In this document: piece by piece, positions 1 to 64,000 of the stretch
How the letters are laid out: each line of letters opens with the position of its first letter
Position numbering within the stretch: the first letter of the stretch is position 1
Origin: a virus
Virus genome (UHGV): UHGV-0112973
Length of the DNA: 64,000 bases
Direction: 5' to 3' (one strand)
The notes under the pieces: model-generated
What the model saw: the letters and a program-made list of their open reading frames with translations, nothing else
Databases searched by the model: none
What the model was told of the DNA's origin: nothing
Translations under genes and position numbers: made by a program

Positions 1-399
1 GACGTCATCGTCTGCGCGGAAATGGACGAACAGTGGGGCTATGTCGGGGCTAAATCGCGCCAGCGCTGGCTGTTTTACGCGTATGACAGGCTCCGGAAGA
101 CGGTTGTTGCGCACGTATTCGGTGAACGCACTATGGCGACGCTGGGGCGTCTTATGAGCCTGCTGTCACCCTTTGACGTGGTGATATGGATGACGGATGG
201 CTGGCCGCTGTATGAATCCCGCCTGAAGGGAAAGCTGCACGTAATCAGCAAGCGATATACGCAGCGAATTGAGCGGCATAACCTGAATCTGAGGCAGCAC
301 CTGGCACGGCTGGGACGGAAGTCGCTGTCGTTCTCAAAATCGGTGGAGCTGCATGACAAAGTCATCGGGCATTATCTGAACATAAAACACTATCAATAA
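1..399 (+). CDS. insB: IS1 transposase InsB, C-terminal part (5' end outside window)
   Basis: Translation ...[43 protein letters not shown]...HYLNIKHYQ matches remembered IS1 InsB. Confidence 0.85.
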
Positions 400-414
400 G
401 TTGGAGTCATTACC
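1..414 (+). mobile_element. IS1 insertion sequence, right-hand portion (window begins inside the element)
   Basis: InsB reading frame runs from base 1; element ends with the IS1 terminal repeat ...caataagttggagtcattacc at 414. Confidence 0.85.
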
Positions 415-417
415 GAC

Positions 418-771
418 GTGGCAATAAAGAATAAGAAGTCACAAGTTAAAAAAACAAAAAGATCAGTTTCCGGCGGAGCCGGAACGACCAGACTCAAAAA
501 ATTGACTTCATGGATCGCTGAGGCAAAAGCAAAGGCTGACAATCTGCGGTTATCCAAAAAACGCGCTCAAAAACATGAGTTCAAGCAGAAAGTAGAGGCG
601 GCAGCGCGGAAATATGCTTACCTGAAGAACAAGCGTTCTCCTGATATTGACGGGGTATCAAACTTCGATAATTTGCCGCATTGCATGACGGTAAACGAAG
701 CTCTTAATGCGGTTTTAGCCAAAAATAAAGATAACGAACAATGGGGTATACCGGCAGGATTCAGAGGGTAA
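418..771 (+). CDS. hypothetical basic protein abutting the IS1 end (GTG start; may be the 3' remnant of a gene interrupted by IS1)
   Basis: ORF track 117 aa; starts 4 nt after IS1 terminus; no recognisable domain. Confidence 0.3.
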   Translation: MAIKNKKSQVKKTKRSVSGGAGTTRLKKLTSWIAEAKAKADNLRLSKKRAQKHEFKQKVEAAARKYAYLKNKRSPDIDGVSNFDNLPHCMTVNEALNAVLAKNKDNEQWGIPAGFRG

Positions 772-939
772 TGAATTGTTCTAATTATAACCATGCATAC
801 TTTCAACGCCTCTAGTTTGCCATGAGGCAAACTCATAGGCGTCCTGGTAAGAGGGCACTGTTGCCAAAACTGGACGTCCCATTATTGCAATTAATAAACA
901 ACTAACGGACAATTCTACCTAACAATAAGTGGAGTTAAC

Positions 940-1644
940 ATGTTGAACCGAAGAACATTTAATGTATTCTGCGATGAATCCTGTCACCTACTAAATGATC
1001 ATAATAAAGTCATGGTATTGGGTGCGCTTTGGTGCCCTGGCACTATCACAAAAAAAATTGCTAGAGACATCAAGGAATTAAAATTAAAACACAATCTAAA
1101 ACCTGATTTCGAAATCAAGTGGACTAAAGTATCTGCGTCCAAGGTTGAATTTTACTTAGATGTCGTAGATTACTTCTTCAGCAACCCAGCATTGCGCTTT
1201 AGAGGTGTTGTTGTTCCTGATAAAGAGCAACTGGACCATGCTCGATTCCATCAAGATCATAATACTTTCTATTATAAGATGTTTTTTTATGTCTTAAAAA
1301 ACATAATAGAAAGTAACAACACATACAATATCTACCTAGATATAAAAGATACTTTAGGTATTGAAAAAATTGAGAAATTAAGAGGAGTTCTTCACAATGA
1401 TCGCTATGATTACAATCATGAGTCGATAAACAGAATTCAACATATACGATCTCATGAAGTGCAACAATTGCAGCTAACGGATCTTTTCATTGGTGCGTTA
1501 GGCTACGTTCATCGAGGAATGAATAGCAACGCGGGAAAAATCCAAGTCATAAACAGGATAAAATCACATACAAACAGGGATTTACTAAAAAGCACTCTTC
1601 CAACAGAAAGTAAATTTAATATTTTCGTGTGGGAGGCTCGCTGA
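940..1644 (+). CDS. DUF3800-like protein (N-terminal DES motif), AT-rich accessory gene
   Basis: 234 aa; FNVFCDESCHL near N-terminus and length fit the DUF3800 family as I remember it; about 33 percent GC. Confidence 0.55.
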   Translation: MLNRRTFNVFCDESCHLLNDHNKVMVLGALWCPGTITKKIARDIKELKLKHNLKPDFEIKWTKVSASKVEFYLDVVDYFFSNPALRFRGVVVPDKEQLDHARFHQDHNTFYYKMFFYVLKNIIESNNTYNIYLDIKDTLGIEKIEKLRGVLHNDRYDYNHESINRIQHIRSHEVQQLQLTDLFIGALGYVHRGMNSNAGKIQVINRIKSHTNRDLLKSTLPTESKFNIFVWEAR

Positions 1645-2108
1645 TGCTTCAAATGCCAGATTTATTGTACTTCAATGGAAGTTGGCAAGAGTATATAGAC
1701 GATGTATATTATGTTGTCAGAGAAGACATTTTAATCTCTAATATAACGTTTAAGGGTCTCCCTGTTCGGTTACGTTATTCACCGGAATATGATGGGAAAG
1801 AGTTCGGATTTTGGCATTTAGTATCAGAGGGAAAAATAGAAGAAGAACGAATACCTGATCTTGAACGGTGTAAGCGGATCCGCTGGATCGCGCATATGAT
1901 AAGGAATTATAACCATTCCGATATATCATGTTGGTCTGAAAGACGAGGACCAACTGAAGAATGGGTAATCTGGAACGAGTGTGAAAACTACGTTGTTGTG
2001 CTATCCGCACGTAGAGACTATTGGCTTCTTAAAACAGCCTATGTTGTAACCTATAACAGTAAAATCAGAACACTCAAACAAAGCAGAAAAAGAGCGCTTG
2101 GGACATAA
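1644..2108 (+). CDS. hypothetical protein translationally coupled to the upstream DUF3800-like gene
   Basis: ATG at 1644 overlaps upstream TGA by 1 nt, GGGAGG RBS at 1631-1636; contains RIRWIAH (weak R-x5-H, HEPN-like). Confidence 0.5.
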   Translation: MLQMPDLLYFNGSWQEYIDDVYYVVREDILISNITFKGLPVRLRYSPEYDGKEFGFWHLVSEGKIEEERIPDLERCKRIRWIAHMIRNYNHSDISCWSERRGPTEEWVIWNECENYVVVLSARRDYWLLKTAYVVTYNSKIRTLKQSRKRALGT

Positions 2109-2115
2109 AAAAGCT

Positions 2116-2147
2116 GAACCCGACACATATTGCTATGTATCGGGTTC
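2116..2147 (+). terminator. imperfect hairpin downstream of the two-gene module
   Basis: gaacccgacacat...atgtatcgggttc inverted repeat; no strong U-tract. Confidence 0.3.
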
Positions 2148-2274
2148 GATCGCTCTTTCTACACATGGTAGATGAGTAAGGCAAATCTAACCGATCTACT
2201 TTAGCTTTTCAATAGCTAGCTATAACTTTCCGCACATATTCTTCTGATAATTCCAGTATGGCTGTTGGGTTTTC

Positions 2275-2571
2275 TTATGCTTTTCTGCGCAGAGGTGCAC
2301 ATTTATTCAGCAACAATAAATGTAATTCTTTGTTATTCCTAAGTATTTCGACACACCAATATCGTAACGTGTTCACTTCAAGTGTAGCCAGCACCTTATG
2401 TCGAAGTCCTCCCTCCCCTGCACATAACGATGACCGACATTCTGCTAAGGCACATAACCATGTATTGGCATCATAGAGAATCCAATAATGCTCCTCTGAA
2501 ATAGTTTTGCATCCAATTATTTCGAATCTTCGTTCTATCGTTTCAGGAGAGTATGAAAAATCAATTTCCAT
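2275..2571 (-). CDS. hypothetical protein (98 aa), possibly a gene remnant
   Basis: ORF track only; lies beyond the late-operon terminator; no domain recognised. Confidence 0.25.
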   Translation of the reverse strand: MEIDFSYSPETIERRFEIIGCKTISEEHYWILYDANTWLCALAECRSSLCAGEGGLRHKVLATLEVNTLRYWCVEILRNNKELHLLLLNKCAPLRRKA

Positions 2572-2612
2572 AATATGCTCAAAATTTCGCTATACCAGCA
2601 TAATTTAAGCAC

Positions 2613-2634
2613 AAAAAAAGCTCCCGCAGGAGCT
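2613..2634 (-). terminator. rho-independent terminator at the end of the minus-strand late operon
   Basis: agctcc-cgca-ggagct hairpin; on the minus strand it is followed by a run of U. Confidence 0.55.
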
Positions 2635-2655
2635 TTAAAATACAAGGGATGACTC

Positions 2656-3165
2656 TTAATCCCACTCAATCCAGTTGTAAACGATACGAAGTGACGGGCG
2701 CACAGCGGCAGTCACATCTTCGGTACTAAAGTCGATTGCATCACTGTAGATTTTGCAGTCCAACATTTCAATTGTTGTAGCAGCTTTTGTCACAGCGTTA
2801 ACCCCGGAAGATTTGGATTCAGGGGTCGCAGCCATCGTGATATCAACATAGTCCTTCGCCGCAATGCGATCCTTGATGAACTGAAGAATATCGCCTTCGA
2901 TAGTCTCCACGCACTGGACCTGGATTTCCCCAGAGTTTCGAATTGGTCCGTGCTGGTTGAACTTCACACCATTCGGACCATAGTCCTCCACATCCTCGCG
3001 GGTCATTTCAGGAATTTGCGACGTGCGAACCAGTACGCTGATATCTTCATGGCCTGCAAAAGTGAGCTGGAATTCAGAAGATACCAGTCGTTCGCCTTTG
3101 GCCGCGTTGGCAGTATAGCGGCCCTTAATAAATTTACGGTTTCCCTTAGTGTTATTGTGCCCCAT
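2656..3165 (-). CDS. phage structural protein (tail-associated, last gene of the late operon containing sheath and head genes)
   Basis: 169 aa ORF co-oriented and contiguous with sheath gene; assignment by synteny only. Confidence 0.45.
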   Translation of the reverse strand: MGHNNTKGNRKFIKGRYTANAAKGERLVSSEFQLTFAGHEDISVLVRTSQIPEMTREDVEDYGPNGVKFNQHGPIRNSGEIQVQCVETIEGDILQFIKDRIAAKDYVDITMAATPESKSSGVNAVTKAATTIEMLDCKIYSDAIDFSTEDVTAAVRPSLRIVYNWIEWD

Positions 3166-3176
3166 ATAAAATCCTT

Positions 3177-3758
3177 TTACTGGAACGCCCGAACAATATC
3201 GGAGCTGTTATATATCGAAGAACCGGTCAACTGGAGGTTGACGGTGTTTTTCAGGAAATGCCCATTGCTGTCCCTGGGCGCATCGAGATCGAAACTTATG
3301 TCCTGGATAGCGACATCAATGATGTTGATCCGGCGACCAATGTTTAGCGTCACGCGCTCCGGGATTCGACCACCAATACTGGCATCTTTAAGTTCCGGGC
3401 TAATCATCGCTGACAATGCGGCGATAGCTCCTGAAACCTCCGTGAATGGGTCAAACAAAGCGATGAAAGTTACTGGCAGCGTGAAAGTCGGCGGTGTTCC
3501 CCCTTCCCAAACCATTAAGCTGTTCCAACGGGCAACCGACGTTGTTTCAGTACCAACCTGCGCAAAACCACTGAAGGCACCAGCAACAGATCCCATGGAC
3601 ATACCGGTAAACGGCGCTTCCCAATTCTGGGCCATGTTCATTGCCGCCCCCTGGCTGATATATCCGGTAACCTGGTACTGAGAGTTCGTTAAAGTAACTT
3701 TCAGAAATGGCGATACACCGTCAGCCTGGCTGTAAACCCCATAAGGAATAGGTGCCAT
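3177..3758 (-). CDS. phage structural or morphogenetic protein
   Basis: 193 aa ORF in the same operon; synteny only. Confidence 0.45.
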   Translation of the reverse strand: MAPIPYGVYSQADGVSPFLKVTLTNSQYQVTGYISQGAAMNMAQNWEAPFTGMSMGSVAGAFSGFAQVGTETTSVARWNSLMVWEGGTPPTFTLPVTFIALFDPFTEVSGAIAALSAMISPELKDASIGGRIPERVTLNIGRRINIIDVAIQDISFDLDAPRDSNGHFLKNTVNLQLTGSSIYNSSDIVRAFQ

Positions 3759-3793
3759 TCAAGTTAAAGGCCGGAGTTCTCCGGCCTCCTCCT

Positions 3794-4609
3794 TTAGCCA
3801 AGGCGCTTACGGCGCAGTTTCATTGACTTTTTGCGGGCAAGTTTTGCCGCGCCGGTCTGGGCTTTTCGACGCGCTTTTTTCAGCGCCGATTTTTGAGCCG
3901 CAGTCAGACGTTTTTTACGCAGGCGTTTACGGATGAGTTTGATCTCACCGTTACGAACAACCTTCTTAAATGCTTCAGTCAGCATTTCATCAGAAGTGCC
4001 AGCAACAACAAACGCCGCTTCTAGTTCGTCGCGGTCGTCGCTATCTAAACCAGCGATAGAGGCACCAACATCAGCAGCTGCGTCGTCGTCTTCATCGTCA
4101 GCCAGTGCTTCGATCAGGTCATCATCTACACCGCATGCTGCGAGGAAGTCAGCAACATTTGCCCATGCTTCGTTATAGGCATCGTCCTGTTCTTCTGTAA
4201 CTTCGGAGTCGTCGTCATCAGAGATACCAGCGATAGCCTGAACGAAACCATCAAGGGAGTCGAAAGTCAGATCACCGCTATCAGCCCAGGCGAAAACGGC
4301 GTCGGCCGCATCACTCAACGCATTTTGCATAGCACTTCGATTTGCAGCTTCCAGAATCATCTGGTGCGCCTGTTCGACGGTCCATTCTTTACCGTCTTTC
4401 CCTTCCAGGATTTGCTCAGGAGCCTGGGCAGATGGAACGTTATCGTTAGTCTGTGCCGCCGGTTCCGGATTATTATTAATAACCGGATCTGTTGGCGGTT
4501 CAGCGCTTGCTCGGGCAGACTCCATCAGCTGCACAGGATCAGAGTTCAAAGCGAAACGAGACAGTCCATTCCCCAAAAATGCCCCGGATTGAAAAAAGTT
4601 TTTGCTCAT
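3794..4609 (-). CDS. phage structural or scaffold-like protein with acidic core and strongly basic C-terminal tail
   Basis: 271 aa; D/E-rich centre and KR-rich C-terminus; immediately downstream of sheath gene. Confidence 0.45.
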   Translation of the reverse strand: MSKNFFQSGAFLGNGLSRFALNSDPVQLMESARASAEPPTDPVINNNPEPAAQTNDNVPSAQAPEQILEGKDGKEWTVEQAHQMILEAANRSAMQNALSDAADAVFAWADSGDLTFDSLDGFVQAIAGISDDDDSEVTEEQDDAYNEAWANVADFLAACGVDDDLIEALADDEDDDAAADVGASIAGLDSDDRDELEAAFVVAGTSDEMLTEAFKKVVRNGEIKLIRKRLRKKRLTAAQKSALKKARRKAQTGAAKLARKKSMKLRRKRLG

Positions 4610-4618
4610 TGTATTCCC

Positions 4619-6208
4619 TTACTTAATAAGCAGCGGTACGCCCTGGATACGACGGGCTACGCCAGTCGGGCAGCAGGCCCAGACTACTTCCCATTTATCG
4701 AATTCCGCCTGCGTAACTTTCAGCACATACGGTTCTGTACCGTCAGCATCAGGATCACGAGGAGCCACCAGAGCGCCGGAGGCGACAAAGCGATCTAAAA
4801 GTTTGGTCATCCCTTTAGTCAGGCCAGCCGCAGTAATACCGTCCGGGCTATGCTTCATCTGTCGGGCTAACTGGACAAAGAAACGGCTGATTGCATTCAT
4901 CAGGGATGGGACGTGCTGGAAGTGCAGATAGTTATCCTGCGTGCAGCAAGTTAAAGCATCGTCGATGATCATCTGGCCAGAGGTGCCAACAGATACTTTA
5001 TTGAGACGGCCCTTGACCATTGCTTCTTCGTCCGGGGTATCTTCCGGATACAGCGGTTGAATTGACGCACGAGCAATGACGGCACGTTCTTCACCAGCCG
5101 GTGAGTAATGCCAACCGCCGACATCAGAGTTTTTCTTGACGCCACGAGCTTTCGCCGCATACGCCACGCCAGACAGACCAAAGACCACACGGGATTGGGT
5201 CCATTTGTCTTTGCAGGAGAACGGGTAGTGATAGACAGAACAGCTTACATAATCGGTACCAAGTAAACCGGTATCCTCAACAGCTGGTAGTGCTTCTGCG
5301 TACGTTAATGTCGGTTTGACATCAAAGAAGCCATCAATCAGGCGATCTGCACAGATTTTACCTAATGCGGTGATAGCCGCATTGTCATAGCAGCCCAGGC
5401 CAAGAACAGCGGTGTACATGTACGGCGCATTGTTCAGAACTTTCACCGCACGCAGGTACGTAGCGGTTGAGATTTTCGACTGATCGCCGTTGGTACCGCC
5501 AGTGAACGCCAACGATTTTTTGTTTGTTACTTTCGCTGTCGAAATCAGCTCTTCATTAACAACCGCGCGCAGATATTTAGAACGGGCTTCCAGAGCCGTA
5601 GGCAGATAACACAAGCGGCCCATGTCATCTTTCGCTTCTTCCGCCAAAGACACAGTGTGTGTCTCCAGGGTCGTTACCACGCCGAGCGAAGTCGTCTGGG
5701 TCAGTTTTAAGAGGAAGCGTTCATTACCCGCGCTGTCCGCTGTTGCCGTTTCGATGGTTAACTCACGGGTAGGTGAAATACACGGATCACCATCATCAAC
5801 GTAGATAGCAAAGGCTTCGCCACTATCAAGTTCAATTTCAGAACCGTATGGCAACGCACTGTAAGCCGGTTCGCCTGATTCATCGAACATAATAATCGGG
5901 AACTTCGCATCATCCGGAACAGCGCGAACAACGTAACCAGACGTTTGCTGAATAGCTTCGTACACATGACGAATTGGTTCGAACTGTGAGCCGGAAGACG
6001 GCTTCAGCGGTTCGCCGAGAACATCTTCGTAATTGGACTCAGTAACCGCCAGAACAGTAAACGGCTTGCCACGCGCAAATACGCCAATACCAGCCCACAA
6101 GCTGCTATTTAATGCAACACCGGTAGATAACGTCGCATCGGCATTGATCGGGCTAACCGCGACGCCGGATGCATTACCTAATGACTGTTGAATTGAATAT
6201 TGAGACAT
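4619..6208 (-). CDS. contractile tail sheath protein (P1 gene 22-like)
   Basis: 529 aa; sheath-like sequence and size; position next to head gene and parS as in P1. Confidence 0.75.
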   Translation of the reverse strand: MSQYSIQQSLGNASGVAVSPINADATLSTGVALNSSLWAGIGVFARGKPFTVLAVTESNYEDVLGEPLKPSSGSQFEPIRHVYEAIQQTSGYVVRAVPDDAKFPIIMFDESGEPAYSALPYGSEIELDSGEAFAIYVDDGDPCISPTRELTIETATADSAGNERFLLKLTQTTSLGVVTTLETHTVSLAEEAKDDMGRLCYLPTALEARSKYLRAVVNEELISTAKVTNKKSLAFTGGTNGDQSKISTATYLRAVKVLNNAPYMYTAVLGLGCYDNAAITALGKICADRLIDGFFDVKPTLTYAEALPAVEDTGLLGTDYVSCSVYHYPFSCKDKWTQSRVVFGLSGVAYAAKARGVKKNSDVGGWHYSPAGEERAVIARASIQPLYPEDTPDEEAMVKGRLNKVSVGTSGQMIIDDALTCCTQDNYLHFQHVPSLMNAISRFFVQLARQMKHSPDGITAAGLTKGMTKLLDRFVASGALVAPRDPDADGTEPYVLKVTQAEFDKWEVVWACCPTGVARRIQGVPLLIK

Positions 6209-6228
6209 AACTTTCCCTGTTATGCGCC

Positions 6229-6247
6229 CCGCACGGGGGCGCTATGT
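6229..6247. other. GC-rich hairpin between head and sheath genes
   Basis: gcgccccg-cac-gggggcgc inverted repeat. Confidence 0.4.
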
Positions 6248-6268
6248 TAAACGGAGAACTTCCCCTGA

Positions 6269-7996
6269 TTACTCAGAGTCACCGGCATCAATCGTGTCGC
6301 CGCTTATGAAGTTAAGCCCGCCTTTTTTGGCCATTGTCAGCGTTACACGAGTGAAGTAATCAGCGCCGTTGCGTGGGTGCATATCGTTGATAGCCGAACC
6401 CCACAGTATGGTACGGTTGACCAGCGCCGGAGTGGTCGGATGCTGGAACGGGATAGCCGGGACAGCATCACCAGTCACGAAGCCTGCTTTACCCGGATTT
6501 TCATCACGGACGTAGCACAGCACATCCATCGAGCTGAACTGAATGTTCTCTGTCGTTAAGTTCTTACAAATACCAGCAGGTACTTCGTACACTTTCACGT
6601 TACCGAACAGGGTACCGATGTAGTGAACATACGGAGTCTGGATATAGTCTTCGGCTGGCTGGAAGAAATCCTTCGGCAACTGTTTGAAGAAAGATGCTGC
6701 ATCAGCACCAGCAAACATCCCCATCGCACCAGAAGATTTAACGCGCTCAATAATGTCGCGATATACAGTCTGGAATTTGCCACGAATGATGGTTGCCCAT
6801 ACATCAAAGGACTGGTTAACCGGCAGAGCGATGTCAAAGGTGTCGGTCGCAAGAGTACGCCAGATCATGATGCGAAGACGCAGCATATCCTGTTCATGAG
6901 ACAGGTATTCCTTCAGGGTGCGGAACTGTAGGGAACCCAGGTCCAGACCAAATTCACGCTGTGCTTCATACGCCGCCTGTACCGTGTGCTCAGCCGCGAT
7001 AACGAACTGGCTTGGGAACAGGGTGTATTTCTTCATTTCGTGGTTGATCAGCGGGATCAGCTCAGGAGCGGCTTCAATATTGATTTCCGTCTCAATTGCG
7101 ATCTCAGTGCCTTTATCCGGCGCTTTGGAGAACGACAGGGCAATCTGACCAATGTTGTAGTTCAGAGAGCAGGTAACAGTGATTTGCTCACCAGCAGCAT
7201 TAGTAAACGAGTGAAGTAGGCTGCCGGAACCGTTATCAACAACAGACTTAATACGGTTAACGTAGATGTTAGTGCGACCTTTTCGGATTGGTACATTCTG
7301 GCCTTCGAAGTCTTCCATCTTGAAGGTTGCGGTTTTGCTGGTGCCATCGGAGCTTGCCACCAGCACATAGCGGCGGCGTAACTGGCTGTACACACCGACG
7401 GATTGCATGTCCAGAACATCACCAGCAGCATAAGAACCAAAAGAGGAACCTGCCACGTTAAAGACTTCATAGATGTCGGACTGGTCACGCGTAACCGGAA
7501 TGAAGGTACACGCATCAGCGGTAGCTGCCCCCAACTGAACAGGCAGGATCATCGCGAGGAATAAAGGCAGACGCATAACACCGTCAGAAACGCTCATCAT
7601 CTCTGCTGCGACGGATTCCAGCATCGCTTTATTAGTGGCATCCATGCTATTGCGGGTGGACTCAATCAGGCAGTTTTCCAGCGTCTGGTGGCAGGAGGCC
7701 AGAATTTCCGGACGCGGCATAGATTTATGTGCTGCGGCGTAGTCAGCCAGTGCACTTGCCCACGCTGTAGCGATTTGAGCGGTGGCATTATCAGAGATAC
7801 CCGCAAAAACCGGGTCTTTACGTGCAGCTTCAAGGATAGATGCGGCACGCGCGGCATCATCTTTAATGAATTGGTTATCAGTACCGAACTGCGCAGTGCT
7901 TGCCCAGCCAAGCACAGCTTTAGAGCGTTTTGCGATATCTGCAATACGATTCTGGTATTCGCGTAAGTTACTCAATTTACTCTTCCTTAAACACAA
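6269..7996 (-). CDS. major head protein (P1 gene 23-like)
   Basis: 575 aa ORF directly adjacent to parS as in P1; assignment by size and synteny. Confidence 0.6.
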   Translation of the reverse strand: MCLRKSKLSNLREYQNRIADIAKRSKAVLGWASTAQFGTDNQFIKDDAARAASILEAARKDPVFAGISDNATAQIATAWASALADYAAAHKSMPRPEILASCHQTLENCLIESTRNSMDATNKAMLESVAAEMMSVSDGVMRLPLFLAMILPVQLGAATADACTFIPVTRDQSDIYEVFNVAGSSFGSYAAGDVLDMQSVGVYSQLRRRYVLVASSDGTSKTATFKMEDFEGQNVPIRKGRTNIYVNRIKSVVDNGSGSLLHSFTNAAGEQITVTCSLNYNIGQIALSFSKAPDKGTEIAIETEINIEAAPELIPLINHEMKKYTLFPSQFVIAAEHTVQAAYEAQREFGLDLGSLQFRTLKEYLSHEQDMLRLRIMIWRTLATDTFDIALPVNQSFDVWATIIRGKFQTVYRDIIERVKSSGAMGMFAGADAASFFKQLPKDFFQPAEDYIQTPYVHYIGTLFGNVKVYEVPAGICKNLTTENIQFSSMDVLCYVRDENPGKAGFVTGDAVPAIPFQHPTTPALVNRTILWGSAINDMHPRNGADYFTRVTLTMAKKGGLNFISGDTIDAGDSE

Positions 7997-8037
7997 GGCA
8001 CTTGTGTGAATCCCTTTTCGGAAGAGATTTTATTGAA

Positions 8038-8048
8038 AGTCACTTGTT
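8038..8048 (-). promoter_or_regulatory. putative late-promoter box upstream of head gene
   Basis: AACAAGTGACT on the gene strand; the same 11-mer occurs upstream of the portal gene. Confidence 0.35.
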
Positions 8049-8107
8049 GACTTTCTCGTGACAAGCAATTTTTTTATTTTTTTCGGGAGTAGGGGCGGAA
8101 GGTAAAA

Positions 8108-8200
8108 TCCAAGGTGAAATCGTGGCGATTTCACCTTGAAATTTTAGATGGATTTACTTTAAAAACAGTAGGTTAATAGTGAAATTTGAATGGCGAAAGT
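8108..8200 (-). promoter_or_regulatory. parS: parS centromere-like partition site
   Basis: Minus strand reads TCGCCATTCAAATTTCAC...ATTTCAAGGTGAAATCGCCACGATTTCAC with box A (ATTTCAC) and box B (TCGCCA) motifs right after parB. Confidence 0.85.
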
Positions 8201-9202
8201 TTAAGGCTTCGGCTTTTTATCGAGGCTCTTTCTAAGGATATGCCCAATCATCCTGTCGAGTTCTTCCTGTAGCTCTTTTGAAAGTCGATTAAACTCATAA
8301 GAAAATGCACGGCCTTTCACGCGCTTCCTTGCAAAGCGATCCTTGTCCTCAAATTTCCATAATTCAGTAACTACGGACTTATCTTTAGAACCTTTATCCG
8401 TGAGTAGTGAGGCTTCCTTTGTTATCAAGCGCAGGATTTTATTTTTAACTTCATCTTCGGCCATTTCTTCAATGGATAAGATGTCGTTTATTTCCGGGGA
8501 TATGTTTTGAATAAGCTGATCAAACTCTAAATTCTTGTTCCCCATTTCGTCGCCAACAGCACAAAGCGTTTTGTAGTCCGAAAAGGTTAATTCCGACTGC
8601 ACAGGGAAAAGGGCGACTAATTCTTCCGGAGCACTCGCTGCCTGGAGAGCACGCGTGACCTTCGCCTGAGACAGCCCTTCTTTGGCTGCAATATCCTTCT
8701 GACTCATCCCATCATTTTTCATTCGCATCAAACGCAGACCTATTTCTCGAATGCTGTGCTGCAATGCTGTCTGAACGTCTTTCGCTAAATTTTGCGCTTC
8801 CTGAACGCTGATCTCCTGGTCCGTGACTAAAACCCGCAACCCTACGTTCTCTAAGATGGCAGAAGCTCGACGCCGGGAACCATCCAAAATTTCAATTTTC
8901 CCTGTAGCCCGTCTAACACCTATTGCAGGGTAAAATTGCTGATGCTTAATAGTGCTTCGGATACTTTTTAATGATTTTGGCGTAAGAGATGCCTGGTCAC
9001 GCCCGTTGTTATGCTGATCAACAAAGGTATCGCTTTCTACCTGGTTCGGAGGTATTACCTCTTCAATAAATGTGGCCTGGCGACCAGTTGATAACTTGAA
9101 TACCTGCTCGACTCGATCGCCAGAGGCTGAAGAACTATCAAATCCGCTTAATATTGAAGGATTAAGGGTTCGCCCAATTGTTGGTCTGTTTTTCTTTGAC
9201 AT
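8201..9202 (-). CDS. parB: plasmid partition protein ParB
   Basis: 333 aa; sequence recognised as P1 ParB along its length. Confidence 0.96.
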   Translation of the reverse strand: MSKKNRPTIGRTLNPSILSGFDSSSASGDRVEQVFKLSTGRQATFIEEVIPPNQVESDTFVDQHNNGRDQASLTPKSLKSIRSTIKHQQFYPAIGVRRATGKIEILDGSRRRASAILENVGLRVLVTDQEISVQEAQNLAKDVQTALQHSIREIGLRLMRMKNDGMSQKDIAAKEGLSQAKVTRALQAASAPEELVALFPVQSELTFSDYKTLCAVGDEMGNKNLEFDQLIQNISPEINDILSIEEMAEDEVKNKILRLITKEASLLTDKGSKDKSVVTELWKFEDKDRFARKRVKGRAFSYEFNRLSKELQEELDRMIGHILRKSLDKKPKP

Positions 9203-9218
9203 GGGGGTTTCTTACTCC

Positions 9219-10415
9219 TCAGTTAGATCTGATAAATTCAATACGGTCAAAAACTGCTTTAGCAAAATCTTCCGCGGCAATTCGCGCGTTCTTCAATGCA
9301 TCAGCACTACCAACATACGTTGCCGGGTTAGCTGAAATAACAGTGTCAAAAGACTCGCCGCAGCGTTCAAAACCGTCAAGGCGAGGGAGGACGACATCAA
9401 GCATATCCCCACCGAACACTTCTTTAGCCAGGCTATGGCAATACTTATGGTCTGCCTTGTTACTCAACTTGGACATAAAACCAATGTTAGTCGCAAGCTG
9501 GCACTCGCAGCCTTCATCCGAAATGAGTTTCACCAACTCAGGAAGGCGGGCAACGTATTTAAGCGATGAGTGGAAATCAACCGTTGCAGGCGGCAGAGGT
9601 GTAAACAGTATATTGGCCGAGGCCAAAGCATTTTTCAGGAAGGCGTCAAGGTGAGGACCACTATCAACGAGGATAAAGTCATAATCGCTCTTCAGCTTAT
9701 CAATCACATTTTCTTTCAGGACAGCATGGATGTTCTGACCCGGTAGATGCTCATTGCACAGCTCTCTCCAATCGGATGCAATAAAGGCATCGTCAATCGA
9801 CGCAGGCATAACGTCAACCCCAGGTACAACAGAAGGAACAATAAACTCCTCTAACAGCTCTTCACGGCTTACATTCTGCAACATAGCCTGTGCAGATGTT
9901 GCGTTTACGATACCAATAGAGTGTTTATGGCTTAAAAACATCGTTGCTGAAGATTGCGGATCAAGGTCAATAACCAGAATCCTTAAATCTTCCATCAGAA
10001 GATGAGGATGAGCACGCATTGCATGCGCCAGAGAAACCGTCGATACAGTTTTTGACACACCGCCTTTAAGATTGGAGATGAAAATCACATACGCTTCGCT
10101 GTAGCGATCCCGGTATTTTGGCACTCCGCGATGTTCATATATGTCAATGATGTTCTGAATTGACATCGCATATTTCATTGAAGAGCCAGCAGGGCGTTTA
10201 TCGAAAACATAACCCTTTTCTTCCATTTCACTTACGGCATAGTCAACGTTCGCACGAGTCAGTAGAGGCAATTTTGCCAGTGCCGCTTTCGCATAGACCT
10301 GGTAAAACTCGTTCGCGTGTAGCTCATCCTTTTGCAACTGTACTTGTTCAGTCAGAACATTGAGCATTCTATTTGCTCTTTGAGCAACCTTGTGAAGCTG
10401 GCTGGAATCACTCAT
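9219..10415 (-). CDS. parA: plasmid partition ATPase ParA
   Basis: 398 aa; recognised as P1 ParA (KGGVSKT Walker A, N-terminal regulatory domain). Confidence 0.96.
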   Translation of the reverse strand: MSDSSQLHKVAQRANRMLNVLTEQVQLQKDELHANEFYQVYAKAALAKLPLLTRANVDYAVSEMEEKGYVFDKRPAGSSMKYAMSIQNIIDIYEHRGVPKYRDRYSEAYVIFISNLKGGVSKTVSTVSLAHAMRAHPHLLMEDLRILVIDLDPQSSATMFLSHKHSIGIVNATSAQAMLQNVSREELLEEFIVPSVVPGVDVMPASIDDAFIASDWRELCNEHLPGQNIHAVLKENVIDKLKSDYDFILVDSGPHLDAFLKNALASANILFTPLPPATVDFHSSLKYVARLPELVKLISDEGCECQLATNIGFMSKLSNKADHKYCHSLAKEVFGGDMLDVVLPRLDGFERCGESFDTVISANPATYVGSADALKNARIAAEDFAKAVFDRIEFIRSN

Positions 10416-10500
10416 CGAAAGTCATCCTTTATGCTGTATTTTTGAATTTAATTAAAAATGCTGCATAAAATAATAATGTATGCGTAGATGCTTGTACATA
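10416..10500 (-). promoter_or_regulatory. parA promoter/operator region
   Basis: AT-rich region immediately upstream of parA; position as in P1 par operon. Confidence 0.4.
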
Positions 10501-10554
10501 GCATTCTCTGCATGTTTGGTTCATTTTGCACGATTGAGAGTTACAAGGAGGGCA

Positions 10555-10576
10555 CAAAAAAGCCCCGTTCAGGGGC
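10555..10576 (-). terminator. rho-independent terminator downstream of the T5orf172-like gene
   Basis: gcccc-gttca-ggggc hairpin followed by U-run on the minus strand. Confidence 0.55.
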
Positions 10577-10583
10577 ATCAGTG

Positions 10584-11393
10584 TTATTTGCTAAGAGCAG
10601 CGAATAATCGTTCGAAATCGATAGTATCTATAGCACGCGTAAGCGCCGGAAGTTCAGCCTCAAAGTACCCGTGTCGATCGTAAAAGAAGGGACCGAAGAG
10701 CGAGGCATGTTGGATTCTACTTCGCCCCAGCCCGGACACACAGTTAAGCCCATTACCGGCTAAAAGGCTAAAAAACTTCTCTGGATTATCGTGGTAAAGC
10801 TGGGAATCAATGGTGGCGGTTAACTCTTCCATAGGGAAGCACACCCGCCTTGTCTCCCAGGGATATTTAGTCCGAAGCATAAACATTGCTTTCAGCAATT
10901 CACATTGAGCGCGGATCGCGTCCGGTTCATAGCCAGATATGGAGACATAAGCCACGTCCCTCATTCCTGCGTCATCTTTGAAAGTCACGATAGAAGTAAC
11001 ATCCAGCTCTTTTTCGAAAGAGCGAGCAGCATCTACTGGACGCTGAAGTAAATCATTCGACTTAATGCGCTCGAGAATCCCTCCCCACATATCATTTAGA
11101 TATTCGATATGAGCCAAAACCTTATCAAGACACTCTCGTGTAAACCATTCAGTATGCCCGCCACCGGCGCTTTTCTCCCACGGCGCATTCCAGGGGAAAA
11201 AGGTTGCGTGTAAAGCCCGCTCAAGATTAACTATTGCCAAACGCGTACCACGATAGACCCGTGAAAGCGCAAAATCGGGACTCACTTGTAGCCCTTTAAA
11301 CCGTGCCAATGGACCACATGAAATGCCGATTTTAAAAGTATCTCCATTCTCCGGCACCAGAACGTAGAGGTAGTGTTGTTTCTCTTCTTGCAT
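10584..11393 (-). CDS. T5orf172/GIY-YIG-like domain protein with uncharacterised C-terminal domain
   Basis: 269 aa; N-terminus YLYVLVPENGDTFKIGIS...ARFKGLQ...LERALHATF...GGHTEWF fits the T5orf172 pattern. Confidence 0.6.
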   Translation of the reverse strand: MQEEKQHYLYVLVPENGDTFKIGISCGPLARFKGLQVSPDFALSRVYRGTRLAIVNLERALHATFFPWNAPWEKSAGGGHTEWFTRECLDKVLAHIEYLNDMWGGILERIKSNDLLQRPVDAARSFEKELDVTSIVTFKDDAGMRDVAYVSISGYEPDAIRAQCELLKAMFMLRTKYPWETRRVCFPMEELTATIDSQLYHDNPEKFFSLLAGNGLNCVSGLGRSRIQHASLFGPFFYDRHGYFEAELPALTRAIDTIDFERLFAALSK

Positions 11394-11424
11394 ATCAATA
11401 CCACTGCTTGATGAGAACCGCGCA

Positions 11425-11690
11425 AATGTTGACTATGCGCGAAAGTTAATGTGAATAGTTGACTATGCGCGATGTGACTACAGTCAAAAGTTGACTGTAG
11501 TCGATTTAACTCCACCAAAGATCGACTATGTAAGATATTGTCGGGAGAAACGTTGACTATACGCGATGAAATGACCCTAAAAGCCATCTCAATAGCGACT
11601 TGCAGAATATTGACGCCAGCAAAAATCCACCAGCGTCAACGAATGTCGCCTATAGTCAACTTCTCGCTATCGCATATAGTCAATATTATG
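11425..11690. repeat. incA-like iteron array downstream of repA
   Basis: About 8 copies of GTTGACTATGCGCGA-like repeats in both orientations. Confidence 0.8.
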
Positions 11691-12570
11691 GATTGCGCTT
11701 ATGGATCTGGAAGCCGATTTTCCTGCCGTTTTTTATTTCTGAAAATTTAAGATATTCAATAGCTTCCAAATCTTTCATGGCTTTTCTGATAACGCTATTT
11801 TGCACGCTAACGGATGATTTGAGATTAAGCCTTGCTCTAAGGCGCTCAATGCTGACAGGTGCCGGGTTGGCGGGTAGAGCCTCAAAGAATGTATACAGTA
11901 CCTTGGCCGTCTCTTTGCGCCCGAGCTTATCCAGCATCTTCAGCTTCAGGATTCGCTTATAGTCAACATAGTAAAGTTCAGATAGCTGTTTCTGCGGCTG
12001 GATCTCGATAACATCAAGCTCGGTATTCAGGCTGCTATATGCCAACAAGTTGACGTTAATGTTATTGAGATGACCTTTTGCCGCCGGGAAGCGGAATTTG
12101 ACAACTGTCTGCTGAATGCGTGTCAGAGAGTCATCAATACTTTTACGGAACGCCTTTGAAAGGCGCTTACGTGGATAGCCGCATCGATCGGCAAACTCGG
12201 AGAATGGCAGGGTGATTATGCCGTCATCATCAGGTGCGTAGTCAAACAACGCGGAGGTTATGCCCACCCACACCTTAAAATCAGTATCCATATCCAGGCG
12301 TGGGCCATGAATTTCAATTCCCTCATAGCCTTCCTGCTCAACAATTTTAAGGCTTGATAGTTCTTCGGTTGCGTTCGTTGTGTTTGTAGTAACTGACGAT
12401 CCGCGACGTAGTGCCACATTGGTAGATTTTAAGGTTGGCACAAACACACCTAAGCGCAACAAAGCGATAGGTTGTATAGTGCTGTTGTTATTGGGCTTCA
12501 GGCTGTGGATTTCTCCTGTATTTCCTGCAACTTCTTCAACGCTAAGGAAGCCTTTACTTTCTTCCGGCAT
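11686..12570 (-). CDS. repA: plasmid replication initiator RepA (P1 RepA family, divergent sequence)
   Basis: 294 aa; conserved core ...GPRLDMDTDFK..., flanked by iteron arrays. Confidence 0.85.
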   Translation of the reverse strand: MPEESKGFLSVEEVAGNTGEIHSLKPNNNSTIQPIALLRLGVFVPTLKSTNVALRRGSSVTTNTTNATEELSSLKIVEQEGYEGIEIHGPRLDMDTDFKVWVGITSALFDYAPDDDGIITLPFSEFADRCGYPRKRLSKAFRKSIDDSLTRIQQTVVKFRFPAAKGHLNNINVNLLAYSSLNTELDVIEIQPQKQLSELYYVDYKRILKLKMLDKLGRKETAKVLYTFFEALPANPAPVSIERLRARLNLKSSVSVQNSVIRKAMKDLEAIEYLKFSEIKNGRKIGFQIHKRNP

Positions 12571-12651
12571 CGTGGTTTCTCCATGTGTGGCGCGGCCTGG
12601 CGTTAATTTAGATGACTGTTATCAACAGCTGTGAATATTCAGGCTCTAAAA

Positions 12652-12751
12652 TCGCGTACAGTCAACGTTTCTGTCGCGTATAGTCAACAATAAATCGCGT
12701 GCAGTCAACATAAAATCGCACACAGTCAACATAAAATCGCGTATAGTCAAT
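12652..12751. repeat. oriR/incC: five direct iterons at about 21-bp spacing upstream of repA
   Basis: TCGCGTACAGTCAAC, TCGCGTATAGTCAAC, TCGCGTGCAGTCAAC, TCGCACACAGTCAAC, TCGCGTATAGTCAAT. Confidence 0.85.
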
Positions 12752-12759
12752 GTTGATCC

Positions 12760-12865
12760 CGTTTCAGGCCATGAACGGCGCGGCTTACAGCGATCCGGGA
12801 TCTTCTTTGGATCTTCCTGGGTTCTCTTTGGGATCTGTTTATTGGATCTATGCTGTGGATAAGTT
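12760..12865. promoter_or_regulatory. origin-associated GATC cluster and DnaA box
   Basis: Six GATC sites within about 90 bp and TGTGGATAA DnaA box, as in P1 oriR. Confidence 0.7.
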
Positions 12866-12904
12866 GAATAAACCGGCCAACATAGCCGGTTGGAAGGAAG
12901 GGTA

Positions 12905-13297
12905 TTATTCTACGCTTTCGATAAGAAGACCATGTTCATAACATTTAAGCTCATCGCCTTCGTACAGGAATTGGTATCCAATACCACCATTTTCATGGAC
13001 ATTAGGGAATAACTCATAACTCACTGAAGAGCAAATCACACCTATGCAGCGATCAACGCCTTCTCGTTCTTCAGTGCTGAAAAAATCCTCTTCGGTAAGA
13101 ACATGAGTACATTGCTCATCAGCATAGGTCGGAAATACATGCTCAATGCAATCCGGGTGTTTTAAACCAAGCTGAGCGGCAAGCTCGAAAGCATGACGGT
13201 ATTGTTCAGATCCTGGCTTGCCAACAGTGATGTGCTCAATTTTGTAGATTGAAGTCGCTTTGTTGATAGTTTGCTTAACTGTTACTTTATCAGACAT
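12905..13297 (-). CDS. hypothetical protein (P1 upfA position)
   Basis: 130 aa ORF; synteny only. Confidence 0.45.
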   Translation of the reverse strand: MSDKVTVKQTINKATSIYKIEHITVGKPGSEQYRHAFELAAQLGLKHPDCIEHVFPTYADEQCTHVLTEEDFFSTEEREGVDRCIGVICSSVSYELFPNVHENGGIGYQFLYEGDELKCYEHGLLIESVE

Positions 13298-13308
13298 AAA
13301 AATCCCTT

Positions 13309-13635
13309 TTAGTTACCGCTGATAGCGCGGTTGTAATCATTAACGTTGCGATTCTTCCTGTTAATCCCCATCAGCATCGTTTCTGTATCGAGGATATACG
13401 CTGGCAGATCATCAAAATATTCACTGCTAAACTCCGGCATCCTGCACATAAATGCACTTTTGGGGGCAGGGTGGTTAACCTTTGTCGGCGTTAAATTCGC
13501 TGATCGACTCCCGGAGCAACCGCTGAGTGTCAGCAGGAATGCGCTGGCGAACATTACCCGCCGCAACCAGTTGTTTCTGAACTTCAGCTTTTCGTTCCAT
13601 TTGCCTGTCAGCATACTTGGCTTGCTCTGATTCAT
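13309..13635 (-). CDS. small lipoprotein (P1 mlp position); true start probably the internal Met at 13554
   Basis: Signal peptide plus lipobox LTLSGC; ORF overlaps next gene unless internal start is used. Confidence 0.55.
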   Translation of the reverse strand: MNQSKPSMLTGKWNEKLKFRNNWLRRVMFASAFLLTLSGCSGSRSANLTPTKVNHPAPKSAFMCRMPEFSSEYFDDLPAYILDTETMLMGINRKNRNVNDYNRAISGN

Positions 13636-13918
13636 TTTTCACTTCCTGGCTGTGAAAATGTTGCTCTGCTTTGTTCATCGTCTCAATGGTCTGGTTAAGA
13701 TCCATTATTGACTTATCACGTTCCTTAACAGCCTGATCAAGACTGCCAATTTTCTCTATGGCTTGCTTTAGCTGATGACGTTCCCATGCAAACCCAGCAC
13801 CAACAAGTGCGCAAATCAGAACAAGAACACCAGTAGCAGCAAGTTTCTCCTTCAAAGACAAAGCTGTTTTTAACGTAGAAAAGAATGACATGTCTTCCTC
13901 CTGAAGAAAAATTATCAA
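13475..13918 (-). CDS. membrane-anchored coiled-coil protein (P1 ppfA position)
   Basis: 147 aa; one N-terminal TM helix then charged helical region. Confidence 0.5.
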   Translation of the reverse strand: MIIFLQEEDMSFFSTLKTALSLKEKLAATGVLVLICALVGAGFAWERHQLKQAIEKIGSLDQAVKERDKSIMDLNQTIETMNKAEQHFHSQEVKNESEQAKYADRQMERKAEVQKQLVAAGNVRQRIPADTQRLLRESISEFNADKG

Positions 13919-13930
13919 TGAAGTCCTTTG

Positions 13931-14719
13931 TTACTGTGCCGCTTTGTTTAATTCATCAAGAACAGAATCAGGAACCAAAGCAGCAACTGCGCTGGCTGTG
14001 CTGGCCTTATTTGCTGATGCTTCCGCAAGCGCGGTACCGATAGCATGGCCATAAGCAGTTATGGCTACGTTGGCGCTTTCATTCGCTCGTTCATACTGCT
14101 GTTGTAACGCAGTTGTGGGCGCTGTTGTCTGGTTGAAAACAACCCCAAACTGTTCAGTTGCTACTTTCAGAGATTCAATTTGCTCTTCTGTTAGTGTTGG
14201 TGGGGGAGTGGCAGTGCCGCCGCCTGAACCAGAGCCTGACGAGCTTACTGAGCCAGTGTTAAGGGTCTGGTTAATCTCCCCCATAGCAGCGACTAAACTT
14301 GATGTATTAAGCGCGTTAACAGCGTCCTCAAGCGATTTAGTAATATTCACATCACCAATGGCAATAGAGATCGGCAGTTCTGAAACTTCTCGCTCATTAG
14401 CACGGCAGTAAACATCCCAACCAATATCGAGTTGAAGCAGCATTGACAGATCTGCATAACCAGCCAACAGGTCCGCGTGCTTAGTTGCCAGTTCTCCAAT
14501 GTTCGTTAAGCCGGTTGTGGTTGTTCTTATCGTTGAAACATAGCAGGTAATAGTGTCGGGATAGACAATTGTATCCAGAATTAATCCGGTCAATTCTTCT
14601 GCAAGCAGTTTTGCTGTGTTAGCACAGTTTCGTGCCGATGTTATGGCACCAGGTGTTTTCATCCCACCGGCGGCGGCCAATTTTTTATATGCGGATAACT
14701 GGTAGTCTTTTTCCAGCAT
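13931..14719 (-). CDS. hypothetical protein (P1 upfB position); start set at Met with AGGAG RBS
   Basis: Track ORF 13931..14776 trimmed to ATG at 14719 preceded by aggag. Confidence 0.5.
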   Translation of the reverse strand: MLEKDYQLSAYKKLAAAGGMKTPGAITSARNCANTAKLLAEELTGLILDTIVYPDTITCYVSTIRTTTTGLTNIGELATKHADLLAGYADLSMLLQLDIGWDVYCRANEREVSELPISIAIGDVNITKSLEDAVNALNTSSLVAAMGEINQTLNTGSVSSSGSGSGGGTATPPPTLTEEQIESLKVATEQFGVVFNQTTAPTTALQQQYERANESANVAITAYGHAIGTALAEASANKASTASAVAALVPDSVLDELNKAAQ

Positions 14720-14727
14720 GATATCTC

Positions 14728-15012
14728 CTAACTTACCTGAACCAGGCCGTCTCCGGACGCTACGGTAGATCCGCATGAAACAGGGTCACCAACGCATACG
14801 ATCCCTTTACTATTGACGGTAAACCATGCCCTGGTTGATATAGCTTGCCCACCGTGCGTACTGTTTCCATCGGTATGCTGTGCATATTGCTTACCATCAA
14901 CTAACACTTCGACTCCGTTGACTTTAAGTAGTGGTTCACTCTCTACAGGAGGCCTGGATGGGAATCCTCCGTGCCCCGAACAAATGCTGTCTTTTGTTGC
15001 AATACTTGCCAC
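14728..15012 (-). CDS. small Gly/Cys-rich protein, possibly PAAR-like (P1 upfC position)
   Basis: 94 aa; ...GIVCVGDPVSCGSTVASGDGLVQVS resembles PAAR repeats. Confidence 0.4.
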   Translation of the reverse strand: MASIATKDSICSGHGGFPSRPPVESEPLLKVNGVEVLVDGKQYAQHTDGNSTHGGQAISTRAWFTVNSKGIVCVGDPVSCGSTVASGDGLVQVS

Positions 15013-15092
15013 GGCATCACCAATAATTTGCTCTGGTTTTCTTTATTTTAACTTAGGTTACTTGTGGTCTACATGGCGTCAACTATTGCATA

Positions 15093-15109
15093 ATTGCCCT
15101 AATAAATAT
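15093..15109 (+). promoter_or_regulatory. C1-operator-like site in divergent promoter region
   Basis: ATTGCCCTAATAAATAT vs remembered consensus ATTGCTCTAATAAATTT. Confidence 0.4.
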
Positions 15110-15180
15110 TGTTTTTTATGTCTTGTTTTCGGTACCATTCAGCCATCGCCCTTCAATGGGTATTTGTTTGGAGTCGTCAG

Positions 15181-15465
15181 ATGCAGATGGAGCTAATAAG
15201 TCGCAAAGAGTTCGATAGCCGTGTAACCAGCGGTGAACTCGACAACTTGCAGGCTATCAAGGTGAAAGAAGGCTTTTGCCTCATTGGGAATCAGAGCGGA
15301 ACAAATCGCGTTTTTATGCTTCGCCGTACGGATTTGAAGCCATTTGTCTGGAAGAACGAAATTGGTCCCAGCTCATACGCTCAAACGAGGGGGTGCCACA
15401 ACCTGGCATTTTTCTACAAAGACGAGCTTTCTGTGGTTGATATTCAAGGGTTACAACATGTTTAA
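15181..15465 (+). CDS. hypothetical protein upstream of hrdC (uhr position)
   Basis: ORF ends with TAA overlapping hrdC start; start codon uncertain. Confidence 0.45.
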
Positions 15466-16363
15466 GCACTGGAAAAACATTACTATTTATAAACTTTCTC
15501 GTGAGGCGGATCTGACCGACTTAGAAGATAAAAAGAAAATGATCCTTTTCACGCCATGCGGTAGTCAGGATATGGCCAAGTTCGGTTTTGTATCTCCATT
15601 TGGTGATAATTCCGAAGTTATCGCTATGCATGGAAATGGTTTTATCCTTGTTGAAGCAAAGCGCGAAACAAAAATTCTTCCCCCGCCGGTTATCCAGCGA
15701 GCTATTCAAGAAAAAATTGAAAAACTTGAGCAAGAACAAGCGCGTAAACTGAAGAAAACAGAGAAGGACTCCCTGAAAGACGAAGTTCTGCATTCTCTTC
15801 TGCCACGGGCTTTTTCAAAGTTTTCTGTTATCCAGGCGATCTACGACGGTTCAACTAAACGTATCTATATCAATGCCAGCGCGCGGCAGGCAGAGGATAT
15901 GCTCGCGCTTATGCGTAAATCTCTGGGTTCTCTTCCTGTTGTGCCCCTAAGTGTTGAAAATCAAATTGAGTTAACGCTGACCGACTGGGTGCGTGATGGT
16001 AGTGCTCCGCAGGGATTTCAAATGGGGGATGCGGCAGAACTTAAGGCAGTGCTTGAGGATGGCGGTATTGCCCGAGTGAAAAAGCAGGACTTGGGAAGTG
16101 ATGAAATATCCACACACCTGGAAGCTGGCAAGCTCGTCACTAAGTTGGCACTCGACTGGCAGAACCGCATTAAATTTACACTGGACCATAACTTCAGCCT
16201 TACCAGCGTCAAATTTGCGGATGAATTGCTTGAGCAGAACGCTGATATTGATAGTGAAGATGTTGCGCAGCGACTGGACGCAGATTTCTTCCTGTTGACC
16301 AGTGAAATTTCGTGCCTGGTTGATGCTCTGGTAAATGCCCTTGGCGGAGAGGCTAAGCAGTGA
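15458..16363 (+). CDS. hrdC: RdgC-like recombination-associated protein
   Basis: 302 aa from [13 protein letters not shown]..., RdgC-like N-terminus and length; followed by dmt as in P1. Confidence 0.75.
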
Positions 16364-19300
16364 AAGAGCTGTGCTACGGATCTGTTTGCAGTGGAATTGA
16401 AGCCGCGAGTATTGCCTGGGAACCGTTGGGTATGCGTCCGGCGTGGTTTGCTGAAATCGAGCCTTTTCCATCTGCCGTTCTTGCGCTCCGCTGGCCCCAT
16501 GTCGCCAACCTTGGCGACATGACAAAACTTGCCAAAAAAGTCTTGGCTGGGGAAATCGAATCCCCTGACGTGCTCGTCGGGGGAACACCATGTTTTACCG
16601 CGGGGCATATGGTTCTTTGTAAAAATGGTTATAAACCAATAGAAGATGTTTGCCCTGGCGATTACGTAGTCAGTCATCTCGGGCGGTTACAACAAGTAAA
16701 AAGAGTTGGTTCAAAAATAGCTAATACGGGGTTACTTAATGCCGTTGGGCAGCCTTTAGGTATAAGAACAACCAATGACCATCCCTTCCTGGCTGTTCGG
16801 TGGAAAGCCCAAAACACCCGGAAAAATGGCACATATTTTAAGAGAGAGTTGTTGTCTGAACCGGAATGGCGAGCAGCATGTGATATGCCGGGATATCAAT
16901 GGTGCGCTCTAACTAATTTCAATATTGCATCTCCAGATATTTGTTCTCGGTTCTTGTCTGAAGAACAGGCTATGTATCTTGCGGGCGCTTATGTAGGCGA
17001 TGGATATATTAGGAGATGGAGAGGTAAATCTAAGAAGGCGGTTGTTTTTGGCATAAATTGCCAGAAATTGAGAAAGTTTCATTGCCACATACCAGAAAAC
17101 ATGTTTTCCGTGGCAAGCGAAATCCGAGGGAGCATCAAAGTAACCTTGAATGATACGTGTTATGCCAATTGGCTTAATGAACATTTTGGCGAGTTAAGCC
17201 ATGCTAAACGTATCCCTGCATGGGTGATGTCGCATCCATTGCGTCATGTGTTTTTACAAGGCTATCTTGATACTGATGGGACACCAAGTGGTAAAGCGGG
17301 ATTTAGAATTAATAGTGTTAGTCCTGCGCTTGCTTGGGGCGTTGCGGGGTTGTCACAGACTTGTGGTTATGTTTCTTCGGTCAGCTTTATTGAAGTTGAG
17401 CCCAAAAAAGTGATCGAGGATCGCGTGGTAAATCAACGGGATTATTATCAGGTAACAATCTGCCCGCAGAAATTGTCACGTAAATCAAGATTGGCTCATG
17501 GAATGCTTTTACGAACAGTCAAAGAGTTTAAATCGGTAGGCCTAGATACTGTATACAACATAGAAGTCGAAGGTGATCATTCCTATATCCTCAATGGTGC
17601 GGTGGTCCATAACTGTCAGGCATTCAGTATCGCGGGATTACGTGGTGGGCTTGATGATGAGCGTGGCGCGCTAACTTTAAAGTATGTGGAGCTTGCAAAT
17701 GCAATTGACGACAAACGGGCTGAGTCATTTCTCAAACCAGCCGTTATCGTCTGGGAAAATGTCCCAGGAGTCTTGTCATTGGCAGATAACGCCTTCGGAT
17801 GTTTCCTTGCCGGATTGGCTGGAGAAGATGTGCCATTTGAACCAGGTGATCGACCTGAATCAGGAAAAAGCAACGCGTTCTGGCGGTGGGATGGCAAAAC
17901 CGGTTGCCATGTTCCAAAGTGGCCGCAGTGTGGTTGTATTTATGGACCGCAGCGAAAGGTGGCCTGGAGAATCCTTGATGCCCAATACTTCGGAGTGGCA
18001 CAACGACGCCGACGCGTGTTTGTTGTCGCAAGTGCTCGAACAGACCTCGATCCCGCAACGGTACTTTTTGAGTTCGAAGGCGTGCGCCGGAATATTGCGC
18101 CGAGCCGAAAAAAGAAGGAAATCGCTTCCGCCATTATTGCAAATGGCGCTGCAATCAGTGGCGAAAGCCTAAATCCATGCCTACACGCTGGCATGTCTCC
18201 CGGTATGAAATCGACGAAAGCCGTAAACGGTTTCAGGATGGCGGCATTTGGGGAATATATTGACGATGAAACCGCATCGACAGTAAAGGCAAGAGATTTT
18301 AAAGATGCCACTGACCTTGCCGTTTTTAGCAGCACAGGAGCAGGTTTTTGGTCAGAAGGGCATGGTACATTGCGGGCACGTGAGCAAGAAAGCCATGAGC
18401 ATCTTGTTACATTGGCTTTTCCTGAGCGTATGAGCGGTACACAACATGCTGCAACTAAGAATACTTCACCATCTCTAATGGCTAAAAATCCAACAGCTGT
18501 TTGCTATGAAGTAAGAAACGCAGAAGTAGCTGTCCGCCGTCTTACCCCTGTCGAATGTGAAAGGCTGCAAGGTTTTCCTGATGGGCATACGTTGATCCCG
18601 ACGGAAAAGCGTAAAAAAGTTAATTCAGATGAACTGGCATATCTCCGCAATCACTATCCAGATTTAAGCGAAGAAGAGGCCGCGATGCTTGCAGCTGACG
18701 GACCGCGTTACAAAGCGATCGGCAATAGTATGGCAATACCAGTAATGCGCTGGATTGGCGATCGGATTACTAAGGCCGTATGTCGGCAGAAAGAAGGAAG
18801 TGAAACAAAAGAGCGAAAAGTTAAACCAGCGACAGAATTCGAACGGTCCATATTCAAATGGGCTGGTGGAAAATTTGGTGTTCTGGAACAAATCTTTCGC
18901 TATTTGCCAGAAGGGAAGCGCCTGATTGAACCTTTCGTCGGTGGTGGAGCTGTCTTCATGAATGCCGGATACCAGGAAAATCTGCTAAATGATGTGAATG
19001 CTGACCTGATTAACTTTTACAAGACTCTGCAACGCGAGGCGCATTCACTTATCACTCTGGCACATCGTTTCTTCCAGGACTACAACACACAGGAAGGATA
19101 CCTGGCAGTACGGAATGCGTTTAACAAACAAGTCTATGATGATTTACATCGCGCAGCGGCGTTTTTGTTCCTGAACCGACATTGTTTTAACGGATTGACG
19201 CGTTACAACCAGGCCGGTGAGTTCAATGTCGGTTATGGGAAGTATAAAACTCCGTATTTCCCATTACAGGAGATGGAAGCCTTCCTCGGTGCGGAAGGGC

Positions 19301-19647
19301 GGTCTGAGTTTGTATGCGGTGATTTTGCAGCGGTGATTGAAGCTGCCGGAGAAGGAGATGTCATCTTTTGCGATCCGCCGTATGAACCGCTTCCAAATAC
19401 AGAGGGATTCACGAACTATTCCGGTCATGACTTTAAGTTTGAAGAGCAAAAACGCCTGGTGTCTCTGTTGACGGATGCTCATCGTCGAGGTGCAAAGGTT
19501 CTCATTACTAACAGTGGCGCGCCAAACATCAGAGAGCTTTATCATGACAGTGGCTTCAGAGTGGAACCTCTTTTTGCCAGACGTTCTGTGTCTTGTAAGG
19601 GGGACACTCGAGGTGTAGCTCATGACGTTTTAGGTATATTGCTCTAA
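16360..19647 (+). CDS. dmt: bifunctional DNA methyltransferase Dmt (N-terminal C5-cytosine MTase, C-terminal Dam-like N6-adenine MTase), interrupted in frame by an intein
   Basis: GTG start overlapping hrdC stop; C5 motifs (GGTP/CQAFS, ENVPG, QRRRRVF) and Dam motifs (FKWAGGK, DPPY); 1095 aa = 754 + 341. Confidence 0.9.
16591..17613 (+). other. intein (341 aa) with LAGLIDADG homing-endonuclease domain, inserted at the catalytic Cys of the PCQ motif
   Basis: Starts Cys (CFTAGHMV...), block [18 protein letters not shown] and [10 protein letters not shown] motifs, ends ...NGAVVHN followed by Cys; removal restores GGTPCQAFS. Confidence 0.85.
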
Positions 19648-19654
19648 TAAATTT
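19638..19654 (+). promoter_or_regulatory. C1 operator overlapping the dmt stop codon
   Basis: ATTGCTCTAATAAATTT exact to remembered consensus; part of palindrome CTAATAAATTTATTAG. Confidence 0.55.
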
Positions 19655-19828
19655 ATTAGTGTAATATCGCCTCAATGAATCGTGATTTATAGAGCGATTT
19701 AGCTGTTAGCCGCGACAGGCGCGGCGGTAAGCATGGCTGGGCCTAGTCCTCCCAGACAAACCACCGAGTTGCCAGGTTGACCATGCGCCTAAGTGGCAAC
19801 GCCGAAGTGCGTTACGAGCTTCCAGTTT

Positions 19829-19855
19829 GCCCATCTTCGGGTGGGCGTTTTTTTC
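19829..19855 (+). terminator. rho-independent terminator downstream of dmt
   Basis: gcccatc-UUCG-ggtgggc hairpin followed by T7 run. Confidence 0.6.
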
Positions 19856-20035
19856 AGGGTTTTCGTCATGGTTAGCGACTTTGCGGCGGTTTAGAAACTG
19901 ACCATTAAAGTAAATGCAAACGATGATCTGATGATGGTAGCGGCCTAAGAAGCCAGATGCCACGGGGTATGAGTCGTCCCCCGTCAAAAAATCGACCGCA
20001 GAGTGTCCCCGTCTGTGTATTAGGGAACGGGGAGG

Positions 20036-20118
20036 CACAACAGGTAAGGGCGCTGGTGTGATTAACCAGATGAACGAGAAGGGGCCATCTGTTGGTCAGC
20101 GTCCTTTCCTGTTGCGTT
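20036..20118 (+). repeat. long-stem hairpin element (unit 0) upstream of tRNA-Asn
   Basis: 5' arm CACAACAGGTAAGGGCGCTGG pairs with 3' arm CAGCGTCCTTTCCTGTTGCG. Confidence 0.45.
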
Positions 20119-20319
20119 TTCTTTTCAGCGTAACAGCGGTGCTTAACAGCACTTTGGGTACAGTTCCACGAATTTACGGGTATATCCCGTCATGCTGAAG
20201 GCGCTAATCACGCTGGAAGCCAGGGTTGTGCATCCCCTGTTACCGAATTGCAGCCAGGGCGCGGTGCGCCGAAAAGCATACGGAGGTGGAAGCCCTCGCC
20301 GGAGACGTACCCGGCAAGT

Positions 20320-20394
20320 GATGGTGTAGCTCAGCGGTAGAGCAGTTGGCTGTTAACCAACTGGTCGGTGGTTCGAATCCATCCACCATCGCCA
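20320..20394 (+). tRNA. tRNA-Asn (anticodon GTT)
   Basis: Cloverleaf by hand: acceptor GATGGTG/CACCATC, D-arm GCTC..GAGC, anticodon loop CTGTTAA, T-arm GGTGG-TTCGAAT-CCATC, encoded GCCA end. Confidence 0.9.
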
Positions 20395-20396
20395 AT

Positions 20397-20472
20397 GCCG
20401 GTTTAGCTCAGTTGGTAGAGCGCCTGCCTTGTAAGCAGGATGTCAGCGGTTCGAGTCCGTTAACCGGCACCA
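20397..20472 (+). tRNA. tRNA-Thr (anticodon TGT)
   Basis: Acceptor GCCGGTT/AACCGGC, anticodon loop CTTGTAA, T-loop TTCGAGT, encoded CCA. Confidence 0.9.
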
Positions 20473-20473
20473 A

Positions 20474-21262
20474 CACAACAGGTAAGGGTATTTTGCGACG
20501 TCGGAGATCGCCGTGCTTGGCAGAGGGTTCGAATCCCTACGAAGTACCCTTACCGTTGTGATGAATGCGCAGGCTGATGCGCGAAAGACATTGCAGCTAT
20601 TGCGGAAAAGAGCTGTTCGGCGGGGCAATTAAACGCCCGTGAGAGTCTGAAATAACCGCAAGCCGGAGATCAGCACCGGTCATCACAACACAACAGGTAA
20701 GGGCATTCTCCCTTATGGGGCTTGGCTTAAATGCATCGAGTGCTCTTACCGTTGTGATGAAGTGCAGCTCTTTGAAGCAACCAGAAGATAAGCATCTGGC
20801 TTCACAACATAAACCGCAGGAACGACCAATAAACGGTAGTCCGTATGGAGAACACCCCGTTGAGGAAGAGGCCTGGCCGGAACCGTAACCGGCACTATAA
20901 CGTTGAGAACACTGGCGTAACGGGGTCATATCCCAATCTACGAATAAATGTTGCGTTGCAGCGTGACAACCAGTGTTCTCAACATTGTGGTGAATGCACA
21001 GGCTGATGTGCCGCAACTACAGTAGTGCGCGCTTTGCGGGGCTTGCTACAACCCTGTGTCGGAGTTCAGCACCGACCATCACAGTTTGATTCTCTGGCAT
21101 GAGCATAACGCTGAAATAAGTCCAGTCTGGTGCGGTCTGATCACCCGCCGTTAGCTCCACGAAACGGAGCACGTAACAGGTAAGAGCATTCTCCTGTAAC
21201 GGGTTCATATCCCAATCTACAGGTCCACCAAGAATGCTCTTTCCGTTGCGGTGAATGCGGCT
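20474..21262 (+). repeat. four related long-stem hairpin units (candidate structured RNAs or processing elements) between tRNA-Thr and upl
   Basis: Units at about 20474-20565, 20688-20775, 20901-20995, 21172-21262; shared arms ACAACAGGTAAG(G/A)G / CTTACCGTTGTG, 14-bp perfect stem GTTGAGAACACTGG/CCAGTGTTCTCAAC, T-loop-like GGGTTCGAATCCC. Confidence 0.5.
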
Positions 21263-21400
21263 AAGCGCACGCGGGGAAATGGTTATATCAGTCCATTCAT
21301 TTCTCCTTGTTTCCCCGTCCACGGTGGATAACCAGCCAAAGGACACCGGGAGGCACCCGGCACCGCAGCTTTTTTATTCGTTAAATAATGGAGTGAGAGG

Positions 21401-21637
21401 ATGCAGAACAATCCGAACAAATGTCGAACGCTATGGGTGCGGTTATATATTTATGCCGTCCTCTGTTTGATTGTGTCACTGGTTCTGTATGTTTGGCTTT
21501 TGCCAAATATGATCTCATCTAACAGCACAATACTTGTATTGTTGGGAGTCCTTCTCGCGCTCATTTACCCAGCTTTCGCAGTAGTCTTTTTTCGTGAAAA
21601 AACCAGGAAATTAATTAATGAAAAAAACGTTGATTAG
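21401..21637 (+). CDS. small membrane protein upstream of plp (upl position)
   Basis: 78 aa with two hydrophobic helices; GAGAGG RBS; overlaps plp start. Confidence 0.5.
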   Translation: MQNNPNKCRTLWVRLYIYAVLCLIVSLVLYVWLLPNMISSNSTILVLLGVLLALIYPAFAVVFFREKTRKLINEKNVD

Positions 21638-22445
21638 TGCAGCGATTATTTTGGGTTCTTTATGTCTGACCGGATGCGATCGGGTAGAGCCAGGTAACGT
21701 AGGGATCAAAGTAAATAAGCTGGGGGATGATAAAGGTATCGGTGAAGTAGTTGGCGTTGGTCGCTACTGGACAGGCTTGAATACTGAAGTTTACATCTTC
21801 CCGACCTTTAAGCAAATGAAGACATACGATGAGCCGTTCAGCTTCCAGATGAGCGACGGAACAACCATTGGTTACCACATCGGCGTAGCCTACAAGGTTG
21901 ATCCAGCAAAAGTCACAACGGTATTTCAGACCTATCGCAAAGGTGTAGATGATATTACTGATACCGATCTACGCCAGAAGGTTGCAGATGCTCTGAACCG
22001 GTTAGCCAGCAAAATGACAACCGACAAATTTATCGACGGTGGCAAATCCGAATTGCTTGATGCAGCCCTTAAAGACATTCAGGAAGAAATGACGCCAATC
22101 GGCATTCAGGTGATGAGCCTCTCTTATGTAGGTAAGCCAGAATACCCGCCAACAGTTATTGACAGTATTAACGCCAAAGTCACGGCAAACCAAAAAACCC
22201 TGCAACGCGAGCAAGAGGTCAAACAACGTGAAGCAGAGGCCAACATGCTGCGCGCGGAAGCTGCCGGACAGGCTGATGCTATTCGCACAAAAGCCCAGGC
22301 CGAAGCTGATGCCATTCGTTTACGTGGTGAAGCTCTGCGCCAGAACCCCGGTGTTATGGAGTTGGAAGCGATCAACAAATGGAACGGTACATTACCGCAG
22401 TATATGACCAGTAATACCGCTGTTCCGTTTGTTCCGGTGAAATAA
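21618..22445 (+). CDS. plp: SPFH/band-7 (prohibitin-like) lipoprotein
   Basis: 275 aa; lipobox LTGC after signal peptide; SPFH-like core and coiled-coil C-terminus; position as P1 plp. Confidence 0.7.
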   Translation: MKKTLISAAIILGSLCLTGCDRVEPGNVGIKVNKLGDDKGIGEVVGVGRYWTGLNTEVYIFPTFKQMKTYDEPFSFQMSDGTTIGYHIGVAYKVDPAKVTTVFQTYRKGVDDITDTDLRQKVADALNRLASKMTTDKFIDGGKSELLDAALKDIQEEMTPIGIQVMSLSYVGKPEYPPTVIDSINAKVTANQKTLQREQEVKQREAEANMLRAEAAGQADAIRTKAQAEADAIRLRGEALRQNPGVMELEAINKWNGTLPQYMTSNTAVPFVPVK

Positions 22446-22472
22446 AAGCGTAAGCAAAATTGGCAGTAATCC

Positions 22473-22548
22473 GGCCCTTTAGCTCAGTGGTTAGAGCTGG
22501 CGACTCATAATCGCACGGTCACCGGTTCAAGTCCGGTAGGGGCCACCA
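22473..22548 (+). tRNA. tRNA-Ile (anticodon CAT, lysidine-type; resembles E. coli ileX)
   Basis: GGCCCTTTAGCTCAGTGGTTAGAGC...CTCATAA...GGTTCAAGTCC...GGGGCCACCA. Confidence 0.85.
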
Positions 22549-22833
22549 TATTTGGTTGTAACACGGCGTCTGGCACATGCGTCGTTAGCGGTCTGGTGAC
22601 GTTAAAGGGGTTACCTTTTCCCCTAGCTCAGGCAACAAACCAGGTAGCCGAAATGTGCAAGTCACCGTTGGAGGGATAGCGGATACAGGGACTCACCATC
22701 CTGGCGATTCGGTGTGACAGCCGGGAAGAGTCCGGCGCATTAATCCTGATTTTCTGGTGATGACTCATATCGTTAGGAGTGATTTGAGTATGCCGATTAT
22801 ATCTGACATTCAGCACGCCTGGGTGGAGTGCTA

Positions 22834-24198
22834 ATGTCTGCATCCCCTCTTGAATCCATGCCAAATTCCCTTAGTGCAGAACAAGCTGTACTTGGTGGCT
22901 TAATGCTTGATAACTGCCGCTGGGATGAAGTTGCAGATCGTATAGTTGCTGATGATTTTTATACCAGTGCTCATCGTGAAATTTTCAGTGAGATGGAGAG
23001 GTTATTAAGTCATGGCAAACCGATTGATTTGATAACACTTGCTGAAGCACTTGAACAGAACGGTAAATTAGAACGCGCCGGTGGTTTTGCGTACCTTGCG
23101 GAGATGTCAAAGAACACGCCCAGCGCGGCAAATATTTGTGCTTATGCGGATATCGTTCGTGAACGCGCGGTTGTTCGTGAAATGATTTCCGTCGCAAATG
23201 AAATAGCTGAAGCTGGATATGCGCAGGATGGCAGGGGCAGCAATGAATTGCTGGATATGGCCGAGCGCCGCGTTTTTGAAATAGCTGAAAAACGACAAAA
23301 GAGCGGTAGTGGTCCAAAAGATATCGCCAGCATTCTCGATGCAACGGTATCTCGCATAGAAGAGTTGTTTCAGCGACCGCATGATGGTGTAACGGGGCTT
23401 GATACCGGATTTACCGATCTCAATAAGAAGACGGCAGGACTTCAGGCGTCCGATCTCATTATTGTCGCCGCCCGCCCATCGATGGGGAAGACTACGTTTG
23501 CGATGAATCTCGTCGAAAATGCCGCAGTCCGTAACGATAAGCCCGTATTGGTTTTTAGCCTTGAGATGCCGAGCCACCAGCTGATGATGCGCTCACTGGC
23601 TTCTCTTGCACGCGTTGATCAGACTCGTATTCGAACAGGGCAACTTAACGACGAGGATTGGGCGCGGGTTTCTGGCGCAATGGGGATTCTGTTGGACAAG
23701 CAGAATATTTTTATTGATGACTCAAGCGCCCTGACACCTACAGAGCTTCGTTCCCGCGCTCGTCGTGTTTATAAAGAAAATGGTGGTTTGAGCATGATTA
23801 TGATCGACTACCTGCAACTTATGCGCGTCCCCGAGCTGCAAGATAACCGAACGCTGGAAATTGCCGAGATTTCTCGCTCACTGAAGGCTTTGGCGAAGGA
23901 ATTACAAGTACCGGTGGTGGCATTGTCACAACTTAATCGATCGCTTGAACAGCGTGCGGACAAACGACCGGTAAATTCAGATTTACGTGAATCAGGAGCA
24001 ATTGAGCAGGACGCAGACCTGATCATGTTTCTGTATCGCGACGAAGTTTATCACCCGGATAGCGAAATGAAGGGCATTGCCGAGGTAATTATCGGAAAGC
24101 AACGAAATGGCCCAATTGGCACGGTGAGATTGGCTTTTAACGGCCAATACTCACGGTTTGATAACTATGCTGGTGCTGACTGGCAAGAGGATTATTAA
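22834..24198 (+). CDS. ban: DnaB-like replicative helicase Ban
   Basis: 454 aa from ATG with GGAG RBS; DnaB family motifs (AEQAVLGGLMLDN, GKTTFAMN Walker A). Confidence 0.93.
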   Translation: MSASPLESMPNSLSAEQAVLGGLMLDNCRWDEVADRIVADDFYTSAHREIFSEMERLLSHGKPIDLITLAEALEQNGKLERAGGFAYLAEMSKNTPSAANICAYADIVRERAVVREMISVANEIAEAGYAQDGRGSNELLDMAERRVFEIAEKRQKSGSGPKDIASILDATVSRIEELFQRPHDGVTGLDTGFTDLNKKTAGLQASDLIIVAARPSMGKTTFAMNLVENAAVRNDKPVLVFSLEMPSHQLMMRSLASLARVDQTRIRTGQLNDEDWARVSGAMGILLDKQNIFIDDSSALTPTELRSRARRVYKENGGLSMIMIDYLQLMRVPELQDNRTLEIAEISRSLKALAKELQVPVVALSQLNRSLEQRADKRPVNSDLRESGAIEQDADLIMFLYRDEVYHPDSEMKGIAEVIIGKQRNGPIGTVRLAFNGQYSRFDNYAGADWQEDY

Positions 24199-24221
24199 TG
24201 CAATGGAATGAGGAAAAGCCG

Positions 24222-25196
24222 ATGAACATCCTGATCATTGGGCGAAAATTTGAAGCTATCAGTGATGTGAAAACATATACGGAAATGTGGGCTTACAACC
24301 TGGCCTGCGCCTTTAGTGAGGCAGGGGTAACATTGCAATACCATCGTCCATATTCCCCCGGCGTCGAAAGCCCGGAGGATTATGTTGAAGCTGTGTTGAC
24401 CGCTGCGACCTCGTGTTCTGCGAAAGCCATTTTAGCGCCAGGATTGCGGTATTTTACTACGGTGCCCAGGGAAATAGGCGTGCAACTGCGTCGTCGATTC
24501 ACTGGATGGGTAGCCCAGGTATACGACGGTTCTATGCTGGATTCGGCACCAGTCGATATTACTTTTACTGTCCGCGATGATACCTGGCGGTACCTGGATA
24601 ATCCAGGCAGGTTAGAGCGTCATAATCGTTTTAACAAACATGTTGGATGGGCAGCGAATCAGGATCTGTTCCATCTGGAAACCAAAACAGACGATGTTCT
24701 GCGTATTTTTGTAGACCACGCTGCATTTGATGTTAGTGGTTTTGATCACTCCTTAAGTATCCTTATGAACCTTCAGCGTCTGACCGTTCCGTATGAGGCC
24801 AGAACGTTGACTGATGACGGATTGGTTACCATTGATCCGGGGAATATTTCGGTAACTCCATACAGACGGACGCCGGTGCCAGCAACCGAATTTGCAGCTG
24901 AATTGCGTAAGAGTGACGTGTTTATCGTTACGCATCCCGAAAGCCTTGGATTAACTGTACTTGAGGCGGCAATGTGCGGGGCGTTGGTATTAACGCCTCC
25001 CGATTGCCTTCCGCCAGATCGCCTGGCTTTGGTGAACCATATGGTTATCAAGTCGCGGATTGATTGGGATGAGGTTATTGCTCGCGTTGATCGCGTGAAA
25101 AATGCTGAAAAGGTCCAGTGTCACACCTGGTCGGCAATTGCGGAAAAGATGCTTGAGACGTTTGTCACGCAGAAACCGTCGCGCGGTAACGGATAA
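24222..25196 (+). CDS. glycosyltransferase-like protein (GT-B fold, family-1-like motif), P1 dbn position
   Basis: HPESLGLTVLEAAMCGALVLT resembles the E-x7-E motif of GT4-type enzymes; start set at Met with GAGGAAAAG RBS. Confidence 0.55.
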   Translation: MNILIIGRKFEAISDVKTYTEMWAYNLACAFSEAGVTLQYHRPYSPGVESPEDYVEAVLTAATSCSAKAILAPGLRYFTTVPREIGVQLRRRFTGWVAQVYDGSMLDSAPVDITFTVRDDTWRYLDNPGRLERHNRFNKHVGWAANQDLFHLETKTDDVLRIFVDHAAFDVSGFDHSLSILMNLQRLTVPYEARTLTDDGLVTIDPGNISVTPYRRTPVPATEFAAELRKSDVFIVTHPESLGLTVLEAAMCGALVLTPPDCLPPDRLALVNHMVIKSRIDWDEVIARVDRVKNAEKVQCHTWSAIAEKMLETFVTQKPSRGNG

Positions 25197-25220
25197 AAAA
25201 TTGAACCCGTCATAACAGAA

Positions 25221-25242
25221 AAGCCCGAACGCCGGGCTTTTC

Positions 25243-25244
<2 letters not shown>
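25221..25244. terminator. bidirectional hairpin terminator between convergent dbn-like gene and baseplate operon
   Basis: aagcccg-aacgc-cgggctt with flanking A/T runs. Confidence 0.5.
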
Positions 25245-28389
<3,145 letters not shown>

Positions 28390-29607
28390 TTATCCTTTCC
28401 GTTTACGGGCTTCGTTAATTTGTGTCTCAAGAATGCTTCGCGCCTGCGCGGTGGCAGCGGCCTTGTCCATTCCCTGACTCATGAAAAACTTTATGAGGTT
28501 GTTCGCCTGCGTTTGCAGGGCTTTTTTGAGAGCGTCGGCTTCAGCGCGAGCCTGGGCTTCCCTCACCCGCGAGGCTTTTAGTTCGGCATTCTTCCTGTTT
28601 GCCGTGGTGCGAGCTTTTTTTAATAACAGGCGAACGTTGTCCGTGGCGCTATCTTTTGCGCGTAGTTTTTTGCCTAATGCATCCTGAGATTTCAGATACA
28701 GCTCATACTCACGCGCAGCTTTAGCCTGATCCGTCGTTGTTGTCCGGTTGCGCGCGAGCGATTTAGCCAGTTCGCCTTTGAAATAGGTTGTTGTCTTCCG
28801 CTTGTCATCGCCGAAGGCTACCTGTTCAGCTGCTTTTTCCAGGGCAATAATGATGGCCTTGTGCCATGTGGGAGACTGAAAACGCGTCATAGCGTGCAAA
28901 ACATGTTTGCAAGCCACACCAGTCAGATCAGGGTTGCGGATTTTGGGGAATGCATACTCTTTTGGCGGCGCGACAGCATAGTTACCAGCCGTGGCCATAT
29001 AACGATACCAGTATTGATGGCGTCCACAATCACAGTCGAAAGATACCCGGCCCTTGCAGAGATCGGCAGCGATTCGGGCTTTTTTCGCACCGTCTTCAGC
29101 AATTTCCTCAACGGCTTTATCCCATTCCTCAAATCGAATTCTGACACGGTGATGCTGGTGGACCGACTCATCCGAGGCATTAACAGATATCAATGCAAGG
29201 TTGTGTTTTAGCCCGAGGAATGTCGCGGCTTTGATCCCTGTGCCATCAGAAACCTTGTTGTTAGCGCGTTTTATATCAATGCTGGTGGACTGCGCCACCA
29301 GCTGAGCATAGGTAATGCCGGGTACCGTGCTCTTGAATTTAGTTTTATGAGCCTGCCTTGAGGTGTTGAAACTGCGTATATCTTCGGGCGTAAAGTAGGT
29401 GCCATCTTTCTTTTTCCCAAGGCTGAGGAATGCCTCAAGTTCGCGGTTACGCATCCCCATAATCCTTGGGGTGAGTGTACGTCGCGCGTTTCGCCGATTC
29501 TGACGCTGCTGTTTACGGATAAGATCGAAGACCTTGTTAAAGTCTTTTGCACTTAATCCATCAGTCTGATAGCGACCAAGGTTGTCGCGAGCATATTCAG
29601 TTGGCAT
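28390..29607 (-). CDS. phage protein with SWIM-type zinc-finger-like Cys/His cluster and basic coiled-coil C-terminus
   Basis: 405 aa; ...FDCDCGRHQYWYRY...ACKHVLHA... Confidence 0.45.
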   Translation of the reverse strand: MPTEYARDNLGRYQTDGLSAKDFNKVFDLIRKQQRQNRRNARRTLTPRIMGMRNRELEAFLSLGKKKDGTYFTPEDIRSFNTSRQAHKTKFKSTVPGITYAQLVAQSTSIDIKRANNKVSDGTGIKAATFLGLKHNLALISVNASDESVHQHHRVRIRFEEWDKAVEEIAEDGAKKARIAADLCKGRVSFDCDCGRHQYWYRYMATAGNYAVAPPKEYAFPKIRNPDLTGVACKHVLHAMTRFQSPTWHKAIIIALEKAAEQVAFGDDKRKTTTYFKGELAKSLARNRTTTTDQAKAAREYELYLKSQDALGKKLRAKDSATDNVRLLLKKARTTANRKNAELKASRVREAQARAEADALKKALQTQANNLIKFFMSQGMDKAAATAQARSILETQINEARKRKG

Positions 29608-29616
29608 TCATTTCCC

Positions 29617-29994
29617 TTACGCAATGGATAATGTCCCTATCACCTGGCCGTCGTATTGGAAATGGCGAATCATTTCGCGGATCCAGGTGGCAGGTGGGAG
29701 TTTTAATTTTTTGCCAACAGTCATACCCTGAGACTCATCCTCAAGCCCGGCGGCGAGCGTCACAACCCAGCGTAGCTCTGCTATGCCCCACATACGGTAA
29801 GCCAGCAAATCCGGGCGATATTGCTCATCGGGAAGAACGTAATAAATCGTCAGATTCTTGTCGTTCGATTCACACATAAGCATCACCTCTTTGCGTAGCT
29901 CTGCCCTGAGTATTGGATCGGCTATGTTGCGGTCGTCATACCGCGACAGAGGATATTGCCGGGGGCTTTGGGTTGTAGTGATTGATGTAGCCAT
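29617..29994 (-). CDS. first gene of baseplate operon, hypothetical
   Basis: 125 aa ORF. Confidence 0.45.
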   Translation of the reverse strand: MATSITTTQSPRQYPLSRYDDRNIADPILRAELRKEVMLMCESNDKNLTIYYVLPDEQYRPDLLAYRMWGIAELRWVVTLAAGLEDESQGMTVGKKLKLPPATWIREMIRHFQYDGQVIGTLSIA

Positions 29995-30067
29995 AGTCAG
30001 CCTGCCAGAAATAGATGATGGTGATTCTACCGCTAGTCATTTGTTGATTATTTAACTCAATAAAAGA

Positions 30068-30083
30068 AAATTATTAGTGCAAT
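30068..30083 (-). promoter_or_regulatory. C1-operator-like site in divergent promoter region
   Basis: Reverse complement ATTGCACTAATAATT; nearby AACAAATGACT late-box variant on the minus strand. Confidence 0.35.
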
Positions 30084-30140
30084 TTTGATTGTGAAATGTA
30101 TCATTCTGCCCTTAAGTAGGTTCTTCACGAGGAAACAAAA

Positions 30141-30386
30141 TTGGCAGAACGTGTTGATGATGCAGAGCTGAGCATGAATCAGTTAGAAGCTCTCAAAGAC
30201 ATGGCCATCGATAACATCAGAAAGCAGGCACAGGTCGTGAGCCAGGTATTTACAGGGAAGTGTCGTTACTGCAATGAATCGATTGAATCAGGCATTTATT
30301 GTGACGCTGAATGTGCGCAATGGCACAGGGAAGAGCAGGCTGCAAAACAGCGTAAATATGGCATGCGACCGGCAGGATTTGACTGA
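30141..30386 (+). CDS. zinc-ribbon protein
   Basis: 81 aa with CRYC...CDAEC. Confidence 0.5.
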   Translation: MAERVDDAELSMNQLEALKDMAIDNIRKQAQVVSQVFTGKCRYCNESIESGIYCDAECAQWHREEQAAKQRKYGMRPAGFD

Positions 30387-30388
30387 TT

Positions 30389-30967
30389 ATGTTGCGCTTT
30401 ACTGAGGAAGAGTTTCAGGCTTTTAGTGAGCGTCGAAATAAGGGGCGGTCCAGGCCAAAAACCAAAAAGGATCCATTCTTATCGCTTGCGCCGGTAAAAG
30501 AAGTTTCTCCACATGCGAAGGCACTTGCAGCACTGGCAAAGAACCCCGACCTGCGCGACGGAAATTGCGAGCACTTCGAGCAGGTTTTCATTTTTGATTA
30601 CTTCGAACGCAAGCACCCTGACATCTATGAGCTGTTGCATGCAACGCCTAACGGAGGGAAACGTTCAAAAGCAACCGCCGGGAAAATGAAGGCTGAAGGG
30701 CAGAAAAAAGGTTATCCGGACATGAGTCTCGATAAAGCATGCGGTATTTATCACGGCATGCGAATTGAGCTTAAAGAACCAAATGGTAAAGCCCCGACGA
30801 AAGAGCAGATCGCCTGGATGCGCAGGCTTAGAGAGGAAGGTTACTACGTCGTTCTTGCGTATGGTGCAGAACAAGCGATAACCGCCATCCTGGAATACAT
30901 GAACCTTAAAAAGGGTGAGGCTATTGAGCATGTATTGAACGGTGATAAGTGGGTGTACGCTACGTGA
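30389..30967 (+). CDS. VRR-NUC domain nuclease-like protein
   Basis: 192 aa; ...GYPDMSLD...IELKEPNGKAP... PD-(D/E)xK-like core. Confidence 0.55.
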   Translation: MLRFTEEEFQAFSERRNKGRSRPKTKKDPFLSLAPVKEVSPHAKALAALAKNPDLRDGNCEHFEQVFIFDYFERKHPDIYELLHATPNGGKRSKATAGKMKAEGQKKGYPDMSLDKACGIYHGMRIELKEPNGKAPTKEQIAWMRRLREEGYYVVLAYGAEQAITAILEYMNLKKGEAIEHVLNGDKWVYAT

Positions 30968-31033
30968 AATAATAAATTAATTAGTGCATGTGTGCTCTTT
31001 GATATAGCGCACATTAACATCGGGAGAATAATC

Positions 31034-31189
31034 GTGTCATCCAAGGCTAATTATGAATCGCTGGCATCGATCATGCCGCGTAATGAACAGGAAACAGATG
31101 CTGTAGTGGACCCTGTAATCGCTGAAATGAATGCTCGCCTGGAGGCTGAATTTGCAGCTGAGAATGAACATACCACGCAGGGCGACTAG
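31034..31189 (+). CDS. small hypothetical protein
   Basis: GTG start after GGGAGA RBS, in frame with track ORF 30992..31189. Confidence 0.3.
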   Translation: MSSKANYESLASIMPRNEQETDAVVDPVIAEMNARLEAEFAAENEHTTQGD

Positions 31190-31793
31190 GACTGTTTTTT
31201 GTGTCGGTAGCGGTCCGTCACTCACTCGTGAGGACTGTGCTGCTATAGAAAAAACTGGCTGTTCAATCATCGCGGTTAACAATTCCTGGCAGATGTTCGA
31301 TGACATTTATGCCTTATACGCCGGTGATTTGTCATGGTGGAAGCAATACGGATCCACCATACCGGGAGGGAGATTCCGCAAAGTGACAGCCAACCTGGCG
31401 GCGGCGAAATCATTTTCGTTGGAGTACAGGCGATATTGTGGACCGGCGGAAGGGGTAAATAGCGGCGCGCAGGCTATCAGTCTGGCTGCTGAATCAGGGG
31501 CTGAAGTAGTGGTATTAGTCGGCTATGACTGTTCTCTGCAAAACGGCCTTCATTGGCATGGCGCGCACCCTCAAGCCCTACGGAATCCAACGCAGGTTTC
31601 TATTTCAAAATGGCAACAGCAGTTCCTGGATACCCGCAAAAAACACGCAGATTTACATATTTTGAATGCAAGTAGGAGCAGTGCAATTCAATGTTTCCCA
31701 AGAATAAATTTAGAGGCAGTGATCGCGTTATTATCGTCGGCAGTGGCCCAAGCGCCGCAAACTTTGTTGCGCCGCGCGGAGTGCCGATTATAG
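31164..31793 (+). CDS. MptE/DUF115-like Rossmann protein, paralog A (start uncertain)
   Basis: VFCVGSGPSL...IIAVN...GYDCS; paralogous to next gene. Confidence 0.5.
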   Translation: MNIPRRATRTVFCVGSGPSLTREDCAAIEKTGCSIIAVNNSWQMFDDIYALYAGDLSWWKQYGSTIPGGRFRKVTANLAAAKSFSLEYRRYCGPAEGVNSGAQAISLAAESGAEVVVLVGYDCSLQNGLHWHGAHPQALRNPTQVSISKWQQQFLDTRKKHADLHILNASRSSAIQCFPRINLEAVIALLSSAVAQAPQTLLRRAECRL

Positions 31794-32317
31794 CGGTCAA
31801 TGGGGCCATCGACTGGCTGAACCGCGCTTCTTATTTTTTCACACTTGATCCATCGCCAGACAATATGCGGCGCGTTGGTCGTGGCCGCCGTCGCCGTGGT
31901 GTTTGTTATTGCATGGCACTACCCGATGTTAAAGAACGTGAAGTCAGAGACGGCGTTCTGTGCTTCCGTCGTGTGGCTGAACGTGGCATGGAGCCAAAAA
32001 ATACGAATTCTCCCGAGTGGTGGGCGTGGCGCTGGTCCGCACATTTCGGACTTTGCGAAGATGAGAATGAAATTGCCAGCGGCAATAGTGCATATGGCGC
32101 TCTGAACCTGGCTTTCCATATCGGATTCAAACATGTCGCCCTGGTGGGCGTTGACGCTACACAAGAACCACGCGTTCACTCCGGCGGCACGCCAAAAAAT
32201 CTAAGTCACCTGCCTTTGTTATTCCAGTCTGCGCGTGAACGGATTGACGTTGTTTCATGCGGGAAAATGGGAGGTATTCCGCAGATGACTCTTAAAGAAT
32301 GGCTGAAGAATACATGA
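31691..32317 (+). CDS. MptE/DUF115-like Rossmann protein, paralog B
   Basis: [10 protein letters not shown]...IIAVNG...LVGVD; AGGAG RBS; overlaps paralog A by about 100 nt. Confidence 0.55.
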
Positions 32318-32991
32318 TGGCACCCACAATTTATCACCGTATCGACGGTACCAAATACAGGAATGTCTGGGTTGTTGGTGATCTGCATGGTTGCTACACC
32401 AGACTGATGTCCGAACTCCATCGTGTGGATTTTGACCCGGCGCAGGATTTACTGATATCGGTCGGCGACCTTATCGATCGCGGTACTGAAAATGTCGAAT
32501 GTCTGGAACTATTGCAGATGCCCTGGTTCAGGGCAGTGATGGGGAACCATGAGCGGCTGATGATTGATGCGTTAAGTCCAGATGGCAACGTGAATAACTG
32601 GCTAATGAATGGCGGACAATGGTTCTTCATGCTGGACACTGATCAGGAAATATTAGCCTGGGCGCTGGTGGAGCTGGTAAAGCGTCTGCCCTATATCATT
32701 GAGTTGAACACGGGGCAAGAAACTATCGTTATAGCCCATGCCGACTATCCGGATAATGAATACCAATTCGGTAAGGAGGTGCCGCTTTTCAACGTTGTCT
32801 GGGCGCGCGAGCGTATCAGTGATTCGATGGATGATATTGGTGGCGAAATTTTGGGCGCAGATCGTTTTATCTTTGGTCACACTCCGGTGAAAAGCCCGAA
32901 GACATTCTGGAATCAGCAGTATATCGACACTGGTGCCGTATTTTGCGGAAACCTGACATTGATGAAAGTGAAAGGTGATGGTGCAGCATGA
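32314..32991 (+). CDS. ppp: Ser/Thr protein phosphatase (lambda PPase-like metallophosphatase)
   Basis: GDLHG, GDLIDRG, GNHE motifs; strong resemblance to lambda phosphatase. Confidence 0.85.
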
Positions 32992-33689
32992 AGATTGCTT
33001 TAGTTTTTCGCTCTGGTGGTGACTATAACGCTTCCGATGTGCAGTGGCTGGTTAATCAACTGCCAAAAGGCTATGAAATTATTTGCCTGACAGACCTGAA
33101 GCGTTTACATGTACCTGGCGTCAAAGTTGTCCCATTGATCAACCAGTGGCAAAAGTGCCGTGGCTGGTGGGCGAAAATCGAGTTGTTCCGACCGGATATA
33201 ACCGATGATCTGTTCTATCTGGATTTGGACACGGTTATTGCCGGTGATATACGCCCAATCCTAGAGCATCCACCAACCAGCTTCACCATGCTTAGGGATT
33301 TTTACCATCCACAATATCGTGGCAGCGGTGCCCTGTGGATACCAAATAGTGTTAAAGCGCATATCTGGAGTTCATTCTGGCAAGATCCGGAAGGTTGGAT
33401 TTCTCGTTGTGTCACTACTGAGTGCTGGGGTGACCAGGGGTTCTTACGAAAGGTTATGGGCGATGATACACCAGCATTTCAGGATCTGTATCCAGGATGG
33501 TTTGTAAGTTACAAGGCCGATGTTGTGGAACCTGGTTCAAAATATGCGAGCGCGCGTTACTCCAGGGGGAATGGGGCATTACCAAAAGACTGCCGAATAA
33601 TCTTTTTCCACGGCAAACCGCGACCTCGCGAAGTGTCAGAGGATTGGCTTCCCCTTATCAGCTCATTTTTTGAGCGAGAATCAGAATAA
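32988..33689 (+). CDS. GT-A-like glycosyltransferase candidate (DxD motif)
   Basis: 233 aa; [12 protein letters not shown]. Confidence 0.45.
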
Positions 33690-33690
33690 T

Positions 33691-33756
33691 ATTGCTCTAA
33701 TAATTCCATATTTTTAAAGCGTGATGTACACTCATCGCGTTTTTTATTAGAGCAAT
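33691..33756. promoter_or_regulatory. pair of inverted C1-operator-like sites
   Basis: ATTGCTCTAATAATTCC at 33691 and the reverse complement of ATTGCTCTAATAAAA at about 33743. Confidence 0.5.
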
Positions 33757-33770
33757 CTACAAGGTGCACT

Positions 33771-33989
33771 ATGTGGCCATTCCGACGGAAATATCACTAC
33801 TGGCTGATCGCCTTTGTTACGCCGACCGGCGGTATCAGGCATGTCATCACCAGGTATCGCAACAAGAGACTCACCTTAGCCAGAATTTTACAGGCTGCCA
33901 TAGGTGAGGGACTGGATACAAATTGCGTAGTCCTTCCTCCTTCATACTTAGGAAAAATGACCGAAGCACAAGCTAATACGGAACTTTGA
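33771..33989 (+). CDS. small hypothetical protein
   Basis: 72 aa ORF. Confidence 0.4.
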   Translation: MWPFRRKYHYWLIAFVTPTGGIRHVITRYRNKRLTLARILQAAIGEGLDTNCVVLPPSYLGKMTEAQANTEL

Positions 33990-33990
33990 A

Positions 33991-35253
33991 ATGAGCACTT
34001 CAGCACAAAACCAATCAATCGAAAATGTATGTATCCCTGATGTCCTGAATGCCGGTATCCCGGCCATTATCCAGAACATCCGGGCCGCGCAACGCCGCGT
34101 TAGTTGTGATGACCTCACAGCACGTTTTTTTGATAATGCGGTTCAGTCAGCGGAGATGCTTCACGCACAGCTTATTGATGTTTATAACGCAGAAGCTGAT
34201 AGCCATAACTCCCTGGTAGATGCAGCTGAAAATATGCAGTTGGATCTCGGTCTGAAGGGTAAAGAAATTGAAGAGCTTCAGCTGGAAATTGAACATTTGA
34301 AACGCCAGCAACAGGACGCGATCGACGATGCGACGCATGACGCCAACCAGCGTGCTGATAATGCCGAACGTATAAGCATTGAGCTGGAAACAAAACTCAA
34401 TGAAATGACCGCGATGGTTGAACTGCGGAACTCACAGATTTCAACGCTAAAATCTCAATATAAAGAGATCATGAAACTTGATCCTTTTAACCTTGAGAAA
34501 CGCTATAACAAAGCTAAAAGCGAGCGACAGGAACTGCGTAAGCAAGTCGCCGACCTTAACCAACAGCTCAAAAAAACTATTAAAGATGCAAGCGAGGCGC
34601 GCGTGGCATTTGCTAATAAAAAAGCAGAGGTTACCGCGCTGGTTAATGAGAATGCCAAATTTGCGACGCTCAAGAAGGAAATGTATGGCATTACTGAGCG
34701 CCGTTTCCCTGCAAGCAAACTTCATCCGACGTTAGGGCAAATCTCCTTCTTCCCGCGCCTCCTGGCTTATGGGATCTCATCGCCTAAAGAGTTCAATAAC
34801 GAGCGTCCTTATATCGTTTCTAAGCTGGACTTTGCTTATCAGTTCTGCTGCGACATGGGCTATGCCATTGATATCCGGATCAACGAATGGTTGATGCCAA
34901 ACTTCCAGCCGTTGGCCATTTTCCGCGAGTTCCAGCCGGAAGGTTGGGTAGAGTTCTTCCATGAATTGATCTGTAAAGAGATGGAAAGCCGCCGCCCGGA
35001 ACTGGTCCGTCGTGTCGAGTGGGCGCAAGAGGTTATGTTGGCAGATGCAGAGCTACCGTTCGAACCGGAATTTATTGATGAACTGGCAACTAAAGGGTTG
35101 CATACCCTGTTTGATGTGGTTACCCGCCGTCATGAGCAGTTGGTTGTCGAATTGGGTTTAGAGGAAACAGCGGCAAGAAGACTTCTCGATGTTTGCTATG
35201 CACGTAGCGATGCATGGGAAAAAGAGAACGGCGGCACTATTTACGTCCGCTGA
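33991..35253 (+). CDS. coiled-coil protein
   Basis: 420 aa; long heptad-like central region. Confidence 0.5.
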   Translation: MSTSAQNQSIENVCIPDVLNAGIPAIIQNIRAAQRRVSCDDLTARFFDNAVQSAEMLHAQLIDVYNAEADSHNSLVDAAENMQLDLGLKGKEIEELQLEIEHLKRQQQDAIDDATHDANQRADNAERISIELETKLNEMTAMVELRNSQISTLKSQYKEIMKLDPFNLEKRYNKAKSERQELRKQVADLNQQLKKTIKDASEARVAFANKKAEVTALVNENAKFATLKKEMYGITERRFPASKLHPTLGQISFFPRLLAYGISSPKEFNNERPYIVSKLDFAYQFCCDMGYAIDIRINEWLMPNFQPLAIFREFQPEGWVEFFHELICKEMESRRPELVRRVEWAQEVMLADAELPFEPEFIDELATKGLHTLFDVVTRRHEQLVVELGLEETAARRLLDVCYARSDAWEKENGGTIYVR

Positions 35254-35326
35254 TAGTTACAGTGTCACTTTTAATGCTGGTGGAGTGCGCCTACCAGCAT
35301 TTTTTTTCGTCCAATGAGGAGGGCAT

Positions 35327-35833
35327 TTGAGTATTTTCAATAAACACGCACACCAGGAACGTCCGTATATCGTCATAGTCGATATTGATGGAACAATATC
35401 AGAGGCAACTGAAGACAGACTGCATTTGCTTCCGCCACTAGGTAAAGGTGCATTAACAAAGGACTGGAACGAGTTTAATCTCGCCTGTGACACCGATACT
35501 CCCATCACTCCAGTTATTGATATGGTGCGCCAGTTATTTAACGTTTACACGGTCTGGTTTGTAACCGGGCGCTGTGAGATCGCAAGGGATAAAACACGAG
35601 TCTGGCTGCGGAAGTACGTAACAAACGGGGCTGAGCCTTTGCTATCTATGCGTCCTGCCACCGATGACAGAAATGACGGCCCAGCAAAGATTGATCTCCT
35701 TAAGAAAATTGGTCTAAGTAAAATCGCGTTCGCGCTGGAAGATAAGATTGAAGTGGCGCGTGTTTTCAGGAGGCACGGCGTGCTTACGTTAATGGTCAGG
35801 GAGTATGAAAATGCGCTTCTTCATCAACAATAA
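35327..35833 (+). CDS. HAD-superfamily phosphatase-like protein (P1 pap position)
   Basis: VIVDIDGT motif I. Confidence 0.6.
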   Translation: MSIFNKHAHQERPYIVIVDIDGTISEATEDRLHLLPPLGKGALTKDWNEFNLACDTDTPITPVIDMVRQLFNVYTVWFVTGRCEIARDKTRVWLRKYVTNGAEPLLSMRPATDDRNDGPAKIDLLKKIGLSKIAFALEDKIEVARVFRRHGVLTLMVREYENALLHQQ

Positions 35834-35849
35834 TTGCTCTAATAAATCT
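35833..35849 (+). promoter_or_regulatory. C1-operator-like site
   Basis: ATTGCTCTAATAAATCT. Confidence 0.45.
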
Positions 35850-35931
35850 TGATTTTTAAAACAGGGAAAGTGAAAATAAAAACATGCCGCAAGGCGCGGC
35901 ATGTATCCAATCAATCACAGGAGCTGAAAAT

Positions 35932-36018
35932 ATGAACACGGCATTCAAAATCATTATGGCCGCGATCTATTTCTGGCTGTTCTCTATCACTTTTGGCGGC
36001 ATCGTCGCGCATGGGTAA
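35932..36018 (+). CDS. candidate 28-aa hydrophobic peptide (absent from ORF track)
   Basis: AGGAG RBS then MNTAFKIIMAAIYFWLFSITFGGIVAHG. Confidence 0.3.
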   Translation: MNTAFKIIMAAIYFWLFSITFGGIVAHG

Positions 36019-36027
36019 GGGGGATGC

Positions 36028-36606
36028 ATGAAAGGCGAAGTGAAAGAGCGCGGCATGATTTTCAACGATGAGATGGTCCGGGCAATTCTTGGCGGGAATA
36101 AAACACAGACTCGCAGGATTGTTGAAGAAAAATTCTATGGACGGGCAGTGGCCGCAGAGTTGCTTGCTAAGCATTGTCCATATGGTCAACCGGGCGATCG
36201 TATTTGGGTTCGCGAAACCTACCGGGTACATGGCAAAGCGACGGACGTCGCAACGCTGGTTTATCGCGCAAGCGTGCGTAACTCCTGGACAGAACAAACG
36301 CACCGGGTTCCGGTCGAGGTTTGTAATAAACCAGTATCAGAAAAGTGGACGCCATCAATTCACATGCCGCGCTGGGCATCGCGCATTCTTCTGGAAATTA
36401 CCGACGTGCGTGTGGAACGGCTGCGTGATATGAGCGAGGCAGATGCTAAAGCAGAAGGCGCATCTCCGGCGATGTACAAAATTACGCCGCCGGAAGCTGT
36501 TTATCGCGTTGGTTTTGGTGATATCTGGCGCAGTATTTACGGGCAGGATAACTGGCTATCTAACCCGTGGGTATGGGTAATCGAGTTTAAGCGCATTCAG
36601 GAATAA
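36028..36606 (+). CDS. hypothetical protein
   Basis: 192 aa ORF with GGGGGATG upstream. Confidence 0.5.
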   Translation: MKGEVKERGMIFNDEMVRAILGGNKTQTRRIVEEKFYGRAVAAELLAKHCPYGQPGDRIWVRETYRVHGKATDVATLVYRASVRNSWTEQTHRVPVEVCNKPVSEKWTPSIHMPRWASRILLEITDVRVERLRDMSEADAKAEGASPAMYKITPPEAVYRVGFGDIWRSIYGQDNWLSNPWVWVIEFKRIQE

Positions 36607-36689
36607 ACCGTGAGTATGCATCAAATCGTCAGTTTTTCAGGTGGACGAGCATCGGCCTGTCTCGTTCATCTGTTCGAAGAGGTAGTGGC

Positions 36690-36893
36690 ATGACAATCGT
36701 AAAAACCCATACCGGCACCGTGATCACCAAAGACGGTCCGCAGGTAAAAAAACTGCACCAAACAGAGCGGATGTGGGTCGTCGGCAAAAATGAGTTTTAC
36801 CACAAAGATACCGGACGCCGCCATTTTGCAGAAAATACGCGCCGCCGACTGCTGTTAGACACCATCAAGCCTATCGAGGTGAAGCATGTTTAA
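36690..36893 (+). CDS. small hypothetical protein
   Basis: 67 aa ORF. Confidence 0.4.
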   Translation: MTIVKTHTGTVITKDGPQVKKLHQTERMWVVGKNEFYHKDTGRRHFAENTRRRLLLDTIKPIEVKHV

Positions 36894-37125
36894 ACAGAAC
36901 GAAAAAGCTATCGCTCAAATTGCTGATTATATCCCGCGTGCGTGCCGGGGTATGCAGTTGCAGGAAGCCAAAGCGCGCCTGGAGAAAAAAATTGCGCTCT
37001 ATATTGATGACGGCTGTGATGCCGCCGTTCTTAACGCGGCGTTCGCACCAGCTCTTAACTGTCACACTCGGGAGTCTTTTTTTTCATGCATCGAAGCGCA
37101 ACTCCGCAAAGGAGGCAACCAGTGA
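36886..37125 (+). CDS. small hypothetical protein
   Basis: 79 aa ORF. Confidence 0.4.
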   Translation: MFKQNEKAIAQIADYIPRACRGMQLQEAKARLEKKIALYIDDGCDAAVLNAAFAPALNCHTRESFFSCIEAQLRKGGNQ

Positions 37126-37847
37126 GCCAGATTGATTATCAAAAGCTTCGTGAAATCGCTGAAAAAACAAAAATTGCCGGTGAAGCACCTGTAATGCCTT
37201 TCGATCAGCGAATTAATGCGCTTAACGATTTTATGAAGCACTTTTCGCCAGATATCGCGCTGGCATTGTTGGATGAACGGGAAAGAAACCAGCAATACAT
37301 CAAACGCCGCGACCAGGAGAACGAGGATATTGCGCTTACGGTTGGGAGGCTGCGCGTTGAGCTGGAAGGCAAAGACAGCAAAATAGCCAATCTTACCGCC
37401 GAACGCGATGCTCTTCGCGAAGGTGAGATAGGCGACGCCAGGCATAGCAACACACGGGCCGCAGCTGATATCTACTTCCAACTGGTCGAGGAGTGCGAAA
37501 TTCCTGCTGGCGGATCTCTGGTCGAGTACGTTGACGATATGCGCGAGAAGCTGGAAGCCGCAGAGAAGCGCATTGCAGAACTGGAAGCACGGGAAATAAA
37601 ACCAGCCAAAGGCGAAGTTCTTGTCGTTGTCTCTGGTTTTACTGGTTGCGGGAAAAGCGCCATTGCCGGGGAAATAGAAATTGCGATGAAAGCTATTGGT
37701 GTGCCGGTTCAATGGACTAATGGCGATGCAGAAAAGCATATGACCGGCGCTGACTGGCTGACAGCGATTGAGATGTACAAACCAACTGTGCGCATCGTGG
37801 AAGTTAATGTGCCACGCGCCGCTGGCATTCGCATCAAAGGAGAGTGA
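37122..37847 (+). CDS. hypothetical protein with coiled-coil N-terminus and Walker-A-like motif
   Basis: GTG start after AAAGGAGG; GFTGCGKS. Confidence 0.5.
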   Translation: MSQIDYQKLREIAEKTKIAGEAPVMPFDQRINALNDFMKHFSPDIALALLDERERNQQYIKRRDQENEDIALTVGRLRVELEGKDSKIANLTAERDALREGEIGDARHSNTRAAADIYFQLVEECEIPAGGSLVEYVDDMREKLEAAEKRIAELEAREIKPAKGEVLVVVSGFTGCGKSAIAGEIEIAMKAIGVPVQWTNGDAEKHMTGADWLTAIEMYKPTVRIVEVNVPRAAGIRIKGE

Positions 37848-37848
37848 T

Positions 37849-38058
37849 ATGGCTATTGCCGCAAGTTACACCATGCATCTCTATTGTGACTGCCGCCAGT
37901 GTACGGAAGGTGTATATCCAGTGCCAGACTTCGGTGAGTATATCGGTACGTCATGGTCTGGTTGTGCAAAAGAGGCGCGCAAGGATGGCTGGCGAATAAG
38001 CAAAGACAAAACGCGTGCTTTTGCGCCCGGGCATAAAGTTTTGAGGATTAACAAATGA
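37849..38058 (+). CDS. small Cys-rich protein
   Basis: 69 aa from ATG with AAAGGAGAG RBS. Confidence 0.45.
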   Translation: MAIAASYTMHLYCDCRQCTEGVYPVPDFGEYIGTSWSGCAKEARKDGWRISKDKTRAFAPGHKVLRINK

Positions 38059-38897
38059 CCACTATTACCAAAGAGCGACTGCTGACAATCAAGCAGTGGC
38101 GCGAAACATACGGACCTGGTAGCAACGTTGTACTGCCAGCAGAAGAAGCGGAAGAACTGGCACGGATTGCTCTGGCAGCGCTGGAAGCTGAACCTGTTCT
38201 GTATCAGTCCTGCACTCGCCCCACTTGGAATAGCGGTGTTCCGTGGACGGAATGGAAAGAACGTAGTCGTGAGGGCTACGAAAACGATTTGCGCTTTACA
38301 GACACGCCTGACCATGCCGGTTGGATAAACAAATGCCGAAAACTATATACCACTCCGCCAGTTCCTGTAATACAGGCTGATGTCGCGCAGGCAATTGAAA
38401 AACTCAAACGGAAATTAGTGGAATGCAATCGCTATAACTACTGCGCAGATGCAGTTAAGGGCGTTGAGTATGCCTGCCACGCTGCCATGCTTCAGGGTAG
38501 CCAACCTGTAAGCCAAACTTACAAGTTTCCAGTTAATACACCTTGCCAGGATGCGCCAGCCCATATCTGGCTGCAAACAGCTGGAGTATGGCCAGAAGAT
38601 GGCGAGTTAAGCGAATTAACGTGGTGCAGCCACAATCAGCACCATGATGACACGCTATATGTTCGAGCTGACCTTGTGAATGGCAACTATCCGGTAACTC
38701 CGGATGGTTGGATAAGCTGTAGTGAGCGAATGCCCGCTCAAGATGATTGGATTTTAATTTATTCAAAGCACGGTGAGTATATGGCAGGACAGGTGCAAGG
38801 GGAATACGTGGAGTTGAGCGACGGCACTTTATCGTGGTTAGGGAACGCCTTGTTCTGGATGCTGCTACCAGAACCTCCCCAGGAGGCAGGTCAATGA
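38055..38897 (+). CDS. hypothetical protein with DUF551-like C-terminal region
   Basis: 280 aa; ...WISCSERMPAQDDWILIYSKHGEYMAG... Confidence 0.5.
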   Translation: MTTITKERLLTIKQWRETYGPGSNVVLPAEEAEELARIALAALEAEPVLYQSCTRPTWNSGVPWTEWKERSREGYENDLRFTDTPDHAGWINKCRKLYTTPPVPVIQADVAQAIEKLKRKLVECNRYNYCADAVKGVEYACHAAMLQGSQPVSQTYKFPVNTPCQDAPAHIWLQTAGVWPEDGELSELTWCSHNQHHDDTLYVRADLVNGNYPVTPDGWISCSERMPAQDDWILIYSKHGEYMAGQVQGEYVELSDGTLSWLGNALFWMLLPEPPQEAGQ

Positions 38898-38961
38898 GCT
38901 GGCCTGAAGCATTCGCAACGGTAGGAATTGTGATGGCGGCAGCACTGGGTTTGTATTCAAT

Positions 38962-39213
38962 TTGTCGCTGGTGGTAACGATGGGGAAATTAACTTTTGTA
39001 GTCGAATTTGAGGATGGTAAAGAGCCACCTGTTAGCGCCAATCTTGATGTTGCTGGTGGCAGGCTTGTTTCGGTTCTATTTGGTGACTACCGAGATGACT
39101 TCTTCCAACCAGAAGAAGTTGATGTAGTGCGAGAGGCATTAAACGAGTTAAGTGTTGACAACGATGATGCTCATGCGGAAATCATCGAAAAAATGGAACT
39201 GCTAACTCACTAA
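38962..39213 (+). CDS. small acidic protein
   Basis: 83 aa ORF. Confidence 0.45.
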   Translation: MSLVVTMGKLTFVVEFEDGKEPPVSANLDVAGGRLVSVLFGDYRDDFFQPEEVDVVREALNELSVDNDDAHAEIIEKMELLTH

Positions 39214-39261
39214 ATTAGAAATTATGGTGCTATCACCTACGGCAACGAGAGAAATTTTATA

Positions 39262-39384
39262 ATGTCAAAAGTAAATGTTTTGATTTTTTCAGTAATTGTA
39301 GGTTTTGGTTTTTCTGCTGGAGTGCATATTTATATTACGTGGGGAAAAATCATCAACTACGTATGGAGTTGTTTTATTAAGTGA
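39262..39384 (+). CDS. candidate 40-aa hydrophobic peptide (absent from ORF track)
   Basis: GAGAG RBS then MSKVNVLIFSVIVGFGFSAGVHIYITWGKIINYVWSCFIK. Confidence 0.3.
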   Translation: MSKVNVLIFSVIVGFGFSAGVHIYITWGKIINYVWSCFIK

Positions 39385-39391
39385 GGTAAGT

Positions 39392-39685
39392 ATGTGGAGA
39401 GGTAATAGTCATGGCAAAAGCCAGATGATACTTACCGAATATCAGTTTGACCATAAAACCAATAAATCACGTTCAGTATATTTGCTTCGGCACAATAGCC
39501 GCGTAAGGAATACCGTGCTGGAGCAAAATCTGACTGTTGAAATGGATAATTACGGGGGCTTCAAGCCAACAATTTCGCTTGATGATTTTCCTCGTGGTTT
39601 AAGCGAAAGAGAAGCAATGCTGAAATTAGCAGAATGGCTACAAAGATTAAGCATTGCTATTGAAGATAACTGGTCTGAACCTTAA
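39392..39685 (+). CDS. hypothetical protein (97 aa)
   Basis: ATG with GAGGTAAG RBS; in frame with track ORF 39305..39685. Confidence 0.45.
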   Translation: MWRGNSHGKSQMILTEYQFDHKTNKSRSVYLLRHNSRVRNTVLEQNLTVEMDNYGGFKPTISLDDFPRGLSEREAMLKLAEWLQRLSIAIEDNWSEP

Positions 39686-39691
39686 ATTTAT

Positions 39692-40066
39692 ATGATGACA
39701 CTAAAACATTTTCTTGACCGCCCATTATGGGCGGCAGCCGCAGGCTATGACTTTAATTATATGGATTGCATGTCTTATACCGCCAATGCATACGACCATT
39801 CCTTCAGTCTGCTGTTTAATTCTTTAAGAATATTGCCGCAAACAGAAGTTGGAGAGCTTCATTTATGGCTATTGGGCTTTATCGCGGCTGGAGTTGGTAT
39901 TGCTGTATGGCCTTTTATTTTCTGGCTGGTGGCTGTTGTAGTGTGGTTTAAGTGCAAGACGTACCGGAAAAAGTATTTCTTAGGTGATGGAATGACTGAT
40001 ATTGCCAAAATGAACATTGAAAAATGGACTAAGGAATGTGAAAAGAAATGGCGCAAAAAGAAATGA
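39692..40066 (+). CDS. small inner-membrane protein
   Basis: 124 aa; two TM helices, basic C-terminal tail. Confidence 0.5.
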   Translation: MMTLKHFLDRPLWAAAAGYDFNYMDCMSYTANAYDHSFSLLFNSLRILPQTEVGELHLWLLGFIAAGVGIAVWPFIFWLVAVVVWFKCKTYRKKYFLGDGMTDIAKMNIEKWTKECEKKWRKKK

Positions 40067-40707
40067 CTACTCTAACGACAGCATACTTACAGCAATTGGT
40101 ATTTTTTGCAGGCGAGGCTACTTGTCATCCTGACGCAAACTATTTATTGGAATTTGAGAGGTTAGCGTCACCCGGTATCGTTCTGGAACTGGCCCAACAG
40201 GTGCTGGCCTTAAGACAAAAAGAGCAACATGAAAGTAATACGTGTAGATTGAACTTTGAGCAGTGGCTGGAACAGCAACGCGGAAAAATCGATGTGGACT
40301 GTGGTTGTGTGTCTACTGAAACATTCATGCACTGGCTGCGGGTAGCTTACGAGGCTGGCAACTATCCGGATATTCCGGATAGTTCGGTGCCAGGGCCAGG
40401 AAAGGGCGTCACCGGTGAACGTATCCGCATTAAGCCGCATGTTTATCGCGAACTGGTTAACCGTCTCCACGATACAGCGATCAAGTGTGCTGGCACCCAG
40501 CAATTACGAGAAAGAATTAGCCGTGTTTTGGGCGACGTTATTAAGCCAGACCATCATAAACAAGCCGAGAAAAGTGGCCTGGAAAGGTGTCACCTTGAGG
40601 CGGCATTAAACATTAACCCGGGGCATACGCTTGGCATTATTGATGCACTATTGGTTCATAAGATGGCCAGGGCTTTATTGCCGCTGGTAGGGGGCAATGA
40701 CAACTAG
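40048..40707 (+). CDS. hypothetical protein
   Basis: 219 aa ORF. Confidence 0.45.
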   Translation: MAQKEMTTLTTAYLQQLVFFAGEATCHPDANYLLEFERLASPGIVLELAQQVLALRQKEQHESNTCRLNFEQWLEQQRGKIDVDCGCVSTETFMHWLRVAYEAGNYPDIPDSSVPGPGKGVTGERIRIKPHVYRELVNRLHDTAIKCAGTQQLRERISRVLGDVIKPDHHKQAEKSGLERCHLEAALNINPGHTLGIIDALLVHKMARALLPLVGGNDN

Positions 40708-40791
40708 GAAAAAATCGCATTACTGGTGGCAAAGCCATAACTACTGATACAATATTTCTAGGTTAAAGATCTGGCATTAGGTAGAGATAGC

Positions 40792-41256
40792 ATGTTTCTT
40801 CATATCAATCCCGATTGGGCATCAGCTATTGCGGCATTTGGGTCAGCAATAGCTGCTTTTATTAGTTTGCGCACAAGTAAAAATCTTGGATTATTCGATA
40901 AGGAAAAATTTTATAGTGAAGCATTGATAAACTTTGCTGATAGGGCAAATAAAATAGCAACAGGAAAAGCTGGATCAGACTGGGATGTTAATGACGCAAG
41001 TAATATAATTCTTTCACTAAATGCCGCAAAAGAAACTATTGAAAGTGCGCCAAAACCTATTCGAGAGAAACTAAAACAATATTACAAACATAATCTTTGC
41101 CATGAGATCATAACTGAATTAGAGGCTCACTCTCCCCCAGATTCAGTAATTGTAAGAGAACCATCAGAGTATGAAGGCAAGATCATGGGATTGTGGGATG
41201 AGATTAAAATATTTCTGGGTTATACAGTGGTATCAGAAGCAGACCTTGAAGATTAA
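40792..41256 (+). CDS. AT-rich membrane-anchored protein immediately upstream of phd-doc
   Basis: 154 aa; N-terminal TM helix; about 37 percent GC. Confidence 0.5.
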   Translation: MFLHINPDWASAIAAFGSAIAAFISLRTSKNLGLFDKEKFYSEALINFADRANKIATGKAGSDWDVNDASNIILSLNAAKETIESAPKPIREKLKQYYKHNLCHEIITELEAHSPPDSVIVREPSEYEGKIMGLWDEIKIFLGYTVVSEADLED

Positions 41257-41339
41257 AGTTTGGTGTGACCACATCATTTCATCAATGATGCCCGAAGTGG
41301 GGAGTTTGACGATTGTCCGGTGATTTAAGCTGCAAAGTG

Positions 41340-41398
41340 CTGGTGCTTTATGCTTGTGAAGTTTATAATTGTGTACACATAACGAGTACACGAGGTGT
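41340..41398 (+). promoter_or_regulatory. phd-doc promoter/operator
   Basis: TATAAT at about 41365 followed by GTGTACAC / GAGTACAC palindromic half-sites. Confidence 0.55.
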
Positions 41399-41400
41399 TT

Positions 41401-41622
41401 ATGCAATCCATTAACTTCCGTACCGCGCGCGGCAACCTTAGCGAAGTGCTCAATAATGTTGAAGCAGGGGAAGAGGTTGAAATCACCCGCAGAGGCCGTG
41501 AGCCAGCAGTAATTGTCAGCAAGGCTACTTTTGAAACCTACAAAAAAGCGGCGCTGGATGCTGAATTTGCATCCCTGTTTGACACCCTGGACTCCACCAA
41601 CAAGGAACTGGTTAACCGATAA
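41401..41622 (+). CDS. phd: antitoxin Phd
   Basis: [41 protein letters not shown]... recognised as P1 Phd. Confidence 0.95.
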
Positions 41623-42002
41623 TGAGGCATATATCACCGGAAGAACTTATTGCGCTTCATGATGCGAATATAAACCGCTACGGCGGCCTGCCGGGAATGT
41701 CAGATCCGGGTAGGGCTGAGGCCATTATCGGGAGAGTTCAGGCCAGAGTTGCCTACGAAGAGATCACCGACCTTTTCGAAGTCTCCGCCACCTACCTGGT
41801 GGCTACAGCGAGAGGGCATATATTCAATGATGCCAATAAGCGTACCGCGCTAAACAGTGCGCTGCTATTTCTACGCCGTAACGGGGTGCAGGTATTTGAT
41901 TCACCAGAACTGGCAGACCTTACCGTAGGGGCTGCGACCGGAGAGATATCTGTATCTACTGTCGCCGCCACGTTACGTAGATTGTATGGTTCTGCGGAGT
42001 AG
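41622..42002 (+). CDS. doc: toxin Doc (Fic-fold kinase)
   Basis: 126 aa recognised as P1 Doc; start overlaps phd stop. Confidence 0.95.
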
Positions 42003-42006
42003 ATTA

Positions 42007-42186
42007 ATGGCACGTAAATACAACAAATTGTCCCGTAGAGCGTTAAAGATGCTTCTTGATGGCGTGAGTCGCCGCGAGGTAAAGCAATACCTGGTTGGTA
42101 AGCAAATTGGTGCCAGGACCGCTATTGCTGTGTTATGCCGTCAGGAAATGGTTGTGCTTAAACAGAAAATGCCGGGCAGCAGATAA
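42007..42186 (+). CDS. small basic protein after doc
   Basis: 59 aa from MARKYNKL... Confidence 0.4.
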   Translation: MARKYNKLSRRALKMLLDGVSRREVKQYLVGKQIGARTAIAVLCRQEMVVLKQKMPGSR

Positions 42187-42213
42187 AGCCAAATCAGTGA
42201 TGAAAGGTGTGAT

Positions 42214-43257
42214 GTGAAAGCCGTAATTACTCCCTTTGTACAAAAAGAGCTTGGCGTCGCCACATTCAAAGTGGATCAGGAAGTCAGAAAGCTGGTGGAG
42301 GCTGGCCGTAAATTTATTATGGAGCCGGTGCCGCGTGAGTTAATCGAGCACATGGACGACGGCCTCGTTGTTTCCGAGCAAACTATGGCAACAAATGAGG
42401 CGTTGCAGCCGTTTTTTAACAGCGATGAACTGTTTCGCCGTATTGGTGGAATTGACGCGCTGGTGGCGTGGTTGCGCAGGAAAGAGGGGCAATGCCAGGC
42501 CGCAGATCGTAGCTGGTGTGACAACCATATTGTCCACGCTGAACGAGACAACAGCGCGGTGTTGTTGTGCTGGCATCACGATAATCATTACCGGATGCGT
42601 GGTTTTAATGAGCTGAAAGAAACGCTGCATAATAATCGCGTTAACTGGATACTGGATGTCGCTCGTCAGGAAATGGGCCTTTCTGATGGTCATGATTTAA
42701 GTATTCAGGAGCTGTGCTGGTGGGCTTTCATGCGCAACATGATCCACCTCATGCCGGAAGAAGTCTGCCGTATATCAATAAATAAGGTGAGGGCTGCAAC
42801 GCAGGATAGCGGACCCCTGAAAGAGGCGGATATTCGCCCGTATGACGATCGCGCTACAGCATATGTTCAGATGATGGAAGAACGCGCCGCGCCGATGCGT
42901 GCAAAAGTATGCCCTGTGGATGTTGACTCCGACCCTGGCATGGCGCATTTCAAAATACCAAAACTGCAATCGCTAAAATTACCTGAGTACATGGACTTTG
43001 TTGCTTCCCGTCCATGCTGTGGGTGTGGAGCTGCGGGAGCTGGCGCTCACATTACGCCTTATATCGTTCGTCATAGTCGATTATGCGCGCATGACATTTA
43101 CGCAATTCCTCTGTGCCAGTCATGCCAGCGTGATATTGAGCGTGACCGCGATAATTGGGAGAAGACGCACGGCAGGCTGGCGATGCATCAACGATTGTTC
43201 TTTGATTACGCGCTTGGAGTCGGCGTTATCACAAGTCACTCGTCGAGCGTTAGATAA
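42214..43257 (+). CDS. Cys-rich hypothetical protein (post-doc position)
   Basis: 347 aa, GTG start with AAAGGTG RBS; C-terminal Cys/His cluster. Confidence 0.5.
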
Positions 43258-43258
43258 A

Positions 43259-43275
43259 ATTGCTCTAATGTATTG
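43259..43275 (+). promoter_or_regulatory. C1-operator-like site upstream of late-activator gene
   Basis: ATTGCTCTAATGTATTG. Confidence 0.45.
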
Positions 43276-43345
43276 CTATTTCTTTAATCGAGGGTATTAT
43301 ATTCGTCGTTGATTAGTTGACATGGGCTAATCAGTAGGTGACAGG

Positions 43346-43798
43346 ATGTTACTTAACTGGCAGGGACGCCACTTCATGGAAATAAATCACTCACGAATTA
43401 CATCGTATGAGATTGCGGATTACATGATCCGCACTAAATCTCTTCTATCAGCGAAAGAACTCGCAGCAATCCTTGAAAAGGAATACCCGCATCTGGATGT
43501 CGATAAGCGCGATGTTTATCTGCGCTTAAAGGCTATCGCTGTGTCTAAGTATTCGTCTGTTTTGATTGATGACAGTACACGCCCACGTAGATTTCAGATC
43601 CACTCTCTGAATCCTGAATTCTTTCGCCGCAGCCGCGCTCCGCGCCGGTTTGATGAAAAACTCCAGAACGAACTCTATATGACGCAGGACGAAAAGGAAC
43701 GCCGGGAGCACCAGCCTTGGGTAATGGCGCGTCAACTTTTCAATAAGGTGGCCCGTCAGCACCGTCATTACGGTAATGCCACATCCGCACGTATCTGA
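43346..43798 (+). CDS. lpa: late promoter activator Lpa-like protein (start may be the internal Met at 43376)
   Basis: 150 aa ORF just upstream of pacA and preceded by a C1 operator. Confidence 0.55.
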   Translation: MLLNWQGRHFMEINHSRITSYEIADYMIRTKSLLSAKELAAILEKEYPHLDVDKRDVYLRLKAIAVSKYSSVLIDDSTRPRRFQIHSLNPEFFRRSRAPRRFDEKLQNELYMTQDEKERREHQPWVMARQLFNKVARQHRHYGNATSARI

Positions 43799-43883
43799 TT
43801 GATTGCTTGCCCGTTCCGGGCCTTTTGACATGTGACTTTCGTTACCCTCGCGTCAAAAAGAGTTTTTACGAAAGGAAGCATAA

Positions 43884-45077
43884 GTGACCTGGGACGATCA
43901 CAAGAAGAATTTTGCTCGCCTGGCGCGAGATGGTGGTTACACCATCGCACAGTATGCCGCCGAGTTTAATCTTAACCCTAATACCGCACGTCGTTATCTC
44001 CGTGCCTTCAAAGAAGACACCAGGACAGCGGACAGCCGCAAGCCAAATAAGCCAGTCAGGAAGCCACTAAAAAGCATGATCATTGATCACTCTAATGATC
44101 AACATTCCGGTGATCACATTGCGGCTGAAATAGCAGAAAAACAAAGGGTTAATGCCATTGTCAGTGTCGCAGTCGAGAATGCGAAGCGCCAAAATAAGCG
44201 CATAAATGATCGTTCTGATGATCATGACGTGATCACCCGTGCCCACCGGACCTTGCGTGATCGCCTGGAACGCGACACCCTGGATGATGATGGTGAACGC
44301 TTTGAATTCGAAGCTGGCGATTACCTGATAGATAACGTTGAAGCGCGGAAGGCCGCGCGCGCTATGTTGCGTCGGTCCGGGGCCGATGTTCTGGAAACCA
44401 CTCTTCTGGAAAAGTCTCTTTCTCATCTCCTTATGCTGGAGAACGCCAGGGATACGTGTATTCGCCTGGTGCAGGAAATGCGCGATCAGCAAAAAGCCGA
44501 TGATGAAGGTACTCCGCCTGAATACCGTATCGCGAGCATGCTAAACAGCTGTTCCGCGCAGATAAGCAGTCTGATCAACACCATTTACAGCATCCGGAAT
44601 AACTATCGAAAAGAAAGCCGGGAGGCGGAAAAGCACGCTTTGTCTATGGGGCAAGCTGGCATTGTTAAGCTGGCATACGAACGAAAGCGTGAAAATAACT
44701 GGTCAGTGCTGGAAGCAGCTGAATTTATCGAGGCGCATGGCGGGAAAGTGCCGCCCCTGATGCTGGAGCAAATCAAAGCCGATCTGCGTGCTCCTAAGAC
44801 CAATACCGATGATGAGGAAAGGCAAACTGCCGTCGGTGGTCCTTCTCTTGAAGATCTGGACAAAGTTGCGCGAGAACGGGCCGCCAACCGCCGCGCCGAT
44901 GCCGCATTGTGGATTGAGCAGCGTAGGGAAGAAATCGCCGATATCGTTGATACAGGCGGTTATGGAGATGTTGATACTGAAGGTGTATCAAACGACCCAT
45001 GGCTGGAACAAGACCTGGACGAAGACGAGGAGGAAGACGAAGAAGTTACCCGCAAGCTATACGGGGATGATGATTAA
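43884..45077 (+). CDS. pacA: terminase small subunit PacA
   Basis: 397 aa, GTG start; recognised as P1 PacA; contains the pac site. Confidence 0.93.
44077..44272 (+). promoter_or_regulatory. pac: pac packaging site (clusters of TGATCA/G hexamers with Dam sites)
   Basis: Four TGATCA elements at 44077-44115 and TGATCG/TGATCA elements at 44205-44272. Confidence 0.8.
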
Positions 45078-46561
45078 TGGCCAGAAGTTGCGTAACGGAT
45101 CCACGTTGGCGCGAGCTGGTGGCGCTATATCGTTATGACTGGATTGCTGCCGCTGATGTTTTGTTCGGCAAAACACCTACCTGGCAGCAGGATCTGATTA
45201 TTGAGTCTGTGCAGGAACAGGGTAGCAAGACATCTGTTTCGTCTGGTCACGGTACCGGGAAATCAGACATGACTTCTATCATGATCATGTTGTTCATAAT
45301 CATGTATCCAGGTGCCCGTGCCATTATCGTTGCGAACAAAATTCAGCAGGTAATGACCGGTATATTCAAGTACATCAAGATAAACTGGGCTACTGCCACC
45401 AGCCGTTTCCCATGGCTTGCTGATTATTTTGTTCTGACAGAAACCGCTTTCTATGAGATTACTGGTAAAGGTGTATGGACTGTAGTACCGAAGGGCTTTC
45501 GTCTGGGAAGTGAAGAAGCTCTCGCCGGTGAACACGCAGATCATCTTCTGTATATTATCGATGAAGCCTCCGGTGTCAGTGATAGAGCTTTCGGTATCAT
45601 CACCGGTGCTCTTACCGGACAGGATAACCGCATCTTATTGCTGTCACAGCCTACACGCCCAAGCGGCTATTTCTACGATACACACCATAAACTGGCCAAG
45701 CGTCCTGGTAACCCTGATGGCGTTTATACGGCGATCACGCTTAACAGTGAGGAATCACCGTTGGTAACGCCAGCATTTATCAAAATGAAGCTGGCGGAGT
45801 ACGGCGGGCGTGATAACCCTATGTACATGATTAAGGTACGCGGCCTATTCCCTAAATCACAGGATGGCTTCCTTCTTGGACGTGATGAGGTTGAACGTGC
45901 AACGCGGCGGAAAGTCAAGATTGCCAAAGGATGGGGCTGGCTTGCATGTGTGGACGTTGCTGGTGGTACGGGACGGGATAAGTCCGTTATCAATATCATG
46001 ATGGTGTCCGGCCAGCGAAATAAACGCCGTGTAATCAACTATCGAATGCTGGAATACACAGACGTTACAGAAACGCAGCTTGCCGCCAAAATTTTCGCAG
46101 AATGTAATCCTGAGCGATTCCCCAATATCACCATAGCGATAGACGGCGATGGCCTGGGTAAAGCAACGGCGGATCTGATGTACGAGTATTATGGTATTAC
46201 CGTACAGCGTATACGCTGGGGTAAAAAGATGCATAGCCGTGAAGATAAGAGCCTGTACTTTGATAAACGTGCTTATGCCAATGTTCAAGCCGCAGAGGCC
46301 GTAAAATCTGGTCGTATGAGACTGGATAAGGGTAATGAAACTATTGAGGAAGCGTCGAAAATCCCTGTAGGGATTAACTCCGCAGGTCAATGGAAGGTGA
46401 TGAGTAAGGAGGATATGAAGAAAAAACTCAACCTGCACTCACCAGACCATTGGGATACATATTGTTTCGCTATGCTGGCGGATTATGTTCCCCAGGATGA
46501 AGTGCTTAGCGTCGAAGACGAAGCGCAGGTTGATGAAGCTCTGGCATGGCTTAATGAATGA
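45077..46561 (+). CDS. pacB: terminase large subunit PacB
   Basis: 494 aa; recognised as P1 PacB. Confidence 0.93.
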
Positions 46562-46563
46562 AT

Positions 46564-46580
46564 ATTTGCTCTAATAAATT
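46564..46580 (+). promoter_or_regulatory. C1-operator-like site after pacB
   Basis: TTTGCTCTAATAAATTG. Confidence 0.45.
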
Positions 46581-46899
46581 GTGTTTTTTAGCTACCGATG
46601 TTACATTGAACCTGACCTCTTGCGCCTTGTGGCATTTTCGGTTTATGCTTATCAGGCACCTCATTAAAACGGGTGCCGGGATTGGCCTCCCGCTTAAGTC
46701 TAAGGCGATACAGACGCCGCTCGCGTCTTTTTTTGTATCGGCGTACACGCACACCTCTACAATGGTGGGCTGTATGGGGCTACCTTCGGGTAGGCTGGTT
46801 ACCTTGGACGCCAGTAAGGCCAACTCCGTACAGTCCACCGCCAGCAAGATTGGTCTCTTCTGCGGTGGTTACATACCAACGTCTAAGGAGGCTGCCAAT

Positions 46900-47121
46900 A
46901 TGGCTACTATCCCTACCCCAACTCATCCTGAATTTATCTGGCGCTTTTACTCCTGCCAAAAACGTCACTATCACTTCGTTATTGCACCGACAGAAGATGA
47001 GGCACGTTCTCAGCTTCCTGACGCCCCATGTATTTTCTCTGCCCGTTTTTCCACTGATTCACGCAATTCTCTCAGTTACTGGTGCCTCCCTGTTAACGCT
47101 TCTGCTCAGGAGGGACTATGA
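46900..47121 (+). CDS. small protein translationally coupled to the antirepressor-like gene (icd-like position)
   Basis: 73 aa; AAGGAGG RBS; stop overlaps next start (ATGA). Confidence 0.5.
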   Translation: MATIPTPTHPEFIWRFYSCQKRHYHFVIAPTEDEARSQLPDAPCIFSARFSTDSRNSLSYWCLPVNASAQEGL

Positions 47122-48230
47122 GAACATCGTTAGTTACCCGTGAAGAGATGATCGAGGCAATTGAACAGCACACTGCCTGTATCAGTACCAGGGATATACC
47201 TGGCGTTATTGCCAACTACTTCATGATCACCAAACAACTTTACCGGAGAAAGGACAAACACGCGGTTCACCGCATTCTGCTAACCGATATCCGTGAATAC
47301 CTGCTCGAACAGGGTCATCTAAATTACGCAACCGTCGCAGCCGAAGCACGCAAGGAGGCACACAGAATGAAAGCAACTAACGTTAAATCAGAAAAAATTT
47401 ATGCACCTTCAGTTCAGGAATCGGAACTGGTGGTTGTTCAGAATCAGCCGGATGAAATTCCCGTTCTGGAATGGCAGGGAGTACGTGTCGTGACAACCGA
47501 AACTCTTGCTAGAGGGTATGGGGTCGATGAAGCCAATATTCGCAACAATTTGTCTCGCAACCTTGACCGCTTTGAAGAAGGTAAGCATTACTTTCTTCTA
47601 ACTGGTTTAAAATTAAGAGAATTTAAGAACAGAGTAACCGGAAGTTACTCTGTTGGTAAGAACGCCAGAAGCCTTACACTCTGGACAGAGCGCGGCGCTG
47701 CACGCATGTCTAAGATCGTGGACACAAATGAAGCATGGGCATTCTTTGAAAAACTGGAAGACAGCTACTTCCGGCAAAAAGAACAGCAACCGGTTGCAAT
47801 CCCCCAAACATTACCAGAAGCCCTACGCCTGGCTGCCGAACTGGCTGAACAAAAGCAGCTTCTGGAACAGAAAGCCCACCAGCTAAATCAGCAGCTGGTG
47901 GCCGCCGCTCCTAAAGTCGATTTTGCCGACCGGGTATCAGTAGCTAAAGGGATCCTGATTGGGAATTTTGCAAAGGTTGTTGGACTTAAGCAAAACGCGC
48001 TGTTTGCCTGGTTACGGGAGAACGGCATCCTGATAGCGTCCGGTGGACGTAAAAATGTGCCGTTCCAGCAGTACATCAATGCGGGGTATTTCACGGTGAA
48101 AGAAGTGGTGCTGGATGATGAAGATGGCTACCAGATACGGTTGACGCCTCAATTAACGGGTAAAGGCCAGCAGTGGTTGACGCGTAAACTGCTCGATGCT
48201 GGCTTGTTAAAACCGGTGGCGGCTGAATAA
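47118..48230 (+). CDS. antirepressor-like protein (ORF6N-like N-terminal and KilAC/Ant-like C-terminal domains)
   Basis: 370 aa; ...VVTTETLARGYGVDEANIRNNLSRNLDRFEEGKHYFLL... and ...FAWLRENGIL...YINAGYFTVKEV. Confidence 0.6.
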   Translation: MRTSLVTREEMIEAIEQHTACISTRDIPGVIANYFMITKQLYRRKDKHAVHRILLTDIREYLLEQGHLNYATVAAEARKEAHRMKATNVKSEKIYAPSVQESELVVVQNQPDEIPVLEWQGVRVVTTETLARGYGVDEANIRNNLSRNLDRFEEGKHYFLLTGLKLREFKNRVTGSYSVGKNARSLTLWTERGAARMSKIVDTNEAWAFFEKLEDSYFRQKEQQPVAIPQTLPEALRLAAELAEQKQLLEQKAHQLNQQLVAAAPKVDFADRVSVAKGILIGNFAKVVGLKQNALFAWLRENGILIASGGRKNVPFQQYINAGYFTVKEVVLDDEDGYQIRLTPQLTGKGQQWLTRKLLDAGLLKPVAAE

Positions 48231-48262
48231 TGGAAGAATGCCCGGTTGATGCCGGGCATAAT

Positions 48263-49114
48263 TTATTGCGCGCTTTCGGGGTTGTCGTTTACTGGCTGCC
48301 CCTTCTTGGTTTTACGGCTGCGCGTAACTGATGCGGCTGATTTGACCTTTTTCTCTTCGCGAGTGATGGCAATTTGTTTTTTTACATTTTCAATATCTGC
48401 CAGGCGATATATTTTTGCCTGCGGCCAGCGGTCGCAGATGATCGGTTCTATAGAGTCATAAAGGCTAAATTTTGCTTTTTCGAATTCACCGTTGATGATG
48501 ATTCCATCACGGAGAGTTTCATCGCAGATAAACACGCCACACAGCGGTACATGGTAACTAACTGATTTACCATCATTGTAGTTAGGGCTACTGGAGATGT
48601 AGTGGACGCGCAGCATTGTTTCGCTAAAGCCGTGTACACGCATACGGAATTTTTCATCCTCCGGGTACTGCCTCATTAGCTCTTTTGTTGCTTCCAGGTT
48701 CTCTATGTATTTCGCACTGTGCTCATTGATCCCCGCGCTTTTTTGGATGCGAATGTCCTTATCAATCAGATGAATAATGCGGCCAGCGGTCATGTTGACG
48801 CTGTTCACAGCTTCTGTCTGATAAGTTGTAACCTTGCGCACACCGCGAAGGATGTTAGGCACTGGATATAAAATAGTCTTTGGGATATTGAGGTCTGGGT
48901 ACTGTTCCAGTTCCCGCGCCATTAAAGTCCATTTATCAATTTCAGCCTGAATGCTGTCAGTTTCTTTGAACGGTAGAACGACAACCGGGCGTACAGGACG
49001 ACCGTCGCTGGCTGTATCAACGTGTTGGGCGCGTGCAACAGCTTTTTTTAGAAAGAGATCCCTGAAGCTGACGAACTCCTGGTACAGTTGTTCGCCGTAG
49101 ACATAATTTATCAT
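48263..49114 (-). CDS. c1: C1 repressor of lysogeny
   Basis: 283 aa; recognised as P1 C1. Confidence 0.93.
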   Translation of the reverse strand: MINYVYGEQLYQEFVSFRDLFLKKAVARAQHVDTASDGRPVRPVVVLPFKETDSIQAEIDKWTLMARELEQYPDLNIPKTILYPVPNILRGVRKVTTYQTEAVNSVNMTAGRIIHLIDKDIRIQKSAGINEHSAKYIENLEATKELMRQYPEDEKFRMRVHGFSETMLRVHYISSSPNYNDGKSVSYHVPLCGVFICDETLRDGIIINGEFEKAKFSLYDSIEPIICDRWPQAKIYRLADIENVKKQIAITREEKKVKSAASVTRSRKTKKGQPVNDNPESAQ

Positions 49115-49224
49115 TGATCCTCCTCCAGAATTGACATGGTCAATAACGCCCGGCTGAGAAAACCGGTCATTACTGACCTATATTATAGAGGGATCAAACA
49201 AAAATAATAGATTTATTAGTGCAT

Positions 49225-49434
49225 TTATTGTGAGTCCAACTGGTTAGTTGCCATGAGATATTCGATTGTGTCAGTGAGGTCATCCAGGTCGTCTTGGGTG
49301 ATGCGGTACTCCTGATTGGATATCTTTGAGTAGTGTTCAGCAATGGCGCGGGCAGCGTCGGTTTCGGCAGGGTCTACAGATAAAGCGTTAGAGCAATGTC
49401 TAACGTCGTCGATGGTTGGTTGAATGAAAGCCAT
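49225..49434 (-). CDS. coi: C1 inactivator Coi
   Basis: 69 aa immediately upstream of c1, same strand, as in P1. Confidence 0.7.
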   Translation of the reverse strand: MAFIQPTIDDVRHCSNALSVDPAETDAARAIAEHYSKISNQEYRITQDDLDDLTDTIEYLMATNQLDSQ

Positions 49435-49674
49435 AATTATGCCTCACTGTATTGACAACACAGAGCCTGAAGCTCTGACCTACTGTTTCACCCATGATCC
49501 ATGCTGGGGTAATCTAACAACATTGCGCTGTGTGTAAGATGAGCAATGCATAGCTGTAATGCCGTTGTATAAGGTTTCCCTGTTTGCTCATTTCCTTCTG
49601 AGCCGCTCTACAACGCTGAAGACACATTAAATAGTGAATCCAAAGTCGTATTACGTAACGTCGGCAAAACTATA

Positions 49675-49772
49675 ATTTATTAGAGCAATTGTCAAACAAC
49701 TATGAAAAACAATCCAGTTTTTAGCTGGTGGAGTGGGATTTTTCTCTCAAAATTTATTGCTCTAATAATTCT
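49675..49772. promoter_or_regulatory. immC control region with C1 operators
   Basis: AATTTATTAGAGCAAT at about 49675 with TATAAT, and ATTGCTCTAATAATTCT at about 49756. Confidence 0.55.
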
Positions 49773-49814
49773 TGATTTTTATGCGCAGCTGGACGTAAAC
49801 TCCTCTTCAGACCT

Positions 49815-49848
49815 AATAACTTCGTATAGCATACATTATACGAAGTTA
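49815..49848 (+). other. loxP: loxP site-specific recombination site
   Basis: ATAACTTCGTATA-GCATACAT-TATACGAAGTTAC; 33/34 to canonical loxP, outermost base of right arm is C. Confidence 0.93.
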
Positions 49849-50038
49849 CCTTAAGGGTTATTGAACATGATCAATTTACCTGTAAATCCATACAGTTCAA
49901 TACCTTATCAGGTCAAATAGTGATCACTTGATCATTTGATCAAGGTTGCGCTACGTAAAATCTGCGAAATGTTGGCAGTGTTAGTGCTCCAGATTTCGCG
50001 TAGCGCACTTAGCACCACCAATCAATCAGAGGTGAAAA

Positions 50039-50260
50039 ATGGGATATTCAGCTGCTAAAGTGTCCACTCATATTGAGCTTGAGAAAAACCGTGGTTACTG
50101 GCGGGCAAAAGGGTTTGATCGTGATAGTTGTCAACTGTCATTATCGCGCGGTGAAGAGAAAATAGAACGCACGCGCGGTCGCTGGCGTTTCTATGACGAG
50201 AACCATAAACAGGTAAAGGCAGAGCCGATCCTGTACACTTTACTTAAAACCATTATCTGA
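50039..50260 (+). CDS. small ORF upstream of cre
   Basis: 73 aa; RBS AGAGGTG; Dam-site-rich leader. Confidence 0.45.
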   Translation: MGYSAAKVSTHIELEKNRGYWRAKGFDRDSCQLSLSRGEEKIERTRGRWRFYDENHKQVKAEPILYTLLKTII

Positions 50261-50267
50261 GTGTTAA

Positions 50268-51299
50268 ATGTCCAATTTACTGACCGTACACCAAAATTTG
50301 CCTGCATTACCGGTCGATGCAACGAGTGATGAGGTTCGCAAGAACCTGATGGACATGTTCAGGGATCGCCAGGCGTTTTCTGAGCATACCTGGAAAATGC
50401 TTCTGTCCGTTTGCCGGTCGTGGGCGGCATGGTGCAAGTTGAATAACCGGAAATGGTTTCCCGCAGAACCTGAAGATGTTCGCGATTATCTTCTATATCT
50501 TCAGGCGCGCGGTCTGGCAGTAAAAACTATCCAGCAACATTTGGGCCAGCTAAACATGCTTCATCGTCGGTCCGGGCTGCCACGACCAAGTGACAGCAAT
50601 GCTGTTTCACTGGTTATGCGGCGGATCCGAAAAGAAAACGTTGATGCCGGTGAACGTGCAAAACAGGCTCTAGCGTTCGAACGCACTGATTTCGACCAGG
50701 TTCGTTCACTCATGGGAAATAGCGATCGCTGCCAGGATATACGTAATCTGGCATTTCTGGGGATTGCTTATAACACCCTGTTACGTATAGCCGAAATTGC
50801 CAGGATCAGGGTTAAAGATATCTCACGTACTGACGGTGGGAGAATGTTAATCCATATTGGCAGAACGAAAACGCTGGTTAGCACCGCAGGTGTAGAGAAG
50901 GCACTTAGCCTGGGGGTAACTAAACTGGTCGAGCGATGGATTTCCGTCTCTGGTGTAGCTGATGATCCGAATAACTACCTGTTTTGCCGGGTCAGAAAAA
51001 ATGGTGTTGCCGCGCCATCTGCCACCAGCCAGCTATCAACTCGCGCCCTGGAAGGGATTTTTGAAGCAACTCATCGATTGATTTACGGCGCTAAGGATGA
51101 CTCTGGTCAGAGATACCTGGCCTGGTCTGGACACAGTGCCCGTGTCGGAGCCGCGCGAGATATGGCTCGTGCCGGAGTTTCAATACCGGAGATCATGCAA
51201 GCTGGTGGCTGGACCAACGTAAATATTGTCATGAACTATATCCGTAACCTGGATAGTGAAACAGGGGCAATGGTGCGCCTGCTGGAAGATGGCGATTAG
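50268..51299 (+). CDS. cre: Cre tyrosine recombinase
   Basis: 343 aa; matches remembered P1 Cre essentially throughout. Confidence 0.98.
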   Translation: MSNLLTVHQNLPALPVDATSDEVRKNLMDMFRDRQAFSEHTWKMLLSVCRSWAAWCKLNNRKWFPAEPEDVRDYLLYLQARGLAVKTIQQHLGQLNMLHRRSGLPRPSDSNAVSLVMRRIRKENVDAGERAKQALAFERTDFDQVRSLMGNSDRCQDIRNLAFLGIAYNTLLRIAEIARIRVKDISRTDGGRMLIHIGRTKTLVSTAGVEKALSLGVTKLVERWISVSGVADDPNNYLFCRVRKNGVAAPSATSQLSTRALEGIFEATHRLIYGAKDDSGQRYLAWSGHSARVGAARDMARAGVSIPEIMQAGGWTNVNIVMNYIRNLDSETGAMVRLLEDGD

Positions 51300-51316
51300 C
51301 CATTAACGCGTAAATG

Positions 51317-51333
51317 ATTGCTCTAATTCTTTG
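51317..51333 (+). promoter_or_regulatory. C1-operator-like site upstream of cra
   Basis: ATTGCTCTAATTCTTTG. Confidence 0.4.
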
Positions 51334-51349
51334 ATATTTATGGTGACAT

Positions 51350-51661
51350 ATGAGAAAGGATTTCAACATCGACGGAAAATATGTAGTGCTGTCTGTAAGC
51401 ACTAATATTCAGTCGCCAGCCGTCATTGTCACTGTAAAGCTGAGCGATAGAATGCCTGATATTGATTCAATATCCGTTGCGTTCCCTGTCAAAAGTATGC
51501 GTGGTGCTGAACATTTCGTGATGAATGCCACCGAGGGAGAAGCACGGCGCGGTTTTGCTAAAGTGATGTCTGAGTTTGGCGAATTTTTGGGGCACGTTGA
51601 CAAAGCCCTCTCAATCAGTTCAGCAAGGTCCAAAGCGTTAACAGCTTCCATGATGAAATAA
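51350..51661 (+). CDS. cra: cre-associated protein Cra (by position)
   Basis: 103 aa ORF between cre and ref. Confidence 0.55.
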   Translation: MRKDFNIDGKYVVLSVSTNIQSPAVIVTVKLSDRMPDIDSISVAFPVKSMRGAEHFVMNATEGEARRGFAKVMSEFGEFLGHVDKALSISSARSKALTASMMK

Positions 51662-51686
51662 AAAAAAGCCTGGCAAGGAGCCAGGC
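51658..51686 (-). terminator. minus-strand-oriented intrinsic terminator between cra and ref
   Basis: A-run then gcctgg-caaggag-ccaggc; U-tract only on the minus strand. Confidence 0.4.
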
Positions 51687-51792
51687 TGCACAAAAGAGCG
51701 GGTTTGTATTCCGCATCCAATCAATCAAGAAGGAGTATAGCACACAGGTACTGAAGTGAAAAAATGTGATTCGCGATAAATAAACAACTTTA

Positions 51793-51816
51793 ATTGCTCT
51801 AATTTGTTGCTATAAT
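51793..51816 (+). promoter_or_regulatory. C1 operator plus -10 element of ref promoter
   Basis: ATTGCTCTAATTTGTTG followed by TATAAT (51811-51816). Confidence 0.5.
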
Positions 51817-51875
51817 TGAGTCGCAGTTTTTGTCAACTACGAAGACGTTGCCATTACTTCACTCCTTGACATCAT

Positions 51876-51902
51876 AGGCGGCCATTAGGCCGCCTTTTTT
51901 TT
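51876..51902 (+). terminator. strong intrinsic terminator/attenuator in the ref leader
   Basis: aggcggcc-atta-ggccgcct plus T8, ending 6 nt before the ref ATG. Confidence 0.55.
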
Positions 51903-51908
51903 GACCAT

Positions 51909-52469
51909 ATGAAAACAATCGAACAAAAAATTGAACAGTGCCGCAAGTGGCAGAAGGCAGCCAGAGAACGAGCGATCGCTCGGCAACGGGAGAAGTTGGC
52001 TGATCCGGTCTGGCGAGAATCTCAATATCAGAAAATGCGGGATACTATCGACCGCCGTATCGCTAAACAGAAAGAGCGCCCACCAGCCAGCAAAACGCGG
52101 AAAAGCGCGGTAAAAATAAAATCTCGTGGCTTGAAGGGGAGAACACCAACGGCGGAGGAACGGCGCATCGCCAATGCTCTTGGCACTCTCCCCTGCATTG
52201 CCTGCTATATGCATGGAGTAATATCTAATGAGGTGTCTCTGCACCATATCGCCGGTCGTACCGCGCCGGGTTGTCATAAAAAGCAATTGCCACTTTGTAG
52301 ATGGCACCACCAGCATGCAGCACCGGCTGAAGTAAGAGCAAAATACCCCTGGCTGGTCCCTGTTCATGCCGATGGTGTGGTTGGAGGCAAGAAAGAATTC
52401 ACCCTGCTGAACAAGTCAGAGATGGAGTTACTGGCTGACGCCTATGAGATGGCAAACATCATGCACTAA
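51909..52469 (+). CDS. ref: Ref, HNH-type recombination enhancement nuclease
   Basis: 186 aa; recognised as P1 Ref. Confidence 0.93.
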   Translation: MKTIEQKIEQCRKWQKAARERAIARQREKLADPVWRESQYQKMRDTIDRRIAKQKERPPASKTRKSAVKIKSRGLKGRTPTAEERRIANALGTLPCIACYMHGVISNEVSLHHIAGRTAPGCHKKQLPLCRWHHQHAAPAEVRAKYPWLVPVHADGVVGGKKEFTLLNKSEMELLADAYEMANIMH

Positions 52470-52658
52470 TAAATATATTATTTTTAATGATAAATGATTG
52501 ACAACTGACAAGTGACTTCAGTCAGAATCATCACATGCCCGGTACGGATGGATCCCTTTTCAAATATTCCATGGACGGCACAGTCTGAGTACCGGGCGCT
52601 ACCTTCAGTTGTATTGCTAAGCCGCCGCTGGTGGCTTTTCTTTTTTGTAGGGGGCGCT

Positions 52659-53300
52659 ATGGATAAGAAAATATGCGTTGTTTCGATGAGCGTCGGCAAA
52701 CCGGCGTCAATGACTGCTGCATGGATCAATAACGAGCTGATAATGGCTGAGCGGACCAGCTACCCTGAACGCCGCCGCGATATGGAACTCCAGCTGCTGC
52801 GCGAATTGCGAGAAAAAGAGGAAAAGGGTTTTATCGTGCTGGTGGAAGAGGAAAACAGCTTTATTACTGGTCGAGTTGGCCAGCGTGTAAGGTTGCGCGA
52901 TCCCTTCATGAACGGCAGGCCGGTACTGATTGAAGCAATGCAGATTTACAAGGAGCTGGAACGCCAGAAAGCGATCAAGTTACCGCGCAAGGAATCCGGC
53001 AAATACATCCTCCACCAAAGCATCTTCGATTCCGAACACGATAAAAAAGGCGATGAATTTTTCAACATCAACTGGAGCGAAATAACGACAGAGCATGTTC
53101 TGACGTTACTATGTTGCTTTGCGACGGAATACAACAACGTTGCCAGCGCCGACTACATCAGGGCAATGGCTGGAGAAGTTGAAGCCCGCCAGGAACCATC
53201 GTTACTAAGTCCACTTATTAACATAATTCTGGGTACCCAGACACTGGAACAAAAAAAAGTGCCGAAAGGGGTATTAACAGGCAAGCATAATTATTTCTAA
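52659..53300 (+). CDS. hypothetical protein at P1 mat position (start set at MDKKICVV)
   Basis: 213 aa; synteny between ref and the res-mod slot. Confidence 0.45.
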   Translation: MDKKICVVSMSVGKPASMTAAWINNELIMAERTSYPERRRDMELQLLRELREKEEKGFIVLVEEENSFITGRVGQRVRLRDPFMNGRPVLIEAMQIYKELERQKAIKLPRKESGKYILHQSIFDSEHDKKGDEFFNINWSEITTEHVLTLLCCFATEYNNVASADYIRAMAGEVEARQEPSLLSPLINIILGTQTLEQKKVPKGVLTGKHNYF

Positions 53301-53498
53301 TAATTTATAGTGGGGACTTTTGATGGTGTAAAACCCCATGAATTATTATTTTTTAGTTTTTTGATTCTATTTTTTTTGCATTACCCGTCATAAAAATGAG
53401 CTTGCTTACATAATAGAAAATTATTTTATCAACACTATTACAACAAACGATTATCACTGATAACATGAGTCCTTTGAAAACAAAGGACTCACCATACT

Positions 53499-54107
53499 AT
53501 GTCTAATACCTCGGCAAATGAAATTGTACCGCACTTACCGCTAATTTTCGAAAATGAAGCTAATGGGATTCTTCAGGATCTGGCCTATACTCCATCGCTT
53601 ATGGGGTTGATGATGTTCCCGACAGAAGAGGAGCTGAAAGCAGCGAGAAGCTACATAATTAACGTTTTTGAAGAGTGTTACCGAGCCGGTCATTTGCGCA
53701 TTATGGGCTTTACTAATGAAGAAAACTTGTTCGGATACGCCTTAATCTTCGGACATCCATCGGGAAATTTTCCGTTGTACTGTCATAAAATATATGTATA
53801 TGAGCAATATCGTGGTAATGGACTTGGAAGTAATATACTGGCAGAAATACTTGCATTTCCAAATGAGGTCGCTTTGATTTGCCAGTCTGATTTGGTTCCT
53901 TTTTATGAATCAGCCGGAATGCACTTTAAAGGAAATTACACCACTCCATCAGTCGCCAATTTCAAAAAAACTCGCGGCATGTATGAGGGGCTTTGTTTGA
54001 TGAGCACTGAAAAAAATGCAAACTCTAATGGTGTACCTATATTCATGCTGAACGATAACGATATTGATAACATCATACAGGCTATCGCATCATCGGCACC
54101 ACGATAA
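53499..54107 (+). CDS. GNAT-family N-acetyltransferase (lone, AT-rich) at the position of P1 res-mod
   Basis: 202 aa; acetyl-CoA motif A EQYRGNGLGSNIL; AT-rich upstream region. Confidence 0.65.
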   Translation: MSNTSANEIVPHLPLIFENEANGILQDLAYTPSLMGLMMFPTEEELKAARSYIINVFEECYRAGHLRIMGFTNEENLFGYALIFGHPSGNFPLYCHKIYVYEQYRGNGLGSNILAEILAFPNEVALICQSDLVPFYESAGMHFKGNYTTPSVANFKKTRGMYEGLCLMSTEKNANSNGVPIFMLNDNDIDNIIQAIASSAPR

Positions 54108-54162
54108 TATTAATAATTCATCTCGCCGCAGGAACTACAAACCAGTTGATTGTTTGTGAAAC

Positions 54163-54180
54163 GCCCGGTGCAAACCGGGC
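54163..54180 (-). terminator. hairpin between convergent GNAT and lxc genes
   Basis: gcccggt-gcaa-accgggc. Confidence 0.4.
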
Positions 54181-54189
54181 CAACAAAAC

Positions 54190-54438
54190 TCAATCAGCAT
54201 TGAGAAGCAATGCATTATCTATGATGATCTGCTCCCATTCTTCGAATGCCCGGTCGCGGACGCCCTGGGGAACACTGTTAGTTTTGAAATCGACGACCGT
54301 ACGCCATTTCCCGTCCGGACGGTACATGCGCAGAGCTTTACTTCCCCCTTCCCTGCGCACCTCAACGTTATGCTTATCAGCAAACTCTTGTAATGCTCGT
54401 AGCGTCCCATGCTTTACTGTGTAGTATCGCTTTTTCAA
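54190..54438 (-). CDS. lxc: Lxc (by position and size)
   Basis: 82 aa ORF downstream of ulx/darB. Confidence 0.55.
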   Translation of the reverse strand: MKKRYYTVKHGTLRALQEFADKHNVEVRREGGSKALRMYRPDGKWRTVVDFKTNSVPQGVRDRAFEEWEQIIIDNALLLNAD

Positions 54439-54875
54439 GTTTTCTCTCCAGCCTGTGCCAAGGCTTCAACTTCCAAATCGTAAGACTCAAACTCATAGTC
54501 CTGGTCGTCAACTTCTTCAGGCACTGGCAGTAAATGCCAGGCTGAGTATATCTGACCATTATCAAAACGCTCCTGGCTGTAGAGCGTCGCGGCTATGAGT
54601 GTTAGCGCCGGGCGGTCATAACGGTAAATTTTGCGAACGTCACGGTCAACGAGACGACCGAAATTACCATAACCGCGCTCCAGTAATAATTTTTTAATTT
54701 CCGGCCAGTATGGACCATAGCTGCGGTACAGGCGGGGATTTTTCAGTAATCGCCCGCGTAGCCCTGACAGGAAGAAATCAACGTATTCGTCTTCTGTCTT
54801 TCCTAACAACGCTGTACGGAGTACCGCCTCAAGATATGTTTTATTCGGTTTTATTGTATCAGATAGTGTGGCCAT
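54435..54875 (-). CDS. ulx: Ulx (by position)
   Basis: 146 aa ORF between darB and lxc. Confidence 0.55.
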   Translation of the reverse strand: MATLSDTIKPNKTYLEAVLRTALLGKTEDEYVDFFLSGLRGRLLKNPRLYRSYGPYWPEIKKLLLERGYGNFGRLVDRDVRKIYRYDRPALTLIAATLYSQERFDNGQIYSAWHLLPVPEEVDDQDYEFESYDLEVEALAQAGEKT

Positions 54876-54908
54876 ATTATGCGACGCCCGGCGAACCGGG
54901 CGCTCCTG

Positions 54909-57900
54909 TTATGCGTATTGTTGGATGACGGCCAGAACGTCCGCCACGTTGTGTTTTGTCTCGATAATCCACCAGTTACCCGGGAAATCGCTGTTCTTCG
55001 CCTTCGCTGGCAGCCAGCGAGCGCCGAATTTCGCCTTGATTGCGTCTTTCGCACGGAAAAGAACGCCTTTCATGCCTGAGGCTTCCTGAAGCCCAAATAC
55101 CTCGCCAGCGGCGAATTTTGGTGCGTACATCATCTTCAGGTCGGCGGTGGATACGCGATAATTCAGACCAAGAGACTGAGCTATGCTGGTGGCATCACCC
55201 TGTATTGATGATAACTCTTCTTGTTTCTCGTTTCTGGCGGCAATCTCTTCCTCCGTGATGTTGCCAAGGGCCAGGTTTATCCGATCAGCGTCGGCCTGTT
55301 TCTCTTCATCGGTGCGCCCGGCAAGAACCGTGTTAATTCTCTGCAATATCTCCACATGATTCTTGCGCATGCTGAGCAATTCCGGCGTAACCTCGTTAAG
55401 ATCCACCAGCCCAAGGATGGCAAGGTCGGAAAACATTGATACCAGGTTGTAGGTCATGCGATAGCTGAGTTGACCATAGGCTGATGGCAACTTCACCGCA
55501 TCCATTTGATAGGCATCCATAAATTTAGAGCCGTCGTTTACGACATCCGCTATTGCAGGTGTGATTTTCCCTGTGGTGGCGGCCTCCCTGATTGCTGTTA
55601 CCCACGATTGAGTCAGCGCGGCGACTGCATGATTCAGATTGGCTTCCCGTTCTGCTGCGATGCGCGCGCTTGCTGCGTCCATTGCCTGCTTGATCTCGGC
55701 TTTATTGCTGTAAATGCCAATGGTGCCAAACTGTGCTGTGGTGATCTCATAATCTGACGCCCGGAACTCATTGGTACCGAAAATGGCATTGGTGACTTCA
55801 AGTTCAGAATCCCCGTTACGAGTAGCCCCCTGGCTTGTTTTCTCCGGCATTCTGGCGATCGCATCCGCTATTTTCTCCTGAATTGCTTCAGGGGATAGCG
55901 TATCTCCGTATGACGCGATTACATCGCCATAATTGGAGCCAAACAGTTCAACCAGGAATGCTTCTGCCGAACGGATCTGGCGGTTATTCCCTTCCGACAT
56001 CATACCAAGCACCCATTTTGCAATTGACGACTTCAGCGCGCCGTCACGGCGATCCGGGTAAACCGCATGCTTCAGTGGGTCCGTATAGGTACCAACAAAA
56101 TCAATGCTATAGCCTGACTCTGTAGTCTGAACGCCGTATGAGTCAGTGATTTTGATCATGCCGCGCTGCTGGAAACGGTAGAAATCGTCACAGGAAACGA
56201 TGTCGTTAATCCCGGCGATGGAGACGCCACCACTGATTTTCTGCATAACAGCATCTTCATCGGGAGTTACATCAACCTGTTTATCCAGCGTCTTCACATC
56301 CCAGTTACCAGATTTGGTGCCTTTGAAGGTGAAGATGATCTCCACGTCTGCGCGCTGGCTGTCGAAGTCCAGCGACTTAATGCGAACGATATCACCGGCA
56401 CAATCGTAGTATTGGCCTACACGCCATGAGCGATCGCCGATAACAAGGAACTCACTCGCATGGTTAACCAGGTCAGGATCAACATCCAGAATGCCTTTAT
56501 TTAATGCATCCTCCACCAGCGGGCGCAGGCGTTTGATATCCGTCGCGGCCTTCTGAGTACGGTTCAATAATTTCTCATAGCGGGAGATGGCCTGAGAGAT
56601 ATTAGCCTTGCGCTGAATGGCGCTTTTCAACGACGCGCGATACTGTGCTAACAACATACGGTCTGTGTGATGGACGCTACCCCAGCGGGCTTTCCAGTCT
56701 GCGTTATCAGCTGCTTTGGCCATTACCGCCTGTTTGAATTTAGCTACCTCGGCGGTGGTCTTTTCAAGTTCCGCTTTGCTTCGCTCCAATTCAGCGGTAA
56801 GTACCTCCACATCCTCACCAGCTGCGTGCTGCGCCTTGATGTAGTTCTGAAGGTCGATAGTAGCCTGTTCTTTCTGGCGAGCGCGTTTCGCAGCTTTCGC
56901 CTTATCCATTTGAACCTGCATCATTGCCAGACGTTCGCCGTCATCCTTCGCGGTATACATCTGCATTTCGATCATATCGTTGGCGTCGGCGTTCTCCATT
57001 TCTGACTTATCTGAACGGAGGATATCGGAGATCCAGCCTGCTTTACGCTTCAGCGTCTTCAGTCGGTATTCATCGAAAGACCCCTTGCCGCAGTAGTAGT
57101 GAACGCGAACGCTTGCACGGTTGGAGCCAACTCGGGCACCGCGACCGTTTCGTTGCGCAATACTGGCTGGAGTCCATGGCAACGTCAGATGATGGATGTC
57201 AGTCGTTCCTCGATGCAGGTTGATACCCACCTCTGCCTTTTTGTTGCAGATGATGATCGGAGTCCGGCCCTCCTGGAAGTCGGCTGCAATCTTTTCCAGA
57301 CCGCCCAACGACATTTCATTTTGCTGCGCGATATAGGCGTCATACAGAGCCATTTGCTCGTTGTATTTCGCTATCTGTGCATCTGTTGGTTCATCCGGTA
57401 ACTCTTTCGGCGGTTTAACCGCTTTCAGTTTCTTACCGGTTTTACCTGCCTCGGCAACCGTCTGAGCATTCAGTATCCCCACCTTTGAAGGTTCAAGGTT
57501 AAGAGCATTGCAGATAATGCGTTTGAGCTTCTGGTGCTGCGTTTTTTCATCGGTGAAGATGATTTGCTTACCTTCCGGGAAAAACTCCTTCAGCGTGGCA
57601 ATCAGCTTCGCGTATTTGGGCGTAACGGGGTGAGTTACGGTCTGTTCGTCAATGCCAAACCTGGCCAGGCGCTTATTCACTTCCTGCTCGAACGCTTCCG
57701 GAACCTGCAACTGAATAAACTCGCCCTTATCTATCAGGGAGTATTGCGATTGCTGCGTGATTGAATCATCACTGTCGTCGTCTTCACTGGTGGCTTGTTT
57801 AGGCAAACTGTCCGCCAGCTGCTGCACCGCATCGGCGTACTCCGGCAGGAAACGATAGGTGATCCGGCGATAGTACAGGTCCATGTCAGTACATACGCGG

Positions 57901-60900
57901 TCCATATCCCTGATTATTGAGAAGATCGGACGGGCTTTCTCGTGCTCAATCACGCCGTCTTCATTGACCGAGGTCGTTACGCCATTGTTGGCTTTGGCCG
58001 CCGCTTCCGCCTGCTGACGCAATTCTTCATACGCCGCCAGTTGTTCTTCAGTAAGTGGTGCATCCTGCTGGTGTTCGTCCAGCTCCGGGATCTCCACGGT
58101 ATCCTTAACGTCTTCCGCCGTTTTAAGCGTTACCCAGCGATGGAATATACCGCGCAGCGCATCAAGGTTTTCAAAGCCCACCAGCGCCATTTTTTCTTCA
58201 ACTTCACCGCTAATTTTCTGTACCGTTTCCAGCCTGGTCTTGCCGAAGAATTTAACGAAGTCATCAGGACCGTAGATCCCCATGTTCTGCCAGTATTCCT
58301 TCGGCAGAACATGAGAAAGCATGTTGTATGCATCGATCGGGGTGTTAACGACTGGCGTTGCAGTCAGGAGAACCGGGCCGCGCCCACCATTCTTTTTAAT
58401 CAGGTACGCGTTTTTAATTGCCATATCTCGCGCCGATTGCGCCACCGCGCTGGTGGGCAGATAGGCCAGTTGTGACGCTTCGCGACCATTTTTATAGCTA
58501 TTGCGGTAGTTGTGACCTTCGTCAGCGATCACACTATCGAAGCCCATATCCTCAAAGTACGGATACTTCTCTGCTTTTTCGGTGCCGGTATCTGAATACT
58601 CCGACAATACCCGGCGACGCGCGGCCTCTTTGCGGTGGGAGTCGGAGTCCATTGCGCTGGCTACGCGTCCGGCGGCAACGAAGTCATAAAGCATATCCTG
58701 TGCATGCTCATCTACGGTGTCATCACGTAGCGGAATGCGGGCGTATTGTTCTTTGGTAAACACGACTGCACGGTAATTTGAGTGCGGGATCGCGTTCATC
58801 CGCGCCGTGATAGTGGCTTCATCTGCCAGCTTAAGAGCATCGCGCATAACTGGAGTGCCATCAGTACCAAGAACAGGTTTACCGTTCTCATCGAGCACCT
58901 GCACCTGGCGAATCTGATCGCCATCCATCAGCACATCAAGACCGACGAACAGGTAGTTACTGAATGCCTCTTCACTCAGGAATTCTTTTGCTTCGTAATA
59001 CCAGTTTTCCAGCACTGATTTAGGCACTACATACGCAGTACGGGTGGAGCGACCGTTCTCATAGTTGAACGCCTCAAGCGCCAGCGCGGTCGTGGTTTTA
59101 CCCAGCCCGGTGCCGAAGCCCAGGATGCCGCGCCCATCTTCGGACAGTCGGCGCACCTCGCTATTCTGGTAATCAAATGGCTGGCGCTTACCGCTTAATC
59201 CCTTCAACCCAAGCGGATCGCCAGAGTGTTCATACGGGATATTGCTATTGAACACATCGTTGTATTTGGCAACCAGCTCATCGTAGCGATCGTGCGTCTT
59301 GATCCACTTATTGAACTGGTCCTCAAGCAGTGCCATCTGCTCGCGGTAGCCGTTCGCCGTCGCGCTATCTTTGCCACCGATACGCGCACCATTGAGATAC
59401 TTTTCCAGCTGTGCCGGGAACCCGGTCGCGTTTTCACCTGATTTACGGTCCCACTCGTAGCGAATCTCACCTGTTTCTTTATCCTTGCGCTGGACGACAC
59501 CGTATCGGTGCCCGACGAACAGACCATCACCACCGTGATAGGTGTCAGAAACCATTTCGTCGCCTTCCAGCTGCACTGACTGCACATAGCGCAGATCCGG
59601 ATAACCGTTTTCCTGCAAAAATTCCAGAATGACGGAACGGTCGAACCAACGGCTATTGAGCTTAAACCGGATATTCTCTGCTGGCGTCTTGATGCGCTTC
59701 TCTTCGATAGCTGCCAGCTGATTAAGGACGTTGTTCTTTACTGGACCGTCGGGGAGTGTGGCGAGGAATTCCTGTTTTGGAGCCACTATCTCGTTAATGT
59801 CGCCGCTGGTGGCGCGGGCGAACGGAACAATCCCGCCATACGGTGAAACCGCAATACCAGGGGTGCTGGCCAATAAATTAAGCAACTCTTCATCACTGGC
59901 TGGCAGTTCGCCGGTAAACGCAAGGCGGAAATCATCGAGCTGGATTGGATCGCGGGTGAGATCGCTATAGAGATAACGCAGGGTGTCCTGATAGCTGGTG
60001 GAGTCATAACTTGCGCTGGAATCATGCGTAACCAGCTTCCCTGTCAGCTCGTCAGAAATAGTGCCATCCAGCTTAATTGCACCACGGAAAGCAAACCAGG
60101 CGCGCGCACCGCTCCCCGACAATTTCGCTATCGGACCGCGACCGGGGTTACCAAAACGGTCAATCTCTGCCTGCAAACGGGATACCAGAGAAAGGCGCTG
60201 CTGTTCGATTTGTTCAGCACTATGCCCGGCGGCCTTCATGTCCTGATATTCAATTAACATCCGGCCAATCATCGCCCCGCGATACAAGCGTTCACGGTAT
60301 TTTTCAGGCTGGCTGTTAATCCAGTCCACCAGTTGCACCATATCGTCGCTGATTGATGTGGTGTACTTATCGCGGACATTTGCCATCTGGGTAAATGTCA
60401 TGCCGAGACGGCCTTCTGTTGTAGTCAGGTTACGCTGAAGAGCCTCCCAGCTATCCGCGCCATAACTGGCAGCATCGATCTTAAGTTCCTTCCCGGCATC
60501 AGCTTCAATCCAGCGACCACCAGCATATTTTTGCCATACGCCATTAATCAGGCGCATTTCCCCTTCACCAACAACGTCTGCGGTCGGTGACGGTTCAGCC
60601 ATATCGAGCAAAGACCAGTCGATACGGCTTTCGAAACGATGAATCAGCTTCGCTTTAAGAGCCTGGTTATCAATCTGACCGTCGGCACGAACCTCAATAC
60701 GCCCCTGGAAGCCCTTTTCCTGGGTGCCATGAACAAACCGGCGGCCGTCCTTTTCAAACCACTTGCCAGAAATAAACGTTGGCCAAAGCACATTTGCCGA
60801 TTCGAGAGTGCTTTCATCCACCAGGGGGATTTTCTCAGCCATCTCTGCCGGATGTTTGCGCATCAGCACCACATCAACAACTGTACTGGTCCCGTTTGCG

Positions 60901-61676
60901 TCAAAAGTACCGGTAGGCAAGCGGTGGGCACCAAGAAATTCAGCTTTCCGTGATAGGCGCAGGCGTAACCGCTTCATGTTTGAACCTGAAACAATGGACG
61001 GCGGCACAATCACGCACATGAATCCGCCTGGCTTTATCTTGTCCAGCATGCGGAGCATGAAGTAAGAACCCATGTCCGTTTCTTCTGCGTAAGGCTTATC
61101 GATGTTGCGTGTGTTATCACGACCACCGAACGGAACGTTACCCACAACATGGTCGAATGAATCGTTAGGCGTGCTTACAGCCAGTTGTTCGAACGGAGAA
61201 ATCTGTACGCTGTCTTCCGGGTGCAACAGCTGGTTTATACGACCGGAAACACTGCTGATCTCAGTCGCGGTCATCACCGTACCAACCGGTTTTGTCTCAT
61301 TAAAAACGCCGGTTCCCGCCGATGGTTCCAGAGTGTTACCTACGTCCGCGCCGTAGAGCTTCATGATCTCCCAGACACCTTCAGCGATCGGCTTTGGTGT
61401 GTAATATTCGGAGACGGACCCGCCAATGCCGCCTTCACCGGTGTACCCAGCCAGGATCTGGCGCTGTTCATCTGTCAGTGTCGCGCCGTCCACCAGCGAA
61501 TTAAGCAAATCTATCGCCTTCTGATTCGCCTCACGGCGCAGTCGGTCATAGCTTTTGCCTTCCACCTTTTCCACGCCGTATTTAATCGGCGCTCGGTGAG
61601 ATGTTATTGCCCTAATGTATTTCAATATTTCGCTGACACTTGAACAGCGAAACACCCCCATAGATAGCTTGTTCAT
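54909..61676 (-). CDS. darB: DarB antirestriction protein (methyltransferase-like N-terminus, DExH helicase C-terminal half)
   Basis: 2255 aa, the size I recall for P1 DarB; helicase motifs GTGLGKTTTA, DEGHNYRN; divergent from portal gene. Confidence 0.85.
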   Translation of the reverse strand: MNKLSMGVFRCSSVSEILKYIRAITSHRAPIKYGVEKVEGKSYDRLRREANQKAIDLLNSLVDGATLTDEQRQILAGYTGEGGIGGSVSEYYTPKPIAEGVWEIMKLYGADVGNTLEPSAGTGVFNETKPVGTVMTATEISSVSGRINQLLHPEDSVQISPFEQLAVSTPNDSFDHVVGNVPFGGRDNTRNIDKPYAEETDMGSYFMLRMLDKIKPGGFMCVIVPPSIVSGSNMKRLRLRLSRKAEFLGAHRLPTGTFDANGTSTVVDVVLMRKHPAEMAEKIPLVDESTLESANVLWPTFISGKWFEKDGRRFVHGTQEKGFQGRIEVRADGQIDNQALKAKLIHRFESRIDWSLLDMAEPSPTADVVGEGEMRLINGVWQKYAGGRWIEADAGKELKIDAASYGADSWEALQRNLTTTEGRLGMTFTQMANVRDKYTTSISDDMVQLVDWINSQPEKYRERLYRGAMIGRMLIEYQDMKAAGHSAEQIEQQRLSLVSRLQAEIDRFGNPGRGPIAKLSGSGARAWFAFRGAIKLDGTISDELTGKLVTHDSSASYDSTSYQDTLRYLYSDLTRDPIQLDDFRLAFTGELPASDEELLNLLASTPGIAVSPYGGIVPFARATSGDINEIVAPKQEFLATLPDGPVKNNVLNQLAAIEEKRIKTPAENIRFKLNSRWFDRSVILEFLQENGYPDLRYVQSVQLEGDEMVSDTYHGGDGLFVGHRYGVVQRKDKETGEIRYEWDRKSGENATGFPAQLEKYLNGARIGGKDSATANGYREQMALLEDQFNKWIKTHDRYDELVAKYNDVFNSNIPYEHSGDPLGLKGLSGKRQPFDYQNSEVRRLSEDGRGILGFGTGLGKTTTALALEAFNYENGRSTRTAYVVPKSVLENWYYEAKEFLSEEAFSNYLFVGLDVLMDGDQIRQVQVLDENGKPVLGTDGTPVMRDALKLADEATITARMNAIPHSNYRAVVFTKEQYARIPLRDDTVDEHAQDMLYDFVAAGRVASAMDSDSHRKEAARRRVLSEYSDTGTEKAEKYPYFEDMGFDSVIADEGHNYRNSYKNGREASQLAYLPTSAVAQSARDMAIKNAYLIKKNGGRGPVLLTATPVVNTPIDAYNMLSHVLPKEYWQNMGIYGPDDFVKFFGKTRLETVQKISGEVEEKMALVGFENLDALRGIFHRWVTLKTAEDVKDTVEIPELDEHQQDAPLTEEQLAAYEELRQQAEAAAKANNGVTTSVNEDGVIEHEKARPIFSIIRDMDRVCTDMDLYYRRITYRFLPEYADAVQQLADSLPKQATSEDDDSDDSITQQSQYSLIDKGEFIQLQVPEAFEQEVNKRLARFGIDEQTVTHPVTPKYAKLIATLKEFFPEGKQIIFTDEKTQHQKLKRIICNALNLEPSKVGILNAQTVAEAGKTGKKLKAVKPPKELPDEPTDAQIAKYNEQMALYDAYIAQQNEMSLGGLEKIAADFQEGRTPIIICNKKAEVGINLHRGTTDIHHLTLPWTPASIAQRNGRGARVGSNRASVRVHYYCGKGSFDEYRLKTLKRKAGWISDILRSDKSEMENADANDMIEMQMYTAKDDGERLAMMQVQMDKAKAAKRARQKEQATIDLQNYIKAQHAAGEDVEVLTAELERSKAELEKTTAEVAKFKQAVMAKAADNADWKARWGSVHHTDRMLLAQYRASLKSAIQRKANISQAISRYEKLLNRTQKAATDIKRLRPLVEDALNKGILDVDPDLVNHASEFLVIGDRSWRVGQYYDCAGDIVRIKSLDFDSQRADVEIIFTFKGTKSGNWDVKTLDKQVDVTPDEDAVMQKISGGVSIAGINDIVSCDDFYRFQQRGMIKITDSYGVQTTESGYSIDFVGTYTDPLKHAVYPDRRDGALKSSIAKWVLGMMSEGNNRQIRSAEAFLVELFGSNYGDVIASYGDTLSPEAIQEKIADAIARMPEKTSQGATRNGDSELEVTNAIFGTNEFRASDYEITTAQFGTIGIYSNKAEIKQAMDAASARIAAEREANLNHAVAALTQSWVTAIREAATTGKITPAIADVVNDGSKFMDAYQMDAVKLPSAYGQLSYRMTYNLVSMFSDLAILGLVDLNEVTPELLSMRKNHVEILQRINTVLAGRTDEEKQADADRINLALGNITEEEIAARNEKQEELSSIQGDATSIAQSLGLNYRVSTADLKMMYAPKFAAGEVFGLQEASGMKGVLFRAKDAIKAKFGARWLPAKAKNSDFPGNWWIIETKHNVADVLAVIQQYA

Positions 61677-61687
61677 TGGTAATCCTT

Positions 61688-61698
61688 AACAAGTGACT
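61688..61698 (+). promoter_or_regulatory. putative late-promoter box in darB/portal divergent region
   Basis: AACAAGTGACT, same 11-mer as upstream of the head gene. Confidence 0.35.
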
Positions 61699-61743
61699 AG
61701 TGTTAAATTTCCGTTCAAACACGATGCGAATTATTCTAATTAA

Positions 61744-64000
<2,257 letters not shown>

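Follow-up and report, generated by a model that had tools for sequence, protein, structure and literature searches.

A DUF3800 protein and its co-inherited small partner in a P1-like phage-plasmid as a candidate phage defence module

The virus genome UHGV-0112973, analysed here as a single window of 64,000 nucleotides, carries close to an insertion sequence an AT-rich pair of genes that overlap by a single base. What are these genes, how did they come to lie where they do, and what might they contribute to the element that carries them? The initial annotation of this DNA saw horizontally acquired cargo beside IS1, possibly a toxin or defence pair, and proposed a check against rlfA/rlfB of phage P1. 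That check is decisive for identity. At about 96.5% nucleotide identity, the pair is by sequence rlfA/rlfB of P1, called rapA/rapB in P7. Window positions 415-2700 are 96.5-97.6% identical to phages P1, P7 and JL22, and the genes annotated under the match are repL, rlfA, rlfB, pmgF and bplB. The slot is native, lying between repL and pmgF as it does in P1 and P7, and the remainder of the window is that of a P1-like phage-plasmid, with sheath, head and par/rep genes, dmt, pacAB, c1, cre and darB. On plasmid NZ_AP026785.1, rlfAB is 100% identical. The features of the locus are as follows.

1-414, plus strand: 3' part of IS1, with the insB' ORF at 22-399; its right terminal sequence ends ...GTTGGAGTCATTACC at 414
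415-771, plus strand: 3' fragment of repL, 357 nt, corresponding to P1 51215-51571 (roughly codons 164-281)
775-791, plus strand: Orlf (former Op55), operator of the C1 repressor, reading ATTGTTCTAATTATAAC; mapped from the P1 annotation via the alignment
814-833, plus strand: inverted repeat AGTTTGCC-ATGA-GGCAAACT between repL and rlfA; read directly, kept in P1
885-913, plus strand: PrlfA, predicted sigma-70 promoter (TTGCAA ... GACAAT); from the P1 annotation and alignment, identical to P1
940-1644, plus strand: rlfA, ATG start, 234 aa; DUF3800 protein matching PADLOC PDC-M04A
1631-1636, plus strand: GGGAGG ribosome-binding site of rlfB, within the 3' end of rlfA and 7 nt before the rlfB ATG
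1644-2108, plus strand: rlfB, 154 aa plus stop; family without a Pfam entry, matching PADLOC PDC-M04B
2116-2147: hairpin with a 14-bp stem between convergent rlfB and pmgF; T-run on the minus strand
2275-2571, minus strand: pmgF, 98 aa, convergent with rlfB; shares the variable low-GC slot of P1-like elements

Both genes are real. Their homologues number in the thousands, which argues against chance open reading frames, and the first has the 234 residues originally given, while the second has 154 plus a stop rather than 155. The rlfA stop (TGA, 1642-1644) and the rlfB start (ATG, 1644-1646) share one nucleotide as TGATG, and together with the GGGAGG site all the signals from which translational coupling had been proposed are present at 1631-1646. 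The compositional contrast also holds, although the 33% GC first estimated was too low: GC is 35.0% in rlfA, 38.9% in rlfB and 36.6% across both, against 48.0% for the 64-kb window. By this precise calculation the pair is not backbone-like; nowhere in the 64 kb is GC lower (0.3rd percentile among windows of the same size), and the pair is compositionally foreign, as had been claimed. The hairpin downstream looks like the terminator of pmgF because its T-run is on the minus strand, and it probably terminates the rlfAB transcript as well. An Rfam scan of window positions 1-4000 returned just one sub-threshold match, to STnc130, on a terminator hairpin.

Foreign composition and a nearby IS1 could together mean that IS1 delivered the genes, the origin implied by the initial annotation. 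IS1 does lie upstream, but "beside" is only loosely true: 525 bp separate its right end (~414) from rlfA, namely the 357-nt repL fragment and 168 nt of intergenic sequence. The window begins within IS1 and the P1 match starts at 415. Past 414 the sequence resumes inside repL at P1 51215, near codon 164, so that IS1 interrupts repL and the lytic origin oriL internal to it; the surviving fragment is 98% identical to P1 and has a PHROG repL-like match. Against the proximity of IS1 and the low GC of the pair, which favour transport by IS1, stand the colinearity of the pair and both flanks with P1 and P7, which are free of IS1 here, and the single visible IS1 end, which interrupts repL. No second IS1 of a composite transposon is found downstream of rlfB through position 2700. 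Moreover, 99 plasmids have at least 80% of rlfAB (101 match), at identities of at least 95%, and neither PLSDB nor a set of 5,426 complete E. coli genomes yielded the exact IS1-repL junction. Transport of rlfAB by its neighbour is extremely improbable on these data: the pair is native to the P1/P7 position, and IS1 is a separate insertion into repL. That insertion would cut rlfAB off from the kilA/repL promoters in this window, which would leave expression to the predicted PrlfA or to read-through from IS1.

How the pair may be controlled can be read from the GenBank annotation of P1, the source of our statements on Orlf and PrlfA. In the P1 record Orlf lies 4 nt past repL, with the predicted promoter PrlfA ~110 nt beyond. 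Alignment to P1 shows a single C-to-T substitution in the operator, which reads ATTGCTCTAATTATAAC in P1; the promoter and ribosome-binding site are unchanged in the window. PrlfA, a predicted promoter, was not picked up by a stricter consensus scan. The locus therefore has in common with P1 and P7 its position between repL and pmgF, its operator, its predicted promoter and its 1-nt overlap, and differs in the break of repL by IS1 and the one operator substitution. When P1vir infects, rlfA and rlfB are switched on early, as repL is (bioRxiv 10.64898/2025.12.28.696737). The sole note on the two genes in the P1 record is "possibly associated with lytic replication", a replication-linked label whose basis is position alone. 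What had been named as speaking against a defence pair, clear homology to genes of the P1 backbone with an established role outside defence, applies only by half: the genes are indeed those of P1, but the label is positional, and they are accessory rather than core.

RlfA gives the first indication of a biochemical function. Its match to Pfam DUF3800 (PF12686) scores 54.1 bits against a cut-off of 21 (E 3.6e-14) and spans profile positions 1-148 of 149, and the N-terminal DES motif that had prompted the comparison to DUF3800 is real, as CDESCH at residues 11-16. The domain is defined by an N-terminal DE and a C-terminal QxxD motif (PMC7736814); RlfA has both, as D12-E13 and Q178-x-x-D181, each at least 95% conserved among 77 homologues. 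The AlphaFold2 model (pLDDT 88.5) predicts an RNase H2-like fold. Four acidic residues, D12, E13, D134 and D181, are likewise at least 95% conserved in the 77 homologues and sit, as judged by position only in the model, on the secondary-structure elements expected for the acidic tetrad of RNase H2. Further conserved residues are C11, S14, H16, E58, K60, W61, H100, H107, K136, D137 and Q178. RlfA is not, at the level of sequence, a type 2 RNase H (RNase HII/H2A or RNase HIII): DUF3800 is the sole match in a Pfam scan, with no hit to RNase_HII, and the family profile finds only noise among PDB sequences. It also differs from those enzymes in its extra invariant residues (C11, H16, K60, H100, H107 and K136) and in always being paired with RlfB.

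RlfB has no match in Pfam, and NCBIfam matches neither protein. Its own family is large, comprising 1,771 clusters at 50% identity, nearly all of them stand-alone proteins of 150-190 aa. Across 150 diverse representatives a signature of F56-W57-H58, R69, R75, R78, W81 and W97 is at least 90% conserved, and D72 also belongs to the signature residues. In the predicted model (pLDDT 90.8), helices at the N-terminus lead into an antiparallel sheet of four strands, and the C-terminal helix is basic. Its nearest structural neighbours are type II toxin RNases, and Foldseek returned nothing significant; the modelled fold weakly suggests a likeness to RNase toxins of the RelE/colicin-D type, a lead and not a result. 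Profile comparisons give RlfB no match to any toxin family of the RelE/ParE/colicin D/CdiA (BECR-fold) kind: a Pfam scan of 150 diverse relatives found no toxin family and one DUF4258 match (E 0.04), and the family profile found nothing among PDB sequences. The database names "replication protein" (PHROG, NCBI) and "oxidoreductase" (NCBI) are clearly without domain support.

The initial annotation had also noted a weak R-x5-H motif in RlfB and compared it to HEPN RNases. The string is present (R78...H84), but the assignment fails. R78 is conserved, whereas H84 is replaced by A, S, K, R or W in homologues, and the model is alpha/beta with a four-stranded sheet, not an all-alpha helical bundle. 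Motif and fold both speak against the HEPN reading, and we dropped it.

Do the two proteins belong together outside P1? A pattern scan for RlfB relatives, with one genome per species, found 411. Among the best 80 of these, an RlfA homologue lies directly upstream on the same strand in 79, and the lone unpaired locus is broken off by a contig end. Paired loci occur in Proteobacteria, Bacteroidota, Planctomycetota, Chloroflexota, Cyanobacteria, Nitrospirota, Verrucomicrobiota and Saccharibacteria. The rlfA stop and rlfB start overlap as ATGA or TGATG in 49 of 78 loci and lie within 10 nt of each other in 57 of 78. Translational coupling is therefore ancestral and conserved, which would be compatible with an RlfA-RlfB complex of fixed ratio.

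The company that the pair keeps points to conflict between hosts and mobile elements. PADLOC models match RlfA as PDC-M04A (1.2e-95) and RlfB as PDC-M04B (9e-52), with the genes adjacent on one strand; by profile match, rlfA-rlfB is a member of PDC-M04, an unvalidated phage defence candidate. Such PDC candidates go back to genes that are repeatedly found nested within type I restriction-modification (R-M), BREX and DISARM loci (Payne et al., bioRxiv 10.1101/2024.01.29.577857), and in a separate study four of eight other PDC candidates protected against phage when tested (PMC12881386). Our literature search found no mention of PDC-M04 and no published phage-protection test of PDC-M04 or rlfAB. 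The likeness to PDC-M04, in two strongly matched models, adjacent genes and type I R-M embedding, is thus a likeness to a prediction, not to a characterised system.

We reproduced the embedding of PDC-M04 in type I R-M operons independently. In 44 loci whose flanks extend for 4 kb or more in each direction, the order hsdM/S-[rlfA-rlfB]-hsdR on one strand occurs in 12, a type I gene stands on at least one side of the pair in 17, and about 60% have no recognisable type I R-M gene adjoining it. Type I R-M families lead both the Pfam and the PADLOC lists when the two nearest neighbours on each side are tallied over 31 loci. Two operons illustrate the setting: HsdM-AbiP2 reverse transcriptase-RlfA-RlfB-HsdR-unknown-pAgo in Algoriphagus, and HsdM-HsdS-RlfA-truncated RlfB-HsdR in Methylomonas. 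On chromosomes of E. coli, Enterobacter ludwigii and Burkholderia multivorans, the pair comes right after an integrase, where a prophage or mobilisable island borders on the chromosome. Together with the PDC-M04 matches, these R-M operons make the early suggestion of a toxin or defence pair the best reading available, as a candidate function.

Within P1-like elements the pair behaves as optional cargo. CRISPRi knock-down in P1 gave plating efficiencies of 1.3 for rlfA and 0.88 for rlfB (PMC10695390). PLSDB holds rlfAB in 101 plasmids, all at no less than 95% identity, and the adjacent repL segment in 513; about a fifth of P1-like plasmids have rlfAB, and ~80% of those with this repL lack it. 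The region rlfA-rlfB-pmgF is one of eight variable low-GC regions of P1-like phage-plasmids (PMC9603915), and several published elements have lost it or have other DNA in its place (PMC6906374). Where other P1-like phages have this slot, it is occupied by a Hok/Gef toxin gene or by small ORFs of no relation. A search of 2.9 million viral contigs found the pair in only 19, about 16 of them P1-like. With plating near 1 on knock-down and 101 against 513 plasmids, rlfAB does not behave as part of the P1 lytic replicon (kilA-repL-oriL). Because it is dispensable, patchy and rare in viral contigs, we conclude that rlfAB is accessory cargo that the P1 lineage has picked up and not a general phage replication function.

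Combining these observations, we propose that rlfA-rlfB is an accessory conflict module acting in defence or abortive infection, in which an RNase H2-like nuclease works with an obligate small partner; we give this reading a probability of roughly 55%. It draws on the identity of the genes, the fold of RlfA, the conserved residues, the strict pairing, the coupling, and the defence-locus and mobile-element contexts. From these we infer a complex of the two proteins, its substrates, its trigger and a defence phenotype. In the P1 lineage rlfAB would occupy a slot for variable cargo, with the lytic replicon on one side and the tail genes on the other. RlfA would most likely be an RNase H2-type nuclease that depends on metal ions and acts on RNA:DNA hybrids or other structured nucleic acid. 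Translational coupling would have RlfB made in fixed proportion to RlfA, with which it would most likely form a complex; there it would either sense or regulate for the nuclease or add a second effector, an RNase like RelE/colicin D. Foreign nucleic acid or an infection cue may then release nuclease activity, and the released nuclease would stop phage or plasmid replication or kill the cell by abortive infection. Several points call for caution in reading the pair as defence. It sits behind a C1 operator and is induced early in lytic growth, which is unexpected for a system that guards a lysogen; the literature on DUF3800 is purely predictive; some 60% of the 44 loci have no recognisable type I R-M neighbour; and in this window IS1 would separate rlfAB from the kilA/repL promoters. 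Given the operator and the early induction with repL, rlfAB may act in lytic growth rather than in the lysogen.

Other functions would account for parts of the same evidence. The pair could be a toxin-antitoxin or addiction module, a toxic nuclease with a neutralising partner that mainly stabilises the P1 plasmid prophage and other mobile elements by post-segregational killing instead of blocking phages. Such a role is possible, if clearly less probable than defence: a small two-gene operon whose stop/start overlap is kept across phyla, the structural neighbourhood of RlfB among type II toxin RNases, the type I toxin Hok/Gef in the same slot of other P1-like phages and the integrase-proximal cargo position in integrative elements would all suit it. 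Yet neither protein has a recognisable DNA-binding antitoxin domain, both show strong conservation and invariant residues of the kind seen in enzymes, an unusual trait in a labile antitoxin, and P1 already has phd-doc. Plasmid stabilisation would also leave the frequent chromosomal embedding in type I R-M operons unexplained. The addiction and abortive-infection models overlap, and one may not exclude the other.

The lytic wiring of the genes bears on two further readings. The original P1 annotation would have RlfA act as an RNase H on the oriL transcript, its R-loop or primers, with RlfB as cofactor, and here the position directly downstream of repL/oriL behind a C1 operator, the co-induction with repL and the predicted RNase H2-like fold with its complete D-E-D-D set all fit. 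We nevertheless consider a replication role unlikely, as plating is not reduced by knock-down, most plasmids with this repL do without rlfAB and some hold unrelated cargo in its place, homologous pairs occur without repL on the chromosomes of many phyla and often within R-M operons, and the pair is so rare and so nearly confined to P1-like elements among viral contigs; the name "replication protein" given to RlfB adds no domain evidence. The same operator and early induction, taken with the nuclease-like modelled folds and with the ties of DUF3800 domains elsewhere to retrons, CRISPR loci and non-coding RNAs, could instead indicate counter-defence or host takeover, in which retron msDNA, guide or signalling RNAs, or host RNA would be destroyed early in lytic growth. 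Most homologues, though, are chromosomal and lie within host defence operons, which places them on the host side of the conflict, and phages outside the P1-like group very rarely have the pair, making this quite unlikely.

Returning to rlfA-rlfB as a conflict module, its closest points of comparison are other systems with DUF3800 domains. RlfA has this Pfam domain in common with the effectors of type VII retrons, with TPR-DUF3800 proteins by Cas12a2/a3, with Csx32 by Cas13 and with the DUF3800-associated RNA motifs, where DUF3800 is an accessory module of nucleic-acid-based immunity for which others have predicted an RNase H-like fold. What sets RlfA apart is its partner, a dedicated small protein rather than a reverse transcriptase, a TPR domain or a non-coding RNA. 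An Rfam scan found no DUF3800-associated RNA motif in window positions 1-4000 (E <= 1), and a scan of 20 homologous loci found only tRNAs and no such motif. Roughly one locus in four places the pair between hsdS and hsdR, a habit that, like the possible RNase in the pair, recalls the anticodon nucleases PrrC and RloC. Unlike them, rlfAB has no ABC-ATPase domain, and it bears no relation to PrrC in sequence or fold; only by analogy might it serve as a PrrC-like backup to R-M.

Part of this picture is already known: the genes of P1 and P7 since their genome annotations, the DUF3800 domain, and the call of PDC-M04 as candidate defence. The interest of the pair is that it puts a member of the DUF3800 world into a classic phage of E. 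coli genetics that is easy to manipulate. The present analysis adds handles on it: a predicted RNase H2-like fold with a complete acidic tetrad, a strictly co-inherited partner with a His/Arg signature, and clear evidence against relying on the names "replication" and "oxidoreductase". It is conceivable, though we think it doubtful, that RlfA-RlfB is the founding example of a new defence mechanism in which a DUF3800 nuclease senses RNA:DNA hybrids or ribonucleotide-containing intermediates of an invader and, with RlfB, unleashes RNA or DNA cleavage, serving as a PrrC-like second line in chromosomal type I operons and wired in P1 to the C1-controlled lytic replicon. If true, this would provide the first function for DUF3800, a domain repeatedly found next to retrons, to Cas12a2/a3 and Cas13, and to eleven orphan RNA motifs.

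The repL-bplB interval of P1-like phages, which holds rlfA-rlfB and pmgF (window 772-2655), is a cargo hotspot. In MH422554, the place of rlfA-rlfB-pmgF is taken by a toxin gene of the Hok/Gef family (Pfam E 2.4e-22), annotated as MokW. In ON470615 the same three genes give way to an unannotated 171-aa ORF that matches nothing in Pfam or PADLOC. The pmgF-bplB gap contains a weak Rfam match to the sRNA STnc130 at 2609-2636 (E 0.28; 28 bits, where the gathering threshold is 55). The match overlies a terminator-like hairpin, and the segment is most likely just a terminator.

The interval between mat and lxc/darB (53300-54900) lacks the EcoP1I type III restriction genes of P1 (res-mod), and the IS1 that P1 carries there is likewise missing. 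Related phages hold a RelA/SpoT-family gene in this slot. About 0.9 kb of the interval is without a match in phage records and includes the following ORF, for which PADLOC returned no match:

53499-54107, ORF of 202 aa, GNAT-family acetyltransferase (Pfam E 4e-6)

Upstream of rlfA, the C1 operator Orlf (775-791) differs from that of P1 by a C-to-T substitution in its conserved left half (window ATTGTTCT... versus P1 ATTGCTCT...). Between Orlf and the predicted promoter PrlfA lies a second element, identical in sequence in P1 and with no T-run on its 3' side:

814-833, inverted repeat with an 8-bp stem, AGTTTGCC ATGA GGCAAACT

Database names for RlfB homologues include "oxidoreductase" (NCBI) and "replication protein" (PHROGs, RefSeq), neither of which finds support in the domain, profile or fold results. 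In Algoriphagus (L090/L091, 6470-9214), the gene for the RlfA homologue is preceded, at a distance of 22 nt, by one for a defence reverse transcriptase of the AbiP2 type (PADLOC E 1.7e-197). Both lie within a type I restriction-modification operon, and a pAgo gene comes after it. As DUF3800 proteins serve as the effectors of type VII retrons, a functional link between this reverse transcriptase and its DUF3800 neighbour is conceivable, although the two could equally be independent systems simply stacked in one locus. In Methylomonas (L092/L093, 8699-8872), the RlfB homologue is shortened to 57 aa beside an intact RlfA, which points either to a copy in decay or to tolerance of RlfA on its own.

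The window's first base falls within an IS1, so that an IS1-mediated deletion or rearrangement may have occurred to the left of the window start. This IS1 splits the lytic replication gene repL at P1 coordinate 51214/51215, near codon 164 (window 1-771); neither PLSDB nor a set of 5,426 complete E. coli genomes contains the exact junction. The insertion also splits oriL, the origin internal to repL, and the element may have lost lytic replication.

Follow-up and report, generated by a model that had tools for sequence, protein, structure and literature searches.

Among phage homing endonucleases, the T5orf172 genes have been described as one lineage, located at the boundaries of genetic exchange and, in some isolates, commonly inactivated by frameshift or truncation (Barth, Dunham and Seed 2023, PMC10448857). 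Members of this family have been co-opted on repeated occasions to act as origin-directed nucleases (PMC10448857; PMC8263062). For example, Odn (ICP1 gp88) joins a T5orf172 domain to an initiator-like RepA_N domain and cuts the iterons of a rival (Barth et al. 2021, PMC8263062). A second set of comparable enzymes is found in phage T4, where I-TevI and the Seg proteins, each of about 250 aa, combine an N-terminal GIY-YIG catalytic domain of about 100 aa, a linker and a C-terminal targeting region, and are encoded by free-standing intergenic genes. The T4 GIY-YIG homing genes cause exclusion and the co-conversion of neighbouring markers. Here, we describe a gene, ORF269, that has features in common with each of these systems and is part of a replicon related to that of P1.

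ORF269 is carried by the virus genome UHGV-0112973, in a stretch of 64,000 nt that was analysed as a whole (the window; Table 1). On the minus strand, the order of features is origin iterons, repA, incA-like iterons, ORF269, terminator, Ppar, parA and parB. An initial annotation, made from the letters alone, had placed a 269-aa ORF with its own terminator between the incA iterons and the parA promoter, and had taken repA-incA-parA-parB-parS to be contiguous in P1. The coordinates of the ORF, the repeats and the promoter agree with this placement. The terminator scan recovered a strong, GC-rich hairpin at 10576..10562 with a T run after it (GCCCCTGAACGGGGC then TTTTTTGT), starting 7 nt past the ORF269 stop codon and, by blastn, within DNA that has no homologue in P1. 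The rep-par spacers of P1 and P7 are indeed non-coding: 171-190 bp without an ORF separate Ppar from incA iteron 1 in P1 (NC_005856), and the spacer between Ppar and incA in P7 is about 110 bp, also without an ORF.

Table 1. Features of the rep-par region, with positions in the window.
Feature	Position	Strand	Description
parB	8201..9202	-	333 aa
parA	9219..10415	-	398 aa; ParA HTH + P-loop
Ppar promoter	10470..10498	-	TGTACA-17-TATTAT; identical to P1; about 20 bp beyond the cassette junction
Replicon cassette	10518..12776	-	2.26 kb replacing 1.5 kb of P1 (IncY iterons, repA, incA, spacer) by blastn vs P1; ORF269 at the par-proximal end
ORF269 intrinsic terminator	10552..10576	-	stem GCCCC/GGGGC, loop TGAAC, T6 run; terminator scan and sequence read
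ORF269	10584..11393	-	ATG start, intact, 269 aa; N-terminal T5orf172/GIY-YIG nuclease-like domain and orphan C-terminal region
C-terminal region of ORF269	10587..11093	-	codons 101-269; orphan, acidic, pI about 5.3
T5orf172 domain of ORF269	11139..11372	-	codons 8-85; Y8-L9-Y10, K21-I22-G23, R31 and E82-W83-F84 invariant between two lineages
incA-like iteron array	11428..11686		downstream of repA; two copies at 11646-11686, four or five inverted at 11428-11566; repeat families D1, D5, D6 and inverted pairs
repA, p0111 type	11686..12570	-	294 aa; Rep3 WH1/WH2; 42% identical to P1 RepA
Origin iterons, incC equivalent	12652..12753		five copies, 21-bp spacing, upstream of repA

Comparison with P1 (NC_005856) defines the unit to which the gene belongs. 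The window is 99.2% identical to P1 from parB through Ppar to 10517, has no nucleotide similarity to it from 10518 to 12776, and from 12777 is again 95% identical, over the GATC and DnaA-box part of oriR and then upfA and mlp. Rather than being inserted into the P1 replicon, ORF269 thus forms the end, on the par side, of an alternative cassette without nucleotide similarity to P1. The earlier reading of a cargo gene inserted into P1 repA-incA-parA did not hold, since the whole replicon specificity part differs and ORF269 is a constant component of the cassette that carries it. We also considered the P1 incA-Ppar spacer as a remnant of ORF269, left by loss of the gene in P1, and rejected it: local alignments were no better than shuffled controls except at Ppar, and tblastn returned nothing. 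No known RNA element was found between 8000 and 14000 of the window (Rfam, E up to 1).

The window's replicon resembles the IncY replicon of P1 and P7 in its five origin iterons, its Rep3-type RepA and its downstream iteron array in two orientations; as in P1, the array is followed by a par operon (99% identical), and the DnaA-box/GATC part of oriR is common to both. It differs in the sequence of the iterons, in RepA, and in the additional presence of ORF269 and its terminator. The iteron is a 15-nt element, TCGCGYATAGTCAAC, found in 6-7 copies and both orientations between repA and ORF269, and is the same as that of the origin array. Different iterons and a different RepA make for a different incompatibility type (p0111 in PlasmidFinder terms; PMC9603915). 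The window's RepA is 45-48% identical to RepFIB initiators; the RefSeq label for RepA of this type, "replication helicase", is wrong or uninformative. In RCS47, SJ46 and JL22, this cassette is already known as the p0111 replicon; over 1.3 kb it is 98.9-99.5% identical in RCS47, SJ46, phi456, JL22, Ro157c2YLVW and others. The description of JL22 reports repA' (p0111) and an unknown gene, gp57, in place of the IncY repA, and assigns 24 of 55 P1-like elements to p0111 and 31 to IncY (PMC9603915).

ORF269 was thus previously known, both as this gene named once and through database entries labelled "GIY-YIG nuclease family protein" or "T5orf172 domain-containing protein"; we found no paper that discusses its function. 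Because the gene is already annotated and part of a known cassette, and is not a novel insertion, its novelty is modest. As with RepA, some database labels of the gene are wrong or uninformative, such as "terminase small subunit" for ORF269 in phi456.

The initial annotation had assigned the N-terminus to the T5orf172 domain and had called the C-terminal 170 aa unrecognised, and both statements stand. Residues 8-85 match Pfam T5orf172 (PF10544) above the gathering score of 20 (26.8 bits, E 7.6e-6), over profile positions 2-87 of 101. The two observations that had been named in advance as speaking against the initial annotation, the same ORF in P1 or the lack of a T5orf172 match, were not made, as P1 and P7 lack the ORF and PF10544 matches. 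A 44%-identical homologue (P0004, described below) scores 30.9 bits with the same profile and also passes MUG113 (25.8 against a cut-off of 22.3). As a whole, ORF269 corresponds over its full length to phrog_2876, for which PHROGs gives an unknown function, and its N-terminus also fits a phrog annotated as endonuclease (1e-9). All of the residues expected of a GIY-YIG-type motif are present in ORF269, namely YxY in strand 1, (Y/K)-I-G in strand 2, an arginine about 8 residues further on and a catalytic glutamate, and YxY, KIG, R31 and E82 are invariant across a divergence at which dS is saturated. A profile match to the GIY-YIG protein 1YWL, weak and with a non-significant E of 0.34, pairs YLY, KIG and R with the corresponding motifs there. 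A low-confidence AlphaFold model of the N-terminal domain resembles SLX1 weakly; since pLDDT is low for both the full-length protein (55.4) and the C-terminal half (46.6), we regard the fold matches as hints only. We class ORF269 under the T5orf172 domain family (PF10544, GIY-YIG clan) only, a predicted nuclease that is distinct in standing from the proven homing endonucleases and from Odn.

The C-terminal 170 aa had no match in Pfam, NCBIfam, PADLOC or PDB sequences, and an exhaustive HMM search of 1.84 billion representative proteins with a profile of this region returned only fragments of the ORF269 family. Pfam and PDB sequence searches detected no DNA-binding family in it, and its low-confidence model gave weak winged-helix-like fold matches. 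The region is acidic in ORF269 (pI 5.3) and in the distant homologue (pI 4.8). This orphan acidic C-terminus without detectable relatives is newly shown here, together with four results given below: the shared position of the only distant homologue, the weaker purifying selection, the disrupted alleles, and the prevalence of the gene in E. coli with near-absence beside IncY repA. An origin of the region from RepA, which would make ORF269 a chimera of the Odn type, was rejected on sequence, by comparison with both replicon types, p0111 and IncY (hhalign probability 0.1%, BLASTP E above 4).

Set beside the described T5orf172 homing endonucleases of ICP1, T5-like phages and others (PMC10448857), ORF269 shares the PF10544 domain, a free-standing gene, a location beside essential genes and at the edge of an exchanged segment, and the existence of disrupted alleles. 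It lacks their CapR, DUF723, DUF4397 zinc-finger and RepA_N modules, and unlike them it is a single-copy gene at one site in one plasmid-replicon lineage. Its nuclease domain is N-terminal, whereas most described members carry theirs C-terminal to DNA-binding modules; the match of ORF269 to phrog_681 falls at profile positions 437-538 of 576. The likeness to Odn lies in a T5orf172 nuclease linked to iteron replicon modules that are swapped as units of RepA plus origin, plausibly for use by one element against another. However, the RepA_N domain of Odn is homologous to the initiator of its target, whereas the ORF269 C-terminus has no similarity to the RepA of p0111 or IncY, and no initiator-homologous DNA-binding domain (RepA_N or Rep WH), the feature that characterizes Odn, was identified in ORF269. 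ORF269 is also encoded inside a replicon, whereas Odn belongs to a lytic phage that attacks a satellite. The T4 enzymes share with ORF269 the size, domain order and gene arrangement given above, but ORF269 belongs to the T5orf172 branch, has KIG in place of YIG and lacks a basic HTH or zinc-finger domain.

We tentatively favour the view that ORF269 is a homing-endonuclease-like conflict nuclease that favours its own cassette. A doubtful but possible alternative is a defence or exclusion nuclease with a sensor, similar to Odn or to abortive-infection systems, in which the T5orf172 domain would be the effector, the C-terminal domain would bind a protein of the invader, and the invading DNA would be destroyed without conversion of the cassette. 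The protein sensed could be the initiator or partition protein of a rival plasmid, or a phage protein. Against this, no PADLOC-DB v2 model matched (0 families at E up to 1), and the C-terminus is similar to neither RepA type. Moreover, polymorphism within the population is even over the two domains (piN/piS 0.27 and 0.285), which resembles relaxed constraint and not an arms race focused on a sensor.

The distribution of the gene follows that of its replicon. A tblastn search of 72,556 PLSDB plasmids found the ORF269 protein in 401 records, all with at least 90% identity, and p0111-type RepA (at least 95% identity) in 395 records of the same set, so that RepA and ORF269 occur at essentially 1:1; at least 80% of the cassette is present in about 392 plasmids. 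Among 50,697 phage records, ORF269 was present only in 12 p0111 P1-like records, and scans of IMG/VR and GTDB genomes gave close copies only, in the same context. More distant relatives were sought among 5.8 billion clusters by word-indexed searching, both with the full protein and with a profile of the N-terminal domain; this returned the family itself and one homologue of 44% identity. Across these plasmid, phage, IMG/VR and GTDB collections, the 5.8 billion clusters and the 1.84 billion representatives, ORF269 was found at no other site and in no other element, and never as a simple presence/absence insertion; it always accompanied the heterologous repA and iterons. Among P1-like elements, it is present in those of p0111 type and absent from those of IncY type, with conserved par and oriR/upfA flanks. 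RepFIB relatives have a tyrosine recombinase directly downstream of repA in the place of ORF269. No L003-type replicon was found in PLSDB. Confinement to one site, never as a simple insertion, does not fit an actively hopping homing gene, and the sporadic distribution, with relatives elsewhere, that would be expected of such a gene was not seen.

The junctions of the cassette are uniform. On the par side, the transition to P1-homologous DNA falls at the identical nucleotide, 66 bp past the ORF269 stop, in 44 of 44 informative loci, and on the ori side the junctions of these 44 loci differ by no more than about 10 bp. Among p0111 loci, the flanks are 94.4-99.5% (par side) and 87-98% (ori side) identical to P1, and this variation indicates that the cassette sits in recombining backbones. 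We had considered variable junctions as a trace of repeated conversion, which was rejected because the same junctions were found in all loci; they look like the product of one historical replacement. For the conversion that the favoured reading invokes, this is a point of difficulty, as identical junctions agree with one ancient replacement and ordinary recombination since then. The location is nevertheless one of exchange: P1 and P7 differ by a module swap with its breakpoint at incA iteron 1, and together with the p0111 junction this identifies the incA/par boundary as a recurrent exchange junction. ORF269 is thus located at or near the boundary of an exchanged segment.

The distant homologue P0004 (44% identity) comes from a Logan assembly, where it lies on a P1-like contig of 95.7 kb. 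It occupies the same position as ORF269, between repA with its iterons and parA, and the RepA and ParA proteins of its contig are 84% and 89% identical to those of the window. Synonymous sites are saturated between the two lineages for all genes compared. The dN of ORF269 is 0.52 (N-terminal domain 0.28, C-terminal half 0.70), compared to 0.13 for repA, 0.07 for parA and 0.26 for parB; ORF269 diverges 4-7 times faster than RepA and ParA. Within the common lineage, piN/piS over the 35 loci with all genes complete is 0.28 for ORF269 (N-terminal domain 0.27, C-terminal half 0.285), 0.024 for repA, 0.002 for parA, 0.03 for parB and 0.16 for upfA, so that purifying selection on ORF269 is about 10-fold weaker than on repA. 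The protein is also diverse, with 1241 distinct sequences in its 90%-identity cluster compared to 381 for the co-distributed RepA.

Some copies of the gene are also broken. The allele is intact in 36 of 45 related loci, including the window, and about 18% are disrupted. Of the disrupted alleles, five have the stop S112* and a sixth, that of the working phage-plasmid SJ46, has Q228*; another combines a 1.8-kb insertion with a deletion, and in the last the start is gone. A further copy is cut by a contig end. The S112* allele accounts for large clusters of 111-aa and 168-aa "proteins". These alleles show that ORF269 is dispensable for maintenance of the element, and purifying selection on it is weak.

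One interpretation of these data is that ORF269 is a decaying passenger, perhaps once a homing endonuclease, that was acquired a single time by the ancestor of the p0111 replicon, has little or no function and is kept by linkage to an essential replicon. The frequency of disrupted alleles, a piN/piS ten-fold above that of repA and equal across the domains, the many distinct variants, the fixed junctions, consistent with one historical event, and the lack of homologues elsewhere all agree with this. However, a piN/piS of 0.28 is well below 1, 80% of alleles are intact, and an intact ORF with invariant motif residues is found in two lineages with saturated dS, over which time a neutral 810-bp ORF would not last. 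That an intact gene with its motif residues has been kept in one and the same place since the very old separation of the two lineages argues that ORF269 is neither neutral nor mere junk, and we consider the passenger explanation unlikely.

The layout of the region bears on how ORF269 may be expressed. Scanning the coding strand from repA to ORF269 revealed no sigma-70-like promoter, and no terminator was found by scan between the two genes; from the last iteron to the ORF269 ATG, neither the scan nor inspection by eye revealed an own sigma-70 promoter in either lineage. The distant lineage is arranged in the same way, and a hairpin of its own follows the stop codon of the homologue. By analogy with P1, where PrepA is annotated within the incC iterons, the simplest reading is that transcripts from the RepA-autoregulated repA promoter read through into ORF269, probably giving low expression, an arrangement that would tie its expression to times when RepA is limiting.

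Probable co-transcription and strict linkage to p0111 repA and its iterons could also point to a domesticated accessory of the replicon. Such a protein might be an SLX1-like structure-specific nuclease or a DNA-binding regulator that acts on handcuffed RepA-iteron pairs or stalled forks, perhaps recruited by RepA, or a modulator of copy number. The weak resemblance of the N-terminal model to SLX1, and the occurrence of a different DNA-processing gene, the tyrosine recombinase, directly 3' of repA in RepFIB relatives, are in line with this idea. Yet elements that are otherwise intact and widespread, SJ46 included, continue to carry nonsense or insertion alleles of ORF269, the related IncY and RepFIB replicons function without ORF269, and the gene diverges faster (4-7 times) than RepA and ParA. 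We therefore regard a role in the replicon as improbable.

Under the conflict-nuclease reading that we tentatively favour, ORF269, the terminal gene of the p0111 cassette, would be an accessory endonuclease acting on DNA, from the T5orf172 branch of the GIY-YIG superfamily, with no part in replication or partition proper. Its expression would be highest at plasmid entry, when RepA is scarce, and the enzyme would then cut a rival P1-like genome that lacks ORF269, in or near rep-par. The cut rival would be lost or would be repaired from the p0111 template, and both outcomes would favour the cassette that bears the nuclease. Targeting would fall to the fast-evolving C-terminal half, which may bind DNA or, given its acidity, a DNA-bound protein. 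Relaxed selection, frequent knock-outs, a position at an exchange boundary and near-absent co-residence with IncY elements are compatible with the suggestion in the initial annotation that the gene acts in plasmid or phage conflict. On the other side, no DNA-binding domain was identified, the acidic C-terminus is unlike the basic DNA-binding domains of I-TevI and unlike the zinc-finger and RepA_N domains found in known T5orf172 homing endonucleases, and confidence in the structure models is low (pLDDT 55 and 47).

Co-residence was assessed in complete E. coli genomes. ORF269 is present in 412 of 5426 genomes (7.6%), nearly always on a plasmid, and IncY repA is present in 359 of 5426. A concatenated query of the two sequences matched 769 genomes; given the separate counts of 412 and 359, about 2 genomes carry both, compared to about 27 expected if the two were independent, a contrast that is approximate because genomes in the collection are interrelated and are not independent samples. 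No single record contained both ORF269 and IncY repA. These counts fail to refute the exclusion of IncY elements by p0111 elements. They fit any mutual exclusion of P1-like elements, for example through incompatibility of the shared par/parS or shared immunity, and do not isolate a role for the nuclease; that the shared parS and immunity lead one to expect exclusion of IncY anyway weighs against reading it as an effect of ORF269. A more specific form of the conflict-nuclease reading is that ORF269 is an "incompatibility nuclease" which, at entry, would cut the rep-par region of a resident P1/P7-like IncY element, directly or via a bound protein, so that the rival is eliminated or converted to p0111. 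We consider this version rather unlikely.

The rep-par region of P1 is a textbook model of plasmid maintenance, and P1-like phage-plasmids commonly carry resistance and virulence genes. About half of the P1-like phage-plasmids use the p0111 cassette, which accounts for the presence of ORF269 in 7.6% of complete E. coli genomes. As no more than a decaying passenger, the gene would hardly be of importance outside annotation. As a conflict or homing nuclease, it would bring to plasmid replicons a principle known so far from lytic phages, that of nuclease genes at exchange boundaries, and would add an active mechanism to plasmid incompatibility. Should the incompatibility-nuclease version be true, replicon type in P1-like phage-plasmids would be a driven and not a neutral trait, which would help to explain both the near-equal abundance of p0111 and IncY replicons and the rarity of genomes that they share.

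The 17-kb circular 'plasmid' OY842570.1 is a deletion derivative carrying P1 head genes, parAB, ORF269 (the 269-aa gene with an N-terminal T5orf172/GIY-YIG nuclease-like domain), repA, upfA and IS elements. It shows that a small replicon is maintained by par together with the p0111 cassette, which comprises the origin iterons, repA, incA-like iterons, ORF269 and terminator. The IncHI1B type that MOB-suite assigned to OY842570.1 looks erroneous. Seven chromosomal copies of ORF269 were found among complete E. coli genomes, and remnants truncated to codons ~99-269 or to codons ~184-269 alone were found in 183-231-kb plasmids (NZ_AP027761.1 and NZ_AP027538.1), which are presumably cointegrates or rearrangements.

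Disrupted alleles of ORF269 were also observed. Salmonella phage SJ46 carries a Q228* allele, and five IMG/VR loci (L010, L011, L013, L014 and L016) carry an S112* allele. Large clusters of 111-aa and 168-aa proteins exist because the S112* allele is annotated as two overlapping ORFs, codons 1-111 and 102-269. In another locus, L045, the gene is split after codon ~98 by an insertion of ~1.8 kb, probably an IS element, and ORF269 sequence is missing from the insertion as far as the equivalent of window position 10870. Public annotations of the region contain labels that look wrong, namely 'terminase small subunit' for ORF269 in phi456 (OR339795) and 'replication helicase' for the RepA initiators of P1, P7 and RCS47 in RefSeq.

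Features in the window and in related loci
Feature	Locus	Coordinates	Strand
Sigma-70-like site, TAGTCA-16-TATAGT	Window	11653-11680	+
Spurious ORF across iteron array	Window	11282-11587	-
Spurious ORF across iteron array	L003	10001-10123	
Q228* allele of ORF269	SJ46 (L038)	4324-5130	
Insertion in ORF269	L045	6294-8060	
incA/par boundary region	P1 (L001)	4119-4287	
incA/par boundary region	P7 (L049)	3395-3503	
Tyrosine recombinase	RepFIB replicon (L051)	6272-7012	
Tyrosine recombinase	RepFIB replicon (L052)	5320-6060	

The two repA-proximal iterons make up a sigma-70-like site that faces the 3' end of repA in antisense orientation, and the iteron itself contains TTGACT on the same strand. The site may have arisen by chance or may be an antisense promoter under RepA control. 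Spurious ORFs across the iteron array translate as repeated 'AHSQ/AYSQH'. In L003, a P1-like Logan contig, the gene caller prolonged the ORF269 homologue by 41 codons upstream, across the iterons; the true start is likely the conserved Met that aligns with M1.

In RepFIB replicons, whose RepA proteins are 45-47% identical to that of the window, a tyrosine recombinase lies directly downstream of repA on the opposite strand. The slot past the downstream iterons is occupied by differing DNA-processing genes across replicon lineages. The IncY cassette, the counterpart lacking ORF269, is common to P1 and P7 (97.5%) starting only at incA iteron 1; their spacers and par operons differ. The boundary between incA and par is therefore a place where module junctions recur in the P1-like phage group.

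What the first reader, a model, noticed from the sequence alone, without database searches (positions are those of the whole stretch)
16591..17613. In-frame LAGLIDADG intein at the catalytic PCQ motif of the dmt cytosine methyltransferase
The dmt ORF is 1095 aa, and I recall P1 Dmt as 754 aa; the 341-aa difference is one block: N-extein ...VLVGGTP, then [16 protein letters not shown]... with a TxxH block (TTNDHPF), two LAGLIDADG motifs ([20 protein letters not shown]) and a terminal ...NGAVVHN, then C-extein [12 protein letters not shown]. Excision recreates GGTPCQAFS, the motif-IV catalytic site of C5-MTases, so the +1 Cys of the extein is the enzyme's catalytic cysteine. Inteins are rare in Enterobacteriaceae and I do not recall one in a P1-family methyltransferase.
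Basis: partly seen in the sequence, partly recalled or inferred. Interest (0 to 1): 0.85.

Follow-up and report, generated by a model that had tools for sequence, protein, structure and literature searches.

The report
Mobile intein in P1-family dmt methyltransferase
The DNA methyltransferase gene of this P1-like phage-plasmid is interrupted, exactly at the enzyme's catalytic cysteine, by a textbook self-splicing intein that carries a homing endonuclease; the element is common in E. coli P1-like plasmids and seems to have moved between them, but no database or searchable paper labels it.

Summary
The dmt ORF (16360-19647, 1095 aa) equals reference P1 Dmt (754 aa) plus one clean 341-aa block (16591-17613) between Pro77 and the motif-IV catalytic Cys.

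The block has every hallmark of a class-1 intein: Cys1, TxxH, Asp-His in block F, terminal His-Asn and a +1 Cys. It also has two LAGLIDADG motifs with both catalytic Asp intact. A confident AlphaFold model matches PI-SceI and other endonuclease-bearing inteins. In-silico splicing restores a contiguous C5-methylase domain.

It is not rare. The same intein (at least 98.9% identical) is in 152 of 5426 complete E. coli genomes, about 31% of P1-type dmt genes. It is also in 133 plasmids, in phage RCS47 and in a lab P1 derivative. All are labelled only "Dam family methyltransferase".

It sits in at least three different dmt variable-region backgrounds. Donor-type flanking tracts vary in length, and near-isogenic empty alleles exist. 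That is a homing signature. However, the endonuclease domain is under relaxed constraint (pN/pS 0.67, against 0.10 for the splicing domain).

Relatives occupy the same Pro|Cys site of C5-methylases across bacteria. A 2025 actinophage survey already lists C-5 methylases as intein hosts.

Verdict: a real, apparently unreported new member of a known kind. Splicing and cleavage remain untested.

The parts
15093..15138 (+). C1-repressor operator Odmt (15093-15109, ATTGCCCTAATAAATAT, one mismatch to P1) overlapping promoter Pdmt (-35 TTGTTT at 15109-15114; -10 TACCAT at 15133-15138). It drives the uhr-hrdC-dmt operon.
   Evidence: Mapped from the annotated P1 reference features by local BLAST; the surrounding 106 nt are 96% identical. 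Function is inferred from the P1 annotation, not tested.
15181..15465 (+). uhr, the first gene of the operon
   Evidence: Syntenic with P1 uhr and 97.5% identical at DNA level
15458..16363 (+). hrdC / rdgC-family gene. Its stop codon overlaps the dmt GTG start by 4 nt.
16360..19647 (+). dmt precursor ORF (1095 aa, 121.6 kDa): N-extein, intein, then C-extein
   Evidence: The exact protein is public (ANJ37970.1 and others), named only 'Dam family ... methyltransferase'.
16360..16590 (+). N-extein (77 aa). It holds C5-MTase motif I and the first half of motif IV (...VLVGGTP). In all 24 unique occupied alleles the last codon is CCA; in all 50 unique empty alleles it is CCT.
16591..17613 (+). Intein, 341 aa, 38.3 kDa, class 1. 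GC is 43.0% against 49.1% in the exteins.
16591..16617 (+). Intein block A (CFTAGHMVL); Cys1 is the first nucleophile
   Evidence: C1, F2 and G5 are invariant in the family alignment A2
16771..16782 (+). Intein block B, T61-N-D-H64 (the TxxH motif)
   Evidence: T61 and H64 are invariant in A2
16978..17004 (+). LAGLIDADG motif 1 (LAGAYVGDG); catalytic Asp137
   Evidence: D137 and G138 are invariant in A2; helix 124-137 in the model
17254..17280 (+). LAGLIDADG motif 2 (LQGYLDTDG); catalytic Asp229
   Evidence: D229 is conserved in at least 90% of sequences and G230 is invariant in A2; Pfam LAGLIDADG_3 covers residues 221-282
17551..17613 (+). Intein blocks F and G ([21 protein letters not shown]), with Asp329-His330 and the terminal His340-Asn341
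   Evidence: TIGR01443 scores 30.8 bits over residues 321-342. There is 41-residue sequence similarity to the Spl DnaX mini-intein C-terminus.
17614..17616 (+). +1 Cys. It is the intein's third nucleophile and also the catalytic Cys of C5-MTase motif IV (P-C-Q).
17614..19647 (+). C-extein (677 aa plus stop). It holds the rest of the C5-MTase (motifs IV-X and a P1-type variable region) followed by the Dam (D12-class N6-adenine) methyltransferase domain (aa 834-1066 of the precursor, about nt 18859-19557).
   Evidence: Pfam PF00145 and PF02086; NCBIfam dam TIGR00571 at 248.8 bits

Best explanation
Window 16591-17613 encodes a genuine class-1 intein with a nested double-motif LAGLIDADG homing endonuclease. 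It is inserted in frame in the C5-cytosine methyltransferase half of the bifunctional P1-family Dmt, between Pro77 and the motif-IV catalytic Cys.

Inferred mechanism:
- dmt is transcribed from the C1-repressed Pdmt promoter when the prophage is derepressed, and is translated as a 121.6-kDa precursor.
- Cys1 makes the N-S acyl shift, the +1 Cys attacks in trans-thioesterification, and Asn341 (helped by His340) cyclises.
- This releases the 38.3-kDa intein and ligates the exteins into the 83.4-kDa Dmt, with GGTP-CQAFS restored.
- Only the spliced form can be an active C5-MTase, because motif I lies in the N-extein and the catalytic Cys begins the C-extein. The C-terminal Dam domain probably works either way.
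- The free intein, or the precursor, is predicted to cleave intein-less dmt alleles around ...GGGGGWACRCCT|TGTCAGGCATTC... when two P1-like genomes share a cell. Repair from the occupied allele then copies in the intein plus a short stretch of flank.

What is shown: the anatomy, conservation, fold, clean insertion, restoration of the host domain, population frequency, and mosaic flanks.

What is inferred: splicing, DNA cleavage, the direction of gene conversion, and the timing of expression.
For: Clean insertion:
- One 341-aa insertion against P1 Dmt.
- About 337 complete E. coli genomes have the uninterrupted site and 152 have the intein.

Intein residues:
- C1, T61, H64, D329 and N341 are invariant across 11 family members at 29-52% identity. 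H340 and the +1 Cys are present in the window allele.
- TIGR01443 scores above its cutoff. Hint_2 and LAGLIDADG_3 score at or above the Pfam gathering thresholds.

Fold:
- The AF2 model has pLDDT 92.9 and pTM 0.89.
- The top 16 Foldseek PDB hits are all endonuclease-bearing inteins: PI-SceI at 8e-17, TliVMA, PhoVMA, PI-PfuI and PI-PkoII. Free LAGLIDADG enzymes such as I-SceI come next.

Host domain and alternatives:
- The spliced sequence gives a contiguous PF00145 stretch, residues 8-134, across the junction.
- No intron model matches.

Mobility:
- The intein differs by 1.1% or less among 24 unique alleles (pi 0.35-0.7%). It lies in dmt genes of at least three variable-region length classes (3288, 3042 and 3447 nt), each of which also exists empty (2265, 2019 and 2424 nt). 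One host gene's Dam part is only 69% identical.
- Divergence between occupied and empty alleles peaks at the junction (dxy 0.083) and falls to 0.003 by +376..450.
- Donor-type flank tracts end at different distances in different alleles.
- Near-isogenic pairs exist. L001(+) and L051(-) have 3 differences in 3534 nt downstream, and the intein-linked SNPs lie only at -104, -48, -22, -1 and +21.

Other:
- There are no stops or frameshifts in 15 unique DNA alleles, and overall pN/pS is 0.31.
- Lower GC (43% against 49%) fits a foreign origin.
- Relatives at 48-52% identity sit at the identical GGTP|C...HN|CQ site in Dmt-like C5-MTases of other bacteria.
Against: - No experiment shows splicing or cleavage.
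- Within the E. coli population the endonuclease domain is weakly constrained (pN/pS 0.67; 12 nonsynonymous against 5 synonymous changes). The splicing domain is at 0.10 (3 against 9; Fisher p=0.025). Many copies may therefore carry a decaying endonuclease.
- Upstream hrdC diversity among intein-plus elements is low (pi 0.004-0.02, against 0.04-0.067 in empties). The intein may have entered only a limited number of lineages.
- P1-like genomes are notoriously mosaic, so ordinary homologous recombination could produce part of the flank pattern. The direction of conversion (gain or precise loss) cannot be read from sequence.
- About 69% of sites remain empty.
- Pfam Intein_splicing (PF14890) scores below its gathering threshold (21.8 against 35.8), and Hint_2 only just reaches its own.
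Confidence: 0.85

Rival explanations
1. It is a real, splicing-competent intein, but its endonuclease is no longer active in most or all copies. Its present distribution then reflects a few old invasions, followed by ordinary homologous recombination among mosaic P1-like plasmids and hitch-hiking with successful plasmid lineages.
For: The endonuclease domain has pN/pS 0.67, against 0.10 for the splicing domain. Intein-plus elements share low-diversity upstream hrdC sequence. Most sites are still empty. P1-like dmt is modular, with many variable-region classes.
Against: Both catalytic Asp and Lys206 are intact in every allele, and no stop or frameshift occurs in 15 unique alleles. The intein is at least 98.9% identical across hosts whose Dam regions differ by 10-31%. 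Conversion-tract ends lie within about 20-350 nt of the 1-kb heterology on both sides in several independent backgrounds. That is unusual without a break at the site.
Confidence: 0.3
2. It is a non-splicing HINT-type domain insertion (like a bacterial intein-like domain, or a dead intein). It permanently disrupts the C5-MTase half and leaves dmt as a Dam-only enzyme.
For: Splicing is untested. C5 methylation by P1 Dmt is described only as 'perhaps' in the P1 annotation. With the insert present, the NCBIfam dcm model falls below its cutoff.
Against: All three nucleophiles and the assisting residues (C1, T61/H64, D329/H330, H340/N341, C+1) are present. The splicing domain is under strong purifying selection (pN/pS 0.10). 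The C5-MTase motifs of the exteins are all intact, and the exteins stay about 98% identical to those of empty alleles. BIL domains lack a nested endonuclease and do not sit in catalytic motifs (general knowledge).
Confidence: 0.04
3. It is a DNA- or RNA-level element (a group I or II intron with an endonuclease ORF, or an insertion sequence) that only happens to be in frame, or it is an assembly artefact.
For: LAGLIDADG endonucleases are also encoded in group I introns. Insertion elements of unclear nature are reported in actinophage methylases (PMC9957025, PMC11855218).
Against: No Rfam intron family matches at E of 0.1 or less. The insert is one continuous in-frame ORF bounded by intein blocks A and G. 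The same 1023 nt occurs in 133 plasmids, 152 complete E. coli genomes and several phage records, which rules out an artefact.
Confidence: 0.01

Closest known systems
PI-SceI (the yeast VMA1 intein) and archaeal endonuclease-bearing inteins (TliVMA, PhoVMA, PI-PfuI, PI-PkoII)
   Same: The architecture is the same: a split HINT splicing domain with a double-motif LAGLIDADG endonuclease nested inside, a Cys1 ... His-Asn / Cys+1 chemistry, and insertion at a catalytic motif of the host enzyme. These are the best structural matches (Foldseek E 8e-17 to 5e-9).
   Different: Sequence identity is only 11-16%. This intein is smaller (341 aa against 360-540), and no extra DNA-recognition region was examined. 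The host is a phage-plasmid DNA methyltransferase rather than an ATPase, polymerase or reductase.
Allelic inteins at motif IV (Pro|Cys) of other bacterial C5-cytosine methyltransferases, e.g. the Metarhizobium album NS-104 prophage-like contig and the Mannheimia haemolytica 'Hint domain-containing protein'
   Same: The insertion point is identical (GGTP|CF..AG...VHN|CQxFS). Intein identity is 48-52%, and the N-exteins are Dmt-like. More distant relatives (27-34% identity) sit at the same Pro|Cys in Clostridia, Actinobacteria, Proteobacteria and cyanobacteria.
   Different: Those hosts are stand-alone C5-MTases, for example 850 aa with no Dam fusion in L031. There is a gap between the 98-100% enterobacterial cluster and the next relative at 52%, so the immediate donor has not been sampled.
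Actinobacteriophage DNA methylase inteins (mycobacteriophage DNMT-1/2 in N6_N4 methylases; 'C-5 (IPR001525)' methylases in the 2025 actinophage survey)
   Same: These are phage-borne methylases invaded by LAGLIDADG-type inteins, with patchy distributions that were read as horizontal transfer (PMC5050341; PMC9957025; bioRxiv 10.1101/2025.01.02.630785).
   Different: The hosts are a different phage group (actinobacteria). Most described cases are in N6/N4 enzymes, and the searched text of those papers does not mention Escherichia or Enterobacter. I could not check the insertion site of their C-5 cases.
Reference P1 Dmt (NC_005856, 754 aa)
   Same: It is the same gene in the same uhr-hrdC-dmt operon behind Odmt/Pdmt. 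The exteins are about 98% identical.
   Different: It has no intein. The junction codon is CCT rather than CCA. It carries a private Gly-to-Trp change in motif IV (VLVWGTPCQ).

Membership tests
Intein (class 1, HINT splicing domain) | An in-frame insertion with precise boundaries that is absent from orthologues | tested here: met
   There is a single 341-column gap against P1 Dmt. About 337 complete E. coli genomes have an uninterrupted site and 152 have an occupied one.
Intein (class 1, HINT splicing domain) | An N-terminal nucleophile (Cys/Ser) in block A and TxxH in block B | tested here: met
   C1, T61 and H64 are invariant in the 11-sequence family alignment
Intein (class 1, HINT splicing domain) | C-terminal blocks F/G with penultimate His and terminal Asn, followed by a +1 Cys/Ser/Thr | tested here: met
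   ...[17 protein letters not shown]|C. TIGR01443 scores 30.8 bits against a cutoff of 15.6. D329 and N341 are invariant.
Intein (class 1, HINT splicing domain) | HINT fold | tested here: met
   The AF2 model has pLDDT 92.9. Foldseek matches PI-SceI and the VMA inteins, and also mini-inteins such as Prp8 and Ssp DnaB. Pfam Hint_2 is right at threshold (28.5 against 28.4), and PF14890 is below threshold.
Intein (class 1, HINT splicing domain) | Excision restores a functional host-protein sequence | tested here: met
   The in-silico spliced protein gives a contiguous PF00145 stretch (residues 8-134) across GGTP-CQAFS, at 124 bits against 103.5 bits unspliced
Intein (class 1, HINT splicing domain) | Protein splicing actually occurs | not testable with these tools
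   This needs expression with Western blot or mass spectrometry. The expected products are 121.6 kDa giving 83.4 + 38.3 kDa.
LAGLIDADG homing endonuclease (double-motif, intein-nested) | Two LAGLIDADG motifs that keep the catalytic acidic residue, and a family profile match | tested here: met
   LAGAYVGD137G and LQGYLDTD229G. D137 is invariant and D229 is conserved in at least 90% of sequences. PF14528 scores 34.5 bits against a cutoff of 22.5. There are structural matches to I-SceI, I-AniI and I-OnuI.
LAGLIDADG homing endonuclease (double-motif, intein-nested) | A population signature of homing: presence/absence polymorphism, with flank co-conversion tracts in different backgrounds | tested here: met
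   The dxy peak at the junction, the variable tract ends and the near-isogenic occupied/empty pairs all fit. Caveats: the direction cannot be determined, and the endonuclease domain has pN/pS 0.67.
LAGLIDADG homing endonuclease (double-motif, intein-nested) | Site-specific cleavage of the intein-less allele | not testable with these tools
   This needs purified protein and an empty-site substrate
C5-cytosine DNA methyltransferase (PF00145), as the host protein | Conserved motifs I, IV (PCQ), VI (ENV), VIII (QRR), IX and X (GNS) | tested here: met
   GGTP|[32 protein letters not shown] and GNSMAIPV can all be read in the ORF. PF00145 scores 124 bits after in-silico splicing.
Bacterial intein-like (BIL) domain | A HINT domain without a nested endonuclease, usually lacking the +1 nucleophile, and found in variable non-catalytic regions | tested here: not met
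   A nested LAGLIDADG domain is present, the +1 Cys is present, and the insertion is in a catalytic motif. The only BIL structure hit is marginal (E=0.88).
Group I / group II intron | A structured catalytic RNA detectable by covariance model, with the insert not needing to be in frame | tested here: not met
   No Rfam intron match at E of 0.1 or less in 15000-21000. The insert is a continuous in-frame ORF.

The most novel reading that the evidence does not exclude
The intein may have been co-opted as a conditional post-translational switch. The Dam half of Dmt would be active from the precursor, while the C5-cytosine (anti-restriction) activity would appear only once splicing occurs. The pair of Cys1 and the catalytic +1 Cys could make that step sensitive to redox state or stress during lytic growth. 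On this reading, the strong purifying selection on the splicing domain (pN/pS 0.10), against near-neutral drift of the endonuclease (0.67), would reflect a host-beneficial regulatory role rather than the mere need to remove a parasite.
Probability: 0.08. Interest if true: 0.8.

Novelty: new member of a known kind. Interest (0 to 1): 0.5.

Why it matters
P1 is a classical model phage, and P1-like phage-plasmids are now followed closely as carriers of antibiotic-resistance genes.

- **Occurrence.** About a third of the P1-type dmt genes sampled in complete E. coli genomes, and about 3% of all complete E. coli genomes, carry an intact intein. That contradicts the working assumption that E. coli and its elements are free of inteins.
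- **Annotation.** The insert pushes the dcm model below its cutoff, which explains why these 1095-aa proteins are named as Dam-only enzymes.
- **A tractable system.** This would be a natural intein / homing-endonuclease system in the most tractable bacterial genetics host. Occupied and empty alleles both exist in laboratory P1 strains (OP279344 and NC_005856). Intein splicing, homing frequency, co-conversion tract length and fitness cost could therefore be measured directly in phage crosses.
- **A recurrent insertion site.** Across bacteria, the motif-IV Pro|Cys of C5-methyltransferases is used repeatedly by related inteins.

It does not reveal a new mechanism.

Tried and rejected
- **Literature.** Ten full-text searches combined intein or homing endonuclease with P1, P1-like, RCS47, dmt, Punavirus, phage-plasmid or cytosine methyltransferase. 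One search failed on a term that was too short. None found a description of this intein. The library lacks many subscription papers, including the original RCS47 paper, so absence is not proof.
- **Sequence search against PDB chains.** This gave only weak hits: the Spl DnaX mini-intein C-terminus at E=0.0014 and PI-PkoII at E=0.016. The structure-based search was needed.
- **PHROGs.** The only match was to an intein-containing ribonucleotide reductase family, which adds nothing.
- **Intron hypothesis.** Rejected: no Rfam match.
- **Truncated 76-nt intein matches in E. fergusonii plasmids.** I considered these as possible decay remnants. One (H57, NZ_CP070875) ends about 55 nt upstream of an annotated IS1 transposase gene, so I read it as an IS1 disruption. 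The other (H58, NZ_AP028818) lies at the very start of its record and was not examined.
- **OP279344 as a mislabelled wild P1-like plasmid.** Rejected. It is 99.5-99.96% identical to reference P1 except for a replaced par-repA-dmt segment.
- **First diversity script.** It timed out and was rerun with faster settings.
Full report
**1. The observation**

The ORF at 16360..19647 (+ strand, GTG start overlapping the hrdC stop) encodes 1095 aa. Reading the DNA shows CCA (Pro77) at 16588-16590 and TGT (Cys) at 16591-16593. It then shows ...CAT AAC (His-Asn) ending at 17613 and TGT CAG (Cys-Gln) from 17614.

Megablast against phage records shows that reference P1 dmt covers exactly 69% of the query, that is 2265 of 3288 nt. 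The protein alignment with P1 Dmt (754 aa) has one gap of exactly 341 columns between P77 and C78, and about 98% identity elsewhere.

**2. What the insert is**

Profile matches:
- Pfam finds a Hint_2 match at the N-terminus and a LAGLIDADG_3 match (34.5 bits, cutoff 22.5).
- Pfam also finds a sub-threshold Intein_splicing match that spans the two ends.
- NCBIfam intein_Cterm (TIGR01443) scores 30.8 bits against a cutoff of 15.6.

A search of 5.8 billion proteins found relatives at 48-52% and at 29-35% identity. I aligned eleven of these inteins. The following are invariant: Cys1, Thr61 and His64 (block B), Asp137-Gly138 (LAGLIDADG 1), Lys206, Gly230, Asp329 (block F) and Asn341. Asp229 is conserved in at least 90% of the sequences.

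An AlphaFold2 model built on that alignment is confident (pLDDT 92.9, pTM 0.89). Its best 16 PDB matches are all endonuclease-bearing inteins: PI-SceI at E=8e-17, TliVMA, PhoVMA, PI-PfuI and PI-PkoII. Free LAGLIDADG enzymes and mini-inteins follow.

Removing the 341 residues in silico turns the fragmented PF00145 match (103.5 bits, 3 stretches) into 124 bits. One contiguous stretch then covers residues 8-134 across GGTP-CQAFS. No intron covariance model matches the region.

The insert is therefore a canonical class-1 intein with a nested double-motif LAGLIDADG endonuclease.

**3. Context**

The window is a P1-like phage-plasmid. It is 97% identical to P1 over 38 kb. Over dmt it is identical to E. 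coli S51 plasmid NZ_CP015997.

dmt is the last gene of the uhr-hrdC-dmt operon. The P1 C1-repressor operator Odmt (one mismatch) and the promoter Pdmt are conserved upstream, at 15093-15138. By analogy with P1, the precursor should be made when the prophage is derepressed. That is also when several phage genomes can meet and recombine. This timing is an inference.

**4. How common it is, and how it is labelled**

- The 1023-nt intein occurs at 95% identity or better in 133 PLSDB plasmids: Escherichia 118 (including E. albertii and E. fergusonii), Salmonella 14, Shigella 1.
- It occurs in 152 of 5426 complete E. coli genomes.
- It occurs in phages RCS47 and Ro157c2YLVW, and in OP279344.
- A junction-spanning query finds 337 genomes with an uninterrupted site. 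About 31% of P1-type dmt genes are therefore occupied.
- OP279344 is a true P1 c1-100 derivative, 99.5-99.96% identical to the reference, except for a diverged par-repA-dmt segment that carries the intein.
- The exact 1095-aa protein is public (ANJ37970.1 and others, on 190 contigs), but it is always named 'Dam family site-specific DNA-(adenine-N6)-methyltransferase'. With the intein present, the NCBIfam dcm model scores 96.5, just under its cutoff of 100.65. That explains the Dam-only name.

**5. Evidence for mobility**

I obtained 74 unique dmt alleles with flanks from IMG/VR and GenBank: 24 occupied and 50 empty.

- *Several backgrounds.* Occupied genes come in lengths of 3288, 3042 and 3447 nt. 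These correspond to empty genes of 2265, 2019 and 2424 nt. The same intein therefore sits in at least three variable-region backgrounds that also exist empty. It also occurs in a dmt whose Dam part is only 69% identical (L019/L076).
- *Low intein diversity.* Intein diversity is 0.35-0.7%, while the last 77 nt of the N-extein among occupied alleles differ by 5.2%.
- *A peak at the junction.* Divergence between occupied and empty alleles is highest at the junction (0.083) and decays to 0.003 by +376..450.
- *A fixed junction difference.* All occupied alleles have CCA at the junction codon and all empty alleles have CCT.
- *Variable tract ends.* Donor-type tracts end between -21 and -16 (L063, L065), near -200 (L091, L104), before +21 (L010), between +66 and +106 (L062), or between +117 and +126 (L001).
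- *Near-isogenic pairs.* L001 (RCS47, occupied) and L051 (empty) differ at 3 positions in 3534 nt downstream. Near the junction they differ only at -104, -48, -22, -1 and +21. For L106 against L100, the differences concentrate between about -246 and +345.

This is the pattern expected from break-induced gene conversion (homing) with short co-conversion tracts. It does not prove the direction of transfer, and it does not exclude ordinary recombination in these mosaic genomes.

**6. Selection**

Fifteen unique intein DNA alleles contain no stops or frameshifts, and no change falls on a catalytic residue. Overall pN/pS is 0.31.

Split by domain, the splicing domain has pN/pS 0.10 (3 nonsynonymous against 9 synonymous changes). 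The endonuclease domain has 0.67 (12 against 5). Fisher's exact test gives p=0.025.

Splicing competence is therefore strongly maintained. The endonuclease is under relaxed constraint within this population, as the homing-cycle model predicts after invasion. This lowers my confidence that every copy still cuts DNA.

**7. Wider family**

All relatives at 48-52% identity are inserted at the identical GGTP|C...HN|CQ site of Dmt-like C5-MTases. One example is an 850-aa stand-alone methylase on a Metarhizobium album prophage-like contig.

A scan of one genome per species found relatives at 27-34% identity at the Pro|Cys of motif IV in Clostridia, Actinobacteria, Proteobacteria and cyanobacteria. 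The junctions read FGSP|CQ, GGSP|CQ, ASPE|CT and SPD|CK/T. The archaeal hits instead lie in the known ribonucleotide-reductase site.

The C5-MTase catalytic Cys is thus a recurrent intein insertion site. The immediate donor of the enterobacterial intein is unsampled, because nothing was found between 98% and 52% identity.

**8. Comparison with the literature**

- Mycobacteriophage inteins are described in N6_N4 methylases (PMC5050341).
- An actinophage methylase family with an intein and other insertion elements is described in PMC9957025.
- A 2025 preprint lists DNA methylase 'C-5 (IPR001525)' among the actinophage proteins invaded by inteins, and does not mention Escherichia.
- Reviews and P1-like plasmid papers found in the searches do not mention an intein in dmt.

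I conclude that the kind (an intein in a phage C5-methylase) is known. This member (P1-family Dmt of enterobacteria) appears unreported in the searchable literature.

**9. Verdict**

- It is a new member of a known kind, not a new mechanism.
- Interest is moderate (0.5). It would surprise users of P1 and E. coli, it is an annotation blind spot, and it offers a tractable natural homing system. But its anatomy is textbook and the sequences are already public.
- Splicing, cleavage and any regulatory role remain to be tested.

Noticed in passing
L003:1501-3765 (NC_005856 dmt), codon 74; compare window 16579-16581: The reference P1 genome has a private Gly-to-Trp substitution inside motif IV of the C5-MTase (VLVWGTPCQ; TGG against GGG). 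No other of the 74 unique dmt alleles examined has it. It lies 12 nt from the intein insertion point, so it could affect both C5-methylase activity and recognition by the endonuclease.
   Followed up: partly
L194 (OP279344.1 40000-88362) against L195 (NC_005856.1 45000-94800): The 'P1 del res del mod' laboratory isolate is 99.5-99.96% identical to reference P1 over most of its length. Its par region does not align, and the repA-to-dmt segment is only about 97% identical and carries the intein. It looks like a recombinant between P1 and another P1-like element.
   Followed up: partly
dmt variable region, window about 18090-18480; loci L033-L112: The C5-MTase variable (target-recognition) region of P1-like dmt comes in at least six length classes. 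Spliced gene lengths are 2265, 2019, 2589, 2424, 2233 and 2101 nt. This suggests modular swapping of methylation specificity among P1-like elements, independent of the intein.
   Followed up: partly
P0012 (Mannheimia haemolytica, 439 aa, seen on 578 contigs): The protein carrying the allelic intein (48% identity) ends about 20 residues after the intein (...VVHN|CQSDKGGTVKASGGGFEWRE*). The C-extein methylase appears truncated while the intein ORF keeps all its catalytic residues. This could be a stranded or domesticated intein.
   Followed up: no
L150:3001-4020 and L172:3001-4029: Related inteins in a Ruminococcus and a Flexilinea genome are flanked by ...LWENV|C...HN|CGAFSS. This resembles a site after an ENV (motif VI-like) element rather than motif IV, and may be a second intein insertion site in methyltransferase-like proteins.
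   Followed up: no
L193:3501-3576 (NZ_CP070875.1), and NZ_AP028818.1 positions 1-76: Two E. fergusonii plasmids keep only the first 76 nt of the intein. In NZ_CP070875 the match ends about 55 nt upstream of an annotated IS1 transposase gene. In NZ_AP028818 the match is at the very start of the record and was not inspected.
   Followed up: partly
window 20566-20738: There are about 173 extra bases relative to reference P1, just downstream of the tRNA-Asn and tRNA-Thr genes (20320-20469). They are flanked by a 23-nt stretch that aligns twice to P1.
   Followed up: no
window 19843-19948 (+): There is a weak sub-threshold Rfam match to permuted tmRNA (24.1 bits against a gathering score of 47, E=0.06) in the dmt-tRNA intergenic region, near where P1 annotates a dicF-like region. 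It is probably chance.
   Followed up: no

Follow-up and report, generated by a model that had tools for sequence, protein, structure and literature searches.

Five long hairpins around the tRNA genes of a P1-like ban-operon leader as candidate processing scaffolds of a phage RNA precursor

In the T7 early region and the lambda N leader, the polycistronic transcripts of phages are punctuated by RNase III. Long stems formed by the ends of the molecule and bearing a tRNA-like apical domain are characteristic of YrlA (RF02553) as well as of the species 1/2 RNAs encoded in the tRNA cluster of T4, which are stable RNAs co-transcribed with tRNAs; as for E. coli K-12, we know of no Ro (Rsr) partner in this strain. 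According to Faubladier et al. (1990), as cited in PMC12197685, the small RNA DicF is generated through cleavage by RNase III and also by RNase E, together with termination. Besides, STnc100 has been ascribed a prophage origin and linked to PasD (bioRxiv 10.64898/2026.05.13.724894), induction of ST64B brings strong expression of STnc1310, an ncRNA located downstream of cI (PMC7067206), and, among tmRNAs, that of mycobacteriophage DS6A has no CDS, while a phage variant interfering with the host tmRNA has been recorded (PMC11915505).

The window analysed here, i.e. the whole stretch of 64,000 nucleotides of the virus genome UHGV-0112973, holds an array within the untranslated, non-coding leader, about 1.7 kb long, of the C1-repressed early ban operon of a P1-like phage. 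In this array, five hairpins (A1 to A5) alternate with STnc100-like modules (B1 to B5) and flank, as an earlier note on this DNA had proposed, the genes for tRNA-Asn(GUU) (20320-20394) and tRNA-Thr(UGU) (20397-20472), both called by ARAGORN and Rfam (73.9 and 74.9 bits); array, tRNAs and ban all lie on the + strand. The only other tRNA called by these programs in the region is a CAU tRNA (22473-22548), and neither ARAGORN nor Rfam RF00005 matched A1-A5, even at E up to 10. Upstream, the P1ban/P2ban promoters and the bivalent C1 operator Op72 (19622-19667, +) were located from the P1 annotation (L001 1473-1518, identity 98.7%) and, on this correspondence, appear to drive and repress the whole unit; a strict sigma-70 scan of 19550-22900 gave no promoter beyond P1ban/P2ban. 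They are followed by the "dicF-like region" with an intrinsic terminator (19720-19856, +), known from a misc_feature of the P1 annotation and from a terminator scan (stem 19828-19847, T-run after it), and homologous to the sequence that lies 5' of dicF in the K-12 prophage Qin. As this strong terminator (19828-19856) stands between promoter and array, read-through must be assumed. The array is bracketed by terminators, at 19828-19856 and 21367-21380.

The absence of a convincing protein ORF, claimed in the earlier note, was borne out: ORFs overlapping the array on either strand, including the - strand plp and upl of P1, gave no Pfam match, and the indels that separate relatives across the array have lengths that are not multiples of three. 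A coding reading of the array (plp and upl on the - strand, or ORFs on the + strand) was rejected for want of Pfam matches and because these ORFs are broken by unit indels in relatives. The reading at the RNA level, advanced in the same note, likewise stands, the structures belonging to the + strand inside a tRNA-containing transcription unit.

The hairpins lie at 20036-20116 (A1), 20474-20562 (A2), 20689-20758 (A3), 20893-20992 (A4) and 21170-21254 (A5), all on the + strand, where five long-stem units had been announced. They fold as long imperfect hairpins with a minimum free energy of -34.5 to -47.3 kcal/mol, far better than shuffled sequence (z from -5.4 to -7.4, namely -5.39, -5.39, -6.04, -7.39 and -6.36 from A1 to A5, with 0 of 200 shuffles as stable), and for each of them the + strand fold beats that of the - strand by 4-11 kcal/mol. 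The basal stems comprise about 17 (A1), 25 (A2), 19 (A3), 22 (A4) and 21 (A5) pairs with one or two single-base interruptions each, a bulged A in A2 and another in A3. The sharing of arms is confirmed: four copies (A1, A2, A3 and A5, 81-100% identity) exist of the 5' arm CACAACAGGTAAGGGC, and four as well (A2-A5) of the 3' arm with its flank, CTTACCGTTGTGATGAATGC...; in A4, the arm sequence has diverged, the architecture is kept and the perfect 14-bp stem reported for one unit is found (GTTGAGAACACTGG/CCAGTGTTCTCAAC). The scaffold arms CACAACAGGUAAGRGC and GCUCUUWCCGUUGUG, followed by G(A/G)UGAAU, correspond to the repeat families D1, D3 and D4, and the consensus is a basal duplex of 17-25 bp, CACAACAGGUAAGRGCA ... 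UGCUCUUWCCGUUGUG, with a variable apical "cargo" on top. A short GC hairpin, claimed after each unit, holds for A2, A4 and A5, the three given (GCGCAGGCTGATGCGC, GCACAGGCTGATGTGC and GCGGCTAAGCGC), the second of which displays a compensatory G-C to A-U change. No Rfam family matched A1-A5 at E up to 10, the weak microRNA-precursor matches reflecting hairpin shape only, and the repeats, encountered in phage and prophage contexts only, are not the IS or REP remnants that had been envisaged. The A-type hairpins, whose arms are shared with lambdoid, T1-like and Aeromonas phages, are members of a widespread, unannotated family of phage RNA modules.

Regarding the cargo, A1 bears the loop GGUGUGAUUAA and A3 a short cargo, and a convincing tRNA-like part is absent from both; the loop UGUGAUU of A1 was considered as a mimic of the tRNA-His anticodon and discarded, given a loop of 9 nt and a motif that recurs instead in the hairpin of the tag element described below. 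A2 carries a canonical T-arm, AGGGTTCGAATCCCT (20524-20538). The T-loop-like sequence ascribed to several units, GGGTTCGAATCCC, is present in A2 only (20524-20536), whereas A4 and A5 carry GGGGTCATATCCC and GGGTTCATATCCC, which are anticodon-loop-like (CAU) and not T-loop-like. These two hairpins belong to a three-way-junction family, R1, whose covariance model was seeded with lambdoid prophage sequences only and no P1-type sequence: A5 reached 45.4 bits (E 2e-13), A4 followed at 35.5 bits (E 9e-10), and A1-A3 gave no match on the sense strand. The family is built of a long P1 helix, a P2 in which an AC/AAUC internal loop is combined with a GGG-YUCAUNN-CCC hairpin, and a P3. In A4, P2 bears ACGGGGUCAUAUCCCAAUC (20920-20938) and P3 the loop UUGCAG (~20948-20968); in A5, P2 bears ACGGGUUCAUAUCCCAAUC (21199-21217) and P3 is shortened to UCCACCA. 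An RNase P minihelix with CCA was dismissed, the UCCACCA found after P2 in A5 not being conserved in the family, as was a kissing contact of the P3 loop with a downstream UUGCAG hairpin, for which the motif recurs but clean covariation was not found.

In the alignment of 67 distinct R1 members, 97.9% of cells are paired and both sides change in 19 of 32 pairs, values that 0 of 500 shuffles reach, while slid controls are 39-56% paired; G.U pairs occur often and A.C pairs seldom, a pattern pointing to an RNA on the + strand of the array. The upper stem AAG.GCA/UGC.CUU is invariant, and so are GGG/CCC (three G-C pairs) and YUCAU in the apical hairpin. Its core, CGGGCUCAUAACCC, equals positions 28-41 of E. 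coli metZ, that is a 14-nt identity with the anticodon arm of the initiator tRNA (tRNA-fMet). Loop positions 37-38 vary (AA, UC, UA, AU), hence strict tRNA mimicry is not maintained. The same core also sits on a different, shorter basal stem in three sequences (L008, L026 and L320), from which it can be argued that the core is the functional part. In prophages across the Enterobacterales, both purifying and compensatory selection act strongly on the A4/A5 type; of the suggestion that the units are degenerate tRNA-derived elements, the tRNA-like parts thus stand (the T-arm of A2, the initiator anticodon arm of A4 and A5) but not the decay.

Unannotated and absent from Rfam, the R1 family occurs in 2492 of 5426 complete E. 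coli genomes (46%) as well as in about 1000 P1-like plasmids, true matches being confined to phage, prophage or phage-plasmid contexts. A genome-wide search with the core pattern, for which about 140 chance matches are expected, had its Enterobacterales matches only confirmed by R1, and a loose stem-anchored pattern scan of IMG/VR, mostly noise, yielded 13 true core variants. R1 elements adjoin terminators at the heads of operons that open with unrelated genes (yfdP-like, rdgC-like, holin-like). The lambdoid copies stand 40-50 nt upstream of the first early-left ORF, and downstream, not upstream, of the STnc100 terminator. ST64B bears an R1 element downstream of cI, at the place of the induced STnc1310; K-12 CPS-53, considered as a tractable copy, was set aside since the element is deleted there.

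Between the hairpins lie larger modules, closed by GUGAUGA/UCAUCAC-type helices (B2, 20556-20690; B4, 20986-21083; B5, 21247-21367), all on the + strand; the hairpin-only picture of the earlier note was thus right as to the units but not as to their being free-standing. B1 (20117-20319), read from the sequence, ends in a small hairpin, GCCGGAGACGTACCCGGC, plus CAAGT, with tRNA-Asn directly next, and this terminal hairpin motif recurs in B2, B4, B5 and the STnc100 consensus. Closed by UUGUGAUGA/UCAUCACAA, B2 is 96% identical to the STnc100-type module that mEp460, a lambdoid phage, carries downstream of cI, and its homologous stretch in L011 matches a full-length STnc100 at 49.1 bits, the score also reached by lambdoid STnc100 copies adjoining R1 elements. 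The short B3 and its spacer (20752-20892; repeat family D2, from sequence reading) end in a small hairpin, GGCCGGAACCGTAACCGGC, plus CAC; the spacer after B4 (together 20986-21171) ends in the hairpin GCTCCACGAAACGGAGC plus ACG, and in the T1-like contig L386 the same hairpin, CUCCACGAAACGGAG, likewise stands just before a hairpin of the A type. The STnc100-like B5 (21247-21380 as a feature), closed by UGCGGUG/CACCGCA and then a U-run, aligns with positions 31-147 of RF02076 at 37.8 bits (E 3.4e-6), under the gathering score of 47 bits; in K-12 Qin, dicF and dicB have a module homologous to it between them. The start of the full-length STnc100 model of Rfam falls some 30 nt inside the 3' side of the preceding A-type hairpin, as expected from processing within the hairpin. 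None of the papers found describes a tandem five-unit array with the hairpin as a conserved part of each unit.

Directly upstream of A1 lies a tmRNA-like element (19857-20035, +), identified from a sub-threshold Rfam match and homolog alignments. Its tag frame, GCA...GCC (19916-19945), encodes ANDDLMMVAA and is followed by a stop codon (19946-19948); devoid of an in-frame start codon, it resumes at GCA and ends in hydrophobic residues, AA and stop, in the manner of tmRNA tags. An H-type pseudoknot (~19962-19996), both stems of which covary, follows the stop codon, and then a hairpin (20006-20033) with the loop CUGUGUAUUAGGGA. Homologs are present in 265 phage records, the element being common to P1-, T1-, Vi1- and G7C-like phages, and the frame exists in 20 DNA versions, always of 10 codons plus stop, which differ mainly by synonymous changes, a single peptide being encoded by up to 5 different DNAs; in view of this pattern, the frame is under coding selection. 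Among the Rfam tmRNA families, only RF04321 (tmRNA_permuted, 24.1 bits) and RF01850 (14.1 bits) matched the window, below threshold, and for the window and four other phages the scores are 11-33 bits vs. gathering scores of 47-84. The ARAGORN tmRNA search was negative, and neither an alanine-type acceptor stem (G3:U70) nor a 3' CCA was found in the element. An A-type hairpin follows it in most of 42 variants, at the position of A1 in T1-like and Aeromonas phages also, and the A2-type cargo adjoins it in the T1-like contigs L386 and L397; L397, L377 and L378 have the basal stem connected the other way round, by a tetraloop. This element, the STnc100-like alternation and the lambdoid/T1-like family had been missed in the earlier note.

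Comparison of P1, P7, D6, SJ46 and Ro157c2 revealed that whole units are gained, lost and fused, with breakpoints in the conserved arms or in a 25-nt cargo repeat. In Ro157c2, the anticodon-like hairpin of A5 alone is deleted, and a pair of A3 is retained through a change from G.U to A-U. In T1-like and Aeromonas phages, the same scaffold separates tag element, B modules and tRNAs, and in virulent T1-like phages it is found between structural genes. A literature search on the core sequences, the tag peptides and the RNAs of the P1 ban leader returned nothing.

Taken together, the reading we favour, with a probability of roughly 0.45, is that A1-A5 belong to a polycistronic tRNA/sRNA precursor as its processing or scaffold hairpins, probably cut by RNase III, on which mimics of tRNA parts are displayed. 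The hairpins are copies of a conserved phage RNA scaffold holding variable cargo, and would lie within one long untranslated + strand precursor presumably transcribed through the whole array from the C1-repressed ban promoter and also holding the dicF-like RNA, the tmRNA-like tag element, tRNA-Asn, tRNA-Thr and five STnc100-like modules. The stems may serve as punctuation, being long enough for a double-strand-specific nuclease, most likely the host RNase III: they provide the largely uninterrupted duplex of about two turns, roughly 20 bp or more, that this enzyme needs, and it is their length alone that suggests the cutting. Cleavage would separate the adjoining tRNAs and STnc100-like RNAs and would free or stabilise the cargo as small stem-loop RNAs, namely, in A4 and A5, a conserved three-way junction on which the anticodon arm of the initiator tRNA is copied (three G-C pairs, loop YUCAU) and, in A2, a T-arm; these mini-domains would most likely bind a factor that normally recognises tRNA. 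Since the conservation of the A4/A5 cargo and upper stem exceeds the needs of simple processing sites, punctuation alone is not the whole story.

In a trans-acting interpretation, the released cargo RNAs would bind and block host enzymes attacking or using tRNAs, e.g. an anticodon nuclease with specificity for tRNA-fMet such as enteric VapC/MvpT, and complement the phage tRNA genes as a counter-defence, the long stem only presenting and protecting the mimic. VapC of Shigella and Salmonella cuts the anticodon arm of tRNA-fMet, and the host counterparts of tRNA-Asn and tRNA-Tyr are known nuclease targets; the 14-nt identity, the invariant GGG/CCC and YUCAU, the occurrence of the core on a second type of basal stem, the co-location with phage tRNA genes (including Asn, and Tyr in Ro157c2) and the very high prevalence in E. 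coli genomes all speak for such decoys. We nevertheless hold them to be unlikely as the explanation of the array, as the variable positions 37-38 include the reported VapC cleavage site, a recognisable mimic is absent in A1 and A3, and the constant place of the element, just behind terminators in 5' leaders of operons, looks cis-acting. Improbable, too, is a multi-part phage tmRNA-like system with 19857-20035 as its mRNA-like domain and the A2-type T-arm hairpin or a tRNA-shaped B module as the tRNA-like domain after processing, the hairpins then being structural domains of a trans-translation mimic and not independent RNAs. The constant frame of 10 codons plus stop without start codon and its synonymous versions, the covarying pseudoknot placed after the stop codon as in tmRNA, the recurrent sub-threshold tmRNA matches in four unrelated phages, the A-type or A2-type hairpins next to the element and the opposite-order basal stem, reminiscent of circularly permuted tmRNA genes, would fit it, but the acceptor stem and CCA are not found, ARAGORN is negative, A1, B1 and two tRNAs separate A2 from the tag element in the window, and A3-A5 have no obvious role.

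In a cis-acting reading, hairpins, GGWGAA and small hairpin together would form nut/put-like or anti-Rho elements by which RNA polymerase passes the terminators and the long untranslated leader and reaches ban or the lambdoid early-left genes. The 3' arm UGCUCUU(A/U)C resembles the boxA consensus, some 20 nt further on there is a small hairpin with a conserved U(U/G)GCAG loop, whose stem covaries in lambdoid copies, and the elements adjoin terminators ahead of unrelated first genes. The boxA-like strand is nonetheless buried in the stem, where pairing and not sequence is conserved (UGUUCUU and UACCCUU variants), for which reason the boxA/nut reading of the arm was abandoned; the lambdoid copies lie downstream of the STnc100 terminator, the scaffold also stands between structural genes of virulent T1-like phages, and no similarity to the HK022 put antiterminator exists, R1, searched at E up to 10, matching nowhere in the immunity region of HK022 and the leader sequence being unrelated. 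Such a role is hence very unlikely. Even less credence can be given to non-functional relics, i.e. pseudo-tRNAs or recombination scars retained only because mobile cassettes lie next to them, or in a variant hairpins acting at the DNA level: unit gain and loss with breakpoints in repeated arms and the failure of ARAGORN and the Rfam tRNA model to recognise any hairpin as a tRNA are what relics would predict, but the compensatory changes in 19 of 32 pairs and the invariant core nucleotides across many genera largely refute this reading, against which also stand G.U-rich stems more stable on one strand and the same scaffold in unrelated phage families.

If the processing-scaffold reading holds, DNA that is very common in E. 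coli prophages and phage-plasmids, now left blank or annotated as doubtful ORFs (plp, upl), would encode structured RNAs and not proteins, and STnc100-type sRNAs would find their place in a defined precursor architecture, which bears on their biogenesis. The exact copying of the anticodon arm of the initiator tRNA onto a rigid scaffold suggests a use of RNA decoys by phages, in addition to phage-encoded tRNAs, against enzymes reading or cutting tRNA. The tag element, if truly tmRNA-like in function, would be the first sign of such a function in P1, T1-like and Vi1-like phages and would open trans-translation as a phage-host battleground. More speculative, and in our view doubtful, is the idea that P1-like, lambdoid, T1-like, Vi1-like and G7C-like enterobacterial phages share a modular "translation-RNA mimic" island composed of scaffold hairpins with tRNA parts, tRNA-shaped STnc100-like modules and a hitherto unrecognised tmRNA-like, tag-coding RNA, which after processing might act as a trans-translation or tRNA-decoy system tagging, rescuing or blocking host ribosomes or tRNA-targeting defences.

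Compared with described systems, the long stem of A2 with its T-arm recalls YrlA and the T4 species 1/2 RNAs, and the array would share with the latter co-transcription with tRNAs; A4 and A5 differ from YrlA in that they mimic the anticodon arm and not the acceptor/T/D part, and RF02553 searched at E up to 10 gave no match on A1-A5, its sole match (22.1 bits) falling on genuine tRNAs. Relative to tmRNA, including its two-piece and permuted forms, the tag element possesses the resume context AUAAAU GCA AAC GA, an ANDD...AA tag and a downstream pseudoknot but stays below threshold in all tmRNA models, is ARAGORN-negative, and neither an alanine-type acceptor stem nor a CCA end was found in it. 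The B modules of the window (B5, B2) are homologous to the STnc100 (RF02076)/PasD prophage sRNAs, except that RF02076 omits the A-type hairpins save for about 30 nt at the 5' end of the model. With the RNase III punctuation of T7 and lambda, the locus has in common long imperfect hairpins between the functional units of an early transcript, and the lambdoid R1 elements stand where lambda has the RNase III hairpin of its N leader; a sequence relation was not found, however, and the A4/A5 cargo is conserved far beyond the needs of a cleavage site. Lastly, while the A-type hairpin is absent from Qin at the dicF-dicB place, the dicB operon with DicF would offer a parallel, small RNAs being excised there from untranslated sequence of a prophage operon under repressor control, with a homolog of the dicF 5' region in the window and a B5-like module in K-12 Qin.

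The five long imperfect hairpins proposed in the earlier note, A1 (20036-20116), A2 (20474-20562), A3 (20689-20758), A4 (20893-20992) and A5 (21170-21254), all fold as such, with z-scores of -5.4 to -7.4 and 0/200 shuffles as stable, and in 5/5 cases the + strand fold beats that of the - strand by 4-11 kcal/mol. The 5' arm CACAACAGGTAAGGGC belongs to a repeat family with copies in A1, A2, A3 and A5, the 3' arm and its flank (CTTACCGTTGTGATGAATGC...) to another with copies in A2-A5, and the cargo of A4 and A5, i.e. the variable apical part borne by the shared basal stem or scaffold, comprises a common 25-nt repeat, GTAACGGG(G/T)TCATATCCCAATCTAC. A1-A5 are real, strand-specific and homologous RNA structures. 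The T-loop-like GGGTTCGAATCCC, previously ascribed to several units, is present in A2 and absent from the other hairpins.

By sequence comparison, the region 19650-21400 has identities of 99% with phage RCS47, 98-99% with P1 and 100% with one E. coli phage-plasmid. In the P1 record, the equivalent stretch is flanked by dmt and ban, starts with the P1ban/P2ban promoters and a bivalent C1 operator, and contains a 'dicF-like region', trnA (Asn) and trnT (Thr). ARAGORN and Rfam place tRNA-Asn at 20320-20394, tRNA-Thr at 20397-20472 and a CAU tRNA at 22473-22548. A strict sigma-70 scan detected no internal promoter in the region and the same scan returned one clear intrinsic terminator (19828-19856), while the Pfam search of ORFs over the hairpins gave zero matches. 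On the strand opposite the array, 20597-21346 (-) corresponds to the P1 genes plp ('putative lipoprotein' Plp) and upl (Upl); as these ORFs lack Pfam matches and unit indels break them in close relatives, they are probably not real genes. Further downstream, the segment 21401-22445 (+), which separates the array from the CAU tRNA and ban, encodes, in place of tciA/B/C of P1, a small protein of 78 aa and an SPFH/Band 7 protein of 275 aa (Pfam PF01145, E 1e-30).

The array reads dicF-like RNA and terminator, tmRNA-like tag element, A1, B1, tRNA-Asn, tRNA-Thr, A2, B2, A3, B3, A4, B4, A5, then B5 with a U-run; in other words, the A hairpins alternate with STnc100-type modules (the multi-hairpin B units) and tRNAs. 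The sequence 3' of each hairpin (GUGAUGAAUGC... or GUGGUGAAUGC...) has its pairing partner, UCAUCAC or CACCGCA, 60-130 nt further on, which closes modules B2 (20556-20690), B4 (20986-21083) and B5 (21247-21367). The Rfam STnc100 model gives B5 a sub-threshold score (37.8 bits, E 3.4e-6, model positions 31-147). B2 shares 96% identity with sequence 3' of the repressor cI in mEp460, a lambdoid phage, the homologous stretch of another lambdoid contig reaching a full-length STnc100 score; STnc100 and PasD are prophage sRNAs (bioRxiv 10.64898/2026.05.13.724894). As read from the sequence, each tRNA and each A hairpin has 5' of it a small hairpin of the form CCGG-N8-10-CCGG and then CAC. Besides, the dicF-dicB interval of the E. 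coli K-12 Qin prophage harbours an unannotated B5/STnc100-like module (L366 2955-3085; GTGGTGAATGCGGCTGAGCGCACGCGG ... CACCTGGAGGCACCAGGCAC), a tractable copy for experiments. The 'dicF-like region' itself (19720-19856 (+)) has its homolog in structured sequence 5' of dicF in Qin (L366 2760-2870), ends with its own terminator in place of DicF, and contains a long-range pairing, GGUAAG...CUUAAG, that recalls the A-type arms.

The cargo core of A4 and A5 occurs in at least 120 IMG/VR contigs, where it forms a three-way junction with a P1 helix of 24-28 bp, a P2 with GACGGGCUCAUAACCCAAUCC and a variable P3. Applied to the window, a covariance model built from 12 exclusively lambdoid sequences recovered both A5, at 45.4 bits (E 2e-13), and A4, at 35.5 bits (E 9e-10), the E-values of such a home-made model being rough. 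Over 67 distinct members, 97.9% of cells are paired and both sides change in 19/32 pairs, values reached by 0/500 shuffles, and sliding the partners lowers pairing to 39-56%; a separate count over 63 members agrees, with many G.U and few A.C pairs, as expected of an RNA made from this strand. A4 and A5 belong to a family with strong covariation. Because the first retrieval demanded the core sequence, some of the core's invariance is built in, a bias reduced and not removed by stem-anchored retrieval and a model-based genome scan; when members were retrieved by stem, the loop YUCAU was kept and the next two bases varied (AA, UC, UA, AU). Among species-representative genomes, true members are confined to Enterobacterales, matches in other phyla being as numerous as expected by chance. 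The mEp460-type copy is found, unannotated, in 2492/5426 complete E. coli genomes and the P1-type array in 1033 plasmid records; no Rfam family was found for these hairpins.

The lambdoid phages mEp460, SfV and ST64B share one arrangement: cI and a terminator come first, then an A-type hairpin and an STnc100-type module plus its own terminator; the three-way-junction element is next, and a small hairpin (loop U(U/G)GCAG, covarying stem) lies between it and the first early-left ORF. As this ORF differs by contig (yfdP-like, rdgC-like or small membrane proteins), the element is not bound to one gene; it has been lost from K-12 CPS-53. In ST64B, STnc1310, an ncRNA 3' of cI that may overlap the element, is up on induction (PMC7067206). 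The hexaloop hairpin (L002 2795-2812 and homologs) has a self-complementary loop that recurs in P3, including that of A4 (about 20950-20966), and could possibly serve as a loop-loop contact or protein site. Separately, an isrK-like RNA (60.8 bits) lies immediately 5' of a C4 antisense RNA (75.9 bits) at 46656-46845 (+), the known P1 immunity-region pair, also present in lambdoid contigs with the hairpin family.

Regarding tRNA likeness, E. coli metZ reads ...GTCGGGCTCATAACCCGAAGG..., and CGGGCTCATAACCC, exact in both metZ and the lambdoid core, corresponds to the three G-C pairs typical of initiator tRNA plus a CUCAUAA loop; P1-type copies have GGG-UUCAUAU-CCC. The A2 cargo includes a canonical T-arm, and elsewhere, in prophages and T1-like phages, A-type hairpins display one or two stem-loops with UUCGAAU, UUCGACU or UUCAAUC in the loop. 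Several phage families use this scaffold to bear differing cargo. Compared with P1, P7, D6, SJ46 and Ro157c2, the window differs by whole units: P1 lacks 20566-20738, SJ46 has an A4-A5 fusion via the 25-nt repeat, Ro157c2 is without A2 and B2 and carries an additional tRNA-Tyr, the anticodon-like hairpin being the sole part absent from its A5, and D6 and P7 have a Ser/Sec-like tRNA plus an additional A-type hairpin. This tRNA-like gene (D6, L004 2006-2093; P7, L005 2173-2260), called Ser(UGA) by ARAGORN and scoring 43-47 bits with the Rfam selenocysteine-tRNA model, fills an array position where other phages have an A hairpin.

The 179-nt tag element (19857-20035 (+)), which separates the terminator from A1, weakly matches permuted tmRNA in Rfam below threshold, and copies in 4/4 other phages (L367 1475-1662; L368 1485-1650; L369 1488-1658; L370 1490-1660) give tmRNA hits that are sub-threshold as well. 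Homologs of 70-85% identity occur in 265 records of unrelated phage types (P1-, T1-, Vi1-, G7C-like, Aeromonas), mostly near tRNA genes and annotated in none. Their alignment has a conserved 5' part, then GCA AAC GAU GAU ... GCC UAA; in the window the frame ANDDLMMVAA* (19916-19948, +) has no start codon, and 3' of it come a covarying pseudoknot and a hairpin whose loop is GUGUGAUUAAUAA. Each of 42 distinct variants has ten codons and a stop with no in-frame start codon (e.g. ANDDLMMVAA, ANDDVVLMAA, ANEEMYLAVA, ANDEQFLAVA), the same peptide being encoded by up to five different DNAs, and both stems of the H-type pseudoknot 3' of the stop covary (core pairs 42/42 canonical, two to four pair types each). 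ARAGORN detected no tmRNA, and a search for an alanine-type acceptor stem and CCA found neither. In phage Bp4, odd tRNA-like genes called Ala(CGC) and Cys(ACA) by ARAGORN lie either side of the tag element (L367 1310-1381 and 1673-1751), the latter having an acceptor stem with U3.G70 and G4.U69; both are possible candidates for a tRNA-like partner encoded separately. In T1-like contigs, the tag element has 3' or 5' of it A-type hairpins whose arms match those of the window, often of the A2 T-arm type; B modules and tRNAs come next, and terminators bound the whole set. A1 is thus one component of a composite that different phage families conserve.

We suggest that transcription from Pban would run through the terminator into the hairpins, whose 17-25-bp stems would be cut, most plausibly by RNase III, separating neighbouring RNAs and freeing cargo that may work through mimicry of tRNA parts. 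Since conservation of the cargo is extreme, such punctuation is probably not the sole role, and less probable rival readings take the hairpins as decoys, as tmRNA components or as antitermination elements; the literature searched yielded no expression or cleavage data on this region. Processing within the hairpin fits the fact that the STnc100 model begins inside the preceding hairpin, and the processing of DicF is a precedent consistent with cutting within the A hairpins.
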